Translations under genes and position numbers: made by a program
Assembly: GCA_963733705.1 (NCBI GenBank)
Contig: CAVTEJ010000014.1
Coordinates: 10,943-74,942 of the forward strand
Length of the DNA stretch: 64,000 nucleotides
Reading direction: 5' to 3'
Origin: an uncultured Planctomycetota bacterium
GTDB taxonomy: Bacteria > Planctomycetota > Planctomycetia > Pirellulales > Lacipirellulaceae
Shown here: positions 1 to 64,000 of the stretch, one piece after another
Position numbering within the stretch: position 1 is the stretch's first letter
How the letters are laid out: every line of letters begins with the position of its first letter
The notes under the pieces: generated by a model
What the model saw: only the letters and a program-made list of their open reading frames with translations
The model's database searches: none
Told to the model about the DNA's origin: nothing

Positions 1-339
1 GAAATCGACGCACCAATCCACGGAAGCTTCGTCGAACGGCGTCGCCATGGGAATGCAGCCGGAGTCGCGAATCGCTTCAATGAGCGTCGCGTAATCACTT
101 TTGCTCATCTGCGTTTCCATTACGCGGCGAACATAGCGAATATCGGTGCGACTCTTGAAATCGTCGTGAATGAAGCTTTCGACGTCGCGAAATTGAACCT
201 TGATCGCAGCCCGAACATCGTTGGCGCGAACAACCTGCGCATGTTGCCGAACGATTTCGATTCCGCGTTCGAGCTGACCGAGATGATTATTCGTCATCTC
301 AAGGACGAATAAATCTTCGAAGATATCGCGAGACACCAT
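1..339 (-). CDS. NeuB-family (sialic/nonulosonic acid synthase-like) PEP-condensing enzyme; only the N-terminal 113 aa are present because the gene runs off the window start
   Basis: Own translation of the minus strand from ATG at 337-339: MVSRDIFEDLFVLEMTNNHLGQLERGIEIVRQHAQ...AIKVQFRD...SGCIPMATPFDEASVDWCVDF. This matches the NeuB/SpsE N-terminal pattern (E-x-x-x-NH-x-G, KxQ, TPFDxxSVD). It is absent from the ORF track because it is cut by the window edge. Confidence 0.6.
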   Translation of the reverse strand, partial: MVSRDIFEDLFVLEMTNNHLGQLERGIEIVRQHAQVVRANDVRAAIKVQFRDVESFIHDDFKSRTDIRYVRRVMETQMSKSDYATLIEAIRDSGCIPMATPFDEASVDWCVDF

Positions 340-364
340 TTATTCGACTCCATTCGAATCATGG

Positions 365-1423
365 TTACAGCAAGTTGCGGCAATCCTCCAACAGGGTGGG
401 GACCGCTGTGGCATCCAATGCCACCTTCTCCATAATACCGGGCCGGCTGGAAAGGATAAACGTCACTTGCTGGCCCGTATTTTTCTTGTCTTGCTTCATC
501 GCGTCGACGATTGCTTCAAGCGGAACAGCCTTAAGCGTCGGTATAAATGCCGCGAAATACGGCCGCGTCCATTCCAAAACGCTTTCGAAATAGCTCGGAT
601 CCGCCATTTTCAGTCGCATGGCGAAATACGTGGCGCAGACTACGCCCATCGTGACCGCGATCCCGTGCGGAATTGCATACAGGGTTGCCGACTCGAACGC
701 ATGCGCAAACGTGTGACCGTAGTTGAGAATATTGCGGATTCCCAGGTCGAATTCATCCTCTTCGATAAACCGCTGTTTGATTTTCAGCGAATTCCAGACG
801 ATTTCGTCGAGTGGCAGCGCCGAAGCGTTCTTCGGTGCTAGCATATCTCGTAGCTTGGCAACTGATTCTCCACCGTCAATCAGATGCAGCTTTATCGCTT
901 CGCCGAGCCCGCTATATAACTCCTCCTGTTGCAAAGACCGGAGGTACTCAAAACACAGCCGAATTTCGTGCGGCGGGTAAAACGTGCCTAGTTGGTTTTT
1001 AAACCGATTGATGTTGAGCGAACTCTTGCTACCGATGCAGCTATCACACTGGGCGAGTAGCGTCGTTGGTATCAGCGTCCATCGAACGCCCCGCATCAAC
1101 ACCGAAGCAATAAAACACCCAATGTCCTGTAGTACACCGCCGCCGATAACGACGAGATTTGAACTTCGCCGGATTTTCCGCTCGAGCAACCAGCAGAAAA
1201 TCGGTTCCACTTGATCGTACGACTTCGCATGCTCCGAAGCATCAATGAAGTATGTCTGTGACGCGGGAACCGAGCCGGCGAATTGCTGCTCGTACAGTTG
1301 GGCTACTTTGCGATCGACAAGAAAGAAGGCGTTTTCGTGCTCTCGAATACCAGCGACGGTCGCGCGGGCATCGTCACATTCGACGACACTGTACGGATGG
1401 CTTTTGCTGCGGATGGTTAACAT
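365..1423 (-). CDS. 3-dehydroquinate synthase-like sugar phosphate cyclase family protein
   Basis: Track ORF 365..1435 starts at GTG. I prefer the ATG at 1423, 2 nt after the upstream SDR stop. Motifs: VVIGGGVLQDIGCFIAS (Gly-rich nucleotide loop), NYGHTFAHAFE and IPHGIAVTMG (metal-binding His), all typical of the DHQS superfamily. Confidence 0.75.
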   Translation of the reverse strand: MLTIRSKSHPYSVVECDDARATVAGIREHENAFFLVDRKVAQLYEQQFAGSVPASQTYFIDASEHAKSYDQVEPIFCWLLERKIRRSSNLVVIGGGVLQDIGCFIASVLMRGVRWTLIPTTLLAQCDSCIGSKSSLNINRFKNQLGTFYPPHEIRLCFEYLRSLQQEELYSGLGEAIKLHLIDGGESVAKLRDMLAPKNASALPLDEIVWNSLKIKQRFIEEDEFDLGIRNILNYGHTFAHAFESATLYAIPHGIAVTMGVVCATYFAMRLKMADPSYFESVLEWTRPYFAAFIPTLKAVPLEAIVDAMKQDKKNTGQQVTFILSSRPGIMEKVALDATAVPTLLEDCRNLL

Positions 1424-1425
1424 GA

Positions 1426-2123
1426 TCAAAGGCACGTAAATCCGCCATCCGCGACCAGAACCTGGCCGGTAATGTACGTATTATCTTCGCTGCACAGGAA
1501 TGCGACAAACTTGGCGATTTCGGCCGGCTCTGCAAGTCGGCCAACAGGAATCGTTTCGGCAATCCGTTCTAAATCTTCGTCAGAGTTGTTCTGCCGTGTT
1601 AGCTCTGTCCCCACATATCCAGGCGCGACGCAATTCACCAGCACGTTATCACGCCCCATTTCGACCGCCATCGTCCGCGTTAGGCCCGCCAGCCCAGCCT
1701 TCGTGGTCGAATAAGCGGCGCGTTGTGCCCGCGTGACAATTCCAAAGATCGAACTCATGTTTACGATTCGGCCCCATCCGCGCCGCGCATCTGCGGCGCA
1801 ACTGCCTGCGCCAAGCGAAACGGTGCCGTGAGATTGGTCTGCAGCATACTCTGCCATGTGTCCGACGCAATCTTCTCAAACGGATTGACGAAATTGATGC
1901 CCGCGTTGTTGACCAAGATATCGATTGTTTTTCCGTCGTCGTCCAGAGATTGAATATATCGTTCAATCGAGTTTGCGTCCGACAGGTCGAGCGCCTGCCG
2001 TGGTGGCGTCAACACTTGCATGCCGCGTTCGCGTAATTCGCTCGCGATCGCCGCGCCAATTCCTCGGCTGCCGCCTGTAACTAACGCTGTACGCCTCGGT
2101 TTAATCTTTGCTGCATTAGCCAT
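1426..2123 (-). pseudogene. Classical short-chain dehydrogenase/reductase (FabG-like), split by one frameshift
   Basis: ORFs 1761..2123 (TALVTGGSRGIGAAIA, NNAGI) and 1426..1857 (GRIVNMSS, YSTTKAGLAGLTR, VNCVAPGY) lie in different frames. Together they make one complete SDR. The frame switch is near 1775-1800. Confidence 0.75.
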
Positions 2124-2163
2124 GCTAGTTCGATTGCCCTTCCCGCGTAAGCTTGCGAGGTGA

Positions 2164-4023
2164 CTAACGAGCCGCTAGCGGCGGTCTTGCATGAGGTTGA
2201 GGCCCCGCCTCACAATCGTCCACGGTCGGCACAATCATGTTCGCTCGCAATTCATCGCGATCGAGAAACGGCGCCATGTCTTCCAGCGGTGTGCTCACAA
2301 TCTCTCCACTCGCCAATCGCCGCGAACTCGATCGCGGCGCAAATCCCTGTTTCAAATCGAGCATGACTTCGCAAATCACAGGCCCATCGGCGCCAAGCGA
2401 ATTAGCGATTTGTTGTTCCAACTCGTCATGGGTTGCGCAGCGAGTGAACTCGATTCCGAATGCACTCGCGAGCCTCTCAAAACTCGGAAACGAGAGGCCC
2501 GATTCCACATCACAACCAACCACATTGTCCGGAAAGAAGCCCCGTTGCGTCTGGCGAATCGAATGATAGCCCTGGTTATTCAAAACAAAAATCTTGATCG
2601 GCAATCGATGTCCGACAATCGTTTGCAGCTCCTGCAGGTTCATCATCACGCTGCCATCCCCTGCAATGCAAACGATCCTTTGCCCGGGGCGTGCGAAAGC
2701 GCAGCCAATCGCCGCGGGTAGATCGTAGCCCATCGATGCACAGCCAGAATTGTGAAATAGCCGCTGATCGCGACGAATGAACGCCGCCTGAAACGCGGCG
2801 ACGCAGGCGGTCCCGTCGCCGGTCGCGACGATTTCGCCCTCACCCAGCTGGTCGAACAGGGACTGCATGAAGCAGTACGGATTAACGCCATCTGCTTCGA
2901 TCCAATATTCGGGCAGAACAACAGGGTATTTTTCCTGCCGCTCTTTGCACCAACCCAGCCACTCTCGCGGCGGTTCGACGGCTCGCTCTTCCGCTTTGAA
3001 TTGCAACATCGGCAGAAAATCGCGCAGGTCCGCATGAATCGGTAAATCAATTTCGCACGTCGGCTTCCGCATTTCTTCCGCGTCGATGTCGACCGCGATC
3101 TTATACGCCGCTCGCGCAAACGCCTTCCAGTTGTAACTCACTTGCCGCATGTTGAGTCGCGTGCCGAGCATCAGCAGGCAGTCGCTATTTTGCACAGCGA
3201 AATTCCCAGGCCGATCACCGATTATTCCAGGCCGCCCAGCAAACAGTGGATGCTCATTCCACAACAGATCGTTTGAATTCCACGCGGTCACCACCGGCAC
3301 GCCAAGCGTCTTAACGAGCGTCAAAAATTCTTCGTAACAGCCGCTCAACCGGATTCCCGAGCCTGCATAAATCACAGGCCTTTCCGCCGACCGCAACTTC
3401 TCTAGCACCAGATCACAAGAGGCCGACAAGTTCGGCGTTTCCCAAGCAATTTCATCTTCCACCGAATCGTATCCCACTAAGTCATCGGGATCGATTTCCG
3501 AACCTTGCACATCAACCGGCACATCGATCCAGCACGGGCCAGGCCGGCCGCTCTTCGCCAAGTGAAGTGCACGCTCCAAGTGATACCGAATCGATCGCGG
3601 ATCATCGACCGTCACCGCATATTTGGTGATGCCGCGCACCATCCCCACGATATCCGCTTCCTGATCACCAAGCTGACGAAGCTTGCCGATCAAGCCGTTC
3701 TTGTAGAGCGTCGTTTCGCGGCGCACCTGCCCGGAAATCACAAGCATCGGGACCGAATCCACCCACGCGCCAAACACACCGTTAAGCGAATTGATGCCGC
3801 CCGGCCCCGTCGTCACATTGACGACGGGCACCTCGCCCGAAATTCGCGCGTAGGCCTCCGCGGCCATCGCTGCAGCTTGCTCGTGATGACAACAGACGTA
3901 CTCCAATTCGCTGCATCGCCCAAACGCATCATTCAAGTGCATCGCTCCGCCACCTGTCACCAAAAAAACGTGGCGAGTGCCGTGTTCTACCAGCCATTGC
4001 ACAATGTAGTCGGCGAGGCGCAT
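2164..4023 (-). CDS. Thiamine-diphosphate-dependent enzyme, acetolactate synthase large-subunit-like (candidate YerE-like sugar carboligase)
   Basis: Track ORF 2164..4065. The ATG at 4023 (MRLADYIVQWLVEHG) lies 17 nt after the upstream stop. The N-terminal Pyr domain has VTGGGAMHLNDAF and CHHEQAAAMAAEAYAR. The C-terminal PP domain has the ThDP/Mg motif IAGDGSVMMNLQELQT...VLNN. Confidence 0.85.
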   Translation of the reverse strand: MRLADYIVQWLVEHGTRHVFLVTGGGAMHLNDAFGRCSELEYVCCHHEQAAAMAAEAYARISGEVPVVNVTTGPGGINSLNGVFGAWVDSVPMLVISGQVRRETTLYKNGLIGKLRQLGDQEADIVGMVRGITKYAVTVDDPRSIRYHLERALHLAKSGRPGPCWIDVPVDVQGSEIDPDDLVGYDSVEDEIAWETPNLSASCDLVLEKLRSAERPVIYAGSGIRLSGCYEEFLTLVKTLGVPVVTAWNSNDLLWNEHPLFAGRPGIIGDRPGNFAVQNSDCLLMLGTRLNMRQVSYNWKAFARAAYKIAVDIDAEEMRKPTCEIDLPIHADLRDFLPMLQFKAEERAVEPPREWLGWCKERQEKYPVVLPEYWIEADGVNPYCFMQSLFDQLGEGEIVATGDGTACVAAFQAAFIRRDQRLFHNSGCASMGYDLPAAIGCAFARPGQRIVCIAGDGSVMMNLQELQTIVGHRLPIKIFVLNNQGYHSIRQTQRGFFPDNVVGCDVESGLSFPSFERLASAFGIEFTRCATHDELEQQIANSLGADGPVICEVMLDLKQGFAPRSSSRRLASGEIVSTPLEDMAPFLDRDELRANMIVPTVDDCEAGPQPHARPPLAAR

Positions 4024-4040
4024 TCGAAAAATCCTTGATC

Positions 4041-5114
4041 TTAAGCCGCGTTGCCACGGCGGCATTCATGCCATTTGAAAGTTCGCTCGATGGCGGATTG
4101 GAAATCGGTTGCGATCGTTAGGCCGAGCTCATGGCGCGCCCGCTCGATGGACGGAACATAGTGCGACGGCGGATTTGTACTCGCCGCGACGTCGCCGCGA
4201 ATGTCGACTTCACAACCGGCCAAATCGGCGACGGACCGCGCCACATTTGCAATCGAGATCGCCTCGTCGCTCCCAACGTTGTAGGCACGGCACGATTCGC
4301 CTTGCAGCAAAATCGTCCATAACCACGCAGCCAGGTCGGCCGCGTACATGTACGACCGATAATCGTGACCCGCACTCCGCACAACCACTGGACCGCCGTC
4401 CAGCGCGTCCCGCAAAAAATTGCCGATCGCGAAATGCCGATCGAGTGGCAAGTACGGACCTACAAATGCAAAACAACGAGCGATCGAATTCTTCATGTCC
4501 CGGTGGTAATGCGCCTCACCGCAAAGCATCTCTGCCACTCGCTTGCCTTCGGCATACGCCGCGGCAGGCGAAAGTGGATTGGGGCCGCCAGTGAAATCCT
4601 CACGGACATGCGTCACGCCTGCCGGTTGCTTTCCGTAAACGGCGCCCGAACTCGCCAGCAGCAATCTCTCGGCTCCGCACCGCTCGCAAAAAGCGAGCAC
4701 ACGTCGCGTTCCGTCAACGATGACGTCAAACATCACCCGCGGGTTTTGCTCATTGAGCGCCGCGCTCGCCTCTGTGGCCGCATGAATGACATGTGTAAAC
4801 AAGCCGTCTGGAAAATCGAAATTACGCACATCCCCAGTTTGAAAGCGAATGCCTTCACAATCCGCCAAATGCGGCATGTCGAGCAAAAATCGCTGCGGAT
4901 CGCGAGTGAGCGCAACAAGTTCGGCCTCGAGCTGCAGTTCGGCATTCGCAAAAACGAACGTCTCCAGCAACCACTTTCCGAAGAAACCGGTCCCGCCGGT
5001 CACAAACAACCGTCCGCCGCGCAGCTGTTCCCACATCGGCAGCGTGTGGCTTAACAAGCTTTGCAAGTCCTCACTCGGAAGAACGGACGATGTGGCAATC
5101 AAACCCTGCGTCAT
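4041..5114 (-). CDS. NAD(P)-dependent epimerase/dehydratase family (extended SDR) protein
   Basis: 357 aa with Rossmann motif [14 protein letters not shown] and YAEGK (YxxxK). The start ATG overlaps the rfbH stop (ATGA at 5111-5114). Confidence 0.85.
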
Positions 5115-6490
5115 TGAGACACAAACTCACGAATCGAGGCGGCGATGTATTCAATCGCCACAGGCGAAAGCCCCGGAAATACGCCCAGCCAAAACACCCG
5201 ATGCATAGCGAAATCAGAATTCTCGAGATTTCCGACGACTCGGAACTCGCAATGCTGATACGCCGGCTGGTGAATCAAGTTACCAGCAAACAACAGGCGG
5301 GTGCCAATTTTCCGCATCCCAAGATGTTTAAGCAGGTCCTCACGCGAGAACTTCGCGGCCGGCCGCACGGCCATCGGAAAACCGAACCAACTCGGATCCG
5401 ATCCTTCGGTCGCCATGGGCAGCAGAAAGATATCTTGAAGGTCGCTGAGCGTATCCCCTAGTAACTGGAAATTCCGTCGACGTGCCGCAATGAAATCTGG
5501 CAACTTCTTCATTTGGGCAACGCCGATCGCGGCCTGCATATCGGTTGCCTTCAAGTTGTAACCAATCCGCGAGTAGGTGTACTTGTGATCGTAGCCGAAC
5601 GGCAATGATCCAAGTTGCCAGCCGAAGCGCTTCCCACACGTGTCATCCTTGCCCGTTTCGCACCAACAATCGCGGCCCCAATCTCGCAACGACTCGGCAA
5701 TCTTTTTAAGCCGCGGGCTATTCACGAGCACCGCCCCGCCCTCCCCCATCGTGATGTGATGCGCCGGATAAAAGCTGCATGTCGCCAGATCTCCAAACGT
5801 GCCAACTTTCTGACCTTTGTAGGTTGCTCCGATCGCGTCGCAACAATCCTCGATCAGCCACAAATCGTACTTTTTCGCGAACGCTACAACGGCATCGAGA
5901 TTAAACGGGTTGCCCAGCGTATGGGCAATCATGATCGCCTTTGTCTTCTCGCTACGAGCGGCTTCAAGCGCTGCCACGTCGATGTTGTAGGTTCCTAGCT
6001 CGATATCCACGAACACCGGCACGCAACCCGTCTGGATGATTGGGTTCACCGTCGTCGGAAAACCCGCGGCCACCGTAATAACTTCATCGCCCGGCCGCAC
6101 TCGATCATCGCCAAGCGTGTGATCCATCAGAACCGAAAACGCAATCAAGTTCGCACTCGAGCCCGAATTTACGAGCAGTGCGAAACGCACTCCCATCAAC
6201 TCCGCAAATTCAAATTCGAACTGCCCCGCGTACCGGCCCGAAGTCAGCCAAAAGTCGAGCGAACTATCGACAAGTGCCGCTAACTCGTCCCCGTCGAACA
6301 CTCGCCCACTTACCGGCGCCGCCGATTGACCTGCAACAAAATTCTTCTGCGGCCAACGGGCCGCGTGGTACGCACGCGTTAGCTCCAGTATCTGGCGCCG
6401 CAGTTCAACCGGATCTTTTGCCGAAACATCGTCGGATGTTCCATTGTCACAAGGGCCGACTATCGTCGATTGATTTGTTCCAGCGGTCAT
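5111..6490 (-). CDS. rfbH: CDP-6-deoxy-L-threo-D-glycero-4-hexulose 3-dehydrase (E1), DegT/RfbH family
   Basis: 459 aa. Long colinear match to my memory of Yersinia/Salmonella E1: [50 protein letters not shown] (His replaces the PLP Lys), RDWGRDCWC...[35 protein letters not shown]. Confidence 0.9.
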
Positions 6491-6537
6491 ATCACGTTCG
6501 CTTCCTGCTTAATCACCACGATCGGTAGGATTCCGTC

Positions 6538-7674
6538 TTACGCGGCAGCCGCTGTGAATTGGCCCGCGCCACGTTGGTGGTGTGCTCTCGCCTCACACGA
6601 GTAGTCACGAATGTCGTCGAGGCACGCCTCCAACATCGATTTTCCATTCGAGTCTTGGAATCGACGATACCACCGTGCCGTATACTCAACCGTTTGATCG
6701 AGAGACCAAATCGGCTCCCAGCCTATCTCCGCCGCTTTGGTAATCGCGAGTTTCAACAGACCCGCTTCGTGAGGCTGGCTTCGGTCACCGACGTATTTCC
6801 ACGTTCCCCCACCCCAAGCCGCACAAAAACGTTCGACCAATTCGCTGACACAACAAGTCCCTGCGTCGTCCGGTCCAAAATTCCACCCGCCGCACAGTTC
6901 CGGCTCATCGGAAGACATCAGTTGCGCCACGAGTTGCAAGTAACCATGCAAAGGGGCCAGCACGTGTTGCCAAGGCCGGACCGCGCGAGGATTTCGCAGC
7001 GGCACGGGGCGTCCTGCAGTTAGATGAGCAACGATATCCGGCACGATTCGCTCGCGCGCCCAATCGCCCCCGCCAATCACGTTCCCGGCTCGCACCGTCG
7101 CCAGCTTAACGGCGTGTTCATCTACTCGAGACGGCGAAAAATACGACCGCCGGTACGAAGCGGCAAGTAACTCCGCCGCACCCTTACTAGCGCTGTACGG
7201 GTCATATCCGCCCATTGCATCGTCTTCACGATACGGCCGTTGCGATTCGATGTTTTCGTAACACTTGTCGCTCGTGATGACGACCACGACGCAAGGTTTT
7301 TGCCGCAAACGAACCGCCTCCAGCAAATTGCATGTTCCCATAATGTTCGTGTCGAACGTATCGCGCGGCGATGCGTAGCTCTCGCGTACGAGGGGCTGTG
7401 CCGCTAGGTGGAAAATCACATCCGGATTGGCATCATCAATCGCGCGCCCAACGTCATCGGCAGAGCGAATATCGCCGATTGAGTGGCGATCGATGATCTC
7501 CTCAACCCGCGACGCCGCGAAGTTCGACGGCGATGTCGGCGGCGCAAGTGAATATCCGCTCACCCGAGCACCAAGTTCGTGAAGCCAAATCGAAAGCCAC
7601 GAACCCTTGAAACCCGTGTGCCCGGTTACGAAGACAGATTTCCCGCGAAAATCACTATTAAAAATCGCTTGCAC
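6538..7674 (-). CDS. rfbG: CDP-glucose 4,6-dehydratase
   Basis: FRGKSVFVTGHTGFKGSWLSIWLHELGA, ITSDKCYEN and YSASKGAAELL are typical of RfbG. The track ORF extends to 7998 but would then overlap rfbF. I chose the GTG at 7674 (VQAIFNSDF), giving 378 aa. The exact start is uncertain. Confidence 0.85.
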   Translation of the reverse strand: MQAIFNSDFRGKSVFVTGHTGFKGSWLSIWLHELGARVSGYSLAPPTSPSNFAASRVEEIIDRHSIGDIRSADDVGRAIDDANPDVIFHLAAQPLVRESYASPRDTFDTNIMGTCNLLEAVRLRQKPCVVVVITSDKCYENIESQRPYREDDAMGGYDPYSASKGAAELLAASYRRSYFSPSRVDEHAVKLATVRAGNVIGGGDWARERIVPDIVAHLTAGRPVPLRNPRAVRPWQHVLAPLHGYLQLVAQLMSSDEPELCGGWNFGPDDAGTCCVSELVERFCAAWGGGTWKYVGDRSQPHEAGLLKLAITKAAEIGWEPIWSLDQTVEYTARWYRRFQDSNGKSMLEACLDDIRDYSCEARAHHQRGAGQFTAAAA

Positions 7675-7699
7675 GATTGTCGCCCTCGCTCTCAGTCGT

Positions 7700-8560
7700 C
7701 TATACGCCGACTCTTTCCAACAATTGCGCGACTGTGCGCCACCGCTGCGGAATTTGATCAGGCAGACCTGCAGTCGATTGATCCCAAACTTTCCATGGCG
7801 CTTCCCCACTTTGCCATTGCGCTTCGAGGCCCTGCCAATCGCGGTAGGTATCCATGCATTGCCAGAAACCTTGATGCTCAAACACGCCCAGGTTGCCGTC
7901 CGCCGCACACCGCTCAAGTGGGTCGGCTTCGAGGGTACAACCCAGCGTATCGTCGAAGTACTGCAAGAAATCGCGCTCGAAACAAAAGAAGCCACCATTG
8001 ATCAGCCCGCGGTGATGCTTTGGCTTCTCGGCAAACGACACGACGCGATCCCCTTCCGTTCGCAGCTCCCCAAATCGCGACGGCGGCCGCACACCAGTCA
8101 GCGTCGCCGCCATTCCATGCTGACGATGGAAGCGAAGGAGTTCGCCCAGGTTCACGTCCGATACGCCATCGCCATACGTCACCATGAACGTGTCGTCGCC
8201 ATCCAAATAGCGAGCAGCCCGCAAAATCCGGGCTCCCGTCATAGTGTTCTCACCCGTGTCGGCCAACGTCACCTGCCACGAATCATCAGAATCGCTGCCA
8301 TGCAGAGCGATGCCTTCCGACTCGTCCAACTTAATCGTGAAGTCGCTATTCATCGCCTTGTAATTGAGGAAATACTCCTTAATTACATGGGCTTTGTAAC
8401 CCAAGCACAGCACAAATTCGCGCACGCCATGAAACGCGTACAGCTTCATGATGTGCCACAGAATCGGCCGACCGCCGATCTCGACCATGGGCTTCGGGCG
8501 AAGCTCGGTATGCTCACGCAATCGAGTGCCCTGACCACCGCATAGGATGATGCATTTCAC
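7700..8560 (-). CDS. rfbF: Glucose-1-phosphate cytidylyltransferase
   Basis: MKCIILCGGQGTRLREHTELRPKPMVEIGGRPILWHIMKLY is the canonical RfbF N-terminus. GTG start preceded by an AAGGAG ribosome-binding site. Confidence 0.9.
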   Translation of the reverse strand: MKCIILCGGQGTRLREHTELRPKPMVEIGGRPILWHIMKLYAFHGVREFVLCLGYKAHVIKEYFLNYKAMNSDFTIKLDESEGIALHGSDSDDSWQVTLADTGENTMTGARILRAARYLDGDDTFMVTYGDGVSDVNLGELLRFHRQHGMAATLTGVRPPSRFGELRTEGDRVVSFAEKPKHHRGLINGGFFCFERDFLQYFDDTLGCTLEADPLERCAADGNLGVFEHQGFWQCMDTYRDWQGLEAQWQSGEAPWKVWDQSTAGLPDQIPQRWRTVAQLLERVGV

Positions 8561-8871
8561 GACAACTCCTTTTGTCTGAAAGCGATTGAGCGGGAAAAAC
8601 TTCAGCGCGAGTATGTTGCTCGTGCCGCTCAGCGTGGGTCAACTCAAGCGGTTTGGCAATTCCATTTGCCAAAGAAATGGGTCGCTTTGATCGTAACGGG
8701 TTCCCCGTCCGCCGACGGGGGGAACGAAATTGTAATTCATTTAAACGGCGGAACAAATCCCAACCGCCTTCAGATTCCGCGGGCTGTGGCGAACGTAAGT
8801 GTCCCTTTGCCAAAGGCCGCGTCGGTTGAATGCTGTCACGCAGCTAGCACTGGCAATTGCATAGGTTCCGG

Positions 8872-9837
8872 TCACGTTCGATCAGCTTTGTCGGAAAACT
8901 CGACACCGATCGCGGACAGCAATTGATAGGAAGTTTGAAACGCGCCGCCGAATCGTGCCCGACGATGAGACGCACTCTGACCCATTCCCGAGCTGTTGAT
9001 GTGGTGATTAAACCGATCCGCCCGGTCGTGCGGTAGCCGAAATCGATCGGCGATATCGTGAAATCCGCCCGCGACATTTGGATATTGGCCGATGTAAGCG
9101 AACTTCTCGTTTACCAGGCGGGCCAGCATACGGCTCGAGTTTTCATCCTCGGGCGCTTCAAATCGCCGCACCGGGATCGGCTTCTCGCACAGCAGCCCGT
9201 AGAAATGATGGTAATAGTAGTATCGAAAAAACGGTTCTTCAGCAGCCATCTCCAAAAGCGTGTCGGTTGACACCTCTACGTCAGTCATCGCATCTACAAA
9301 TCGCGGAGCCCACCGCGCTCTTTCGAGAAAGTCGTTTTGTGCAGCTTGCGTGAAATTGGGCAACACCTGATGCAAATGCGCGACATCCGAGCAAAAGCGT
9401 TCGATCGGATCTCGTACGATCGTAGCGTAAACGATTCGATCTTCCCGCAAAAAACAGCTGATGTTTTGGGGCGTGTGGAGGTGAATCAGCGTCTCGCAGC
9501 GTTTCAGCAATTCCCGATGATCCGCTAACACATTGAGCGCATATTCCGTTGAGCCATAGTCCAATTGCGAGAGATAAAACAAGTCGACAATTGGAACTTT
9601 AATTGATGCGGCACTTCCGGCAAGCGCGTGCCATATAGATGAGCCGCCAGTCCTTGGAATGTGGTAAAAAACGAGATGTCGCGCATCTGGATTCAATGCG
9701 AAAAGCTGCTCGCGAGCTTCATCCCGTTGTTGCCGAGCCTCGTCGCGCTCACGAACCGCCTCGTCTCGTTCATCGGCAATTCGTTGCAGGTCTTGCTCAA
9801 GCGCGCGGCGGCGCTTCGTTTTGCGTAGAAAGGCCAT
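8872..9837 (-). CDS. Sulfotransferase family protein with an N-terminal charged coiled-coil
   Basis: 321 aa. LVFYHIPRTGGSSIWHAL resembles the HIPKTGGTS PAPS-binding loop of sulfotransferase family 2. The N-terminus is a RDEA/RQQRDEAR repeat helix. Confidence 0.6.
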   Translation of the reverse strand: MAFLRKTKRRRALEQDLQRIADERDEAVRERDEARQQRDEAREQLFALNPDARHLVFYHIPRTGGSSIWHALAGSAASIKVPIVDLFYLSQLDYGSTEYALNVLADHRELLKRCETLIHLHTPQNISCFLREDRIVYATIVRDPIERFCSDVAHLHQVLPNFTQAAQNDFLERARWAPRFVDAMTDVEVSTDTLLEMAAEEPFFRYYYYHHFYGLLCEKPIPVRRFEAPEDENSSRMLARLVNEKFAYIGQYPNVAGGFHDIADRFRLPHDRADRFNHHINSSGMGQSASHRRARFGGAFQTSYQLLSAIGVEFSDKADRT

Positions 9838-10246
9838 CTAGCTCCGTTCCAGAGAGCACCGCAGGGGAGTAAGTGGCGAATCGCACGTATCAACCCGGTA
9901 CGGACCGCGTTTACTAAACCCCGCTACGTACTGAAGGTTCTTGCTCTTTGCTCGCAACCACAACATGTGCGTCGCCGCGACCGATCGCCACATCTTCTCC
10001 GCGATCTTCTCGAAATCCATACCTTGCAAGTTTCGTGGAATCACGACCGACTTGCCACTTTTATAACAAGGGCACGTCCAAGCATCCGCAGAATTCGAAG
10101 CAAATATTACTCGCAGATTGTGGCGCACTCCGCTTGTTTTCGGTCCAAATATTATGCGGGGAATCGCCGCCGCGACGTTTTGGCCCTTCTCATCGAATCT
10201 GGCGAACTTCCGGCGATCTCGCTGGGCATTTCTCACGAGGAACAAA

Positions 10247-11089
10247 GTGAAAACCAATCTCTTCGCAATCATCGCAGCGCTCGTCTTTTCCACAACAACC
10301 TTCGCACACGGCGACGACGGCTTCGGCCATTCAGGTGATTTCGGGCTCGGCGGCCTGGGCGACCTCGGCCTCTCCGGCTTCGGCGGCCATCACGGCGGAT
10401 TCGGAGGCTTTGGCGGCGACCTGAGCATCAACCTCACCGATAACGTCGACCTCCTTCAAACGCATTTTCAAACTCGTTTCGACAGCCTCAAAACGAAATA
10501 CGACGATGGTGTGGCCAATACGACCGACTTCTTCACGTCCATCACGTACGACAATATCGTCAATAAGGCCCAGTCCCTAACCGACCGCTACGATTTTTTC
10601 GTCAATGGCGTGCAGAATACGATCGATCGTCTCGGCAATATGATTTCCAACGCCAATGACGATGTCACGTTCTACGCCAACCTGCTTACGAATTATCAAA
10701 GCGACACGAGCATTTCAGCCTCCAAACTCGGTCGCATCGAACTCGTGATCAACCGAATTACCGATCGATTGAATTCGAAGATCGATACGCTCTCGACCGA
10801 GCAAACCACGTTGCAAACGAATCTGCCAACTTACCAGACGTTTCAAACCGACCTGAATACGTTCCTGTCCGACATCCAAACCGCCGGCGGCAGCACAGGC
10901 ACAACCACTTCTGGCCTAAAAGCGATGCTAACTTCTCGCTCGCTCTCGGCATCCAGTAGCGCCAGTTTGTGCGATTCGTCCTCAACGCCGCTCACGTCGA
11001 CGTCCGTGCCCGAGCCTTCGTTCGTCGGCTTGCTGCTGATGGCAAGCGCAGGAATTCCACTCGTCCGACATCGCCGTCGCCGCAATTAA
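10247..11089 (+). CDS. Secreted Gly-rich/coiled-coil protein with PEP-CTERM anchor
   Basis: GTG at 10247 gives the signal peptide VKTNLFAIIAALVFSTTTFAHG. Then a GFGG-rich tract and a helical T/Q/N-rich region. C-terminus is VPEPSFVGLLLMASAGIPLVRHRRRRN. Confidence 0.7.
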   Translation: MKTNLFAIIAALVFSTTTFAHGDDGFGHSGDFGLGGLGDLGLSGFGGHHGGFGGFGGDLSINLTDNVDLLQTHFQTRFDSLKTKYDDGVANTTDFFTSITYDNIVNKAQSLTDRYDFFVNGVQNTIDRLGNMISNANDDVTFYANLLTNYQSDTSISASKLGRIELVINRITDRLNSKIDTLSTEQTTLQTNLPTYQTFQTDLNTFLSDIQTAGGSTGTTTSGLKAMLTSRSLSASSSASLCDSSSTPLTSTSVPEPSFVGLLLMASAGIPLVRHRRRRN

Positions 11090-11141
11090 ATGTCGCCGGA
11101 AAGCAACTAGTGCTCTGTCACGCTTGATTTGATGTGTAGCT

Positions 11142-11171
11142 GAACTCGCAAGAGTTCGGAAACCACCCGCC
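11142..11171 (+). repeat. Short variant of the recurrent 3' element (AACTCG...GGAAACCACCCGCC)
   Basis: About 50 nt after the stop of the plus-strand PEP-CTERM gene. It has the same orientation relative to its gene as the minus-strand copies. Confidence 0.3.
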
Positions 11172-11401
11172 AGCACTCTTCCGCACGAAGGCTTGCAATC
11201 AACTCTTGCGCAAAACTTCCAACGTCCCCTACGTAGGCGAGTTTCTCCGATCGAAGATTCGCCGTGGCGAAAACTCGCACCAAAACGGCTCGCCCCACGC
11301 GCCCCACGCCGCCACCCATCTATGTCCCAATGACCGGATCCGCGCTTGGCAACAAGAATCAATCCGGTATTTTCACCCCCGAGAGGGGCAACGAACTTAG
11401 C

Positions 11402-11421
11402 CGGTGGCTTCAGCCACCGGA
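11402..11421. repeat. Hairpin CCGGTGGCTTCAGCCACCGG
   Basis: 8-bp perfect stem with a 4-nt loop, just 3' of the IS110 transposase stop. Either REP-like or a terminator. Confidence 0.4.
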
Positions 11422-11468
11422 ACGCATTCGTTTAGTGCGGCCAAGCCCTGAAGCGACTGTGTTGATTT

Positions 11469-12437
11469 TCAAGTGGGCATTGCAGTATTCCTCCAAGGAG
11501 TTTTGTTACGCACCATGGCGTTTAGGATCGTAAGCAGTTTTCGCATGCAGGCGGTGATTGCTACGCGGTAACATTTACCTGCCTGGCGAAGACGAGTGTA
11601 GAACGTACGAATTTGAGGATTGCAGCGCATGGCATTGAAGGCTGCCATGTAGAGAGTGGCGCGAACGGCGCTGCGTCCGCCGAAGATCGTGCGGTGTCCG
11701 CGAAGCTTACCGCTATCACGATTGAGCGGTGCTACGCCGACGAGCTTGGCGATCTGCTTGTGGCCGAGCTCTCCTAACTCAGGCAGTTCCGCCAAGAGGG
11801 CGTGGCTGGTGGCCGTGGCGATTCCGGCAACTGACTGCAGAATCTGATCGCGCTCGCGCCACTGCTGGTCGCCTGCAATCAACTCGGCCAGCTGCTTGTT
11901 GACAGCGGCAATCTGTTCCTCCAGAACCGCGAGTACCGCCTCAATCGAACGCAGCAGTTCGTCACGCCGGGTCTGATGATGACGGTTCGTCTCGGCCGTA
12001 TGGAGTTCGATCAGTTGCCGCCGACGAGCGGCCAGGTCGGCGAAAAAACGCTGGTTTTCGCTCGCCAGAGGTCGCACCGCGGGCCGGATGTCGTGCGCGT
12101 AGCGGGCGATCACGCGCGCATCGAGCGCATCGGTCTTGGCTAATTCACCAACGGCAATCGCGAATGCACGCAGTTGCCGCGGATTGGCCAGAACGACCGG
12201 CAAGCCGGCTTCGGCCAGGTACGCCACCAGGGCCGTCTCATAACCACCGGTGGCTTCGACCACCACCAGCGCGGCGCCACGCATTGCCTCGACTAGCTCT
12301 TCGAGGCCCGACTCCGCATTCTCCACGGTGATCACTTGCGGAATGCCGTGGCAATTCGCGTCGAGCTTTTTCGACGCGACATCGACGCCCCAAAACGATC
12401 CATTGGACTCTCGATGGATCGTGTTAAAATCCTGCAT
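11469..12437 (-). CDS. IS110-family transposase (DEDD/RuvC-like N-domain plus Transposase_20 C-domain)
   Basis: ATG at 12437 (MQDFNTIH) with an AAGGAAGG RBS. Motifs: WGVDVASKKLD, VVVEATGGYE, KTDALDARVIARYA. C-terminal: LQSVAGIATATSHALLAELPELG...GVAPLNRDSGKLRG. Confidence 0.9.
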   Translation of the reverse strand: MQDFNTIHRESNGSFWGVDVASKKLDANCHGIPQVITVENAESGLEELVEAMRGAALVVVEATGGYETALVAYLAEAGLPVVLANPRQLRAFAIAVGELAKTDALDARVIARYAHDIRPAVRPLASENQRFFADLAARRRQLIELHTAETNRHHQTRRDELLRSIEAVLAVLEEQIAAVNKQLAELIAGDQQWRERDQILQSVAGIATATSHALLAELPELGELGHKQIAKLVGVAPLNRDSGKLRGHRTIFGGRSAVRATLYMAAFNAMRCNPQIRTFYTRLRQAGKCYRVAITACMRKLLTILNAMVRNKTPWRNTAMPT

Positions 12438-12572
12438 GGTGGGAGACCCCTTCCTTGCAAATACGGGCTGATTGCCCAAGCGACTGTTCGGGTTAAACAC
12501 CATCGCGGCCGGGGATCACGCTTCAGGACGGTGTCACGAGCACCTAAGGGCGACCGATCTCCCGACCGCGTT

Positions 12573-12609
12573 TTTTGTTTTTCACCCCCATGGGGGCGAA
12601 AAACAAAAC
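12573..12609. repeat. Long near-perfect hairpin TTTTGTTTTTCACCCCC-AT-GGGGGCGAAAAACAAAA
   Basis: 17-bp stem with one mismatch and a 2-nt loop. It contains the right copy of the TTTTCACCCCC direct repeat. REP-like or a bidirectional terminator. Confidence 0.6.
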
Positions 12610-12659
12610 TCATCCGCTAACGCAGATGCGAGTGAATATACACTCTCTGCGAACATACA

Positions 12660-14130
12660 AGGGCCAGCCCTTTTAACGTGACGTTCGTTCAGCAATAAGT
12701 TGAGCGGTGGAGACGTGTCCGCCGTTGTTGTATTTGGATTTCTGAGGTGGTTTCTTCTTAGGACCGCGACTGTGTTTTTTGTAGCGAGCGAGTTTCATCC
12801 GACGGGCGATGTCGCGCAGCGTTGTGGCGAACTCGTCGTCCGACTGCGTTGCGAACGTACGCCAGTGCTTCGGTGGGATCGCGATCTGCATCCCGTCCTA
12901 TGCCCCACGGATCTCCAGCGACAGGTAGTAGGTCGAGACCTCATCTCGCGGCCGTGTTCGCAGCCAATGGCCGCTTCCACCAAGGCCACGGCGTTGTAGG
13001 CCAACAATCCCAGACAGAGCGCGAACAGCGCCGCCGCCGGGTAGCCGAGGGTCGAGATTTCCGATTCGAATGCCCGCTCGATCTCGAAGAACACGCGTTC
13101 AATTGTCCACCGGTTGCGGTACAACTCGGCGATCCTCTCGGCCGAGGCGGCTTCGGCCGGAAGGTTCGACAGAATGTGGATCTCCAGATCCCCGTCCCGC
13201 GTCGGTTGGTTCAACTCCACCGTTACCCGGCGGAGGACGAGTTCTTTCCCGGTCGCCGGTTCGCTCAGGGCAATCGCCTGCTCGGAGACGATTCCCGTTT
13301 CCGTTCTCCCGCCGCGCCGGCGGCGGCCGACGAGGCGGCCTTTGAGCTGGCCGTGTTGCCGCAACACGAACGAGGCCTGCTTCCGGTGCATGTCAAAGAT
13401 CAGCGGCAGTGTGCAGAAGTTGCGGTCGGCGATCCACAATTCGCCAGGCTGGACCGTCTCGATCACTTGGCCGATCAGGCGACGCTCTTGGGCTTGGCCA
13501 TCCTCGGTAAGAAATACGTCGCGCACCAATCCCTTCGCCTGGTCGAAGACGACCAGGGCCTTGCCTGGCAGCGGCGCGGCCCAGGTGCGGCGGAGGTCCT
13601 CGATCCGGTGCTCGGTTGCCCCGAGGTGAAGGCCATCCAGAATCCGCACTTTGTATCCCGAAAGCCACGAAGATTCTGTCGCGCGGAGCTTGCGGATCAC
13701 CGGTTCGGCACGCTCGAACGAGTTACGCACCAAGGCTTCCGACACCTCGAGCTCCATTCGATCCAGCTTGCGGTAAACGGCCGTGACGCTCACGGGAATC
13801 TCGTCCGCTTGCGACTGATAGGCCGCATGCACCGACGGCTGCTTTCCCAAAACCACCTCGCTCATCAGTTCGACCAGCGTCGAAAACAGCAATTCTTTTG
13901 TGTATTGTGCCTTCGCCGTCTGTGCGGACAGTTCATTCAATCGATCGGCATCCAACAGACGCTCCAAGGCACAGCGGGCCATGACACCTACCGGACGGGT
14001 TTTCAAAAACGGCTCAAACACTCGGCTCAGCAACATCCTTGTCGCCCTCGCTGGGTTAGGGATTGTCGGGAAGAGCCGAAGGATAACAAAAACTTGGCAA
14101 CTCGCTACCAACGTTAAAAGGGCTGGCCCT
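12660..14130 (-). mobile_element. IS4-family insertion sequence, 1471 bp, with 20-bp perfect terminal inverted repeats
   Basis: AGGGCCAGCCCTTTTAACGT at 12660-12679 is the exact reverse complement of 14111-14130. No matching target-site duplication is visible in the flanks. Confidence 0.8.
12673..14036 (-). pseudogene. IS4-family DDE transposase, disrupted by a frameshift and an in-frame TAG
   Basis: ATG at 14036 (MLLSRVFEPF). DDE region: LWIADRNFCT, YRNRWTIERVFFEIE. Near 12945 the sense frame moves to ...DEVSTYYLSLEIRGA. A TAG follows at 12898-12900, then DGMQIAIPPKHW...HVSTAQLI (ORF 12673..12891). Confidence 0.8.
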
Positions 14131-14285
14131 ACGGGGTTTCGCCGGAAACCGCCACAATGTAGAATCAACGATCACGGCACAGCCATCAAACGGAGATGCG
14201 CGCTCGGCGGCTCCGCCGCGTGCCGTGGCGGGTTTTGACCATTCGGGACGCAACATTTCGTGTTCAAAATCCATTCGTTCGCTCC

Positions 14286-14324
14286 GCCAGCGTAGCTTCA
14301 ATTGGCAGAGCACCGCATTCGTAA
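14286..14324 (+). pseudogene. tRNA-Thr(CGU) 5' half (acceptor 5' strand, D-arm, anticodon stem 5' strand and loop), truncated
   Basis: GCCAGCG-TA-GCTT-CAATTGGCA-GAGC-A-CCGCA-TTCGTAA. The following TAGTA cannot pair with CCGCA, and there is no T-arm or 3' acceptor strand downstream. Confidence 0.5.
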
Positions 14325-14444
14325 TAGTAAATGGCGACTTTTCGCTGTCGTCTGAAAAACGCGAGAAATGCCTTGTTTTACAGCGCGAAAACGGCTTTTC
14401 CGGTTTTTTGAATAGGACCCAAAAAGGTCCAAAAAGAGCTGCTT

Positions 14445-14464
14445 GCGGGTGTATATACACCCGC
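14445..14464. repeat. Perfect 20-nt palindrome GCGGGTGTATATACACCCGC
   Basis: Read directly from non-coding DNA between the tRNA fragment and the 3' end of the Zn-ribbon gene. Confidence 0.7.
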
Positions 14465-14667
14465 TGTTATCGCCGCCCTTGGTGCCCGCTGCACACCGAA
14501 TCTACTTCAGATCTCGGTCGCTAACCTCCATTCGGCAAGTGCCGCCGCAAGCTGAAGCCGCAGTCACGGCGTGGGGATCATCGCAGTCAACACATGCATC
14601 TGTAAGAGCGTCAAGCAACCCATGAATCTCGGATGGGATTGTTAATTGACGCACACGGTACGCCGCT

Positions 14668-15099
14668 TCAATCCGATAAGTCCACATCGTCCCAATCTTC
14701 GTCATCGAAATCCATCTCGGCCCAGGCCGGGCAGTCGTGCCCGGTGGGCGGATTAGCCTGGAACAATTCTCCGCACAGAGAGCACCATAACTGTCCGCAC
14801 TCAAGGCATCGGGCCACGCAGGGATCTTCGATCTCCGGATCGTTTTCACAGTCGTGCGTGCTGGAACTGCCGCACCCTGGGCAGTCACCGATCATGACCC
14901 GATTGACGAAATCTTCGCCGGTGGTGCTCTGTTCGAACGCGTTGCGAAGTTCGTTGATCGCCTCGGGACCTATACTGGACAGCACATCCTTTACGGCGGC
15001 CTGTTCGACAGCGGTTGGTTCCTCCTCCACCTCGGCTTCGCAGTGGGGACAGAAGTTTGCGGCGTCTGGAATTTGTTTCTGGCAGCTCCAGCAGATCAT
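14668..15099 (-). CDS. Zinc-ribbon domain protein with acidic C-terminus
   Basis: ATG at 15099 (MICWSCQKQIPDAANFCPHCEAE) with an AGGAG RBS. A second Cys cluster is CPGCG...CLECGQLWCSLCG. Tail is DFDDEDWDDVDLSD. Confidence 0.6.
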   Translation of the reverse strand: MICWSCQKQIPDAANFCPHCEAEVEEEPTAVEQAAVKDVLSSIGPEAINELRNAFEQSTTGEDFVNRVMIGDCPGCGSSSTHDCENDPEIEDPCVARCLECGQLWCSLCGELFQANPPTGHDCPAWAEMDFDDEDWDDVDLSD

Positions 15100-15168
15100 G
15101 GTCAAAACTCCTGTATCGTCGCCAACATTCTCCGCTTCCAAGGACGCACACCAGCAGGGCATTCCCGC

Positions 15169-15662
15169 TCACGGCAATATAAAATATTTCCCGAATAAGT
15201 CCACGCAAACTTCGTAGTGGTGATCGCCCAAGTTCGAGCGGCCTGGCTGACGGACGAGGAAGTCCGCAAAGCCGGCAAAACCATCGTGCTGAAGGCGAGC
15301 CTGATAGATAAACGGGGCGCAGCTCGCATCGCTTCAACTGTCCGGACCACCTTTTGATCGTCCGCTATCCCGCTGGCGATTTCTAAAACTTCATGGCCAT
15401 CTGTCCGAAGCTTTGCCAGATAGGCTGCTTCGTACTCCTGGCCCTTAGCAGCAATGAGTTTTAATTCAGCGTCCGGCTCATCAGGGACGCACGTGATGCC
15501 ATCAATCGTCAGTCCCAGCGGCAATCCTGCAGCCGTAGCCATCGCCGGATTACCGTTCCGGCATTCAAGGTGCCAGCGTTCCATCCACGCGACGTAATCG
15601 CCGTCCATATAGACGACGAGGTCGCTCGGCGAAAAGACAAGCCTGCCGCTGGCGTAGTGCAT
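15169..15662 (-). pseudogene. RecB-like (PD-(D/E)XK, TM0106-type) nuclease, N-terminal remnant, frameshifted and truncated
   Basis: MHYASGRLVFSPSDLVVYMDGDYVAWMERWHLE...TVEAMRA. After a frame change near 15320 it continues PFIYQARLQHDGFAGFADFLVRQPGRSNLGDHHYEV and stops at 15169. The family assignment is from memory of the SPSDL / IYQA / ADFL / LG..YEV pattern. Confidence 0.4.
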
Positions 15663-15863
15663 GCCGGAATCGCCGCTGAGAGCAAGTGCCACAAACTTAG
15701 ATTGAGACTAGCCCAGTATCGTTGACGATGGGGCAAACCGCCAGCAGATAGGGCAACCTACCTCCACTCCTAGGATTGATGCCTCAACTTCAACTGAACC
15801 GCGAACCATAACCACCCGCGACAGGCTTGCTCCAGAGAGCGTCCGGCTGAAGTCTTACCCCGC

Positions 15864-16163
15864 TCACTTCTTGGCCAGCAAGCCAATGACCTTCTCAATT
15901 TCGCTCGAGTCAAACGCACGAGCCGTGGACGTGTGGACGTTGTCTTGCGATGACAGATTCAGCATAGCGGCGGTTGCTGTTTCGTCGTTAGGAGCGTCAA
16001 AAATCAGGACGCCGTCCGAATCGCCGAGGGTCCAATAGGTGCCCGTGACTTTGATGCCCATTTTCTTTGCCGCTGTTCTGAAGGCGGCTGCCCGTTTGGG
16101 CGATCCTTGAATATCCTGGATGCCCTTTTCCGTGAATTTGATCGTGGTGATGTAAGTCGCCAT
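15864..16163 (-). CDS. GYD domain-containing protein
   Basis: 99 aa. MATYITTIKFTEKGIQDI...KVTGTYWTLGDSDGVLIFDAPNDETA fits the GYD family layout. Confidence 0.8.
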   Translation of the reverse strand: MATYITTIKFTEKGIQDIQGSPKRAAAFRTAAKKMGIKVTGTYWTLGDSDGVLIFDAPNDETATAAMLNLSSQDNVHTSTARAFDSSEIEKVIGLLAKK

Positions 16164-16440
16164 GGGATGCTCCTCGTTTGTGGAAATGAAATCGGATGGT
16201 GGTCGATGCGTCTGTCTTCGCCGTCAAGTTAATCAAGATCGGCCGGCGGCGTTCCCTCGCGGTGTCTGTCCTGCGCCAGTTGATACGTGATGCCAAGCAG
16301 CACCGGCCGAGCCCTACTATGTATCTAAGCGGGGAGCATCTGGCAATCACCAGCTCCGCTTTGTCGTGCGAGGCTTAATACCGGCACTCGTCAGCTGTTC
16401 GTTGATCGTGTCTGGCCTTCTGGGATTGTCCGAATCCGGA

Positions 16441-16695
16441 TCAGTCGAAGAACTGCCTGCAGGAATTGCAGTAGTACTTCCCTGGCGGCTCGTTAGCAAC
16501 GAGGGTTGCTTTGGTTGTTGCAGCGGCAATATTGATCGTACGGCCGATGACCCCGCACAATACTTGTGCGGTATCGTGCGATCCACAATGAGAGCACATC
16601 GGCAGACAATCATCTTCGATTGATCGTATGGTGTCTTTAATGCCTGGATATTCGGTCTCGATCTGATTCAAGCGGTCTTCATCGATTCTCAACAT
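16441..16695 (-). CDS. Small zinc-ribbon protein, function unknown
   Basis: 84 aa with CSHCGS and YCNSCRQFF as paired CxxC motifs. Confidence 0.5.
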   Translation of the reverse strand: MLRIDEDRLNQIETEYPGIKDTIRSIEDDCLPMCSHCGSHDTAQVLCGVIGRTINIAAATTKATLVANEPPGKYYCNSCRQFFD

Positions 16696-16994
16696 CGCAT
16701 CAGCCCTCTACTCTTCGAAGTCCCTCAACGAGCTAAGTACTTCACTGAGCACTGCGGCGGGTTTTACTTCCAGATCGGTCTTTTTTCGAGTTGACTCCTT
16801 GGATATCAACCAAAAGCTACCATAAAAGTCCGAAACCATAATCGTTACTCGATCTTCCTTGCGAAGTCTCGTGGAGCTTTGCAACGCATCGACGACCGCG
16901 TCGGCTATCGGATGAATTGGCGTATCTGATAATCGAGCGGAAGAAAGCAGTCGATGCGCTCAACAAGATCCATTAAGTTCGGGCCGCTTCCGAC

Positions 16995-17456
16995 ATGAAA
17001 CACCGTGCTCTGCGAATCGCGTGGTCGGTGACGTGGGGAATCGTGGCTGTGCTGCTGGTCGTGCTTTGGGTGCGGAGCTATTACAGTAGGGACTGCGCCC
17101 TTTACAAATTCGGGCGGCCGGAGGTTCGTTTCGATACGTATATCGGTGTGATGCGCCTCAGGCATAATGTCTTCGACGACGACGCTGGGGAGGATGGCTT
17201 AACTTATTATTCGCTCGACCCTGAAGTGTTCAGTGACATCATTCATTCCGAAATCACCAGCGTTTATTTTCCGAGGGTAGTCGAATTCGCATTTGACTAC
17301 TCTTACTTTCTCGTGCCCTATTGGTTTGCCGTATCGACCCTAGCGGCTATCGCAGGTGCCCCTTGGCTCCGCTGGCGTTTCCGTCTCCGCACACTCCTAA
17401 TCGCCACGACACTCGTTGCCATCGGGCTGGGGCTGGTCGTGTGGGCGGTACATTAG
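16995..17456 (+). CDS. Small 3-TM membrane protein, array paralog 1
   Basis: N-terminus MKHRALRIAWSVTWGIVAVLLVVLWVRSY, a variable core, then PYWFAVSTLAAIAGAPWL and RFRLRTLLIATTLVAIGLGLVVW. Confidence 0.75.
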   Translation: MKHRALRIAWSVTWGIVAVLLVVLWVRSYYSRDCALYKFGRPEVRFDTYIGVMRLRHNVFDDDAGEDGLTYYSLDPEVFSDIIHSEITSVYFPRVVEFAFDYSYFLVPYWFAVSTLAAIAGAPWLRWRFRLRTLLIATTLVAIGLGLVVWAVH

Positions 17457-17459
17457 GCT

Positions 17460-17479
17460 CGTGCGCGGTAGGATGGGGG
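17460..17479 (+). repeat. Array motif m1 (CGTGCGCGGTAGGATGGGGG) directly before a mini-ORF ATG
   Basis: One of 4 good copies plus 1 degenerate copy (at 17701). It contains a TAGGAT/TAGAAT hexamer and a G-rich stretch 1-3 nt from the ATG. Confidence 0.5.
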
Positions 17480-17480
17480 C

Positions 17481-17678
17481 ATGAAAAACTCGCACATGCT
17501 GATCCTTGCCGCAGTGATTGGAGCCGGTTGCTCAGTTTTGGCGAGCATCGGAACGCAGCGCTGGATCATAGCGGGCATCAGTGTCGCTTCCGCCGTCATG
17601 TTTGGTCTGTTAAGCACTAAGAACGCTCGCAAAAAAATAAACAGCGACCCGGAAAATAATTCCCCATCAGCGTACTAA
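17481..17678 (+). CDS. Mini membrane protein (2 predicted TM helices)
   Basis: 65 aa: MKNSHMLILAAVIGAGCSVLAS...IIAGISVASAVMFGLL. Preceded by m1 and followed by m2. Confidence 0.5.
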   Translation: MKNSHMLILAAVIGAGCSVLASIGTQRWIIAGISVASAVMFGLLSTKNARKKINSDPENNSPSAY

Positions 17679-17790
17679 TAGGACGGCTCATCCTTTTCCA
17701 TGCGCCGTGGTATCATTGGGACGGAAAACGCCAAGATCGGTTGCCCTACGGCGAACTGGTTCTAGGGCCAATCTCTGAAAGGGTGATGTC

Positions 17791-18003
17791 ATGGGCACGC
17801 CAACTCCGCTCTTGTTCTTTTTAAGTGTTGTCGCGCCATTCGTTTTGGTGCCGCTGATCGCAGTGATTATCATTCAAGCTCGGAAATACACTTGTTATCG
17901 ACATGAGCTTGAATTTAAGCGCGAGATGGTGGAGCGCGGTCTGAGTGTCGATGAAATTGAGCGCCTTGTATCTGCCAAGTCACCAATCGACCGCCAGAAA
18001 TAA
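17791..18003 (+). CDS. Mini membrane protein (1 TM plus a charged helical tail)
   Basis: 70 aa: PLLFFLSVVAPFVLVPLIAVIIIQ, then ELEFKREMVERGLSVDEIERL. Followed by motif m2. Confidence 0.45.
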   Translation: MGTPTPLLFFLSVVAPFVLVPLIAVIIIQARKYTCYRHELEFKREMVERGLSVDEIERLVSAKSPIDRQK

Positions 18004-18041
18004 TTCCTAGCGACACACTAATCCGACAGTGCCGGCTTTTT

Positions 18042-18061
18042 CGTGCGCGGTAGAATCGGAG
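18042..18061 (+). repeat. Array motif m1 copy (CGTGCGCGGTAGAATCGGAG)
   Basis: Lies directly after an m2 copy with no paralog gene between them. An ATG follows at 18064. The downstream coding frame is ambiguous: two overlapping ORFs, one ending in the TM-like YWILGAAVLLFLALLATLVAVVVYR. Confidence 0.45.
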
Positions 18062-18237
18062 CCATGCTCACCAGCCGCCTTCTGTCTCTGCTCGCCCAAC
18101 CCGGTTCCGCGACCGTCAAGTACGATCTCTTTAGCATCGACCTACTGGATACTCGGCGCAGCCGTCCTGCTGTTTCTGGCATTGCTGGCGACCCTTGTTG
18201 CCGTGGTGGTATATCGGTAGCGACGGCGGAAGTAGCA

Positions 18238-18258
18238 CGTGCGTGGTAGAATCGTGGG
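18238..18258 (+). repeat. Array motif m1 copy (CGTGCGTGGTAGAATCGTGGG)
   Basis: Followed by a degenerate mini-ORF. One frame of it reads RRRQSLRITKGELLITLVLFAAAFAYYAYILRK, which echoes the FSLRTLLI motif. Confidence 0.45.
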
Positions 18259-18419
18259 AATGGGAATCATCAGCCCCGCTCACGTTCTGATATTCGCCGT
18301 AGACAGTCGCTGCGAATCACGAAGGGCGAACTGCTAATCACTCTAGTCTTGTTCGCAGCGGCGTTCGCCTACTACGCTTACATCTTGCGGAAATAATCCC
18401 CAGCGCATTAGTAGGACCG

Positions 18420-18887
18420 ATGAAATACCGCAGACTGCGAATCGCATGGTCGGTCGGGTGGGGCATGGCGGCGGTGCTGATGATCGCGTTGTGGGTGCGA
18501 AGCTATTGGATATGGGACCGGTGCTACTGGCCCGGATTGCCACGAACGCAACTGGGTACTCAACTTAGTTCCGATTCCGGCCATACCGTGACAGTCATCT
18601 CACCGCGTGTCGCAACTAGTTCGGGCTCATTAATAACTATCAGTCGCCCCGGCCCCGCTCCAACTGCATACCAAGCCCTTTATTCAAAAGAGACGTTTGG
18701 ATTCTATTTCACAAGAACGCCTACCCTATTTAGATTTGATCTCCCCTACTGGTCTCCGGTGACTGCCAGCTTGGCTCTTGGCCTAGCGCCATGGTTGATC
18801 CGGCCGCGCTTCAGCCTTCGCACTCTGCTCGTCGCCACGACGCTCGCTGCTGTTGGGCTGGGGCTGATCGTGTGGCTCGCGAGATAA
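18420..18887 (+). CDS. Small 3-TM membrane protein, array paralog 2
   Basis: MKYRRLRIAWSVGWGMAAVLMIALWVRSY ... PYWSPVTASLALGLAPWL ... RFSLRTLLVATTLAAVGLGLIVW. Confidence 0.75.
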   Translation: MKYRRLRIAWSVGWGMAAVLMIALWVRSYWIWDRCYWPGLPRTQLGTQLSSDSGHTVTVISPRVATSSGSLITISRPGPAPTAYQALYSKETFGFYFTRTPTLFRFDLPYWSPVTASLALGLAPWLIRPRFSLRTLLVATTLAAVGLGLIVWLAR

Positions 18888-18890
18888 CAA

Positions 18891-19391
18891 ATGAAATACC
18901 GCAAGCTGCGAATCACTTGGTCAGTGGCGTGGGGCATTGCGGCGGTGCTGCTGATCGCAATATGGGTACGCAGCTATTCGTTTTTTGATTTTTGCGAGGT
19001 ACCTGCTTCAGGTCATTCGTCGCTGCATCTGCAATCAGCGCACGGGCGGGTAGTCTTATTCGTTCTACCCGACTTTCACGAGTTGAGGATCGGTGGTGTC
19101 CCAACGCCGAACGTGATCCTGGCTGGTGAACTAACCCAACCGATGATCGGTATCAATATTCCAGGTGGCATCAGCATAAGCGTGCCACCGTATGATTCCG
19201 CTCGAATACATGTGACACCATTTTGGCTGGTCGCGCTAATCGGTTGCATTCTCGCAGCGATTATCGGGGGCATTCCGTGGCTACCGTGGTGGTCAACCCG
19301 TTTCAGCCTTCGCACTCTCCTCATCGGCACGACGCTCGTTGCCATTGGGCTGGGGTTGATCGTGTGGGCGGCACAGCTTCGTGCGCGGTAG
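18891..19391 (+). CDS. Small 3-TM membrane protein, array paralog 3
   Basis: MKYRKLRITWSVAWGIAAVLLIAIWVRSY ... RFSLRTLLIGTTLVAIGLGLIVW. Starts 3 nt after the paralog 2 stop. Its stop lies inside an m1 copy. Confidence 0.75.
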   Translation: MKYRKLRITWSVAWGIAAVLLIAIWVRSYSFFDFCEVPASGHSSLHLQSAHGRVVLFVLPDFHELRIGGVPTPNVILAGELTQPMIGINIPGGISISVPPYDSARIHVTPFWLVALIGCILAAIIGGIPWLPWWSTRFSLRTLLIGTTLVAIGLGLIVWAAQLRAR

Positions 19392-19399
19392 GATGGGAG
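19380..19399 (+). repeat. Array motif m1 copy (CGTGCGCGGTAGGATGGGAG)
   Basis: Overlaps the stop codon of paralog 3 and precedes the mini-ORF ATG at 19401. Confidence 0.5.
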
Positions 19400-19400
19400 A

Positions 19401-19559
19401 ATGAAACGCCAAACCATTGTCAACGCTGCATGCGTAGTGACGGCGCTAACTGCTTTTTATACTGGATTTGTGGCATCTACGCCGTTTATGCGAATGCTCG
19501 GTGCGGTTCTGATGTGCGTCGGGGTCATATTCATTTCTGTTTTCCCGCGACGAAAGTAA
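19401..19559 (+). CDS. Mini membrane protein (2 predicted TM helices), below the ORF-track size cut-off
   Basis: Own translation: MKRQTIVNAACVVTALTAFYTGFVASTPFMRMLGAVLMCVGVIFISVFPRRK (52 aa). Same position and topology as 17481..17678. Confidence 0.45.
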   Translation: MKRQTIVNAACVVTALTAFYTGFVASTPFMRMLGAVLMCVGVIFISVFPRRK

Positions 19560-19587
19560 CTTCCCATCACCGCACTAATAGCACGAT

Positions 19588-20076
19588 ATGCAATACCGCA
19601 AGCTGCGAATCGTGTGGTCGGCGGCGTGGGGAATTGCGGCGGTGCTACTGATCGTGTTGTGGGGTCACGCACTCCACAATCAGGTTAGAGGGGCAGTCTG
19701 GGTATCCAAATCTCATTACGTCGGCTTTTGTACGCTTAGTCATTGGATGGGGGTCGAAGCCAGTTCGTACACGATAGGCCCGCCTGGCACTTGGTACCCG
19801 CGTACATACTTTCAGGACAACGAAGTCACCCTTGAACAGGGAAAGTCTGCGTCACCCTTGCGTCGATGGCAATGGTTGCCTTATAGCGGCCCAGATATGT
19901 CCCGCATCAACCTAACTGTGCCTCTTTGGTTCCCCGTATCGTTAGTGGCCACAGTCGCCGTTTTGCCTTGGGCCGTGCCGCTGTCGAAACTGAGGCGTTT
20001 CTCCCTCCGCACTCTCCTAATCGCCACGACGCTCGTTGCCGTTGGGCTAGGGCTGATCGCGTGGGCAGTACGGTGA
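19588..20076 (+). CDS. Small 3-TM membrane protein, array paralog 4
   Basis: MQYRKLRIVWSAAWGIAAVLLIVLWG ... RFSLRTLLIATTLVAVGLGLIAW. Confidence 0.75.
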   Translation: MQYRKLRIVWSAAWGIAAVLLIVLWGHALHNQVRGAVWVSKSHYVGFCTLSHWMGVEASSYTIGPPGTWYPRTYFQDNEVTLEQGKSASPLRRWQWLPYSGPDMSRINLTVPLWFPVSLVATVAVLPWAVPLSKLRRFSLRTLLIATTLVAVGLGLIAWAVR

Positions 20077-20080
20077 CGCC

Positions 20081-20551
20081 ATGAAACACCGCAAGCTGCG
20101 AATCGCGTTGTCGGTGACTTGCTGCATTGCTTTCCTGGCCTCCACCTCGGTCTGGATATTCAGTTATTGGTGGATCATTCGGGTCGAAGGACGTCTCTAC
20201 CCATCTGCGCTTTTGGGGATTACGTCGACGGAAGGTCGAACACTTCTCACCCGTCAAAATCTCGATGGGGGCATTCATTTTTGGTTTCGCGTGCAGCGAG
20301 TCGATGACTGGTATGATGAAATCATCAAGAGAGGTCACGGCAGGCCGAACTTGCTGACTGGATGGCAAGTAAATTCATCTTCAAACTTTAGCTACATCCA
20401 GTTTCCCGGCTGGTTTCCCGGATTGCTCTTCGGGTTTGCCGCTTTGGCTAATTGGTTGCCATTTGGTTGGCGTTTCTCCCTCCGCACGCTGCTAATCGCC
20501 ACGACGCTCATTGCCGTTGGGCTGGGGATGATCGTGTGGGCCACGAGGTAA
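20081..20551 (+). CDS. Small 3-TM membrane protein, array paralog 5
   Basis: MKHRKLRIALSVTCCIAFLASTSVWIFSY ... RFSLRTLLIATTLIAVGLGMIVW. Confidence 0.75.
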   Translation: MKHRKLRIALSVTCCIAFLASTSVWIFSYWWIIRVEGRLYPSALLGITSTEGRTLLTRQNLDGGIHFWFRVQRVDDWYDEIIKRGHGRPNLLTGWQVNSSSNFSYIQFPGWFPGLLFGFAALANWLPFGWRFSLRTLLIATTLIAVGLGMIVWATR

Positions 20552-20555
20552 CGCG

Positions 20556-20642
20556 ATGAAGTATCGCAAGCTGCGAATCGCGTGGTCGGTGGCGGTGTTG
20601 CTGGTCGGGTTGTGGGTGCGAAGTTACAGCTCGTCGCAATAA
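20556..20642 (+). pseudogene. Array paralog 6, truncated to the conserved N-terminal 28 codons
   Basis: Own translation: MKYRKLRIAWSVAVLLVGLWVRSYSSSQ, then stop. The remainder is replaced by the convergent ORF 20624..20809. Confidence 0.6.
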
Positions 20643-20809
20643 TCTTTATAGGCTTGTTTGGCTAAACACACGATGCACCAATCCTCATCATCGTCGTACT
20701 GCGTCGGGCACGGCGGTTGTCCGTGCAGGATGCCTTCGCAGTCTTGCAATGCCACCAGTTCGGTTACGCGGACCAATCTGGCAATGACATCCGATGAGAT
20801 TGGATACAC
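20624..20809 (-). CDS. Hypothetical small Cys-containing protein
   Basis: 61-aa ORF only, with no recognisable family. Confidence 0.3.
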   Translation of the reverse strand: MYPISSDVIARLVRVTELVALQDCEGILHGQPPCPTQYDDDEDWCIVCLAKQAYKDYCDEL

Positions 20810-20975
20810 GGGTTAAGCTCCTTAGCGTTAAGGCGGCACTTCGTTCGCAGGCCATTGTAACCCGACGGCTTCTGTGTTCGCTATCAACATCACGCGGGTG
20901 GCCCAGCCAAGAGCTAGAGTTTCCGCGCCCCAATGCTTGGTGGCCCGTCAATTTTTTCACCACTATACTATGGGC

Positions 20976-21653
20976 ATGTGCGGACGATTCTCACTTCGAG
21001 CCAGGCTAAATGACTTGCTGTCGCAGTTTGCCGCAGTTGCAGTTGGCATAGAAGACTATTCGCTCTTTGAGAATTACAACCTCCCGCCTACATCCGACAT
21101 CCCTGTTGTCCGCGCGTCAAAAGGTCATCGTCAAGTATCGTTAATGCGCTGGGGTCTGCTACCTCCTTGGACAAAGGATATAAAGTCGGCACCGATGCTC
21201 AATAACGCTCGCGCCGAGACGGTCGCGGAAAAGCCATCGTTTCGATCCGCGTATAAGTCTCGCCGCTGCATCATTCCCGCCAGCGGTTTCTTTGAATGGT
21301 TGAACGATAGCAAGCCGCGACAACCGTTTTACTTTCACCGGCCAGACGATAAGCTGCTCGCATTCGCGGGTTTGTGGGAAACGTGGAACGACATTGATAG
21401 CTGCGTCATCGTCACGACGGATGCCAACGAGGTTATGTCGCCGGTCCATGAACGCATGCCGGCTATCCTTGGTGACAACGACTACGGACTTTGGCTTGAT
21501 CCGTCATCGGGCGATGCATCGCATTTACTGGCACCGTGCCCAGCCAGCGAAATTACCCGCTATCCGGTCAGTACGTTCGTGAACAACGTCCGCCATCAGG
21601 GACCACAGTGTATTGAGCGGGTAGCGCTACAATCAAATCTCTTGCTCGATTAG
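20976..21653 (+). CDS. SOS-response-associated peptidase (SRAP/YedK/HMCES family) abasic-site processing protein
   Basis: The start was chosen so that the protein begins MCGRFSL (catalytic Cys2). Motifs: YNLPPTSDIPVV, MRWGLLPPW, NARAETVAEKPSFRSAY, RRCIIPASGFFEW, FAGLWETW, VIVTTDANEVMSPVHERMPAIL. Confidence 0.9.
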   Translation: MCGRFSLRARLNDLLSQFAAVAVGIEDYSLFENYNLPPTSDIPVVRASKGHRQVSLMRWGLLPPWTKDIKSAPMLNNARAETVAEKPSFRSAYKSRRCIIPASGFFEWLNDSKPRQPFYFHRPDDKLLAFAGLWETWNDIDSCVIVTTDANEVMSPVHERMPAILGDNDYGLWLDPSSGDASHLLAPCPASEITRYPVSTFVNNVRHQGPQCIERVALQSNLLLD

Positions 21654-22100
21654 CACCGGCATCCGACTGCACCGCGTCATAATCCGGTAGTAATGGCTCG
21701 CGGGCGTCGTCAGCATGTAAGCGTGTAGTCTGTCTTGCTCGTCCCTTACCAGGATGCCTCTAATTCCCTGAATGACCTGATACCAGACGCCTTTTTCGTA
21801 GCCGTAGTCGGCTGGTATCTCAACTCGTTCCGGTTCCAGCCCGCGCCACTTGCCGCTTTCCAGGCTTTCGATGCCACACCAACCTGGACGCGGCAACTTT
21901 GAGCGACCAACCCGATTGCCCCACTCGCATATTGTCAATTCACCATCGCAATACACCGGCAATGTTGGATAGCGTTCGGAGTGCATAAAGTGCAACTCTT
22001 TGCACTGGCCACCGCGACTAACGATGCGGCTTGCAAGTCCATAACGCTCGATCGTCTCTTCGCTCATGCGCGATGTCAGAATGGCAATTCCCTGGCACAT
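21633..22100 (-). CDS. Short divergent SRAP-like protein (Met-Cys N-terminus), translationally coupled to the Y-family polymerase
   Basis: The ATG at 22098-22100 shares its A with the polymerase TGA (TGATG). The protein starts MCQGIAIL. Segments ICEWGNR...LPRPGW, RVEIPADYGYEKGVWY, IRGIL, AYMLTTPAS and CSRMPVLI occur in the same order as the SRAP motifs RWGLIPxW, RCLIPAxGFYEW, FAGLW, IITTxAN and HxRMPVIL. Confidence 0.45.
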   Translation of the reverse strand: MCQGIAILTSRMSEETIERYGLASRIVSRGGQCKELHFMHSERYPTLPVYCDGELTICEWGNRVGRSKLPRPGWCGIESLESGKWRGLEPERVEIPADYGYEKGVWYQVIQGIRGILVRDEQDRLHAYMLTTPASHYYRIMTRCSRMPVLIEQEI

Positions 22101-23287
22101 CAAAAGCAACTCTTGCCGTAAATGTCGCAGATGTCGTAGTTATTCGCCGAGTCGGCGTAGATGTCAGTCAGTGGCGTTGTGGCCGCACTCCGCACGGCGA
22201 AGCGTCCGATGCGGTGATTGATTGCTTGTTTGATGTCAGTCAGTTTCGGGTGCTCGAACAAGCTTTGCTGGCGATTGACGATGGGCCGAAGTCCATCCGC
22301 AGTAACGTGCATGTAATGAACGAACGCCGTGCGTGGCTGCCAGACATGAGGGAGCAGGTACATTGCTGCTTCCAGGATCGCTTCAAAATCGCCACGGCTC
22401 CCCAGCAGGCTACATCGCTGCGAACGCCCGCTGCCCTCCACAAATTGCAACGAGAGAATAAGGCGATCGCAGCAGAGTTTGTGGTAGGCCAAAGCCTCCA
22501 CCAAGCGCTCGACGTTTCTGGCGACAAATGCCTCGACCCGCGCCGGATCGCGACTCGCCGCTCCGATACTGCCACCACGAGCAACGAACTTGTTGCGCGG
22601 CCGCGAAGTCTGGACTGGAATAACCGGCGTCCCGTTAAGCTCCCACCACAGACACTCGCCTGTTTTGGTAAGCAGCCTGCGGATCAGTCGGCGGTCGGCA
22701 GCCGCGAACTGGTCGCAGGTGGTGATACCATACGCGGCCAGCCTCCGAGCTGACCGCTTGGCAATGCCGGTAATATCTTCGACCGGACGCCCGCCCAGTA
22801 GTCGCACACGCTCTGGCTCACTTTGCACGACCCCGCACCCGAACGGTTTCGATGAATCACTGATGAGCTTCGCCAGCGTCTTCGTAGGCGCAATGCCGAT
22901 ACTGACCGGAACGCCAACGCAAGACAGAATCTTCTGTTGCAATTGCCGCGCATCGTTGATCGTTCCGCGCCCCAGTTGGAAGAACTGTTCATCAATCGAA
23001 TAGAACTCTACACATGGGCTCAATTCCTGAACGATGGCCAACATCTTTCGGCTAAGTACTTCGTACCAGGCGAAGTCCCGCTTAACGAAGATCATCAGCG
23101 GGCAACGGGGCACTGCTTCCCAGATCGGCATCCCGGTTGTGATTCCCGCTGCCTTGGCTTCGTAGCTCTTGGCAATGACGCATGCGCCTTGATTCCCCAG
23201 CACACCGACCGGCAGGCCACATAAATGAGGAAACCTCACTCGTTCGGCGGAGACGTAAAAGCAATCTGCATCGACATGGCCAATCAT
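22100..23287 (-). CDS. Y-family DNA polymerase, UmuC-like
   Basis: MIGHVDADCFYVSAERVRFPHLCGLPVGVLGNQGACVIAKSYEAKAAGITTGMP parallels the UmuC N-terminus (VVVLSNNDGCVIA..EAKALG). YSIDEQFF carries the catalytic acidic motif. 395 aa. Confidence 0.85.
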   Translation of the reverse strand: MIGHVDADCFYVSAERVRFPHLCGLPVGVLGNQGACVIAKSYEAKAAGITTGMPIWEAVPRCPLMIFVKRDFAWYEVLSRKMLAIVQELSPCVEFYSIDEQFFQLGRGTINDARQLQQKILSCVGVPVSIGIAPTKTLAKLISDSSKPFGCGVVQSEPERVRLLGGRPVEDITGIAKRSARRLAAYGITTCDQFAAADRRLIRRLLTKTGECLWWELNGTPVIPVQTSRPRNKFVARGGSIGAASRDPARVEAFVARNVERLVEALAYHKLCCDRLILSLQFVEGSGRSQRCSLLGSRGDFEAILEAAMYLLPHVWQPRTAFVHYMHVTADGLRPIVNRQQSLFEHPKLTDIKQAINHRIGRFAVRSAATTPLTDIYADSANNYDICDIYGKSCF

Positions 23288-23293
23288 GCGAGC

Positions 23294-23309
23294 CAGTATA
23301 CATATACAT
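23294..23309. promoter_or_regulatory. Putative SOS-box-like operator upstream of the polymerase
   Basis: CAGTATACATATACAT lies 7-22 nt upstream of the polymerase ATG. Its reverse complement ATGTATATGTATACTG matches E. coli-type CTGT-N8-ACAG at 13 of 16 positions by eye. The LexA motif for this lineage is unknown to me. Confidence 0.3.
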
Positions 23310-23656
23310 CCGTACAGTTCAACACTCGCGATGAACCCGAAGTCGCGACCGGTCCAAAGGGGGGGCCGAACATCTCGCGATTCAAATCGATCGCCGCTGT
23401 GGGTTAAGTTAGACCAGCCTGAAGGTGTAAATGAAGATGGTGTTGGCCCATCCCTTTTAAATAGCCACTACCCCTATGGCTAATTTCCACCAACCATTGG
23501 GAAGTTTGCCATACTGCCCCAAAATCCCCCAGTTTGGCATCCTTATTGCATTACCCCCAACCTCAACCGGTCATTGTTAAAGAGAAGCACGATGCAGGTG
23601 GATAGGCCGGGCAACAACGTGCACCGTGTAGAAGCTATATTTTTTGGAGGTAACGT

Positions 23657-24145
23657 ATGTTTCGAAAATGTGCACTAGGTTTAACGGCCTTCGCAGCCCT
23701 CGGATTCTCATTCGCGATGTCTTCGTCGGCCAACGCATTCCATGGTGGCGTGTTTCATCGTCACTACGGTTCCTCGGGCGGCTCATATGGCGGCAATAGC
23801 AACAGCTGTGGTTGCGATTGTGGCAGCTCCACAGAGGCAACTCAGGGAAATCAGGACGACAATGGTGAGCACCACGCGGTCTCTGATCGCGACGAGCGTG
23901 GGTCGCGCGATGTCCATCGCAATGGCAATGGTGTCACAATCGAAGAGCGTGATCATGAACGCCACCACGATGCTGACCAGGACCGCGACGGCGACAAAAA
24001 GCATGACAAGGATATGAAGAAGGACGAGCACAAAGACAAGGATATGAAGAAGGACGAGCACAAAGTCAAGGATATGAAGAAGGACGAGCACAAAGTCAAG
24101 GATAAAGAAAAGGACAACGACAAAAAGGAAGAAGCGAAGAAATAA
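23657..24145 (+). CDS. Secreted His/Asp/Lys-rich low-complexity repeat protein
   Basis: GGAGG RBS. Signal peptide MFRKCALGLTAFAALGFSFAMSSSANA. Then a Cys/Gly/Ser patch (CGCDCGSS), HERHHD, and three KDMKKDEHK repeats. Confidence 0.75.
   Translation: MFRKCALGLTAFAALGFSFAMSSSANAFHGGVFHRHYGSSGGSYGGNSNSCGCDCGSSTEATQGNQDDNGEHHAVSDRDERGSRDVHRNGNGVTIEERDHERHHDADQDRDGDKKHDKDMKKDEHKDKDMKKDEHKVKDMKKDEHKVKDKEKDNDKKEEAKK
24007..24110 (+). repeat. Tandem 30-nt coding repeat, about 3.4 copies
   Basis: The unit CAAGGATATGAAGAAGGACGAGCACAAAGA/T occurs at 24007, 24037 and 24067, with a partial copy from 24097. Confidence 0.85.
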
Positions 24146-24173
24146 TTGCCGTAACCAAGCGACGACGCCTGCA

Positions 24174-24208
24174 GCTGGTCGAGCCTTCAAAGTTCGGCCA
24201 GCTTTTTT
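24174..24208 (+). terminator. Rho-independent terminator shared by convergent genes
   Basis: GCTGGTCGA - 11-nt loop - TCGGCCAGC (9 bp including one G-T pair), followed by TTTTTTG. It lies 29 nt after the stop at 24145. Confidence 0.6.
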
Positions 24209-24310
24209 GTTGCCCGGTGCAGCGAGATGAGGTCTTACGGGATTCAGTACGGCAAAGCGGTTTTATCCAATTCTGTGCGGTTCTCCCGACTGCTGGGCGA
24301 GGCGTGCAAC

Positions 24311-25006
24311 CTACCCAATAGCCTTTGCAATGACGAACGCCGCAGTCGCCGCCAGCCCGCCCACGAGGACCGTTTGCCAAGCACTGCGGAACGGCTTGGC
24401 CGTCGTAAACCGCCCCTTGATGTAACCGAACACCAGCAGTGCCAGAAGTGTCACCACAATCGAGCCGACCAAGGCCGAGTGCACGGACTGCCAGATGAAG
24501 TACGGGGCCAGCGGGACCATCCCACCGACAATATACGAGAGGGCGATGGTCAAGGCACTGCGGCTCGCCCGCTTTGGATCCGGTTCCGTCAGGCCCAGCT
24601 CGAACCGCATCATGAAGTCCACCCATCGCTTCTTGTCAGCACGGATGGCGTTGACGACCGTGGCCACTTGGCCGCCTTCGAGACCGTAGGAGCGAAGCAC
24701 GTCGGCAACTTCGTCCGCTTCAATTTCCGGCATCTCGTCTACCTCAAGTTCCTCTCGCGTCCGCTCGGAGACGAAATGCTCGGCGTCGGTTCTCGCCGCC
24801 AAATATCCGCCCAGACCCATCGCAATCGCACCGGCAGCTACCTCGGCCAATCCCGCCGTCACGATGATGCCACTCGACTGCACGGCACCGGACAAACCTG
24901 CAGCCAGAGCAAACGGAACTGTGAGACCGTCCGACATGCCGATCACGATATCCCGGACAGACTCCGACGAAGTGAAGTGCTTTTCGATGTGAGGTGTTTG
25001 CGGCAT
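24311..25006 (-). CDS. VIT1/CCC1-family iron/manganese transporter
   Basis: ATG at 25006 (MPQTPHIEKHF) with a GAGGAA RBS. VRDIVIGMSDGLTVPFALAAGLSGA plus a C-terminal TM bundle. Confidence 0.85.
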   Translation of the reverse strand: MPQTPHIEKHFTSSESVRDIVIGMSDGLTVPFALAAGLSGAVQSSGIIVTAGLAEVAAGAIAMGLGGYLAARTDAEHFVSERTREELEVDEMPEIEADEVADVLRSYGLEGGQVATVVNAIRADKKRWVDFMMRFELGLTEPDPKRASRSALTIALSYIVGGMVPLAPYFIWQSVHSALVGSIVVTLLALLVFGYIKGRFTTAKPFRSAWQTVLVGGLAATAAFVIAKAIG

Positions 25007-25366
25007 GTGATTCCTCGAGGCGGAGAGAAAGCGAGGCTGGTGATTGATCCTGACGAGCAAGGGCATTGTCGCCGAGGGTTAGGGCTTGAGGAAGTTGGCG
25101 GTGAACAGCCGCATGCCAATTCGACAAACACGCAGCGAGTGGGCTGGCTGGATGTACGATCGACCCCCGCATTCGAGCTCAGCAAGGGTTCGGAGAGCTG
25201 TTCTCTGCTGAGCCAGGCGGGAATCGGAATGCGGTATGGAGTTAGGAAGGGGGTGTCGGCCGAGAACGCATTCAACAAATCTACGCGAACGCCCCGGCAC
25301 AGTGCTGGCGGTTCGGTTGATGCTTGGGTGTTATCAAGCCACGCACAGGCCGAAGCGGCGAAATCG

Positions 25367-25413
25367 AAATTCCTGGAAACCTGGAAACTTGGAAAAGTCG
25401 TGGCAGTCGCCGG
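25367..25413 (+). repeat. Composite repeat part R, copy 1: three tandem YYTGGAAA octamers plus GTCGTGGCAGTCGCCGG
   Basis: AAATTCCTGGAAACCTGGAAACTTGGAAAAGTCGTGGCAGTCGCCGG. About 40 of 47 positions are shared with 26239-26285 by eye. Confidence 0.7.
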
Positions 25414-25550
25414 GCGGCTGAGCATCGATGCCACGGCGGTGGCGGCAGTGACTTCCATCGATTCACCCTTTGTTTGTTGCAAAGCCTGCCCGGTGGTAGA
25501 GTCACGTCAATGTTGTGCTAATTGAGAGCCACTAACCATGTCGTATCAAG

Positions 25551-26180
25551 ATGCCTATTCAGCTATTAATAGTCGACGATCATGAAGTCATTCACGCGGG
25601 TTTGAAAGCAATCCTTGAGGGGGCCGTTATCCGCGTTGTCGGCGGAGCATCGAATGGCCGGGACGCAATAAAGCTCTTTCGAAAACTCCGGCCAGATGTC
25701 GTGCTCCTCGATGTCCGTATGCCAGGAGGCGATGGCCTGGAGTGCCTTGCTCACATAAAGCGTGATTTCCCCAAGTCAAACGTTCTGATGTTTAGTTCCT
25801 TTGACAATCCAACTTATATCGCCCGGGCATTCGCCTCAGGTGCCTCCGGCTATCTGTTAAAGAGTGCTGGCCGACAGGAGATAAAGGCGGCGGTTAAGAA
25901 AGTGGCGACCGGTGAGTCCCTCTGGTCGCAGGAAGATCTCCGCAGCGTTTCAGGCTCATTAACCGCGAAACGCGGCGAGACAATTGAAATACCGCTCACC
26001 AAGCGTGAGAGCGAGGTGCTAAAACAAATGGCACTCGGACTCACAAACAAAGAGATTGCTAAGTCGTTGGGTATTAGCTACGAGACCGTGAAAGAGCATG
26101 TGCAACATATTTTGAAGAAATTAAGCGTGAGCGATCGAACGCAAGCGGCGGTGTGGGCGGTACGGAAGAATCTCGTCTGA
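25551..26180 (+). CDS. Response regulator, NarL/FixJ family (REC plus LuxR-type HTH)
   Basis: LLIVDDHEVI, VVLLDVRMPGGDG, then LTKRESEVLKQMALGLTNKEIAKSLGISYETVKEHVQHILKKL. There is no histidine kinase in the window. Confidence 0.9.
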   Translation: MPIQLLIVDDHEVIHAGLKAILEGAVIRVVGGASNGRDAIKLFRKLRPDVVLLDVRMPGGDGLECLAHIKRDFPKSNVLMFSSFDNPTYIARAFASGASGYLLKSAGRQEIKAAVKKVATGESLWSQEDLRSVSGSLTAKRGETIEIPLTKRESEVLKQMALGLTNKEIAKSLGISYETVKEHVQHILKKLSVSDRTQAAVWAVRKNLV

Positions 26181-26238
26181 TTTCAGGGCAGGTACCTGTT
26201 ACCAGTTGTCAGTTGTTACCATGCTGAAGCGGCAATGT

Positions 26239-26285
26239 AAATTCCTGGAAATTTGGAAACTTGGAAGCGTCGTCGCACTCGCCGG
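26239..26285 (+). repeat. Composite repeat part R, copy 2
   Basis: AAATTCCTGGAAATTTGGAAACTTGGAAGCGTCGTCGCACTCGCCGG, 59 nt after the response-regulator stop. Confidence 0.7.
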
Positions 26286-26345
26286 TGCTGGCTGAGTAAT
26301 TGAATGTGCGGCTGGCGTGCGATGTTGTTGGCCACTGAGGCGAGC

Positions 26346-26460
26346 TGAACAAACCGGCTGTCCAACCTCCACGGCAACTACGCCGCAGCATCCACGCCGC
26401 CGTAGTCGAATTCAGGAATACTCCACCCGACTGTCAGCGGCGGCAGTGGCTAAATCAATC
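26346..26460 (+). repeat. Composite repeat part A, copy 1 (about 115 nt)
   Basis: GAACAAACCGGCTGTCCAACCTCCACGGCAACTACGCCGCAGCATCCACGCCGCCGTAGTCGAATTC... aligns by eye with 27094-27210, with a 2-nt indel and scattered substitutions. Confidence 0.65.
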
Positions 26461-26706
26461 CGGAACAACCACCAGCGTGGCAGTGCGGTGGGAATGGCGG
26501 ATGTTGGCTAAACCCAGGTTCAACAACACCCGGGCTGGATCGGACGCGGCTTGCCTGGGGGTGCGACTCCTGAGTTAAGCCTAGTTAATGATGAAGGTAC
26601 AGCACGAGGCTCACTTCGCGACTGCATCAGCAATCGACACCACTTTTTGCTGTCGTAGATCTTGAAGTTGGCATTCGACTGGATGAGTGAATACATCCAG
26701 AGCTGA

Positions 26707-26991
26707 CTAACGAGGCCGACGTCGTTGCCGGAACTGCACGTCATCACCCGCGATCTGACACTCAACGTCGTGTAGATCAAATCGTTCGCGAAGAACGGCA
26801 ACGATTTGATTCAGCCGGTCTTCGGTGGTCGCTGGCTTAATTACATCGCCATCTTCCATGTCTAAAACTTGGTAGGCCTCGATTGAAGGCATGGTTATCT
26901 CGGCAGAATGTCCTTCCTTCAGTTGTTCTGCAATTGCATTCTCGACCCTGTAGTTGTGATCGAGCTCGTTTGCCGCGAGTTTAACTCGCAT
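26707..26991 (-). CDS. Hypothetical protein
   Basis: 94-aa ORF with an ATG start and no family recognised. The overlapping ORF 26520..26801 in another frame (LVSQLWMYSLIQSNANFKIYDSKKW) could be a frameshifted continuation. Confidence 0.35.
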   Translation of the reverse strand: MRVKLAANELDHNYRVENAIAEQLKEGHSAEITMPSIEAYQVLDMEDGDVIKPATTEDRLNQIVAVLRERFDLHDVECQIAGDDVQFRQRRRPR

Positions 26992-27093
26992 GATACACCG
27001 TCCTGTGGGCTTGAACTTCCATGGTTGAACTCAATCAATCGTACCTGGTGCGGGGGCTTGGGCAAGCGTACCTAATCAGGCTGTCAGGGACCG

Positions 27094-27210
27094 TTCAACA
27101 AACCGGCTCCCCAACCTCCACTGCCACCGCCGCAGCGTCCACGCCGCCGTGGTCGAACTCCTAAGTACGCTGCCAAGTTGTCGCCGTGGTCAGTGGGAGA
27201 GATTCAATCA
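27094..27210 (+). repeat. Composite repeat part A, copy 2
   Basis: See 26346-26460. This copy is not preceded by part R. Confidence 0.65.
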
Positions 27211-27237
27211 ACTACGTTCCGACCGGTGCGGGTTGAG

Positions 27238-27591
27238 TTAGCCAGCTTCGATTGGAGCAGGTGGCAACTGTTGCCACCTGAACCAGACCGACGCAACTGG
27301 CAACGGTCGCCAATTGAATACCAGGGATGGCATTGAGTCTGGTTCGTCTCGACCGGCTTTGGCAAAAGTATCGGCCAGAGTGCCTACTGGTTCAGACAGC
27401 GGCTGCTGGAGCAGGAACTGTGCCAGCCTGTTGATCGGAGCAAACACGAGGGTGGGGGCCTGCTCCTGTACTTGTTGTTGCTCCAGTTGCTGCCGGTCAT
27501 GTTCTTCGCAGCGGGCGGCGGCGCACTGAACCCATGCAGATTGAGATATCGCCAAAAGCAGGACGATAGGCCTCAATTGGATGGTTTTCAT
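27238..27591 (-). CDS. Secreted Gln-rich hypothetical protein
   Basis: ATG at 27591. Signal peptide MKTIQLRPIVLLLAISQSAWVQCAAA. Confidence 0.45.
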   Translation of the reverse strand: MKTIQLRPIVLLLAISQSAWVQCAAARCEEHDRQQLEQQQVQEQAPTLVFAPINRLAQFLLQQPLSEPVGTLADTFAKAGRDEPDSMPSLVFNWRPLPVASVWFRWQQLPPAPIEAG

Positions 27592-27713
27592 CAAATACCA
27601 GCTTTTGTTGCTCTTGAAACCCTTCCTGACTGAAAAATACCCTGTCTCGGTACCGGCGAAGACCTTAATTGAAAACGGTCCACTCTTAGGACGATTGGTT
27701 TAACGGCGCCGCG

Positions 27714-28070
27714 TCAGTCCACATCGGTCGTCAGAAAAACCTCATGTACATCTAGAGCGCTAGGACCACGGAACATTTCTTTTGGCGGTCGGCTTGCGTG
27801 GGCTTCGGCAAATGCTTCACTACGTGTCCATGCAACAAAGTCTTCCATTGTGCGCCACCACGTCTTGACCTCGTAGAAGCCGTTTGCGTCTGGATCGTCG
27901 ACGAATGTTCCGGTGTCGTGGTCAAACCGAACTGGTCGCGGCCGATGAACCTCGTTACGGATGAATCCGGGCGACTTGTCGACGAGGTGGACCCGTTTAC
28001 GGAAACGGTTCTCGAAATCAATCTCATGCCCTTTGGCTACAGGAATACGATTGGTTACAACGACAGTCAT
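27714..28070 (-). CDS. Antibiotic-biosynthesis-monooxygenase (ABM) superfamily protein
   Basis: 118 aa. The size and the NRIPVAKGHEIDFENRF...FIRNEV...WTRSEAFAEAH pattern fit the ABM/heme-degrading ferredoxin-like fold. Confidence 0.6.
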   Translation of the reverse strand: MTVVVTNRIPVAKGHEIDFENRFRKRVHLVDKSPGFIRNEVHRPRPVRFDHDTGTFVDDPDANGFYEVKTWWRTMEDFVAWTRSEAFAEAHASRPPKEMFRGPSALDVHEVFLTTDVD

Positions 28071-28170
28071 TGCTCCACCCTGATTCTAAAATGTTGGCCG
28101 AGTGCGAAATCAACATTCTATCAAAACGAACGAAAGTATAGAGCGGCAAGCCAGTTCTGCTGGCGCCAAG

Positions 28171-28224
28171 CCATTAAACGGTGGCTTTTCGGCGTGTCCC
28201 ACGCTCTGTCGAGTTAATGGGACT
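28171..28224 (-). repeat. Recurrent 3' element, copy overlapping the stop of the beta-strand-repeat PEP-CTERM gene
   Basis: Plus strand: GCCATTAAACGGTGGCTTTTCGGCGTGTCCCACGCTCTGTCGAGTTAATGGGAC. It shares AAACGGTGG..TT..G...GAGTT with the other copies. Confidence 0.4.
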
Positions 28225-30621
28225 TTCTATCGGACCGGCGTCGACGGAGACAACAGCCAACTGCTGCGAACATTAATTGCACTAAGGCCGACGGTTCCGG
28301 GACGGTGGCCGACAGCGGTTCGGCGGAGAGTAGCGCCGCGCCGCTGCCAGCCGTTTGGCCGAAGTGGGATCGCCAGGTGCTGTATTGCGCTGTTCCAATC
28401 ATGCCGCCGATGGGATCGTTGGGCAGGACGTTGTTCGTCCCCCGATTTGCGCCACAACACGTAGTCGGCCGCATCCACCACCCCGTTGTTGTTGTAGTCG
28501 CCCGGCAATCCAGCCGAATCGATGCTCAGTATGCCGGCGGTGTAAAATTGCGACGTGTTCCATGCCAGTCCGCCCGCAAGTGTGGGTAGGACGATCGTTG
28601 AGAACGTGCCGCTGAGCGTTCCCCAGTCCAGAATGTCGAACGAGTAAGTGGAACCAGGAGAGAATCCATTGATGAACGAAACGGCGAGGGTGCCGCCCAG
28701 TAACAGTTGGCCTGCCACTTGCACCTGATCGTACTGGGCGCCCGGGGTGGGGCCGCCCAATTCGATGGCCAACGTATTGCCGCCGCCCAGCGTAACGCCG
28801 CCTTGGAAGTTCACGGTCGCTGGGCTGTCGCCCGGGTGGTAGCCGCCGTTGAACGCGGTTGTTCCCGGGCCGAAGAACTGCCCTGCCCCCGAGAACAATT
28901 GATTGAACGCCACGCCGCCGACGATAGTCACCGTCGAGCCGGCCGGGCTGGTGACTGGACCATTGAGCGTGGTATCGATCAGTACGAGCGTGCCATGATT
29001 GACAAGTCCTGTTCCCACGCTCTGTATGCCATCGGTGACGGTCCAGCGTCCGCCGGCATCAAGCTGCACATTGCCGGCCAGCACGTTGCCTCCGACGTTC
29101 GATAACCGGCCGGCGCTGTTGATGTGCAGTGTGTTGGTCGCGTTCAAGTGATCTCCCGTGCCCAGCGAGATGGTGGTTCCCAGCGGGTTGCCACCGCCGA
29201 TGGTTAAACCCGCGGGTCCGGTTACACCCAGCGTGCCGCCGACGAAATTAAACGTGCCGTTGGCTACTAGCGCCGTGGTATTCAGGGTGCCGCCGTTGAT
29301 TGTCAGGTTGGCGGCGGGATCGATCGTAGTCGTGCCTCCAATGGTTACGGTCTGGTTCGCCGCGATGCTCGGATTGGGACCTAGCAAGCCTCCTGTACTG
29401 ACCGACAGGTTGCCGGTAAGCGACAGCCCGCCGGTGATGAAGTTAAGTTGTGCGCCTCCGAGCGAGAATGTACCCAAATCGACCGTGCCTCCGTTGATGG
29501 TCAGCGTGCCGGTTCCCAAAGCTTGATTGCTACCGACGATCAGCGTGCCATCAGTAACCGTCACACCGCCGGTGAAGTTATTGACGCCGTTCAGCACCAA
29601 GGTACCCAGGCCGGATTTGGTTATCGCGAAGGTCCCGCTGACGGCGTTATTGAGCGTGAGGCTGCCGCTGCTTTGTGTGACGCCGATCGTCGTGTCCGCA
29701 GTAAGCGTAGTGCCATTCGTGGGTGTGATCGTCGAAGCACCGGCCGCCGTGTTGACGAGCGCCCGCGCCGCCAATGCCGGTTCCTTGGAGATTGAGCGTC
29801 GAGAAGGTTTCATTTCGCGCGTTGGTGTCAAAACCACCAGTGGTCACGATTACGGTCCCCAGATCATAGATCTGATCCCCGCCGGTACCGCCGAGTTGGG
29901 CCGTGCCGCCGCTGATCGTCAGCGCGTCCTGGCCAATCGCGTGCACACCTCCGCTGCTCGTCTTGGCCAGAACAACGGTGCCGCCGTTGACGGTTACAGG
30001 TAGGCTGTTGTTATCCGTGGCGCCGCTGAGCGTGAGCGTGCCGCTGCCAATCTTGGTCAGAACAGTGTTCGCAGTGTTGACGCTGCCGCTGAGCGTGGTG
30101 TTGCCGCTTCCGCCGACCTGGAAATTGAATCCTTGGAGGTTGCTGACGGTTCCGCTGACTGTTAGCAAATTGCTGGAGTTATTCGTCCACGACTCGCCTC
30201 CTGAGACGGGATTGAGGGTCACGGCCGTACTGACCGTATCGGCTCCGGCGCCAGCGATGACGCTGATTCCTGACTCTCCAAGGGTAAGCGTATTCGTACC
30301 GCTGCCCGTTTGAATGACAACCGTGCCCGCGCTATTGAAGACCAGCCCCACCGCCTTCTGCGCCGCATTGAGATTCACAGTTTGCGCGGTGTTGACCGTC
30401 GTGATGTTGAAACGGAAGAGGACGTACGAGCCGATCGGCCCGCCCGGATCGGGGCCCGTCGCGCTTGAAGAAAGCGACCAAGAGCTGGCCAAGCTCCAAC
30501 TCGTGCCAGTTCCATCCCAATAGATATCCTGCGCCTTGCAAAGCCGTACCGGCATGGTCAGTGCCACCAACAGAGTCATGGCAGCGAAGACGAACGGCCC
30601 GCAATACAAGGTACGCCGCAT
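28214..30621 (-). pseudogene. Autotransporter-associated beta-strand-repeat protein with dockerin-like segment and PEP-CTERM anchor; two frameshifts
   Basis: Signal peptide MRRTLYCGPFVFAAMTLLVALTMPVRLCKA. Repeats such as TLSGSVNTANTVLTKIGSGTLTLSG. The frame changes near 29760 (GIGGAGA / LVNTAAGAS) and at the C5 run 28439-28443 (DAADYVLWRKSG / TNNVLPNDPIGG). The true end is ...VPEPSALVQLMFAAVGCCLRRRRSDRKSH at 28214. Confidence 0.8.
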
Positions 30622-31114
30622 GAACCACCTCCCACGGGCAAGCTGCCGAGATTGACTCGCTCAGCGCGTTGGATCGGAGACCGCAGCTGCTCCCCCCGTT
30701 CATGCGGCCAGCGCTGTGAGTATACAGCCGGTGCAAATCAACCGCAAATTTTAGCCGCCGAGCGCAAACCGTCGAGGAAATCGCCGACACGACAGGATTT
30801 GGCGGTCGATTTGCAGTTCTTGGACGATGTCCAAGTCGCGAAAGGGGGTTGGTAAAGCGGTTGCCGTCGATGCTGGGGATCTGGAACATTCTGGTGTTGA
30901 GCTCGCGGCCATGGACTGAGTCTTCGACGGCCAAGTATCGTTGGTTTGACGATGCACTTCGAACCGCGATCCGTCGGCCCGACTCATTCCCAGAAAAGGT
31001 ATGAGTTGTCGACACTATATATAGGTCTCAGAGATCGCCCGCGGCGATGAGTTTTAAGACGCATGATGGACGGCGTTCATCAGGACCAATGGAACCTGCG
31101 GAGCGCGAACCGGA

Positions 31115-31169
31115 GGCCGCTAAACGGTGGTTTGTTGACCAGCGTCACGCGCTGATGAGTTCTTGACGC
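31115..31169 (-). repeat. Recurrent 3' element copy (a second AACTCAT box lies at 31046-31070)
   Basis: Plus strand: GGCCGCTAAACGGTGGTTTGTTGACCAGCGTCACGCGCTGATGAGTTCTTGACGC. It overlaps the stop codon at 31145. Confidence 0.45.
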
Positions 31170-31584
31170 ATCCTACCGCCCGTATGGCAAATACAGGCCG
31201 CCGCCATGATAACGAGCAATGAAGTCGCCGGCTCGGGGACGGGAGAAACTACATAGCCGAAGACGCCTCCGCCCGCGGGTGGACGGACAAGGCCGACGAA
31301 CTGGCCGTGGTCGTTGAAGCCTTGGATCGAGCTGAAGGTCCCTGTCCCCAAGCCGTTGATCGACGGAGTGACCGGGTGAAGGCTCCGGGCTGGGTGATGA
31401 TGTACCCGCTCGCCTGACCGTGGTTGTTTATGTCGAACAACCAACTGTCGACGACGCCGGCGTGGTAGGGCGTTATCAGGATGTCGATCGAATACGGCCC
31501 AGCGGTCGCCCGCTCGGCACAGGCCATCGACAACATCGCGGTGGTCAGGCCAAGTACCCTGAAGAATCTAGGTCTTCCCGTCAT
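31145..31584 (-). pseudogene. Small HAF-type repeat (NNHGQ) PEP-CTERM protein, one frameshift
   Basis: ORF 31249..31584 has a signal peptide and FDINNHGQASGYIITQPGA. ORF 31145..31444 has GFNDHGQFVGLV and VPEPATSLLVIMAAACI. They join near 31380. Confidence 0.7.
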
Positions 31585-31852
31585 GAGGTCACTCTTTCTA
31601 TTTGTGGGAATGGGATAGAAGTTGAATCGTGGACTGCAGATTTTCAGTTCGGCGTCGGCGTTTTTTGCTGAGTCCGCGAATCATTCAATTTGCCATTCGC
31701 GAGCACCAACGTCTTGCTTCGTCATTTGTTGCTGGTTGACGTTCGTTGCCGATCGTTGAGCGGTCGGTACTAAGAATCGATCGTACGGCTCGGCGGGAGC
31801 TTCGCCCCCCCGAGTTTTGAAGCAGCATTCGCCGGGTCTTTGTCAGAGTGCC

Positions 31853-34800
31853 TTACGGGCTGGCCCGTTCTTCCAGGGGTCGGAATTCAGGGTGCTGCCT
31901 GCGGTATTGCCGCCAGCGGTCGAGCCATTCAGTGTTGGACAGATTGACGATTGTCGAGCCGTTAATTCTCGAGTTGGAAAGCAGTTCAGCCCACAGCAGC
32001 GACTCTTCCGGCGAACTCTTTGCGGTGCCCGCGAGGCTTTGAAGATCGATGACCTGGAAGAAATTGGAGGTACCCGACACCAGTGCCCAATGTCCATCCG
32101 GTGTCATATCCAACAGCGGAAACTCGCCGGTTCCCGTGGCAGTCTGTGTGGAAATGGCATAGCCGGTGTGGGCGTCCCACAGCTGAATGCCGCTGGCGCC
32201 GGCGCTGACCACGAAACGGCCATCCGGCGTAAAGCGTATGTCCGTCGGCCAGCCTCCAGGAGACATCGCACATGCCAACTTTCCCGTGTTCACTTCCCAA
32301 ACCCGAGTCTGCCCGTCCTGGCACGCAGTGGCCATTAGTTGCCCATCGTGGCTAAAATCGATCGTCAAGACATGGCCCGGATGGCCAATTGGCGGGCATA
32401 ACTCCTTGCCAATCTCAGCGTCCCAAAGACACAGGCGTCCGTCCTGGCTTCCAGTCGCCAGGACTCGCCCGTCGGGAGACTCCGCGAAGGCCCAACAGTC
32501 CAGGCGATGCTTGACAGCATAGCGCTCTTGGCCGGTGGTGCGATCCCACGCCTGAACCACCAGCGAGCCCCATGTGAAGAACGTTTTGCCGTCGCGGCTG
32601 AAGCCAATGGTGCCACGTCTCGACATCCACGGATAGGAGCCCTCGACCGTGCGGGTCGCGCCGCATTTCACACGGAGCAATTCGCCGCCCGTGGACGGAT
32701 CGACCAAAATCGCTGTCCCATCGATGCAATGCACTGCGACGGCCTTGCCGTCGGGGGCAAAGCAGGTCGAAACCGGCTCCGAGTCGAACTGAAAGGGTTT
32801 GCAGACTAACGTTCCCGTCCGCCAGTTCCAAATTCGCAATTGCCTTGGGTCCTCGTGCTTTCCTGTGACGGCGGCCACCAGCTGGCTGTTTGGCGAGAAG
32901 TCGGCGCTGATCAGCTCGGCATCCAGTGCCAGTGCCTCGCCGACAGGCTCACCGGTCGCGGTGGCACACACCTGGATCGTTTTGACCGTCGTGGAACCGG
33001 CGGTCTTGCCGATGGGCATCGTATACTGACCGTCAGGCGAAAACGCTGCCCACGTGAATCCGCCGTCGAGACGTACCTTGTGGCTGAGCGGCGTGCTGGA
33101 CGAAGTTGTTGGTACTCGGAATACCTGGACGACGCCGATATCGAGAATCGCCATGAATTTCCCGTCCCCGGAGAAAGCCGGATGGGCTCCGCGGTTCACA
33201 ATCGGAAAGACCCGGGATTTCGATTTTCCCGGTTCGATTTTGTAGACTTCGACGCCCTGATCCCAGTTGGCAAAGAGACGGCCGTTTGGACCGAACGCCA
33301 TGCCCACGATGTTGCTGAATGCCTGGATCTGTTTTCTTGTACGCGCGCTGTACATCGCACTGCCCACGGCGATCATGTGACCATCGGGCGACGCGGCCAC
33401 ATCGCGAGGTTCGGAAATGCGCGGGCTTTCAGTCATGGCCAGTTCCGCGCCTGAGGCCGTGTCATACCATTTAATTTGGCCTGGCAACTGCTTCGTGCCG
33501 TTCTCCTGGATGGTGACCAGCACGCGACCCTCGTCCGCAAAGACAGGAGGTTTCGTGAAGTAGTCTGTTGAGGCCGCCCCAGTTCCTCGGAACATATGCG
33601 TCACGGGACCAAGCACTTGTCGAAGCTGGGGCATCGCGGAATCGGTCGACTCGATGGAGAACAGGCGGGCCTTGGCCTCGCTGTCGGTTGCGGTAACGAG
33701 CTGCGCTGTTGTCGGAGAGAAGCCGAGGTAGACGATTTCCGCCGGATGCTTGGCGATCGCCGGGTCACCCTGGCCGGATACCTCCCACACCAGCAGTTTT
33801 TTTCCGCTCGCAGCCGCCACGAATCGCCCATCGATGGCAGCGGCAACGTGCTTGACGGGGCCGCCGGCATCCCATTGGTGCAGGATCTTCAGGTCCGGCA
33901 TCGATGCAAGTGCCACGTGTCCCCCTGGACTCGCTAGCAACACCTGCCCTCGAGACGCCCAGACCGCGTCGCTAGGCGGATCAAACGCCCCCGATGGATG
34001 GAGCGGCTGCTCGGTTACCAAATCCCAAATCTGCGGCGGCGCGTCGATCGTTCCGCGCCGTCTGAAAGTGAGTAAATATCGGGAATTCTCCGGGTCAAAG
34101 GTCAATTGGTTGTCGCCATTATCGGCTTGTCCGAAAGCCGCCACGGGTGTCCATTGACCTTGCAGCCAGTTGTTCACGCGGATCAGGTTGGCTCGGACGC
34201 GCTGCGGATCGTCGCGTGAGGTGACGGCGGCATTTGCGAACCAAAGAGCTGCTCGCGCGTTCCATGTCGCATTGGAATCTTCCAGCCCACGCGAGGTGTA
34301 ATTGTCCGCGAGTTGGAGTGTCGCTTGAAGCTTCGCCGTGACCGCCGCGTCCTTGGCTTGCCGTTCGGCGTCGGTGGCTTCTTGCGCCTGGTTGGCGCTA
34401 GTGACGGCTTCGCGGCGGGCTTGTTCTTTGTCGTCGCGATCTTGAATTGCTTGTTGCTCGGCGGCGTGGCGCGGAGGGCTTGCCAGGTGCTGAGGGCGGC
34501 ACCAATCACGAGCGTGATTGCAATGAGAGCGGTCGTGATCGCTGGCCCGCGATTTCGGCGAACGAATTTGCGAAATCGGTAGGATGCCGATGGCGGGCAG
34601 GCCTGCACCGGTTCGTCGTTCAAATAGCGTTCGACGTCGGCGGCGAAGCCGCCCGCCGTCTCGTAACGGCGGTTGCGGTCTTTCTCCAGAGTCTTCATCA
34701 CGATCCAATCCAACTCGCCGCGGATCAGATTCGTTAGCTTGGCCGGCTCCATGTGCCGCAGGGCCGAGATCGACGCCAGCGCCTCGCCCGATTCGGAGAG

Positions 34801-35760
34801 GCGCGTGCTTGGCTTGGGAGGCTCATCCTCCTTGATCATCCGCAGAATCTCGGCGTACGCTGCGTCCTTCATCCGCTTGTTGCTCAGCGGCGTGCTGCCC
34901 GTCAGCAATTCGTACAAGAGCACGCCCAGCGAATAGATGTCGCTACGAGTATCGGCGCCCAGAGCGCTCATCTCCGCCTGCTCCGGGCTCATGTATTCCA
35001 GCGTGCCGACCATCGTGCCGAAGTGCGTAAACAGCGTCCGCTCGGTCAGCTTTTGCTCCGTGGCCTTCGCCACGCCGAAGTCGATCACTTTGGGGACCGG
35101 TTTGCCGTCGTAGAGCGTGACCATCACGTTGGTCGGTTTGATATCGCGGTGGATAATCCCCTTCTGGTGCGCGTGCTGAATCGCCTGGCAGACCGGCACG
35201 AAGAGTTCCAGGCGCTCGCGCGGCGTCAGGTGGTTGTCGTCGCAATACTTGGTGATCGGCACGCCGTGGACCAACTCCATGACAAAGTAGGGCCGTCCGC
35301 TGTTAGTCGCCCCGGCATCCAGGACGCGGGCAATATTGACATGGTCCATCATCGACAGTGCTTGCCGCTCGGCCTCGAACCGCGCGATCACCTGGCGGCT
35401 GTCCAAACCCGGCTTGATGACCTTGAGCGCGACCTTGCGCTGAATTGGCTCGGTCTGCTCGGCCATGAAAACCGTGCCCATGCCCCCTTCGCCGATTTGC
35501 TGCAGCAGCTTATACGGGCCAATTCGGAGTCCCACGTTGATATCGCGGCCAGGGCTGCAAATTGTCGGCGCAGCATTGCCGGCGGGCGATTCTAAGAAGC
35601 TGCCGGCGTTCTCGTACGCTCTCAACAACGCGTCGACACGCTCGCGAACTTCCGGCGCGGCCCCGCAAGCCTTATCTAGGTACGCCTCTCGTTCGCCACC
35701 GGCCGGCAGTTCAACCGCGGAATCAAAAATTAAACGCACATTGGGGGAATCGGTCGACAT
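31853..35760 (-). pseudogene. Ser/Thr protein kinase - TM - coiled coil - WD40 beta-propeller, one frameshift
   Basis: Kinase motifs: [40 protein letters not shown] segment: [17 protein letters not shown]. The frame changes near 34465 (STWQALRA / [14 protein letters not shown]). WD40-like repeats then run to 31853. Confidence 0.85.
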
Positions 35761-35864
35761 ATGGCTGCTTTATCGCTGGTTTGGCGCTTCCAATACCCAA
35801 TGCGATATTCGCGCCCAGTTTGTGCCACACAAAACGATTTTAGCGTCGCGTACGGCGTGCTGCT

Positions 35865-36416
35865 TCAGTTTAGCCGTTCGTACAGCCACGCCCGCGCGAA
35901 GGTCCAGTGCCGGTTCACCGTCCGCGCGGAAATGCCCAGCGCCGCCGCCGTTTCCTCGATCGTGAGAGCCGCGAAATATCGAAGCTTTACCACCCGCGCC
36001 GCCTCCGGCTCCTCGTCCTCCAACTGTCCGAGCGCTTCGTCCAGCGCTAGCAAATTCGTATCGGACTCGTCGGACACTTGCAGCTGGCTATCCAAATCAA
36101 CCCGTTTCAACTCACCTCCGTGCCGAATGCGCCCTTTGCGACGCGCGTTTTCAATCAGAATGCGCCGCATCGCCTCGGCAGCCGCGGCAAAGAAGTGCCC
36201 CCGATTGCTCCACTCGGCATCATTCGCGTCGCCGACGAGCCGCACATAGGCCTCGTGAACCAGTCCCGTCGCCTGCAGGGTTTGCCCGGGCCGCTCCTGC
36301 GCCATCTTCTGAGCCGCCAACTTCCGCAGCTCGCTGTAGACCAGCGGCAAGAGCTGACTGGCGGCGCCTGAGTCGCCGGATTCGACTTGCGAGAGAATCT
36401 GCGTGACATCGGCCAT
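35865..36416 (-). CDS. ECF-type sigma factor (Sigma70_ECF/PF07638-like, kinase-associated type)
   Basis: 183 aa: TQILSQVESGDSGAASQLLPLVYSELRKLAAQKMAQERPGQTLQATGLVHEAYVRLVG. The region-4 HTH is TIEETAAALGISARTVNRHW. It sits directly upstream of the kinase. Confidence 0.85.
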   Translation of the reverse strand: MADVTQILSQVESGDSGAASQLLPLVYSELRKLAAQKMAQERPGQTLQATGLVHEAYVRLVGDANDAEWSNRGHFFAAAAEAMRRILIENARRKGRIRHGGELKRVDLDSQLQVSDESDTNLLALDEALGQLEDEEPEAARVVKLRYFAALTIEETAAALGISARTVNRHWTFARAWLYERLN

Positions 36417-36451
36417 CGCCGTGGCCCCTCGTTATGTTGGGTGATAGTCCG

Positions 36452-36457
36452 ATTATA
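36452..36457 (-). promoter_or_regulatory. Possible -10 box (TATAAT on the minus strand) for the ECF sigma/kinase operon
   Basis: A perfect TATAAT lies 36 nt upstream of the ATG. The nearest TTGCCG lies 20 nt upstream of it, which is longer than ideal spacing. Confidence 0.25.
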
Positions 36458-36684
36458 ACAAGAGCGAGAAACGCCCGCGGCAAGACCGTCCACAACTCGA
36501 ATCCCAACTTAAGAGTTGCCCACAGCTGACAACTGGGGGACCAACTGGCTCGGCGCGGGCTCACATCCGTCTCCAAGAAAGGTTGGATTGATGACGCACG
36601 ATAATCGTCGTCCGGCCCAATCCATCTCGAACGCCGCACGCCCACGTTTTATGGCACACGATTCACGTCTCAGAAAACCTGTGT

Positions 36685-36733
36685 CAGGACGGTGGTTTGT
36701 CGACCGGTGTCACGCGTCATGAGTTTATGAGAC
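36685..36733 (-). repeat. Recurrent 3' element copy
   Basis: Plus strand: CAGGACGGTGGTTTGTCGACCGGTGTCACGCGTCATGAGTTTATGAGACC, about 55 nt after the stop at 36787. Confidence 0.4.
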
Positions 36734-36786
36734 CATCGGGTCGCATTAATAGAACGAATTGCCCCAGCTCGCCATGTGGTGCAAAG

Positions 36787-37119
36787 TTAAGGATGTCGCT
36801 TTTCGTAGCCGTTGGATTGGATGGTATAAACCGGAGCGGTCCCTTTTTCGTATTCTTGAACGTCGACGTCGACTCGGCGAAATTTCTTGGAGTTCGGTTC
36901 TGTTACTTTCTCGAAGCGGGCCATCAGGAAACCGCTGCCAACTCGACTGGCGGATAGTATGTCCTCAATTGTCAGCGGCGGCGAATCCGACAGCTCAGTC
37001 TTGAGCTTTTCATTTGCTTGTTCTAGGATCGTCTGACGTTCTGAAGCGTCACCCAGGATCGCTCGACAATCTAAGTACGTGGCATATTTATTCAGACTAG
37101 CAACTCCATCGAGTTTCAT
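36787..37119 (-). CDS. Hypothetical protein
   Basis: 110-aa ORF that overlaps the upstream ORF by 23 nt. It could be a frameshifted continuation of 37097..37681. Confidence 0.4.
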   Translation of the reverse strand: MKLDGVASLNKYATYLDCRAILGDASERQTILEQANEKLKTELSDSPPLTIEDILSASRVGSGFLMARFEKVTEPNSKKFRRVDVDVQEYEKGTAPVYTIQSNGYEKRHP

Positions 37120-37681
37120 TTTCGCGCGTCTTTAAGCCTATAACGGCCAATTCGGGAACTACTAGATCGTTTTTTCCGGAGGAAACAGCCACGTGATACC
37201 GAAGGTACCTCGTCTTTGGTCGTCGTAGAGCACTTCGTAGGTAGTTTTGATATTCGTCATTAATTTCTTTCGTGGAGCGTGTTAGGAGTTCGGATTTGTT
37301 AACGGCCAAGTGCAATAACCAAGTGAGTTCGGATTTCGTCAATTTGTCGATGCTTGCCTTTGATTTTATACCCAATGCGCATTTACATTCTGCTCGTCCG
37401 TCAGCGAACACACGCAGCCATGGCTCGGCTTCAGTTTCTTCCGGCCGGTTTTCGTCGGATGGGTAGAACACCGCCACGCTAAACGCAAGCTGGTCAGAAT
37501 TTTCCGGGACTTGGATTGCCTGTTGTTCTGCGTCCGACAAATGTTTGACGCGTTCTTCAACTGGATTGTCCGGCGTCGGGAAGTCTATCACCTGCTCGCC
37601 TGCCCTAAGAACAAAGCGCGGGTTGAATTCGGTGAATGCCAAAGAAAGAACGGCGAGGAACAATAACTTGCTGCGATTCAT
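37097..37681 (-). CDS. Secreted hypothetical protein
   Basis: The ATG at 37681 gives the signal peptide MNRSKLLFLAVLSLAFTEF. No family recognised. Confidence 0.5.
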   Translation of the reverse strand: MNRSKLLFLAVLSLAFTEFNPRFVLRAGEQVIDFPTPDNPVEERVKHLSDAEQQAIQVPENSDQLAFSVAVFYPSDENRPEETEAEPWLRVFADGRAECKCALGIKSKASIDKLTKSELTWLLHLAVNKSELLTRSTKEINDEYQNYLRSALRRPKTRYLRYHVAVSSGKNDLVVPELAVIGLKTRENETRWSC

Positions 37682-37952
37682 AAAGACCCCCGAAAGTGAG
37701 ATGTGATAAATCGTACGGCGAAAGCACGAAGCGATGAGCATGAGCAGCATCAGTGGGTTCCGGGACTACTTCGCTGAGAGAATGAGTGGCACTCGACCCC
37801 CTGGTCGGCGTGCTGAAGTGGAGTGAGGGCGAAATTCGCTAGCGGTGCCATCTGACCGTCGCCTAGGATTCGGATTCGTTGACGGCCAAGTGTAGGAGCC
37901 AAGGGAATTCGGGTTTCGCCAATTTGTCGAAACTTCGTTAGCCGTGCGATTA

Positions 37953-38663
37953 TCATTTTCTGCGGCGACAGTTTAGAAGACTGGCGGCACCGACGGCGAG
38001 CAGAACGAGCGTCGACGGCTCCGGTACGGTGCTTATTTGAAACGCCGCAGGCAGCGAACCGAAGTTGTCACTAAATTGCGAGTCAATAAAACCCATAAAC
38101 AGACGGGTCGCATCGGGAGGAACATAAAACTGCTGGGTAGCACCCGCCCCCGTACCTGTCCTCCCATCGCCAATATAGAACAGCTGCGCGATTTGCGGCG
38201 ACAGGCTTAAGAATGACTTGTTGTTTGAGAAATCCGTTGTTGGCGGCGCAGGCTGCGCAGGCGAAGCGTCGGTCAGAAACACCCCTACCAAGTACGCGCC
38301 ATTATTCGCATCACGTAGTCCCGACAGTCCCATGAAGCCAGGAAAATTGGCCGGCGAGGTGGGGTACTGCCCCGGAGCGTATGGTTGAAAACTGGGACCA
38401 TATCCGTCAGGACCTTCTGTGCTTGGCTTCGTAAATCCGTAAAAGTTGACTACCCCAGTAACTGATGAAAAGGTTAATACTTGATTTGGGGCTGCTGCAA
38501 AACTGGTTGAGATTGGACTGAGACCGTCACCTACGACTGACGCGGCTGAACCGAGACCGGCCCCGAAAATATTGCAGTGACTATCCACATCAACCACTGT
38601 CGCCTTTGCAGTTCCGGAGTAGAGCAAAGTAAGCGCCGCGATACCAAAGAATCTTCTTTTCAT
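37953..38663 (-). CDS. PEP-CTERM sorting domain protein
   Basis: ATG at 38663 (MKRRFFGIAALTLLYSGTAKA). C-terminus VPEPSTLVLLAVGAASLLNCRRRK. Confidence 0.8.
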   Translation of the reverse strand: MKRRFFGIAALTLLYSGTAKATVVDVDSHCNIFGAGLGSAASVVGDGLSPISTSFAAAPNQVLTFSSVTGVVNFYGFTKPSTEGPDGYGPSFQPYAPGQYPTSPANFPGFMGLSGLRDANNGAYLVGVFLTDASPAQPAPPTTDFSNNKSFLSLSPQIAQLFYIGDGRTGTGAGATQQFYVPPDATRLFMGFIDSQFSDNFGSLPAAFQISTVPEPSTLVLLAVGAASLLNCRRRK

Positions 38664-39015
38664 TGGTCCCCCCAACTAGAGTTTTTTTCGGACAGATCAG
38701 CAAGCCATTCTAATTGATCGGGCCAGAATTCTCTCCATCCAAAACGACAGTCGAACCGCCAAAACATTCCTTATCGCATTAATGCGGGGGTGTATGCCGC
38801 CGGCTAGTGCCGCCACCGTTTGGAATACTTGGCAATATTCCACTTCAAAAAAGGTTGGTTTGACGGAGCATTTCTTCAGCCGAGCGGACGGGCGAGTATC
38901 AGAGTGAGCGAGGAGATGAGTCTTAGACACGTTGCAGCCGCATCATCAAACGGACGAGCTCTTGAGAATTGTCGTACGTCTCTAGACGGTCCTTTTTTCG
39001 GAAACCAAACTGGCG

Positions 39016-41058
39016 TCAGCAACTGTTTTTCGCTGATTTCATCCCGCGGGGGCGACGGCGATGCTTAGCGACGAGGACTGCGCTACCAACAGTCAGCAAA
39101 ACGAGAACGCCCGGTTCGGGAACGCTCTCGAACCGAAACTCGAAGTGGGGCATCCCCAGCGGGTCTAGCTCGTGGCCGTTTTCTACGAACACGATCAAGC
39201 CTTCGGGAAACGGGGTGCCGTCGGCAAAATGTCCGGCCACCCCGTACTCGCTGAACTTGCCGTCGACGTTGCCATCCATGAGCGCGGCCATGAAGTCGAG
39301 CCCATTGAAGATCAGCGTGCTCTCGTCAAAGAGAAAAAACTGCGGTGGTGTGGAGGCGCCGTTTGCCAGCGACGACTTTAGGGCGTGGATGGCTTCTTCG
39401 GCTCCGCTGCCGCCGCCTGGGGGTGCCGGAGGCACGACGACAATTTGTCCCGCGAGAGTGTAGGTGACAACCGCCTGGTCGTGCGCTGTCATGTTTCCAA
39501 CAACAGTTGTTGAACCTCCCAAGTCGATGTGGCTTTGGTCGAAGGCGTCAACATTGCCAATAATGGCGCTAGTATCGAAAATCGTCGACACATGGGCATT
39601 GTCGTGCGCCACAACGTTTCCAATCACCTTTGCAGGGCCACTTAGATTGACGATGCTCGCGCCGTTAGCAGAGAGTCCTCCCAAACTCCCGCTCGTCATC
39701 GTAACGTTCGGCTCAAGGCCACCGCCTATCAGGCTGTTATCCCCAGACGTGCTGAGAGTTCCATCGATCTGGCTGTCAAAAATGTGCAGCTTGCCATCGG
39801 ACACGGTGGCGTCGCCCTTGATCTTGCTCTCCTCAATCGTCGCCCTGCCATTCAAAACGGAGAGTGCATTGGCCGTTCCGCCGGCCATGGTAACGTCGTC
39901 GGTGCCGTCGTCTTTGATTCCAAACGCCCTCACTGTACCTAAGACATTGCCACCCAACATGTTTAGTGTGCCGTTTAGCGCGATGGCATCGCCTCTCACC
40001 GAGCCGTCGGACAAAGTGACGATTCCGCCGACGGCGCTCACGTCCTGGCTAATCTTGGTATCGACGCCACCTATGCCGACGGTCGCTCCGTTATTGGCGG
40101 TGACGCTGCCCGTGACGTTCCCAGAGATGAGGTCGAGGTGGCTATGTGTGCCTCCTGCTGCGTCCACGGTGACGTTTCCCAAAACTGAGACGCCCAGAAT
40201 GCAACTGCCGCCGGTCACGGTGACGTCGCCTCCGATCGATCCCCCGGTTGCTTCGAAGGTTCCCGAGTGGCCTTGGTCCAAACTGCCGACCGTGACGCCG
40301 CCCCTCGCAATCGTTCCGCCGTTCATGGCGACCGACCCGGCCTCAACGCTGACGCTGTCGACGGAACCGCCGCTAATCGTCGCGGCGCCTCCGTCCGGGG
40401 CGACGACGCTGAGGCCGCCAGTGAAAATGGTCCCGCTCAAGTTTGCCGTCGCACCTCCTTTCAGCGTCACTCCTCCGACGACCCCGCCGAGGCCGTTCAA
40501 CACGCTGCGCGAGCTCATTATGATGGGCTGTTGGACCTGGACGGTTCCCTCGATCTTAACGTGCGAGTCGTCGCCGGCAGCTATCCCTCCTACTGGCCCT
40601 CCAAAGATGGCGTCGACGACGCCGCCACTAAGGTCCACTTCGCTGGTATTTCGGGAGTCGATCAAACTGACTGCGAAGCCGCCCTTCATGGTGAACTTGG
40701 CGTCGTCACGGAGCACGACGTTTTCAACAAAGAAATGGGCGCTGTCTTTGTTAATTTGTAAAGTGCTCCCTTTGAAGACCTGCGTGAGTCCCCGAAACCC
40801 GAGAAAAACTGGGGGGAAACCGACCGGATCCGAGAATTGGGAGGTCAAGTTGACGGTCACGGGGCTGGGATCGATAAACGTTTCCGCGTTCATGGGGTCG
40901 GCCTTCGTGAACCCGATGACGGCGTCGTTTGTGCCAAATAGCGCATCTATGACACCCCCGTTCTCCGGGGTAGCGAAGAAGAATTGGTGCGAGAAGGCTG
41001 GCGTCGGCCAGCATAGTGCGGCGAACACGAGGGCAGCACAGCAGTGACGACGACTCAT
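39016..41058 (-). CDS. Large secreted beta-helix-like protein with PEP-CTERM anchor
   Basis: 680 aa. Signal peptide MSRRHCCAALVFAALCWPTPAFS. Gly/Val/Thr-rich repeats (GGVTLKGGATANLSG, GDVTVTGGSCILG). C-terminus VPEPGVLVLLTVGSAVLVAKHRRR. Confidence 0.8.
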   Translation of the reverse strand: MSRRHCCAALVFAALCWPTPAFSHQFFFATPENGGVIDALFGTNDAVIGFTKADPMNAETFIDPSPVTVNLTSQFSDPVGFPPVFLGFRGLTQVFKGSTLQINKDSAHFFVENVVLRDDAKFTMKGGFAVSLIDSRNTSEVDLSGGVVDAIFGGPVGGIAAGDDSHVKIEGTVQVQQPIIMSSRSVLNGLGGVVGGVTLKGGATANLSGTIFTGGLSVVAPDGGAATISGGSVDSVSVEAGSVAMNGGTIARGGVTVGSLDQGHSGTFEATGGSIGGDVTVTGGSCILGVSVLGNVTVDAAGGTHSHLDLISGNVTGSVTANNGATVGIGGVDTKISQDVSAVGGIVTLSDGSVRGDAIALNGTLNMLGGNVLGTVRAFGIKDDGTDDVTMAGGTANALSVLNGRATIEESKIKGDATVSDGKLHIFDSQIDGTLSTSGDNSLIGGGLEPNVTMTSGSLGGLSANGASIVNLSGPAKVIGNVVAHDNAHVSTIFDTSAIIGNVDAFDQSHIDLGGSTTVVGNMTAHDQAVVTYTLAGQIVVVPPAPPGGGSGAEEAIHALKSSLANGASTPPQFFLFDESTLIFNGLDFMAALMDGNVDGKFSEYGVAGHFADGTPFPEGLIVFVENGHELDPLGMPHFEFRFESVPEPGVLVLLTVGSAVLVAKHRRRPRGMKSAKNSC

Positions 41059-41586
41059 GAGCTTGTCCTTTCCATCAATGGGTCCGAGCGCGACCGGATT
41101 CCGGGACGCGGTTAACTCTTACACAATGACTTACCAACAATTCCCCCAACCATCGGCGCAATTAAAAAGGCGTTAGCGCTTTCTCCCACTGGCCGGTTAC
41201 AGGTACCGAAACGTGGAAGAAGGCGCGAACGCCATCTGGCAAATTCAAGTAGAGGTAAGTCGTCGTGCGTGCGGAACGACCCTTTATCGGGCGCGGTGCA
41301 GCGTGCTGGGCCTCGAAGTGGTTGTTGCAAAAATGAGCGCCCTGGTTAGGGGCAATGCTGACGTATTCTGGCCCAGCGGAAGGGTCCGGTCAATTACGAA
41401 CCGGGAAAGCGAACCCAAGGGACTTGGCGTCCGGGCTCGCCGAAATCGTTCAAAAAACGTTCGTTAAACGACGCCTTTCTGCCACGAGAACGACCACTGA
41501 GTGTCAGTCCGATCGCGAAGATGAGTTTTCGGCACAGGTTCGGCCTGCCACCAAACGTACGAGTTCTTGAGATTAGCGGCCCGTTT

Positions 41587-41637
41587 CTTAACGGTGGGTT
41601 GTCGGTGTGTACCATGAGTCGATGAGTTTTGAGACTC
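41587..41637 (-). repeat. Recurrent 3' element copy (extra AACTC boxes at 41521-41535 and 41559-41573)
   Basis: Plus strand: CTTAACGGTGGGTTGTCGGTGTGTACCATGAGTCGATGAGTTTTGAGACTC. It lies inside a 725-nt gene-free gap. Confidence 0.4.
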
Positions 41638-41783
41638 GGCAAGCGTTTTACTTAGGAGCAAAGTTGCAGCCGCGCCAGGATTTGCAGCAAGAATGGCGAT
41701 TTGCGAACACCGCCGCCAGCGAGCGTATCGCGGGCGGCGGTTTGTTCAAATTCCCATCGTTGGGCGTTCCCAGCACCCCGAAT

Positions 41784-44228
41784 TCAAAACGCTTTTGACA
41801 AAGAATGGCCAGACACGAGTTCCAGCAACAGCTCATCATCCAAAGAGCGGTCCCGATTGGCCGAGCCATCGTCGCCTAGTTCCGCCAAGGCGTTATCCGC
41901 GGCGATAGCCGACAGCCGAGCTGTCGGCGCCGTGGCCAGCAGCAAGCTGGACGTCCGACTCGTAGTGGCGGCCGATGTCGTCGTATTGTTCGCCGTGTTG
42001 TTGCTGATCGCCGAACTCGTCGTCAACGTAGACGGCGGGCTGGCCGCCACTGCAGCCAGGGCCATTTTGGCGGCACCGCTACTCTCGGCCTCCACGACGG
42101 TGGTCGTGACGGTGTGCGCGTCCTTGGTTGCATACGTATGCGAGCCTTTGACTTTGTAACTGCCGTCTGACTTTACGTAAGTCACGGTGCCGGTCGAGGT
42201 CGAGCCATCGCCCCAGTTGATCGTGGCCACAAAATCGCTGGCCGGCTCCGCTGCCGGTTGCACTTGATTCCAATGCGTGAAAGTCGCCACGACGATGTTG
42301 CTCTGTGATTTACCGGTCACCGTAATCGGCGCCGAGACGATAATCGGCGGTTCGGTCACTGGGCTGGTCACGGCCGCAGTGTTATTGAGCGAATTCGGAT
42401 CGGAGACATTGCTGGTGACAGACACAGTATTGATCAGGTTGCCTTCCTCCAGCGCTTGACCAATTACACTTATGCCACGCACCGTTTGCCCAGCGCCAAT
42501 GGTTCCGAGCGAGAACGTGACCACACTGCCCGATTGTTTGATGCTGCCTTGCGGCGAGATGGCAAAGGCGAACTGCAAGTTCGGGCCCAGCGTGTCCGTG
42601 AGGACGGCTTTTGTGGCGGCGCTGGGTCCGAAGTTGGTTACCGAAATGTTATAGTTGAGCCAATCCCCTTCTTCCGCGGCCCCACCGCCGCTGATCGTCA
42701 CGGACAAATCGGCGCCGATAAAACCACCGGTGAATGAAACTGGGCTGGAAGCGATGCCATTGGCAACCACCGTCAACTGATAGGTTCCCAGCGGCAGTCC
42801 AGCCGGCAGCGAGAAATCGGTGGTCTCTGGCGTACTGCCGGTGGCCACACCGGTGCTGCTCCAATTCGAGGTGCGTGCGAAATAGACATTTCCGGCTGCA
42901 TTCTTCAATTCGACGATTGGGTAATTGGTGTCCATCTCTGCGCCGCCGTCGCCGTTGTAGCTTGCGCCAGCAGAGAGTCCGTTTAATTGCGTGCCGGTCA
43001 ACGTGAAGTGGTTGCCGTTGGCGACCACGCTCGCGATCGTCGGCTTCCAGACGGCTTGCGGCGCGCCGTCGGGCGTGTAGACATAAAGTTGCTGGTATTC
43101 GTTGGTATATAGCACCTGCCCGGTGGGCAATACTAACATGCGTTGGAAGTAGGAAGTCTCCGACGAGATATTCACCGGGGGAGTGATTTCCGTGACCGCG
43201 CTGTCAGGCGGAGCGGTTGGATCGATCTCCACCATATGATTGGTCGGTGGACCAGAGGCAACCGTGCCCGTTCCTCCCGCGTACAGAATATGTCCATTTG
43301 GCAGCAAAGCCGCGGCGCCAAAACCGTCGCCGCCGGCAATCGTCGGGCCCGCAGCCCAAGTGCCAACGCCGCCGGTATCAGTCGGCGGCGTGTAGAACGC
43401 GGTGTTGTTGTTGTCTTTGCCGATCAAGAAAACTCGCCCATCGGGCAAGAGTAGCGCCGGTCCCAGCCCGCGATCGCTTGAATTCAGTAGTGGAACCGTC
43501 GCAACCCCGGAATCGACCCACGTATTGGTTGCCGGATCCAATGTTTGTGTATCTTCTGGATTGGCTTTATGAATGTCGTACGTCAGAATGCCGCCGTCGG
43601 GCAGTTTGATCCAAGTTTCGCGACCACTTTTGTCGGCATCTAACTTGGTGGGGCCGGGTGACCAGCTGTTTGTCGCCGGGTCATAGATAAACGTTTCAGG
43701 GCCATTATCCCACCCTGCCAACACCTTGCCGTCGGGTGTCAGCGTCGTGGGCGCGGAACCGAACGACACTTCCGGAAAATTCGCGATGCTGGTCCAGGTG
43801 TTCGCCACGGGATCGTAAATCTCGCCGGTATTGTCGAGACTGTATTGCGTGTCGTTCAGCCCAACGTACTTGCCCCCCAATACCAGCACGCGTCCGTCGG
43901 GCAACACGTTCGATGCAAAAAACAAGCGGTTAAGGCTCATGCTCGGCAACTGCGACCAAGTGCCATTGACGAAGCTGCCGCTGGCGTCCGGCGTCAGTCG
44001 ATACCAGTTTGTGGATGCAGGGCCTACCGAAGCGGATGCCATTACGGTGCCATCGGACAGCAGTTCCATCGTGCCGATCCCCGCCGGCGCCGTATGCGTC
44101 AGTGCCGTCCACGTGCCCGAGAGCACGAGTCGCGATTCGAGGTTTTCGAGGCTCAGCCGCCGCGAATGATTGCCTCGCTGCTTCGAGCGCGCCACGGGAA
44201 CGCGATCGGAGACGAAGACGGTTGGCAT
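41784..44228 (-). CDS. Secreted galactose-oxidase-like Kelch beta-propeller protein with DUF11-type repeat domains
   Basis: 814 aa. LSLENLESRLVLSG leader. Kelch-like segments (YDPVANTWTSIANFP, YDPATNSWSPGP). An Ig-like segment (TYQLTVVANGIASSPVSF). A DUF11-like segment (ADLSVTISGG...YNISVTNFGPSAATKAVLTDTL). Confidence 0.7.
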   Translation of the reverse strand: MPTVFVSDRVPVARSKQRGNHSRRLSLENLESRLVLSGTWTALTHTAPAGIGTMELLSDGTVMASASVGPASTNWYRLTPDASGSFVNGTWSQLPSMSLNRLFFASNVLPDGRVLVLGGKYVGLNDTQYSLDNTGEIYDPVANTWTSIANFPEVSFGSAPTTLTPDGKVLAGWDNGPETFIYDPATNSWSPGPTKLDADKSGRETWIKLPDGGILTYDIHKANPEDTQTLDPATNTWVDSGVATVPLLNSSDRGLGPALLLPDGRVFLIGKDNNNTAFYTPPTDTGGVGTWAAGPTIAGGDGFGAAALLPNGHILYAGGTGTVASGPPTNHMVEIDPTAPPDSAVTEITPPVNISSETSYFQRMLVLPTGQVLYTNEYQQLYVYTPDGAPQAVWKPTIASVVANGNHFTLTGTQLNGLSAGASYNGDGGAEMDTNYPIVELKNAAGNVYFARTSNWSSTGVATGSTPETTDFSLPAGLPLGTYQLTVVANGIASSPVSFTGGFIGADLSVTISGGGAAEEGDWLNYNISVTNFGPSAATKAVLTDTLGPNLQFAFAISPQGSIKQSGSVVTFSLGTIGAGQTVRGISVIGQALEEGNLINTVSVTSNVSDPNSLNNTAAVTSPVTEPPIIVSAPITVTGKSQSNIVVATFTHWNQVQPAAEPASDFVATINWGDGSTSTGTVTYVKSDGSYKVKGSHTYATKDAHTVTTTVVEAESSGAAKMALAAVAASPPSTLTTSSAISNNTANNTTTSAATTSRTSSLLLATAPTARLSAIAADNALAELGDDGSANRDRSLDDELLLELVSGHSLSKAF

Positions 44229-44340
44229 TGGATTGGAACATGAGGGACTCCGTGAAAGTTATGATTGAGGCGAACGTGGGATCTTCTTTCGCAGGAAAAG
44301 GAAAACAAAATCAAACCGGCATACTCTGATTCGCGGGGCA

Positions 44341-45354
44341 TCATGTGGGGTCGTTGGCCCGGCAAGTTCCTCGCATTTGACTGCGGCGGCGAGCTGTCGC
44401 CAGCGAAAGGAGCGCCAAACCGCAACCGACCAGCACTCCTGTACCCGGCTCCGGAACCGTGGCCACGGTGGCCACGCGGATTCCGACGGCGGCGCCTTCG
44501 AACGTCGAAGCGTTAGAGAACCGGCCCGAGGATAATAAGTTGTTAGTCGGGCCATGGAACGAAGCTCCGCGCTGGCCCCGAACCGCGGCGCTCAGCAACG
44601 ATTCGTTCCATTGGTTCAAGTTGCCTCCCATGTCGAAGACGCCATATGGGCTCTTCGTTCCGGTGTACGCGCCTGCGTCCGTTAGATCGCCCACGACCGA
44701 ATTGAAGTTTGCCGAATTGCTGCCTCCCGGCGGCGCCTCTGCCGTGGGCGGGGTATTACTGGAGGTCGCATATTGGAAATATGTGCCCGAAGCGGGGTCG
44801 TAGTACGCGGCCTTGTACCACTCGTTTTCACTGGGCAGAAACCACGTGGCGCCGGGGTTGCGCGTGATGCTATCGCCGTTCGAGGGCACCGGTGTACCGC
44901 CGAGCAACGTGTAGGCTCCCGTCTCTGTGCTGCCATTCCCCTGGCCGTTATTCAGCCAATTGGCAAACCGAATCGCGTCGTACCAATTGACAAAGTCCAC
45001 CGGCTTGTTGTCCCTGCCGGCGATCGTCGCGTAGGTAAAATTGGGACTTGATCCGTTGCGTGTGATTCCGCCGTTGCCGCTACCCATGCTCGTGCTGTAA
45101 AGCGCTAACGGATCGCTGGCCGCTTTGGCATTTAGAAACGCGGCGTATTGGGCATTGGTCACGTCCGTCGTGCCGATCCGATACGCGTAACCTACAGAAC
45201 CGTAGCCGCTGGTGCCGTCGTTCATGATGGCGGTGTCAGCAACGTTGCCCGGATTGCCGACCGGCACCGTGTCGATGACGATGGCCACAGCGGCCCGAGA
45301 CGCGGCAAGATATATTGCGGCGAAGAGAACGAAAGAAATAAAGATGCGCTTCAT
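44341..45354 (-). CDS. Formylglycine-generating-enzyme (SUMF1/FGE-sulfatase) domain protein with PEP-CTERM anchor
   Basis: The internal ATG at 45354 gives the signal peptide MKRIFISFVLFAAIYLAASRA. Motifs: NWYDAIRFANWLN, PSENEWYKAAYYD, SPYGVFDMGGNLNQWNE, RGASF. C-terminus VPEPGTGVLVGCGLALLSLATARRR. Confidence 0.8.
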   Translation of the reverse strand: MKRIFISFVLFAAIYLAASRAAVAIVIDTVPVGNPGNVADTAIMNDGTSGYGSVGYAYRIGTTDVTNAQYAAFLNAKAASDPLALYSTSMGSGNGGITRNGSSPNFTYATIAGRDNKPVDFVNWYDAIRFANWLNNGQGNGSTETGAYTLLGGTPVPSNGDSITRNPGATWFLPSENEWYKAAYYDPASGTYFQYATSSNTPPTAEAPPGGSNSANFNSVVGDLTDAGAYTGTKSPYGVFDMGGNLNQWNESLLSAAVRGQRGASFHGPTNNLLSSGRFSNASTFEGAAVGIRVATVATVPEPGTGVLVGCGLALLSLATARRRSQMRGTCRANDPT

Positions 45355-46296
45355 TTCGGGTCTGCGTTTAGCGTTGGCTTTTTTTAGTATTTGGTCACGA
45401 CCTTTGCGGCGAAACGATGCGAGCAATAGCGCGGTCACGCCGGAGCCGCCTAAAACGAGAGTCGCTGGTTCCGGGACGCTTGTGATCGCGATGGCTCCCG
45501 CTGGAAAGTTAGCGAAGGGCGAGCCAACGCCGCTTGGTGTGAACTTTTCGATCGTGCCGAAGTCGCTGAAAAAGACGTTCCCACTGCTGTCAACTGCCAG
45601 AGTGCCGTTCCCGCTAGAGGTTGTGGCGAACACGGCCCCATGCCCGAACGGCGTATACTTCACGATCGCGTTATCCGCAGTGCCGTTGTAAACTAGCGCA
45701 TAGACGTTGCCTTTGCTGTCACCGGCGATGCTCTCAAAACCCCCGGCGAGCCCGTTACTGGAACCCTCGACGAACGTCGATACAACGCCGCTTGGTGTGA
45801 TCTTGTCTATATTCGCTTGTCCGCCGACCGTCACGTAGACATTCCCCGCAGGGTCGACGACCAAGGGTCCAGGTGGATCAACGTGGGCAAGGATGGAACC
45901 TACTCCAGCCGGGGTGAACTTCTCGATGAGATTGGTGGTGAAGTCGTATAGACTCACGTAAATATTGCCCGCACTGTCAACTGCCAGTCCCTCTTGTTCA
46001 TATCCACTCGTCGTGGTGGCAAAGACAGAGGAAGTGCCGTTAGGATCAAACTTCAATATAGTTTGATCGGTGCCCACATAGACGTTTCCCGCGTTGTCTA
46101 CGGCCAAGGAGCCTTGAACCTGATTCGCAAAAACTGAACCGACGCCGTTGGAGGTAAACTTTTCGATCTTTCCGCCACCTGATGCATAGATTGTGTCTCC
46201 CCTGGCGTTGAGCGAAAGGACGAGCGCGGCCAAGTGGGTGGCGATAATTGGTAGAAACATCAGCCGATAAACTTCAATCCCAGTCATGCGAACCAT
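45355..46296 (-). CDS. NHL-like beta-propeller PEP-CTERM protein with no stop codon before the next gene (in-frame with 44341..45354)
   Basis: Repeats: DNAGNVYVGT, DSAGNIYVS, DPAGNVYVT, DSKGNVYAL, DSSGNVFFS. Then VPEPATLVLGGSGVTALLLASFRRKG, which runs straight into MKRIFISF. The start at 46296 (MVRMTG) is tentative. Confidence 0.6.
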
Positions 46297-46637
46297 CAAG
46301 TTGTCTCCGTGTTGGAAGCAGATCGAATAAGTGCAAACAAACGCGCTGGCGCCGACGACAGACAACCGTGTGAAGCGGGCATTTTCCGCTGTCTCGCTCG
46401 ACGCAAAACCACTCCGTGACCTCGGCTGATGACCGCATCCGCCGCTAATTTCCCTATCTATCTAGCCGTCCTGTCTCAGGACCGGTCACCGGAATTCCGG
46501 AAAGAAATTCCAACTACGCCCATCTGAGGTCCGGGTGGCCATCGCCACAGCGATAAAATGACTCCCCGGCAAAAAATATTCAGAATATCGGTGACGGCTC
46601 GGCAGCCATGCCGGCTATCTCTAAGGGAGATTGCGCA

Positions 46638-47266
46638 ATGGGTGATTCCCGCGGCCCAAAAACCGATTTACTCTTACGTCGCGCCAGGAGGGCGACCAAC
46701 CGGCTCAAGATGCGCTTTTGGAGAGCTACCGCGGCCGGCTGCGACGGATGATCGCCATTCGGATCGACAAGCGGCTCACCGCCCGGGTCGATCCCTCGGA
46801 TGTCGTGCAAGAGGCGCTCAAAGATGCCCACAATCGCCTGCCAGAGTATTTTGCCGACCCACAATTGTCCTTCTATCCCTGGCTGCGGCGGATCGCCTGG
46901 GACCGACTCGTGGATATGCACCGCACGCACATCGGGGCCGAGCGCAGAAGTGTGCTGCGCGAACATCCCGGGACGCCGAATCTCAATGACGAATCGGTGG
47001 CCGAGTTGGCCCACAGCATTGTCACGAGCAGCCATAACCCGGGCCGACGGGCGATGCTCTCCGAGATGCAGGCCCGGATGAAGGCTGCCCTGCTGGAACT
47101 CCAGCCGCCCGATCGTGAGATCCTCGTGCTGCGGTATTTAGAGCAATTGGGGGTCGAAGAGATTGCAGGCGTATTAGGCATCAGCCAAACTGCAGTGACT
47201 TCTCGTCACTTGCGGGCCCTGCAGCGGCTCCGGCGGCTGCTCGGTGACGAATTGGGAGCCTGGTAG
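46638..47266 (+). pseudogene. ECF (group IV) sigma-70 factor, one frameshift near codon 17
   Basis: AAGGGAGA RBS and ATG at 46638 (MGDSRGPKTDLLLRRAR). The frame changes at about 46686-46691 to GDQPAQDALLESYRGRLRRM...SDVVQEALKD (region 2). Region 4 is REILVLRYLEQLGVEEIAGVLGISQTAVTSRHLRAL. Confidence 0.8.
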
Positions 47267-47268
47267 CC

Positions 47269-50200
47269 ATGAAATCACGCATCGCTTCGCTCCACGTCTC
47301 AGCGCTCGATGACTCCCGGCCGCTGCCGCCGGACCTCGAACAACTGATCGAGGCCACGGCCGCACGGATGCAGGCCGGTGAGGCAGTTGATCTCGACCAG
47401 CTCGTTGCCGCGCACCCGGAATATGCGGACGAGTTGCGTGAGCTATTGCCTGCTGTTGAGATGCTCGTGCAGATGGGTGAAGCGCCTGTGGAGCCGCCGG
47501 CAATCGGTACATCTGGCAACGGAGCGCCGCGAACACTGTCTTACCACCAACTTGGTGACTTCCGATTGATCCGCGAGTTGGGCCGCGGCGGGATGGGTGT
47601 CGTCTACGAAGCTGAACAGCTTTCGATGGGTCGGCACGTCGCGCTTAAGGTGTTGCCGTTCGCGGCCCTGGTGGACGAAAAATCACTGCAGCGATTTCGC
47701 AATGAGGTCCGGGCGGCCGCAGCCTTGGATCACCCACACATCGTCTCGGTCTATTCGGTGGGCGAAGAGCGCGGCGTCCACTTCTATGCGATGCAGCTCA
47801 TCCGCGGCCAGACTTTGGGCGATATGATTTGTGAGTTGCGGAAAATGCGGCGCAACGATTGGCCCTCAGGCGCGACCGACGCTCGCGGCGACGCACCCTC
47901 GATTGATTCGGGCACGTATCAACCGCCATCGACGAAACGAGACGGAAAGCGTCGTATCGGTACGGTGGTCGAGTCGTGGCGGACCGCAAAATATTATCGC
48001 GCGGCGGCTCGACTCGGCGTCCAAGCGGCCGAGGCCTTGCAACATGCCCACGACGAGGGCGTCTTGCATCGCGACATCAAGCCTAGCAATCTTATGCTCG
48101 ATGCCGACGCGCAGCTTTACGTCGCCGATTTCGGCTTGGCTCGGATCGATGCCGATCCCGGTCTGACAATGACCGGCGACCTCATCGGCACACTCCGCTA
48201 TATGGCGCCCGAGCAGGCGCTGGGCAAGCGCGTGGTAATCGATCACCGGGCTGACGTTTATTCCCTCGGCGCGACTCTCTACGAGCTGCTCACTCTGCAG
48301 CCGGCGTTCGGCGAGACCGATCGTGCGCAACTCTTGCAGCAGATCGCAATTGAGGAACCGCGGCCGCTACGGAAACTGGATCGCCGCGTCCCGGCCGAGG
48401 TGGAAACCATCGTTCTCAAGGCGCTGGCGAAAAATCCGAATGAGCGCTATCAGACCGCCCAGCTGCTGGCCGATGATCTGCTGGCGTTTCTCGAGCACCG
48501 TCCGATAAAAGCGAAGCCGCCGACGTGGCGCGATCAGATTCTGAAATGGTCACGGCGACATCGAAGTGCGACGGCGGCGGCTGGAATCGTGATCCTTCTA
48601 TTATTGATGTTCACTGCGGCGGTCGTTGCTGATCGCTGGCGGCAAGTCAGTGAAGCAACACAGTTCGTCCATGATTCCCTCTTGTCTGCTCGAGCGGCAC
48701 TGGAGGCCGATGACGTGAAGCAGGCTTTGCTTAGACTGGCTGAAGCACAAACTCGAATTGACGCCAACAGGCTGAATAACCACGATCTGATCCACGATGT
48801 CACAGAATTAGGGAGGGAGTCCGAACGATATGCGCAGCTTAACCTTTTTTATCAACGCGCCAGGGACGCATTCACCACAGACTCTCCCACAGACGAAGCG
48901 CTAGCCCTGTATCGAGTGATGGACGCGCCGGACTGGCTGGGGTCGCTTCACGCTGCCAACCTGCCGGAGGCCGTCGTCCATCGCGTAATGGAGAAAGTTT
49001 ACGAGTTGTTGCTTTTAAAGGCCGATTTCCTCTCGCGATGGGATAAGAGCCACGCTCATCAAGCTGTCGCTCATGAAGCAATGAAGTACTTGGATCAGGC
49101 GGCGTCATTCCACGCCCCCTCACGTGGATACTATTGGCTTCTTGCCAATTGTTGTCTCTTAACGGGAGACCAGGAACGAGAGAAAAGCCTGCGTGAAACC
49201 GCTCTGAAAACAAAGCCCCACGACGCGTCCGAACTTTTCTACATCAACCGTGACCATGTATGGGGTACGGTTTCATCGTATCGAGGCTATCCGAAGTACT
49301 CGTTTGAGGAATCCTTTAAGGACCATCGCGAAATGCTCCGTCTTGACCCAACCTATCGCCCGGGCTTGTTTTTCATGGCCTATCGCCTCGACGATGAAGG
49401 GCGCCACGCAGAATCTCTCGTAGCCTGGTACGGAGCCACCGCGCTTCATCCCAACGATCCCTACTTGCTCGCCAATCGTGCAGGCCAGCATCTATGCCTT
49501 GGACAATACGACGAAGCGATCGAGGATTGCCGGGAGTCAATTCGGTTGAAGCCCGACAACGACGTGGCTCACTTCAGTCTCGGTTCGGCACTTGTTAGAT
49601 GCGGTCAGACAGGCGAAGCAATTGACGAATTTCGCGAGACGATCCGCTTGAATCCGAACAACTGGGATGCCTATGTTCAGCTCGCCGATGCATTCGAACT
49701 GAAAGGTGTGCCGGAGGAAGCGATCACCAGATATCGCGAAGCGGCGGCCGTGTTCCGCAAACACCTGAAGCTAAACCCTGACGACGGCGAGGTGCAGTGC
49801 CACCTCGTGTGGGTCCTGGCAATGTGCCCGGACTGCGATCTGCGTGACCCGCACGAAGCTTTGGAGCTGGCGAAAGCGGCCGCCAAACGGGGGCAGCGAG
49901 ATGAGAACACCTGGAATTCACTTGGCATAGCCCACTATCGAATGGGCGACTGGCAGGACTCGATTGACGCAGTTTGCAAGGAGATGAAGCTCCCACAGGG
50001 GGATGATGAGGGATTTCAACGGTTCCTCCTCGCTATGGCCGAATGGCAGCTGGGCAGTCATCAGGCAGCCCGCGATTGGTACGCCAAAGGGGCGGAATGG
50101 ATGGAGACGAACCCGTCAGATGGAGCAACCATCCGGTTTCGCCGGGAGGCCAAAAAGTTGATTCAACCTGTTGATACTGGAGTGAGGGAGGAGTATGTCG

Positions 50201-50706
50201 AGGCGCGCACTGATCGCATCGCGGTGGCTCCCTCTCAATTCGCGGGGAGCGCCGCAAGGGGCAGCTTGAATTCTATTGGCCGTAACCCACCTCCCTATGG
50301 AGTCGCGAACGGCAGCGCCGACCAAGGCTGGATGTGGAAAGTAGGAGACTATTTTACGGTGGATCTTGCGACGCCGACGGCTCTGCAGCGGTTTCGCGTG
50401 TGGTCTGTCTACGCCGGCGACCTGACCGGGCGTGGGGCCCGCTGGGAGATCCTTTCTTCGGACGACGGGGTTTCTTTCACCCATGAAGCAGATTTCACGT
50501 ATATCGTAGGTCGCGGTATGCATGGCCTAAACGACGATAGAACGGCAAGGCCGGACTCGACCGGTTGGTTTGAGGCCGACTTCAACGCGGCTGCTGGACG
50601 TCATCGGTTTTGGCAAGTCAAGGACGTCGCAACGCTCTTTGTGCATTCTCCGCGGTCCGCGCAAGTAGAACTTTACGGGTCACCTAATGATGCCAAAACC
50701 AGATAG
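47269..50706 (+). CDS. Ser/Thr protein kinase - TM - TPR repeats - C-terminal galactose-binding/discoidin-like domain
   Basis: 1145 aa, starting 2 nt after the sigma stop. Motifs: LGRGGMGVVYEAEQ, HRDIKPSNLMLD, DFGLAR. TM segment: AAAGIVILLLLMFTAAVVA. TPR-like segments: YDEAIEDCRESIRLKPDN, GEAIDEFRETIRLNPNN. The C-terminal domain call (WEILSSDDGVSFT...VELYG) is weaker. Confidence 0.85.
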   Translation: MKSRIASLHVSALDDSRPLPPDLEQLIEATAARMQAGEAVDLDQLVAAHPEYADELRELLPAVEMLVQMGEAPVEPPAIGTSGNGAPRTLSYHQLGDFRLIRELGRGGMGVVYEAEQLSMGRHVALKVLPFAALVDEKSLQRFRNEVRAAAALDHPHIVSVYSVGEERGVHFYAMQLIRGQTLGDMICELRKMRRNDWPSGATDARGDAPSIDSGTYQPPSTKRDGKRRIGTVVESWRTAKYYRAAARLGVQAAEALQHAHDEGVLHRDIKPSNLMLDADAQLYVADFGLARIDADPGLTMTGDLIGTLRYMAPEQALGKRVVIDHRADVYSLGATLYELLTLQPAFGETDRAQLLQQIAIEEPRPLRKLDRRVPAEVETIVLKALAKNPNERYQTAQLLADDLLAFLEHRPIKAKPPTWRDQILKWSRRHRSATAAAGIVILLLLMFTAAVVADRWRQVSEATQFVHDSLLSARAALEADDVKQALLRLAEAQTRIDANRLNNHDLIHDVTELGRESERYAQLNLFYQRARDAFTTDSPTDEALALYRVMDAPDWLGSLHAANLPEAVVHRVMEKVYELLLLKADFLSRWDKSHAHQAVAHEAMKYLDQAASFHAPSRGYYWLLANCCLLTGDQEREKSLRETALKTKPHDASELFYINRDHVWGTVSSYRGYPKYSFEESFKDHREMLRLDPTYRPGLFFMAYRLDDEGRHAESLVAWYGATALHPNDPYLLANRAGQHLCLGQYDEAIEDCRESIRLKPDNDVAHFSLGSALVRCGQTGEAIDEFRETIRLNPNNWDAYVQLADAFELKGVPEEAITRYREAAAVFRKHLKLNPDDGEVQCHLVWVLAMCPDCDLRDPHEALELAKAAAKRGQRDENTWNSLGIAHYRMGDWQDSIDAVCKEMKLPQGDDEGFQRFLLAMAEWQLGSHQAARDWYAKGAEWMETNPSDGATIRFRREAKKLIQPVDTGVREEYVEARTDRIAVAPSQFAGSAARGSLNSIGRNPPPYGVANGSADQGWMWKVGDYFTVDLATPTALQRFRVWSVYAGDLTGRGARWEILSSDDGVSFTHEADFTYIVGRGMHGLNDDRTARPDSTGWFEADFNAAAGRHRFWQVKDVATLFVHSPRSAQVELYGSPNDAKTR

Positions 50707-51110
50707 CCTGATGTTCGTGCCCCTTCGCGCGCTTGGACGGCTCGGTCTCCCCCGCCTGCCCGTCGAGTCTCGCACGACGGGCTCGGCTGTCAGCCGACCA
50801 ATGGGACGACGCTCGGCAAAATGTTCGCCAATAACGTCGATGGCACGATAACCAGGAACATAGATGTCGCTCAGGTTTGGGATAATGAACAGGGCAAATC
50901 TGGCTTGCTGGAACGAAGAGCAGGATGGTTTGGTTATATGACGCGTTCTTGCGATCACATTGACCGCCGAGTGTCAGACCGAGCGCTGCGATGAGTATCC
51001 GGAACTCCGTAGCTGTGCCAGAAAGCTAACTCATCGATGAGTTTTGAAACGCCCAGCGAAGGCGCAGTCGTGGTCGCCGGAGCCGGCCGGATCAACGCAA
51101 GTCGGACGTC

Positions 51111-51160
51111 TCTTAACGGTCGTTTGTTGACGAGTCTCATGCGTCAACGAGTTTTGGCCC
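51111..51160 (-). repeat. Recurrent 3' element copy (a second AACTCAT box with palindrome CTCATCGATGAG lies at 51029-51056)
   Basis: Plus strand: TCTTAACGGTCGTTTGTTGACGAGTCTCATGCGTCAACGAGTTTTGGCCC. It overlaps the stop at 51137. Confidence 0.45.
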
Positions 51161-52161
51161 TGACAAAGTATTCCGGCGCCATTGCGTAGCCGTAATCGCG
51201 GCCAGAACAACGATTTGCAACATAACTGTCGGCTCTGGAACATCGGCGTGAGCTATTGCACCCGCGCCGCTGCCAGCCGTCTGGCCGAAGTGTGCGCGCC
51301 AGACGCCGTAGTCGGCTTGCGTGTACGTTGTGCCGAGTCCGTGGCGCCACGCGACATAGTCGGCCGCGTCCACGACGCCGTTGCCGTTGTAGTCGCCGTC
51401 GAGCTTGGCAAATTCGGAACCGATGATTTGAAAACCATTGATATACGCCGATTCACCGGGGTTGAGTGATTGGGCCTGAATCGTGAACGAGTCGCCAGTC
51501 AGCTTTGTGAATCGCGCCCACACGCCGAGGCCGTCGGTCGTGCCTTCGTCATAGTCAGTTGTGAAATCGAATTGACGTGGTAAACCAAATATATCGGTAT
51601 CTCGGACCGTATCGGTCATCGTGAGCGCAGCCATCGCGTGAATTCCATCGTCCACGAACAGCGATTCCGTTCGCGCCAGCCCTTCGGGATCGGCATATAC
51701 CCACACTTCATATCCGGCCGCAGTAGCGATCGCACTGTTCAGGTTGCTGACGGTCACCGTCACCAATCCGGTCGCGCCGAGGGTGCTGCTCGAGAGGTAC
51801 CCATTCATCATCATGCTGTCGCCATTGATAACCGGATTCGAGTAGTTGTTCGACACTACATCAGTCGCGATCCAGTCGGTGTGCACTTTGGTTAACACGC
51901 CTTGTGAGTCATATAAAGTGATTCTATTGCCGGAGTGACCCTGCAATTGATTCCAATTAGGGACGCGCACATCCGCTGGCCCGCCGTGAAAAAAATTTGG
52001 CACGCCAGCAATCGCTGTATCGAGCATTGGTCCGGACTGGGGATACAAGAACGGCTCGAAGAAGCTGCTTGAAATGACCCGATGGGGCAGCGCCAGGCCG
52101 TCGCATTGAGGAGACAACTAAGAAGCGTCGCCAGAGCGGCGCGTGAGATCGGCGTGTTCAT
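51137..52161 (-). pseudogene. Dockerin-like/PEP-CTERM surface protein, frameshift in the signal-peptide region
   Basis: ORF 51892..52161 supplies MNTPISRAALATLLS. The main ORF 51137..52117 begins right after a TAG. Tail: GDYNGNGVVDAADYVAWRHGLGTTYTQADYGVWRAHFGQTAGSGAGA...VPEPTVMLQIVVLAAI. Confidence 0.7.
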
Positions 52162-52970
52162 CGGTCGCTCCCGGCGCCAATTTGCGCAACATCAACGCTC
52201 CACGTCCAGGCTGCTCGAACCCAAGTCGACGCTGGGATTCTAAGCCTCGCGGCAGGACTTTACAAGGAAGTCTTGAATTTGGGGCAGCCGCGATTGAGTG
52301 GGAACGCTTTGGAATGCCAGAGTGTTCCCGCCCCATGTGTGACACACAAGTGTCGGGCACTGCTCAGGATTCCGTATCCGACACGAATGTCCTTCGCTAT
52401 CGAAGGAGTGGATTGTTAGCTTGTGCCGCGCACGACTCGGGTTTGTGAGAATCAAGGTATCGCGCGCGGTCGGGCACGGGCACGAGATGGCGTCGCTAAG
52501 GTCGGCCTCGAACTTTCAAAGCAATCCGCGCGCTGGTGCTTAGAGTTGCACTTCTAACAGGCTAGGGCTACTTCCGAGTCTTGGGAGATCTGCACAATCT
52601 CGGTTGCATCGATGCATTTCGACAAGCGATGGCCAACATTTTCAAACGGGCTGGATGGGAAACCGGTCCGAATCCATCTTGGTACTTTGGCGCTTAGTCA
52701 CTTATTGGCGTGGCCACAACCATTGGAATTCGAAAAAAAGCCGGATGAGAAGGAGCGAGCCTCCCAGCGCGATCGGTTTGTGAAGGTTTGGCTGCGAAAT
52801 TAGGGAAATGTATTAAAGTTACTACAGATCGCCGGCGATTCGCGGCCTTTGATTCGGGGTTGAGAAATTACCAATTTTTTTGCGATTCTTTTCTTGCTAT
52901 CTGATTCAGTAAGGCTTAATGTCATGGCTATGTCGATGGGTTGGTCGTCCTCAAATCCAGGAGCGGACTA

Positions 52971-53660
52971 ATGAATCGCATTCTAATGTCGCCTAATCGG
53001 GTGGTTGGGTGGGTGTGTCTGGCGCAGGCAAATGCCATCTTGTATGTGAACGGCGGCGGTGCCCAAGGAGGCACGCTCGTCGGAATCAATCCGCTCCCGT
53101 CGCCTGGGCCATACGTCGGTGACAACAACAATGACGACATGATCATGGTTGGCACGCCGAGTAGTCCCATTCCAATTACTCTCGATCCAAACGGAACCGC
53201 CTGGACGAAGCAGTTCCAAGTCAACCGCGACGGTCAGGGATGGGCGCCTGGGCAGACGGTCACCGTGATGGAATTGCTTACATTTCCTCCGACCTCAACG
53301 CTGCGTCCCACCGATTGGCATGAGACCATTCTCCCGGCGACTGGCCCCAATAGTAATTTCCAATGGGGCGGTGGGTCGATTCTTATCGGCACCAGCACCT
53401 ATCCGGCCACATTGAGCGGCGACGGAAAGTCGATCTGGTTCGACTTTCCACCAATTCCGCCGAGCGCTCCGCCAGCAAAAATCACGAAGACCCTAGTGTG
53501 GACAGATGGGGTAATTACGCCGGACCAGAATGGAAGCCCAAATAACATTTACACCATTACGGTCAGCGAGCAACCGTCGGTTCCGGAGCCGGGTGCGTTC
53601 GTCATGGCATGCGTGATGATTGCAAGCATGGCGGTTGCGACACGCAGTCGCCCGAAGTAG
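52971..53660 (+). CDS. PEP-CTERM sorting domain protein
   Basis: CAGGAG RBS. MNRILMSPNRVVGWVCLAQANA. C-terminus VPEPGAFVMACVMIASMAVATRSRPK. Confidence 0.75.
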   Translation: MNRILMSPNRVVGWVCLAQANAILYVNGGGAQGGTLVGINPLPSPGPYVGDNNNDDMIMVGTPSSPIPITLDPNGTAWTKQFQVNRDGQGWAPGQTVTVMELLTFPPTSTLRPTDWHETILPATGPNSNFQWGGGSILIGTSTYPATLSGDGKSIWFDFPPIPPSAPPAKITKTLVWTDGVITPDQNGSPNNIYTITVSEQPSVPEPGAFVMACVMIASMAVATRSRPK

Positions 53661-53740
53661 GCAAGAAATATCGGCATTACTTGGCGAGTGTTGCACGTGC
53701 GCCAGCGCGGGTGTTTCTGTAAACTCGTGGAGTTTTGCCC

Positions 53741-54454
53741 ATGTATCGCACTTTCGCTGGATTGCTGTTCGCAGTAGTTCTATTCACGCAATCGGCCTTG
53801 GCGGCGGACATCTCGGTTCCGGTTTCGGAGGATGCCGCAATCCTGGCCAACAATGGTTTTCCGAGCGTCGAGGCCAGCAACTTCGGCGGCGGTTTCCTCT
53901 ACGCCGGCTCATTCGACCCTGACCATGCTTCGTACGCGCGTTCGCTGCTCAAATTCGCGCTCCCGCCGATTCCCGCCGGGCAGACTCTGCAGAGTGCCGC
54001 TCTGAGATTGATTGTCGGACAGGAATTTCCTCAAACCAAGCAGTTTGATTTTTTTCGCGTTGACGACAATTGGGACGAAGTCACCGTCACTTGGCTGAGC
54101 GCGCCGCAACTGGTACCGAATCAGCAAGCGATTGCGACTTTTAATAGCGCAATCGGCTTGGGGCCCACGCCGCCGAGCAACCTGCTCACATTCGATATCA
54201 CGTCGGCAGTCGAAGCTGAACTAAATCTCGACCCAACCCAAGTATTGTCGATTCTTTGGAAGGAGCGCGACGAGACCGGCGACTGCTGCAACCGACTGGC
54301 GGCCCGTTCGAAAGAGCAAGCGTTTTTGCCCAGCAATGTACCGCAAATCGTTCTGACGCTGGTACCCGAGCCATCGTCGATGGGGCTATTGGCTGGGCTC
54401 GTTGTCTTGTTGCCCGCTCGTGCGAGGCGAGTGCGGCAAAGCCGGCAAGAATAA
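53741..54454 (+). CDS. PEP-CTERM protein with DNRLRE-like N-terminal domain
   Basis: ATG at 53741 (MYRTFAGLLFAVVLFTQSALA). SLLKFALPPIPAGQTLQSAALRL...VDDNWDEVTVTW. C-terminus VPEPSSMGLLAGLVVLLPARARR. Confidence 0.7.
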   Translation: MYRTFAGLLFAVVLFTQSALAADISVPVSEDAAILANNGFPSVEASNFGGGFLYAGSFDPDHASYARSLLKFALPPIPAGQTLQSAALRLIVGQEFPQTKQFDFFRVDDNWDEVTVTWLSAPQLVPNQQAIATFNSAIGLGPTPPSNLLTFDITSAVEAELNLDPTQVLSILWKERDETGDCCNRLAARSKEQAFLPSNVPQIVLTLVPEPSSMGLLAGLVVLLPARARRVRQSRQE

Positions 54455-54822
54455 CGAGCAGCAGCCGGGAAGGTTCGGGGGTGAATAGGCAGGCGGCACC
54501 GGAACCAGCTCTAAAGCCATCCGCCTCGATCTCCCTGACAATTGCCGCGCGATAACTGATCGCCACGAACTCACGCTTGGCCGTTGCCATGCGGGGCGGT
54601 TGTACAGCTCGGGATTAGGCGGCGCTTAGGACGCTCACGTCTTTCCGCTAGAGCGTGGAGAATTTGCCCGCAACTCATGTTCAAAATTGGTTGGATTGAT
54701 GAGGCATTTCGGCGCTAGGCAGACTGCCGCGTCCTCAGTCCCAGAAACCTCACGAGTTCTCGGAACATCCGGCGCGTGCTGACAAACGCACGAGTTGATG
54801 CCACTCACTGCCGCGAGCGCTT

Positions 54823-54873
54823 CTAAATCGGTAGGTTGTTGGTGTATGTCACGCGTTAATGAGTTGCCGGTAC
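54823..54873 (-). repeat. Recurrent 3' element copy
   Basis: Plus strand: CTAAATCGGTAGGTTGTTGGTGTATGTCACGCGTTAATGAGTTGCCGGTAC. In gene orientation it begins 4 nt after the stop at 54877. Confidence 0.4.
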
Positions 54874-54876
54874 TTT

Positions 54877-57800
54877 CTATGCGGCCCAGCCTCTTCGGAG
54901 ACACCACCCAGCGGCCGCAAAAATCAGCAGCGCCAGCGTCGTTGGTTCGGGCACGGCGGCATTCGCACTGGCACTTGAGCCGGCACTGACGGTTTGACCG
55001 AAGTGGGCGCGCCAGACGTCGTAGTCCGCTTGCGACACGAGGCTGTCGAGGTCGCCATCGGCACCTTCCCCCGGAGCGACCGATTGACCGAGCGTGTCGC
55101 GCCATAGCACGTAGTCGGCGGCATCGACGGTGCCATTGCGATTGTAGTCGCCCGCGAGCACAAAACCATCCAGAATGAGCCGATCTGGATTGAACTCGCT
55201 TCCTGAACCGTAATGCACGAGGAACGAGCCCAGCCCATCTAGCGTACCGAGACGCTCGCCGTTCGCGACATTGCTGAATGCGCCGAAAGGCTTCCGGCGG
55301 CGAGCACGACAAAGCTATTAGTCGCATCAGGTATGAAGTCGTTGAGCAGCGATAGTCGGAGCGTACCGTCCAACGTGGCGGCGCCGGTCACTTCCACCTC
55401 GTCGTAGTCGCTGCCGAATGTGGTGCCACCAATTTCGATGTCCAGCCTAGCACCGGCTTGCTGCGTATAGTTTCCACTGATTGTCGTCCGGCCGGCGGAG
55501 TGGCCCGGTGCCAGCGTGCCACCGTGGTTTACCAGGTCGCCCAGAAAGGTTTCCACGTGTAGGATGCCGCCCAGGAAATCGAAGACGCCTCCGCCTTGGT
55601 CGCTGATGCCAGCGCTATCGAGCGTGCCGCCCTGTAGCCTCAGGTTGGCCTGGGAGAACAGAACGGTATCGTGCGCCACGGAGACAATACCATGGGACAG
55701 GATTGTGAGCTCGCCAATTCCACCTTCGCCGCCACCGGAGACCGCGTCGCCTCCGAGCGAAAGGAACTGACTCGACCACGTGGAGTTCGGCGGGGGTGTA
55801 CCAAAAGAAGGGCTCCCCACAATGGCCATGCCGATGCTGCCCGGATCGGAGCCGAGGAAGGCGTTGGTATCGGTAACTTGCCCGCCATTCCGGATCGTCA
55901 GCCGACCCTCCAGATCCGGACTTCCACAGTCCGGACAGAGAATACCGCCGATAGTTAGGTTGTCAGTGCTGGTCCAGATGGAATTCGCCCCATCCACCAG
56001 CACCTCGGCCGGCGGATGGTTCAGTCCGACGAGGGCGTTGACTGCGCCATTGGTATCCGCAACCGCGCCGCCACTCGTAATGTTCAGCGTGCCGCTGCCA
56101 TCGCCCCCGACCGCAACATCGCCGCTGTTGGTCCACGTGGAGCCGCTGCCGTCGACGGTCACAGTACCGACTGCCGCGCCGGCTGATCCCAAAAAGCCAT
56201 TCCCGTCCGCAACAGCTCCACCCCCCGTAATGTTCAACGTGCCCGTTCCGGCGAAGCCGACGATAAGGGATGCTCCGTGATTGGTCCAAGTCGAGCCGGA
56301 ACCATTCACCGTGGCCGTCCCCTGCGAACCCACGTGCAAACCTATGACGGCGCTCGTGCTCTCTACGGCGCCGCCGTTCTGGACGAGCAGCGTTCCCTCG
56401 CCGTCCCGGCCCACATTGAAATCGAAGTCGACTGCTGTAGTGCTTAACCATTTCGAGTCTGCGCCCGAAACCGTGACGGTTCCTGACGATCCACTCGCCG
56501 AGCCAATATGGCCATTGAGACTAGAGACGAAGCCGCCCGCCGTGATGTCCAGGGTGCCAGTCCCATGATTGCCAACGGCAAGGCCGAAACTACTGACCCA
56601 CGTTGAATTCGTGCCATCAATCGTCACGCTCCCATTGGAGCCGACGTCGTTCGCAATGAAGGCCCCGGTGTTCGTAACGTGCCCGCCCGATTCAACCATT
56701 AAGGTGCCGGTTCCGCCAGCACCAACATCGAGCGCACCGCTGTTGGTCCATGTGGACGAGCCGCTGACGGTCACCGACCCTGTCGCTCCCGATTGCTTGC
56801 CGATCAAACCATTCACATTCGAAACGTGGCCGAGGCTGTCGACCATCATGGTCCCCGTGCCCGCATCCCCGACCGCCAGGTCACCACTGTCGGTCCAAGA
56901 CGAATCAGTGCCACTCACGGTTACCGAGCCATTTCCGCCAAAGGAATTCGATTCGCTGATCACGCTGGTGCCGCTGGCGACACTCCCGCCGCTGCCAATT
57001 ACCATCGTGCCCCGGCCGAACTTGCCGATCGTGAGCGCCGAATTATTAGTCCAGGTTGAACCGGCGCCAGAGACCGTAATCATGCCGTTGGAATTGGCAT
57101 CCCGGGCAACGGTAGCGGTATCGCTGGAAACACTGCCACCGCTTTGAACCATGACTATGCCCTGGCTGTTGTTGTTGCCACCCACCTCCAGCTCGCTATT
57201 GTTGGTCCAGTTTGAATCGGTGCCCGTGACCGTCACGGTGCCAATCGCGCTGGAGCCGAAACCGACCCTTCCCATCGAGTCGGAAACGCTCCCGCCATTT
57301 TGAATCGTGAGCGTGCCCGTACCGCCGTTTCCAATGATTAAATTGCCGCTGTTGTTCCAGGTGGAATCGGCATCGGTCACGAGGTAGGTCTGCGCCATCG
57401 GTGGCCGTATAACCGCCGCTCCCAGCGAAACTGGCTTCGCCGCCGTTCTGGACGGTGAATGTGTGGCCGGTGGCCAGATTGAAGATGCCGGACGGGCTAC
57501 GGGTCAGCGTACCCCCATTGATCGTGACGTTTCCGCTGGCGTTCAGCGTGCCAGCGGTCGCGCTGCTGCCGATGGTCACAGTGGCCGTCTTGTTGATCGT
57601 CATCGTACCGGTGCCGGTGGTTAGCGTGCCTCCCGAGGCGGAGACGCCGATGTCGATGGTCGCCGTGCCATTGGCCGCCGCGCCGACCGTAATTGACGCG
57701 GATCCCTTCACCGTTAAAAGGGAGTCAACGTCGTGGATATCGACGGTCCCGACTTGGCCGGCCGCATTACCGGTGGCCACGGTCAGATTGTCGAACAGTT

Positions 57801-59889
57801 CGACGCTCGAACCGCTGAGAACCGCGAGTGAACCCGTGGCGTTGGCGGTCTTCGTGTCGACCACTCCCAACGGGCCGTTGCTCCGTCCGCCCGAGCCATT
57901 CGAAAAGACCAGACTGTTGCTGCCAGCCGTGGAGCCGATGTTCTGAAGCTCGGTCCCGCTAAGGGTTAAGTTCGACCCGGCGCCATCGATGCTGAGGATG
58001 CCGTTGAGGCCAGCGGCGGACAAGTCGTTGGCAATGAGGTGGCTGCCAAAAAGGGCCTCCAGCACGGCACCGCCTTGAATTGATAGATCGTCGCCGGCGA
58101 CAAGATGCAGCGGATTGCCCGACGTACCCAAGAGGAGACTTGTGCCGGCCCCGAGGACATTCACATCCTGTAGCACATCACGGGCGGACAGATAGTTTGT
58201 CTTGGCAACCGACTGATTTCCGACCGCCTCGGACAGGATTGCGAGTGCCATGTAACCGCGCGCGGATTGCTCGGCGTCAAACTTTCCTCCGCGGAGCGCA
58301 GCGGTGAGCGGAGTTTCAGATCGATTGAAGAGGTCGGCGGCTAAGTCTTGTCGCGGGGCCGGCACACTTTTTGGCGGCCAGTATTCGGAGGGCTTGGCTT
58401 TGCCGGTCCAAGCCGTGATTTCGTCCGCCAATTGTTTGTTTGACTTCTGGAGCCGATCGACGTCTTGCTTGGTGTTCAAGATCAGTTCATTCCGCTCGCG
58501 ATAGCGCATTTCCAGTTGCCGCCGCTGGCTTTCAATACCCAGAGCGACAATCGGGCCGGCAATGGCAAGGATTCCGACCATCAGCAAGGTTGCGGCCACC
58601 CACGGTTTGCGTTTCGCCCACCGCGCCGCCCGCATCGGCGCGGAGATGGGCCGCGATTTAAGCGGCTCTCCATTCAAAAACCGCTTCAGTTCGTCGCTCA
58701 ACTCAGCAGCCGTTGCAAACCGGCGGCCCGGTTCGCGTTCCAGGCACTTCAGACAAATCGTTGACATGTCGCGCGGCACGTGGCGATTGAGCTTTCGTGG
58801 ATCGGGTGCATCTTCGGTCAATCGCTGGTGAATCTGCATCTGCGGGCTGCCGCGAAACGGCAGTTCGCTCGTCAGCAATTGAAACATTACGACGCCAAAA
58901 GAGTAGATATCGCTCCGACGATCCGTCCAATGGGCTTGTCCACGCGCTTGTTCGGGCGACATGTAGCCCGGCGTCCCCAGAATCTGCCCTTCAATGGTCA
59001 TTGTGATTTCGCCGAGTTCGCGCTTCGCGAGGCCGAAATCGGTCAGATGTGGCCGTCCGGATTCGTCCATCATCACGTTCGATGGTTTGAAATCGCGATG
59101 CACAATGCCTTGCTGATGAGCGTGATGCAGCGCATCGGCTATCGGCAGGCACAATTCGGCGACTTCCCCAGCGCTGAGGGGATTGACCGTGATCCAATCG
59201 GTAAGCGTGACACCGCGAATAAAATCGCTGACGATAAATATCGTATCGCCTTCTCGCCCGACCTCGTGCACCGAAACGATGTTCGGATGGTGCAACTGTG
59301 CTGCCGCCCGCGCCTCGCGAAAGAACTGATCGATCTGGGCAGAGCTAAGTTGGCCGCGCCGCGGAATTTTCACCGCCACCGTTCGGTCGAGCTCCCGATC
59401 ACGCGATTTCCAGACCGTGCCAAATCCGCCGATACCCAATCGCGAAATGAGATCAAATCGCCCGATCGATTTGAGCGGTTCGGCAAATCGGGTCGCCTCT
59501 TGGCGATCAACCAGACTGAAGTTGCTCCCGCACGTGGTGCAACAAATCTCTTCATACGGAGTATCGGTCAATACTTCGACAAAGTTACAACAGTGCGGGC
59601 AACGAATATGAAGACCATGCGAGCCTCCGCTGCTTAACTTGTGCTCTAGGGTCTTTTCGTCATCCCCGTCAGATGATTTGGGAGTGTCTTTGCGCGTCGC
59701 GGCAATGAGTCGCAACTTTCGCAATGCTTCGCCCAGCTCGGGCATAGCTTCAGGATGCGCGGCCATGAGCGACGTATCAGATACGGCCTCACCTGCTGCC
59801 CGGCGCCGCAGGCAATCTTCAAGCAGCAATTGTATTCGGGCCTCTTTCGCTACAGCGCTGTCTTGCGTTTCTTGTTCTCCAGACGACAT
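54877..59889 (-). pseudogene. Zn-ribbon - Ser/Thr kinase - TM - long beta-helix repeat region - dockerin-like segment - PEP-CTERM anchor; two frameshifts
   Basis: ORF 57196..59889 holds CPHCCNFVEV...CCTTCGSNF, LGIGGFGTVWKS, HRDFKPSNVMMD, DFGLAK, the TM segment WVAATLLMVGILAIAGPIVALGI, and then repeats. It joins ORF 55239..57398 near 57395 (GGYTATDG / AQTYLVTDADSTWNNSG) and ORF 54877..55218 near 55284 (AAGSLS / GAFSNVANGERLGTLDGLGSFLVHYGSG). Tail: GDYNRNGTVDAADYVLWRD...VPEPTTLALLIFAAAGWCLRR. Confidence 0.7.
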
Positions 59890-60359
59890 TTAGATCGCTC
59901 GCTTTCGCGACGCGCCCCGTGCACATTATGGAGATCGAGAGATAACGGATTCAAGGCGTAATTCGATTTCGGGACAGTTCCGTGGAGGTGCTCCTAACCG
60001 AGCACTAATAAAGGACCGTTAAGAAACGGTTCTGTGACGCGGGCACCCGACCTTCTCGGCCGACCGCGACTGTTACCTGCGGCGGGCATCTCTAAACTCG
60101 CGATGCGGCAGCTTTTCGGGACGAATTTTCCGTTCCGAGAACTCGTCTCCGCGGTCGGCCTGACAGTCGGCGGTCTTTCTGGCCGCGAAAATGCGTCATC
60201 AATCCAAGGTTAGCTGGTAATGCGATACGCCTGCTCGATTGCGACTTCGAATGATGCAATCGAAGCAAGTTTACCGGGCACCAGTGCTGTATTATTGGTC
60301 AACCGCATGTTAGAAGTGAGGCGTCGGAACGTGATCGAACAATTTTAGAGGATCGAGCG

Positions 60360-61232
60360 ATGGCGAGTGCAATGCGATGGGATCGTCGGAGTTTGATGAA
60401 AGCGTCCGGATTAGGGGCGATGGCGGCATTGACTCAATCGGTAGCGTGGGTGCGCGCGGCAGAAACCTCGGCGGTTAGGGGCCATATCAAACAATCCGTT
60501 TGCCGTGGATGCTTTGCGAAGATCCCGTTGGAGAAGCTGGCTGTCGAGGCAAAGCGGATTGGGTATCAGTCAATTGAGCTGTTAGTACCGGAAGAGGTCA
60601 AGGTCGTGAATTCGTCCGGTCTCACGTGCGCCATGCTCAAAGGCGTGTGTAAGATTCCGGATTGTCTGAACCGTACCGAGAACCATGCGCAGATCGAAAA
60701 GAAGCTTCGCGAGTACATTGAGTTTGCTGCCGATAACGATCTGCCGAATGTCATTTGCTTTTCGGGCAACCGGCGAGGGATGTCGGACGAGGAGGGACTC
60801 GCCAACTGTGCAGCTGGGCTCAAACGCGTTGTCGGTTTTGCGGAGCAGAAGAAGGTGACGATATGCATGGAGCTGCTAAACAGCAAAGTCAATCACAAGG
60901 ATTACATGTGCGATCGATCGGCGTGGGGCGTGAAACTATCAAAACAGGTAGGCTCGCCACGGTTCAAACTGCTGTACGACATCTATCACATGCAAATCAT
61001 GGAAGGGGATGTCATTCGGACGATTCGAGACAACAAGGAATACTTCGCCCACTTTCACACAGCCGGCGTTCCAGGGCGGCATGAGATCGACGAGACCCAG
61101 GAGTTGAATTACCCGGCGATAGTGCGGGCGATTGTGGATACCGGTTACGAGGGATACTTGGGGCAGGAGTTCACTCCTACGCGAGACCCGATGACTTCCC
61201 TCGCACAGGCATTTCGCATTTGCGATGTGTGA
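60360..61232 (+). CDS. Hydroxypyruvate isomerase-like / xylose isomerase-like TIM-barrel protein with a twin-arginine-type signal
   Basis: 290 aa: RRSLMKASGLGAMAALTQS, IGYQSIELL, VTICMELLN, FKLLYDIYHMQIMEGD, FAHFHTAGVPGRHEID, GYEGYLGQEF. Confidence 0.8.
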   Translation: MASAMRWDRRSLMKASGLGAMAALTQSVAWVRAAETSAVRGHIKQSVCRGCFAKIPLEKLAVEAKRIGYQSIELLVPEEVKVVNSSGLTCAMLKGVCKIPDCLNRTENHAQIEKKLREYIEFAADNDLPNVICFSGNRRGMSDEEGLANCAAGLKRVVGFAEQKKVTICMELLNSKVNHKDYMCDRSAWGVKLSKQVGSPRFKLLYDIYHMQIMEGDVIRTIRDNKEYFAHFHTAGVPGRHEIDETQELNYPAIVRAIVDTGYEGYLGQEFTPTRDPMTSLAQAFRICDV

Positions 61233-61265
61233 CTGTGCAAATTCCTCCGATTGCGGCCCGATGGC

Positions 61266-64000
61266 TCAGTCCTCGTCATGACTTTTAGATAATTGTCGCA
61301 GCGTGGATGACTTGCTCTCTGGGGTGGTTGCGTTTGGCCCTTTGACGGTTCGCCAGATGATTTCGTTGAGCTCGTCGGTTGGCGCAGCGTCGGGATGGAC
61401 GAAGTCCATCGCATCCGAACGGGCGACGAGGTCTCGGCGCGGATCATCTTGCTTTAGCGCGTGGACCTCTGGATTGCGTTCGGCGATCGATTCTTTGCTC
61501 GGTATTATCGCCACATAGGGCTCTCGGTTCTGCGGTTCTCCGTCGGTCCACGAGCGCAGACAATCGGCGGTGGCGTCATATTGGGTCATCGGCGGTAGCC
61601 CGAGAAGCTGTTCAATGGTGCGCAGGTAGCTCACCGTGTTATAAAATCGGTGATCGACAGACCTGGGCGGAACATACGGACTGATCACGTATCCGGTCGT
61701 GCGGTGACAGTCGACATGATCGGCGCCGGACTGAGCATCATCTTCGATCACGAAAATCGCGCAGTGTTCCCAAATTGGCGAATGGCTGATAGCCTCCACC
61801 ACCTGGCCGATCGCGTAATCGTTATCAGCACAGTCAGAGCGAGGTGTGTGTGCGCCAGAGGAAGCCGCCTGGGTGTGGTCCTGTCCCATACGAATGAACG
61901 TTAGAGCTGGCACCGCGGCTCCGTTCGGCGCTTTGTCGAGCAACATTTGAAACTCTCGATGCCATTCCGAAAAGCGGCTTGGTGCTTCATATTTCCCGTA
62001 CGTCTTCCTGGGAAACAGGCAGTTTGAATCGCCCGACTTTTTGAACCATATGCTGGGTGCGTCGGAGTCGGCGTACCTCAAGTCGAAGCGGCGAAAGTCG
62101 AGATCAGTAATCCCTTCTAGATTGTGGGCTGACGGCTGAAGACCCGACGCTGCCGCATAGTTGTCCGGACCGCCCAGTGTTCCTGTTTCGTCGTCGTCAA
62201 AGCTTTCGAAAAAACCATAATTGCGGATGCTGATGCCGTGCTTGCGGCACAGGTCCCAGATGTGACCACCGGGCGCTTCGGCCACGTCGGGGACCGCCTG
62301 GCCACCGTCCTTGAAGATCGGGCTCGTTGCCGTCGGTTTGCCGTCGGCATCGCGGGCCGGGAATCCTGCCGTCGGATATCCGTTATTCTCTCCTTCAAAA
62401 TCGTATTTGCGGCCGCGGCCAGAATAATTGTAGGCAACGTTGCGTTCGACGTAGGGATTGGCCATCGATTGCGTCGACCAAACCCAGCCGTCTCCTGAGA
62501 CTTCTCCGCAGGCATAAAGATTATCCAGCAATACGAATCGTTCGGCCAATGCGTGAAGATTGGGTGTCACTTCGCGGCCAAAAATGCACAGCGACGAATC
62601 TCCATTGCCTTGCGGCAAATCGCCCAGCACCTGATCATAGGTCCGATTTTCTTTGATGATGTACAGAATGTGCGTAATCTTCCCTGATTTGAGGCCAAGA
62701 TACGCAAGCAGATCAGCCTTTTCACGGTTGAGCGTGTCAAAGCGGTTATTGGTCATCACCGTTTGCGTTAGGCGGTTCAATTCGACTTCATCAGGAATCG
62801 GCAAAAGCTGGACATCGCCCTCTAATAAGTCGAGTGGCGAGGCTGCCCGTGCCCGCTCATTCGTTTTGGGATCGCGGCCAACATTTGGGACGCGAGCCTT
62901 GACGCCTTTCGCATTGGCCACGAGCAGGTGCTCGTGATCCGGCGCGATCGCGATAGCGGTGGGATACCAACCAGTGGGAATGAATCCGCTGAGTTGCTCC
63001 GTGGTCAAGTCGACAACGGCAACCGCGTTGAGATCGGCGAGCGTGACGAACAATCGCCGCTCGTCGGTAGAAAGGGCGAGCGACGTGGGAGTGCAACCTG
63101 CCAAGTCACGGGCGACAGAGGGGCGCATCAAGAGGGTGGATACGACACGATCGGTCGCGGTGTCGACGACGGAGACCGTGTCGCTATCCGCATTGGCCAC
63201 AAACAATCGCCGCTGCGATCGATCGAGCAGCAAAGCAGTTGGGTGTGCGCCGACGGCAATGGTGGCGGTCAGAGTCGGTTTTGTTGGCGTGACGGTGCGC
63301 AACACATAAACCGCGTTATCACGCTCGCTGCCCACGTAGACTTTGGAGCCATCGTGCAGCGCAAATGGCCAAGGGATAGTTGGTTGTCCCGTGGTAAGAC
63401 TCACGAAACGTGTAGCGACCGATCTCCTCGCCCTTGCTTGTATCAGCGATGGCGACACTTCCGGAACTCGTGTAGGGATTTTCACCCGACGCGTGCTGAT
63501 TCGCGATGTAGAGATAACCGCGGTCATCCAGACAAACCCCGGCCGGGAAATCCTGTGGTTGCATCTTGATCGTGGATTTTGAGATAAGTGACCCATCGCC
63601 TTTAAGCGATAAGACAGCAATTGTGTCATTGGCCCCTTGCGCCGCGTAAATCGTGCGGCCGGCGCCACTGCTAGGCCGTAGTAGAGACCGAATGTTTTGA
63701 GTGAACGCAGGCGAGGATTCGGATTCGCAATCGCAGGCGACTCCGCGCCCTTGTGGAGATCTGGTAAATCCGGTTTCCCCGCGGCGGACCTATTCCCGGT
63801 ATGGCCAGATGAATCCCGAAATATAGTTTTGTTTGGAAACGGTATCTGTCCCGTTCCGGTACCATCGCTCAACCGGACGGCCCAAATCGCCTGGCGATAG
63901 CCGATATCGGACGTAATGGCAAATTCGCCGTCCGGCGATACGACCATATTGACGGGAAAACTCCCCACGTCTTGCGCGTGGAGCACATGACGTTCGTCGA
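61266..64000 (-). pseudogene. YVTN-type beta-propeller fused to a phosphoesterase (PlcN/AcpA family) domain; 5' end lies beyond the window; a compensating pair of frameshifts
   Basis: Propeller: RLFVANADSDTVSVVD, RLFVTLADLNAVAVVD, HLLVANAKG. Phosphoesterase: ILYIIKENRTYDQVLGD, FVIEDDAQSGADHVD. Between about 63660 and 63363 the sense frame is ORF 63319..63564 (GRTIYAAQGANDTIAVLSLKGDG...DFPAGVCLDDRGYLYIANQ...TNYPLAI). Confidence 0.8.

What the first reader, a model, noticed from the sequence alone, without database searches (positions are those of the whole stretch)
2164..8560. CDP-3,6-dideoxyhexose core (rfbF-rfbG-rfbH) wired to an acetolactate-synthase-like ThDP enzyme: candidate branched-chain (yersiniose-like) sugar pathway
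Seen: these are same-strand genes with gaps of 0-47 nt and one overlapping stop/start (ATGA at 5111-5114). rfbH carries [14 protein letters not shown], where the usual PLP lysine is a histidine. That is the signature of the PMP-dependent 3-dehydrase E1.

Established: RfbF, RfbG and E1/E3 make CDP-4-keto-3,6-dideoxyglucose. In Yersinia pseudotuberculosis the ThDP enzyme YerE, an acetolactate-synthase homologue, adds a two-carbon branch from pyruvate to that intermediate. The reductase YerF then gives yersiniose A.

Inference: the ALS-like gene (2164..4023) and the extended SDR (4041..5114) directly after rfbH fit a YerE/YerF-like step. I know of no description of such a pathway in planctomycete-type genomes. 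The E3 partner (ddhD/ascD, a 2Fe-2S flavoprotein) is not in the window.
Basis: partly seen in the sequence, partly recalled or inferred. Interest (0 to 1): 0.6.

Follow-up and report, generated by a model that had tools for sequence, protein, structure and literature searches.

The report
Branched-sugar operon with thiamine-dependent lyase
A soil planctomycete carries an operon that most likely builds a rare cell-surface sugar with a carbon side chain, using a thiamine enzyme that only looks like acetolactate synthase; the pathway type is already known in outline, though this version appears to get its side chain from an unusual source.

Summary
Five co-directional genes lie on the minus strand, with gaps of 25, 47, -4 and 17 nt:
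- rfbF, 7700-8560
- rfbG, 6538-7674
- rfbH/E1, 5111-6490
- an extended SDR, 4041-5114
- a ThDP enzyme, 2164-4023

RfbH has His at the PLP-Lys position and the E1 [2Fe-2S] motif.

The ThDP enzyme is not AHAS. It scores 341 bits against a cut-off of 538, and a true AHAS lies on another contig. Its closest solved relative is JanthE, a YerE-like ketone-accepting lyase (442 bits, against about 225 for AHAS).

In 80 related loci from about eight phyla the gene is linked to rfbF/G in 53, rfbH in 35 and the SDR in 45.

The yersiniose (C2, pyruvate) reading is probably too simple. The operon continues with a FabG-like SDR, a DHQS-like enzyme (TIGR04425), a NeuB-like synthase and transferases. NeuB-like genes (29 loci) and HpcH aldolases (22 loci) never co-occur. 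This suggests NeuB-like makes the 2-oxo-acid donor, as the aldolase is proposed to do for erwiniose and caryophyllose.

No canonical E3 exists in the 89.6%-complete genome. One FNR-Fer2 protein is a candidate, and E3 is missing from 31 of 35 related cassettes.

The scan met this cassette before on other genomes. I rate it a new variant of a known kind.

The parts
7700..8560 (-). rfbF, glucose-1-phosphate cytidylyltransferase (286 aa, GTG start)
   Evidence: TIGR02623 scores 343.7 bits against a cut-off of 300.25, with a full-length match. PF00483 also matches.
6538..7674 (-). rfbG, CDP-glucose 4,6-dehydratase (378 aa from GTG 7674)
   Evidence: TIGR02622 scores 454.6 bits against a cut-off of 278. 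The start was reassigned to GTG 7674, which follows GAGGG, 25 nt after the rfbF stop.
5111..6490 (-). rfbH / E1, PMP- and [2Fe-2S]-dependent CDP-4-keto-6-deoxyglucose 3-dehydrase
   Evidence: NF011936 scores 711.8 bits against a cut-off of 423. His244 replaces the Lys that five DegT paralogues in this genome keep. The motif C217-X57-C275-X-C277-X7-C285 is present. 28 of 29 homologues in related loci share both features.
4041..5114 (-). Extended SDR, proposed side-chain ketoreductase (YerF-like role)
   Evidence: PF01370 matches, with GGTGFFG at 40 and YAEGK at 187. The best PDB match is UXS1 at 3e-27. Found in 45 of 80 related loci, usually directly upstream of the ThDP gene. One CDG-type (JanthE-like) locus has the same arrangement.
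2164..4023 (-). ThDP-dependent carboligase of the JanthE / YerE-like class (619 aa)
   Evidence: PF02776, PF00205 and PF02775 all match. The score is below every AHAS cut-off. PDB 8rph (JanthE) matches at E 2.4e-131, 442 bits. HEQ lies at 47 and GDG-X24-NN at 455. The family forms a clade apart from AHAS.
1426..2123 (-). Classical FabG-like SDR, split in the assembly by a 1-nt frameshift near 1782/1783
   Evidence: Two overlapping ORFs carry the N- and C-terminal halves of adh_short. A 151-nt soil-metagenome unitig has one extra base there. With that base the gene reads as a 232-aa protein, 63.5% identical end to end to the L001 homologue. The gene is intact in a same-genus genome.
365..1435 (-). 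DHQS-like enzyme (TIGR04425, AroB-related putative sugar phosphate phospholyase, cyclizing)
   Evidence: TIGR04425 scores 406 bits against a cut-off of 400. The family keeps the DHQS residues that I map from memory to metal, phosphate and carboxylate binding. The housekeeping aroB lies elsewhere, on C24.
1..339 (-). 3' part of a NeuB-like PEP-condensing synthase (399 aa; continues 860 nt beyond the window's left edge, L081:10082-11281)
   Evidence: PF03102 and a SAF domain match. Scores are far below the PseI and NeuB cut-offs. The best PDB match is 3g8r at 1e-65. Present in 29 of 80 related loci and never together with the HpcH aldolase.

Best explanation
The region is the nucleotide-sugar half and the branching step of an operon of about ten genes for an acyl-branched deoxysugar.

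Steps assigned by homology:
1. RfbF makes CDP-glucose.
2. RfbG makes CDP-4-keto-6-deoxyglucose.
3. RfbH (E1) removes the 3-OH through PMP and its [2Fe-2S] cluster.

Inferred steps:
4. Electrons for E1 come from an unlinked reductase. The only E3-like protein is a 419-aa FAD-NAD-Fer2 fusion on contig C23. A general ferredoxin system is the alternative.
5. The ThDP lyase decarboxylates a 2-oxo acid and adds the acyl-anion equivalent to the C4 ketone. This gives a tertiary alcohol carrying a keto side chain.
6. The adjacent extended SDR reduces that side-chain ketone, in a YerF-like role.
7. The donor is probably not pyruvate. It is more likely a longer hydroxylated 3-deoxy-2-ulosonic acid made from PEP by the NeuB-like synthase in the same operon.
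8. The DHQS-like enzyme and the FabG-like SDR act on a phosphorylated, DAHP-like form of that acid. Whether they tailor the donor or make a separate carbocycle is open.
9. The downstream GT2 and a 504-aa protein of no known family would transfer the product to a surface glycan.
For: - Gene identities pass curated cut-offs.
- The E1 hallmarks are present, with in-genome controls.
- The ThDP enzyme scores 442 bits to JanthE (8rph). JanthE is a biochemically characterised, ketone-accepting YerE-like lyase that takes C3 to C6 2-oxo acids (PMC12188165, PMC12247030).
- It is not AHAS. TIGR00118 gives 341 bits against a cut-off of 538, while the paralogue on C16 scores 696 bits. The family of 67 rows is split from AHAS by a branch with SH-aLRT 99.
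- Among 80 related loci, rfbF or rfbG occur in 53, rfbH in 35 and the extended SDR in 45.
- NeuB-like genes (29 loci) and HpcH/HpaI aldolases (22 loci) never co-occur. They have swapped at least 7 times on the ThDP tree.
- The aldolase is the proposed donor-maker in the erwiniose and caryophyllose clusters. ErwE, for example, refuses pyruvate (PMC9306805).
- The DHQS-like/SDR pair occurs in 25 loci, 20 of them with NeuB-like or aldolase. Of the other five, three are on short or ending contigs and two have unclear ORF calls.
- The DHQS-like family keeps the DAHP-binding residues.
- Synteny is kept in a same-genus genome.
Against: - No biochemical data exist for any close family member in its native context. 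JanthE's physiological substrates are unknown (PMC12188165).
- The enzyme is no closer to YerE proper than to AHAS (233 against 225 bits), so 'YerE-like' rests on JanthE and on gene context.
- No canonical E3 was found. The genome is only 89.6% complete.
- A DHQS-type enzyme would be expected to cyclise a DAHP-like substrate to a carbocycle that is not a 2-oxo acid. That fits poorly with a role in making the donor.
- The FabG-like SDR is frameshifted in the assembly. The repair rests on a single low-depth unitig.
Confidence: 0.65

Rival explanations
1. It is a true yersiniose-type pathway. The ThDP enzyme uses pyruvate to add a C2 branch and the SDR gives a 1-hydroxyethyl group. The NeuB-like, DHQS-like and FabG-like genes make a second, separate glycan component, such as an ulosonic acid or a quinate-like cyclitol carboxylate.
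For: JanthE accepts pyruvate among other donors (PMC12188165). The DHQS-like family keeps every DHQS catalytic and DAHP-binding residue, so it probably makes a carbocycle that cannot be a ThDP donor. About 29 of 80 loci show neither NeuB-like nor aldolase within 10 kb.
Against: NeuB-like or aldolase genes sit directly beside the ThDP gene in many loci and are strictly alternative to each other. Several of the loci lacking both are truncated contigs, or have the gene hidden by antisense ORF calls. In the studied erwiniose and caryophyllose clusters the aldolase product is the proposed donor, and ErwE rejects pyruvate (PMC9306805).
Confidence: 0.2
2. The extended SDR is a C4 ketoreductase that makes an ordinary CDP-3,6-dideoxyhexose (paratose or abequose type). 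The ThDP enzyme acts on a non-sugar ketone.
For: The extended SDR is most similar to nucleotide-sugar SDRs such as UXS and RmlB. JanthE is promiscuous towards non-sugar ketones in vitro (PMC12247030).
Against: The SDR and ThDP genes are adjacent in most of the 45 loci that have both, and in a CDG-type locus. The ThDP gene stays linked to rfbF/G even where the SDR is missing. No alternative ketone-producing pathway is apparent, apart from the DHQS-like module.
Confidence: 0.06
3. The cassette is a decaying, non-functional acquired island. It has no E3 and a frameshifted SDR, and IS elements lie nearby.
For: The gene is found in only 1 of 23 same-genus genomes and 1 of 17 genomes from other families of the order. 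The FabG-like SDR carries a frameshift. There is no canonical E3.
Against: All other genes have intact full-length frames with catalytic motifs. A metagenome unitig reads an extra base at the frameshift site that restores the frame. Another gene on C36, a flavohemoprotein, is split the same way, which suggests assembly indel errors. Absence of E3 is the rule in related cassettes.
Confidence: 0.05
4. The ThDP enzyme is an acetohydroxyacid synthase for branched-chain amino acids that happens to lie next to sugar genes.
For: NCBIfam's best-scoring models are AHAS large subunits. Public annotations call homologues acetolactate synthase.
Against: It scores below all AHAS cut-offs. A bona fide AHAS is encoded on C16. 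It is only 33% identical to that AHAS, against 52-76% to cassette homologues. The two clades are separated with SH-aLRT 99. No ilvN-like small subunit was noted among its neighbours.
Confidence: 0.01

Closest known systems
JanthE (Janthinobacterium sp. HH01; PDB 8rph, 8rpi, 8rpj), a YerE-like ThDP lyase
   Same: The match is full length at 442 bits, E 2.4e-131. It shares the three-domain fold and the MMNLQELQ segment after the ThDP motif. A CDG-type homologue found here also has the extended SDR directly upstream.
   Different: The window enzyme and all 69 family members examined have the canonical GDG motif, not JanthE's CDG. JanthE's native substrates and pathway are unknown (PMC12188165).
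YerE/YerF and DdhA-D pathway to CDP-yersiniose A (Yersinia pseudotuberculosis)
   Same: It has the same CDP-glucose, then 4,6-dehydratase, then E1 route. A ThDP enzyme is followed or preceded by an NAD(P)H reductase, and the ketone at C4 is the acceptor (PMC9306805, PMC12247030).
   Different: There is no DdhD/E3 in the cluster. The enzyme is no closer to PpYerE than to AHAS (assigning 5ahk to PpYerE is from memory). Extra donor-type genes argue against a pyruvate-derived C2 branch.
Long-branch clusters: erwiniose (ErwE/F/I/J), caryophyllose (MMAR_2331/2332), gastriose (MygE/F/I)
   Same: The logic matches: a C-C-forming enzyme makes a hydroxylated 2-oxo acid, which a ThDP enzyme couples to the CDP-4-keto-deoxysugar, and a reductase follows (PMC9306805). 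Related loci of this family carry the same type of HpcH/HpaI aldolase.
   Different: Here the aldolase is replaced by a PEP-dependent NeuB-family synthase, accompanied by a DHQS-like enzyme and a FabG-like SDR. I found no description of these in the papers I could read.
E1/E3 (AscC/AscD, DdhC/DdhD) and SpnQ
   Same: RfbH has the His-for-Lys change and the four-Cys [2Fe-2S] motif of E1 and SpnQ (PMC8987622).
   Different: There is no dedicated E3. As with SpnQ, which works with general ferredoxin or flavodoxin reductase pairs, the reductant is not encoded in the cluster.
3-dehydroquinate synthase (AroB) and TIGR04425
   Same: The neighbouring DHQS-like gene passes the TIGR04425 cut-off and keeps all DHQS active-site residues.
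   Different: It is a paralogue of the housekeeping aroB on C24, at 35% identity. It sits in a glycan operon and its substrate is unknown.

Membership tests
YerE-like ThDP-dependent lyases (decarboxylase superfamily) | Three ThDP-enzyme domains, a catalytic Glu and the GDG-X(24-27)-NN cofactor motif | tested here: met
   PF02776, PF00205 and PF02775 match. HEQ lies at 47 and GDG-X24-NN at 455.
YerE-like ThDP-dependent lyases (decarboxylase superfamily) | Closest characterised relative is a member of the class rather than an AHAS | tested here: met
   JanthE (8rph) scores 442 bits, against 225 for plant AHAS and 221 for E. coli IlvB. JanthE is called YerE-like in PMC12247030.
YerE-like ThDP-dependent lyases (decarboxylase superfamily) | Specific sequence affinity to YerE itself | tested here: inconclusive
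   PpYerE (5ahk) scores 233 bits, about the same as AHAS. I could not obtain YerE, ErwE or MMAR_2332 sequences for a tree.
YerE-like ThDP-dependent lyases (decarboxylase superfamily) | Genomic linkage to genes that make an NDP-4-keto-6-deoxyhexose | tested here: met
   rfbF or rfbG lie within 10 kb in 53 of 80 related loci, and rfbH in 35.
YerE-like ThDP-dependent lyases (decarboxylase superfamily) | Carboligation of a 2-oxo acid onto a ketone acceptor | not testable with these tools
   This needs an enzyme assay.
Biosynthetic acetohydroxyacid synthase (IlvB/IlvI/IlvG) | Score at or above the curated equivalog cut-off, and being the genome's AHAS | tested here: not met
   TIGR00118 gives 340.7 bits against a cut-off of 538. 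The C16 paralogue scores 695.6 bits. The two fall in separate clades.
E1, CDP-4-keto-6-deoxyglucose 3-dehydrase (RfbH/DdhC/AscC) | Active-site His in place of the PLP Lys | tested here: met
   RfbH reads SFYPAHH, where five paralogues read SFxxxK. The feature is described in PMC8987622.
E1, CDP-4-keto-6-deoxyglucose 3-dehydrase (RfbH/DdhC/AscC) | Four-Cys [2Fe-2S] binding motif | tested here: met
   C217-X57-C275-X-C277-X7-C285 is present. The exact spacing of the Yersinia motif is from memory of Agnihotri et al. 2004.
E1, CDP-4-keto-6-deoxyglucose 3-dehydrase (RfbH/DdhC/AscC) | Dedicated E3 reductase partner (N-terminal 2Fe-2S, FAD and NAD domains) | tested here: not met
   No such architecture was found in the 89.6%-complete genome. 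The only Fer2-FNR fusion (C23, 419 aa) has Fer2 at the C-terminus. It matches cluster-encoded E3-like proteins of L007 and L053 only at 3.9e-22 and 9e-10.
Yersiniose A pathway (DdhA-D + YerE + YerF) | Complete gene set including DdhD, with pyruvate as the C2 donor | tested here: not met
   DdhD is absent. A NeuB-like 2-oxo-acid synthase in the operon points to a longer donor. Donor identity itself cannot be tested here.
Acyl-branched sugar clusters of the 'unifying scheme' (PMC9306805) | ThDP enzyme, NAD(P)H reductase, a donor-forming C-C enzyme and CDP-deoxysugar genes in one cluster | tested here: met
   All four roles are filled. The donor-forming enzyme is NeuB-like instead of an aldolase. 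The two are mutually exclusive across 51 loci.

The most novel reading that the evidence does not exclude
The NeuB-like synthase, the DHQS-like enzyme and the FabG-like SDR form a small shikimate-like side pathway. It turns PEP and a sugar phosphate into an unusual donor, or into a ring, for the ThDP enzyme. The donor could be terminally deoxygenated or carbocyclic. The product would then be an undescribed class of C4-branched 3,6-dideoxyhexose, with a long deoxy-polyol or cyclitol branch, on the surface of Planctomycetes, Verrucomicrobia and others. It would be made by an E1 that routinely works without a dedicated E3.
Probability: 0.3. Interest if true: 0.7.

Novelty: new variant of a known kind. 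Interest (0 to 1): 0.45.

Why it matters
Acyl-branched sugars are rare surface determinants, known from Yersinia, Pectobacterium, mycobacteria and Rhodopseudomonas. Their ThDP lyases are sought as catalysts for chiral tertiary alcohols.

This locus belongs to the family of JanthE, the best-characterised such catalyst, whose natural role is unknown. The conserved gene neighbourhood found here gives a concrete hypothesis for that role and for the natural donor. It comprises CDP-deoxysugar genes, a paired reductase, and either a NeuB-like synthase or an aldolase.

It also shows that the textbook E1/E3 pairing is the exception in these cassettes. And it predicts unexplored branched sugars in poorly studied phyla.

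Tried and rejected
Contexts therefore came from the search for related loci and the genome search.
- I could not obtain YerE, PpYerE, ErwE, MMAR_2332 or JanthE sequences as usable records, so the tree has no YerE reference.
- The plasmid collection gave only AHAS-level hits of 33% identity or less.
- The two 2024 Angewandte papers, on JanthE and on the mining of more than 200 clusters, are not held. The supplement of PMC9306805 is not held either.
- No paper mentions TIGR04425.
- I followed the bradyrhizose cluster as a possible carbocyclic parallel. That paper names no ThDP or DHQS genes and centres on a dTDP-glucose dehydratase, so I dropped the lead.
- The public runs hold only small shares of the stretch. 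Most of it had no cover, and only the unitig across 1783-1925 was informative.
- A search for the CDG motif in 401 Burkholderiales genomes found one hit, on a 3.2-kb contig. That was too short for full context.
- The Atlas search for the 504-aa protein gave only unnamed clusters and a weak glycosyltransferase lead at 0.82.
- My idea that DHQS-like plus SDR simply deoxygenate the donor's terminal carbon is kept only as a possibility. As I recall, the DHQS intermediate cyclises spontaneously.

Full report
**Observation**

The minus strand of window 2164-8560 carries five tightly packed genes.
- rfbF (7700-8560) scores 343.7 bits on TIGR02623.
- rfbG scores 454.6 bits on TIGR02622.
- rfbH (5111-6490) scores 711.8 bits on NF011936.

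All three pass NCBI's equivalog cut-offs.

The longest rfbG ORF overlaps rfbF, but its domain starts at residue 117. A GTG at 7674 behind GAGGG is the likely start, which leaves a 25-nt gap. The other junctions are 47 nt, a 4-nt ATGA overlap and 17 nt. I found no convincing internal promoter or terminator.

RfbH contains [14 protein letters not shown]. Five DegT-family paralogues in the same genome have Lys where RfbH has His. 28 of 29 RfbH homologues in related loci share the His and a CxCx7C motif. The full spacing is C217-X57-C275-X-C277-X7-C285. The His substitution and four-Cys [2Fe-2S] binding are the E1/SpnQ hallmarks described in PMC8987622.

**The ThDP enzyme**

The 619-aa protein has the three ThDP domains, the catalytic HEQ glutamate and GDG-X24-NN.

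It is not AHAS.
- It scores 340.7 bits on TIGR00118, against a cut-off of 538.
- A paralogue on contig C16 scores 695.6 bits and is the genome's real AHAS.

Among solved structures the best match by far is 8rph at E 2.4e-131, 442 bits. Next come 5ahk at 233 bits and plant and E. coli AHAS at 221-225 bits. 8rph is JanthE, a YerE-like lyase from Janthinobacterium. It couples C3 to C6 2-oxo acids to ketones, and its physiological substrates are unknown (PMC12188165; PMC12247030).

In a maximum-likelihood tree, 67 family members form a clade separated from AHAS by a long branch with SH-aLRT 99. All members have GDG rather than JanthE's CDG. I could not include YerE itself. By score, the family is no closer to PpYerE than to AHAS.

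**Context across genomes**

At least 584 species-level genomes encode a relative. The best 80 come from Planctomycetota, Verrucomicrobiota, Acidobacteriota, Bacteroidota, Myxococcota and many Pseudomonadota.

| Gene within 10 kb | Loci of 80 |
|---|---|
| rfbF or rfbG | 53 |
| rfbH | 35 |
| extended SDR, usually directly upstream | 45 |

Other recurrent neighbours are a polyprenyl-phosphate-type GT2 (40 loci), GtrA (23), a PMT_2 GT-C transferase (10), methyltransferases and Wza.

The cassette is patchy among relatives of this genome. It occurs in 1 of 23 same-genus genomes, with the same gene order, and in 1 of 17 genomes from other families of the order. Phyla are mixed in the tree. It behaves as a mobile accessory island.

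**The operon is longer than the finding**

Downstream on the same strand lie:
- a FabG-like SDR (1426-2123);
- a DHQS-like enzyme that passes TIGR04425 (365-1435);
- beyond the window's edge, a NeuB-family synthase;
- a 504-aa protein without a family;
- a GT2.

The SDR is split by a frameshift. A 151-nt soil-metagenome unitig, identical over 143 nt, carries one extra base at 1782/1783. With that base the gene reads as a 232-aa SDR, 63.5% identical to the nearest homologue. A flavohemoprotein gene on C36 is split in the same way. I therefore read the frameshift as an assembly error, though on thin evidence.

**Where the branch comes from**

In related loci the ThDP gene is accompanied either by the NeuB-like gene (29 loci) or by an HpcH/HpaI aldolase (22 loci), and never by both. 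The two have replaced each other at least seven times on the ThDP tree.

In the erwiniose, caryophyllose and gastriose clusters an aldolase is proposed to make the hydroxylated 2-oxo-acid donor. ErwE refuses pyruvate (PMC9306805). A PEP-dependent NeuB-type condensation gives the same kind of 4-hydroxy-2-oxo acid. The simplest reading is that NeuB-like is the donor synthase here, and that the branch is longer than the C2 of yersiniose.

The DHQS-like/SDR pair occurs in 25 loci. Twenty of these also have NeuB-like or the aldolase. Of the other five, three are on short or ending contigs and two have unclear ORF calls. In seven loci an FGGY kinase follows the pair.

The DHQS-like family keeps the DHQS metal, phosphate and carboxylate ligands: E. 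coli numbering R120, K142, N152, E184, K187, K226, R240, N244, H247, H251, H264 and K323. The functional mapping of these residues is from memory. This points to a DAHP-like ulosonate phosphate as its substrate. Whether the product is a tailored donor or a separate quinate-like carbocycle cannot be decided here.

**E3**

No Fer2 or FNR domain lies on the window's contig. The genome is 89.6% complete, and it holds no protein with the AscD architecture. The single Fer2-FNR fusion is a 419-aa protein on C23 with Fer2 at the C-terminus. It is the best match to the E3-like genes that two related cassettes do encode.

Only 4 of 35 rfbH-containing loci have any FNR-like gene within 10 kb. SpnQ, an E1 relative, works with general reductase pairs (PMC8987622). 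The missing E3 is therefore typical of these cassettes and does not refute the pathway.

**Verdict**

The YerE/YerF-type step is supported through JanthE and through context. The yersiniose-specific details are not supported.

The kind of system is known. The NeuB-like and DHQS-like donor module appears undescribed in the literature I could read.

Earlier agents of this scan reached compatible readings on other genomes. My counts and tests were made independently of them.

Noticed in passing
window 1770-1790 (minus-strand SDR 1426-2123): A one-base frameshift splits the FabG-like SDR. A soil-metagenome unitig has an extra C after 1782, which restores a 232-aa frame. This is probably an assembly indel.
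   Followed up: yes
G000 contig C36, L082:681-1914: An NO-inducible flavohemoprotein is split into two overlapping ORFs, one with the globin and one with the FNR half. This second apparent frameshift suggests that indel errors are common in this assembly.
   Followed up: partly
L081:8649-10163 (-), just left of the window: A 504-aa protein with no Pfam or NCBIfam family lies between the NeuB-like gene and a GT2. Homologues sit in five related cassettes. The Atlas neighbours are unnamed clusters, some from giant viruses, with only a weak GT-B glycosyltransferase lead.
   Followed up: partly
window 8872-9837 (-): A 321-aa ORF lies 311 nt upstream of rfbF. It has only a faint Sulfotransfer_2 hit (E 0.097) and is absent from all 80 related loci.
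   Followed up: no
L007:476-1486 and L053:7531-8460: Two related cassettes do encode E3-like reductases, but of opposite architecture. The Mucilaginibacter one has Fer2 at the C-terminus. The Sphingomonas one has Fer2 at the N-terminus, the canonical AscD type.
   Followed up: partly
related loci L011, L012, L015, L016, L017, L031, L039: An FGGY-family sugar kinase directly follows the SDR and DHQS-like pair. This hints that the substrate of the DHQS-like enzyme is phosphorylated within the pathway.
   Followed up: partly
L095 (G037:C19:77529-79334): The ThDP homologue in a same-order genome (46% identity) has an in-frame TGA. A NeuB-like gene lies upstream of it.
   Followed up: no
L079:586-2322 and 9998-11794: One Rhizobium-labelled MAG contig has two ThDP genes. 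One groups with AHAS and the other with the cassette family. Both sit on long branches.
   Followed up: no
sphingomonad loci such as L052, L056, L062, L071: The block order is very conserved: rfbF-rfbG-rfbH-aldolase-ThDP-HAD-epimerase-Wza-unknown-GT2-GtrA-unknown-PMT_2. This implies lipid-carrier-mediated periplasmic transfer of the branched sugar in bacteria that, as far as I know, lack classical LPS.
   Followed up: partly
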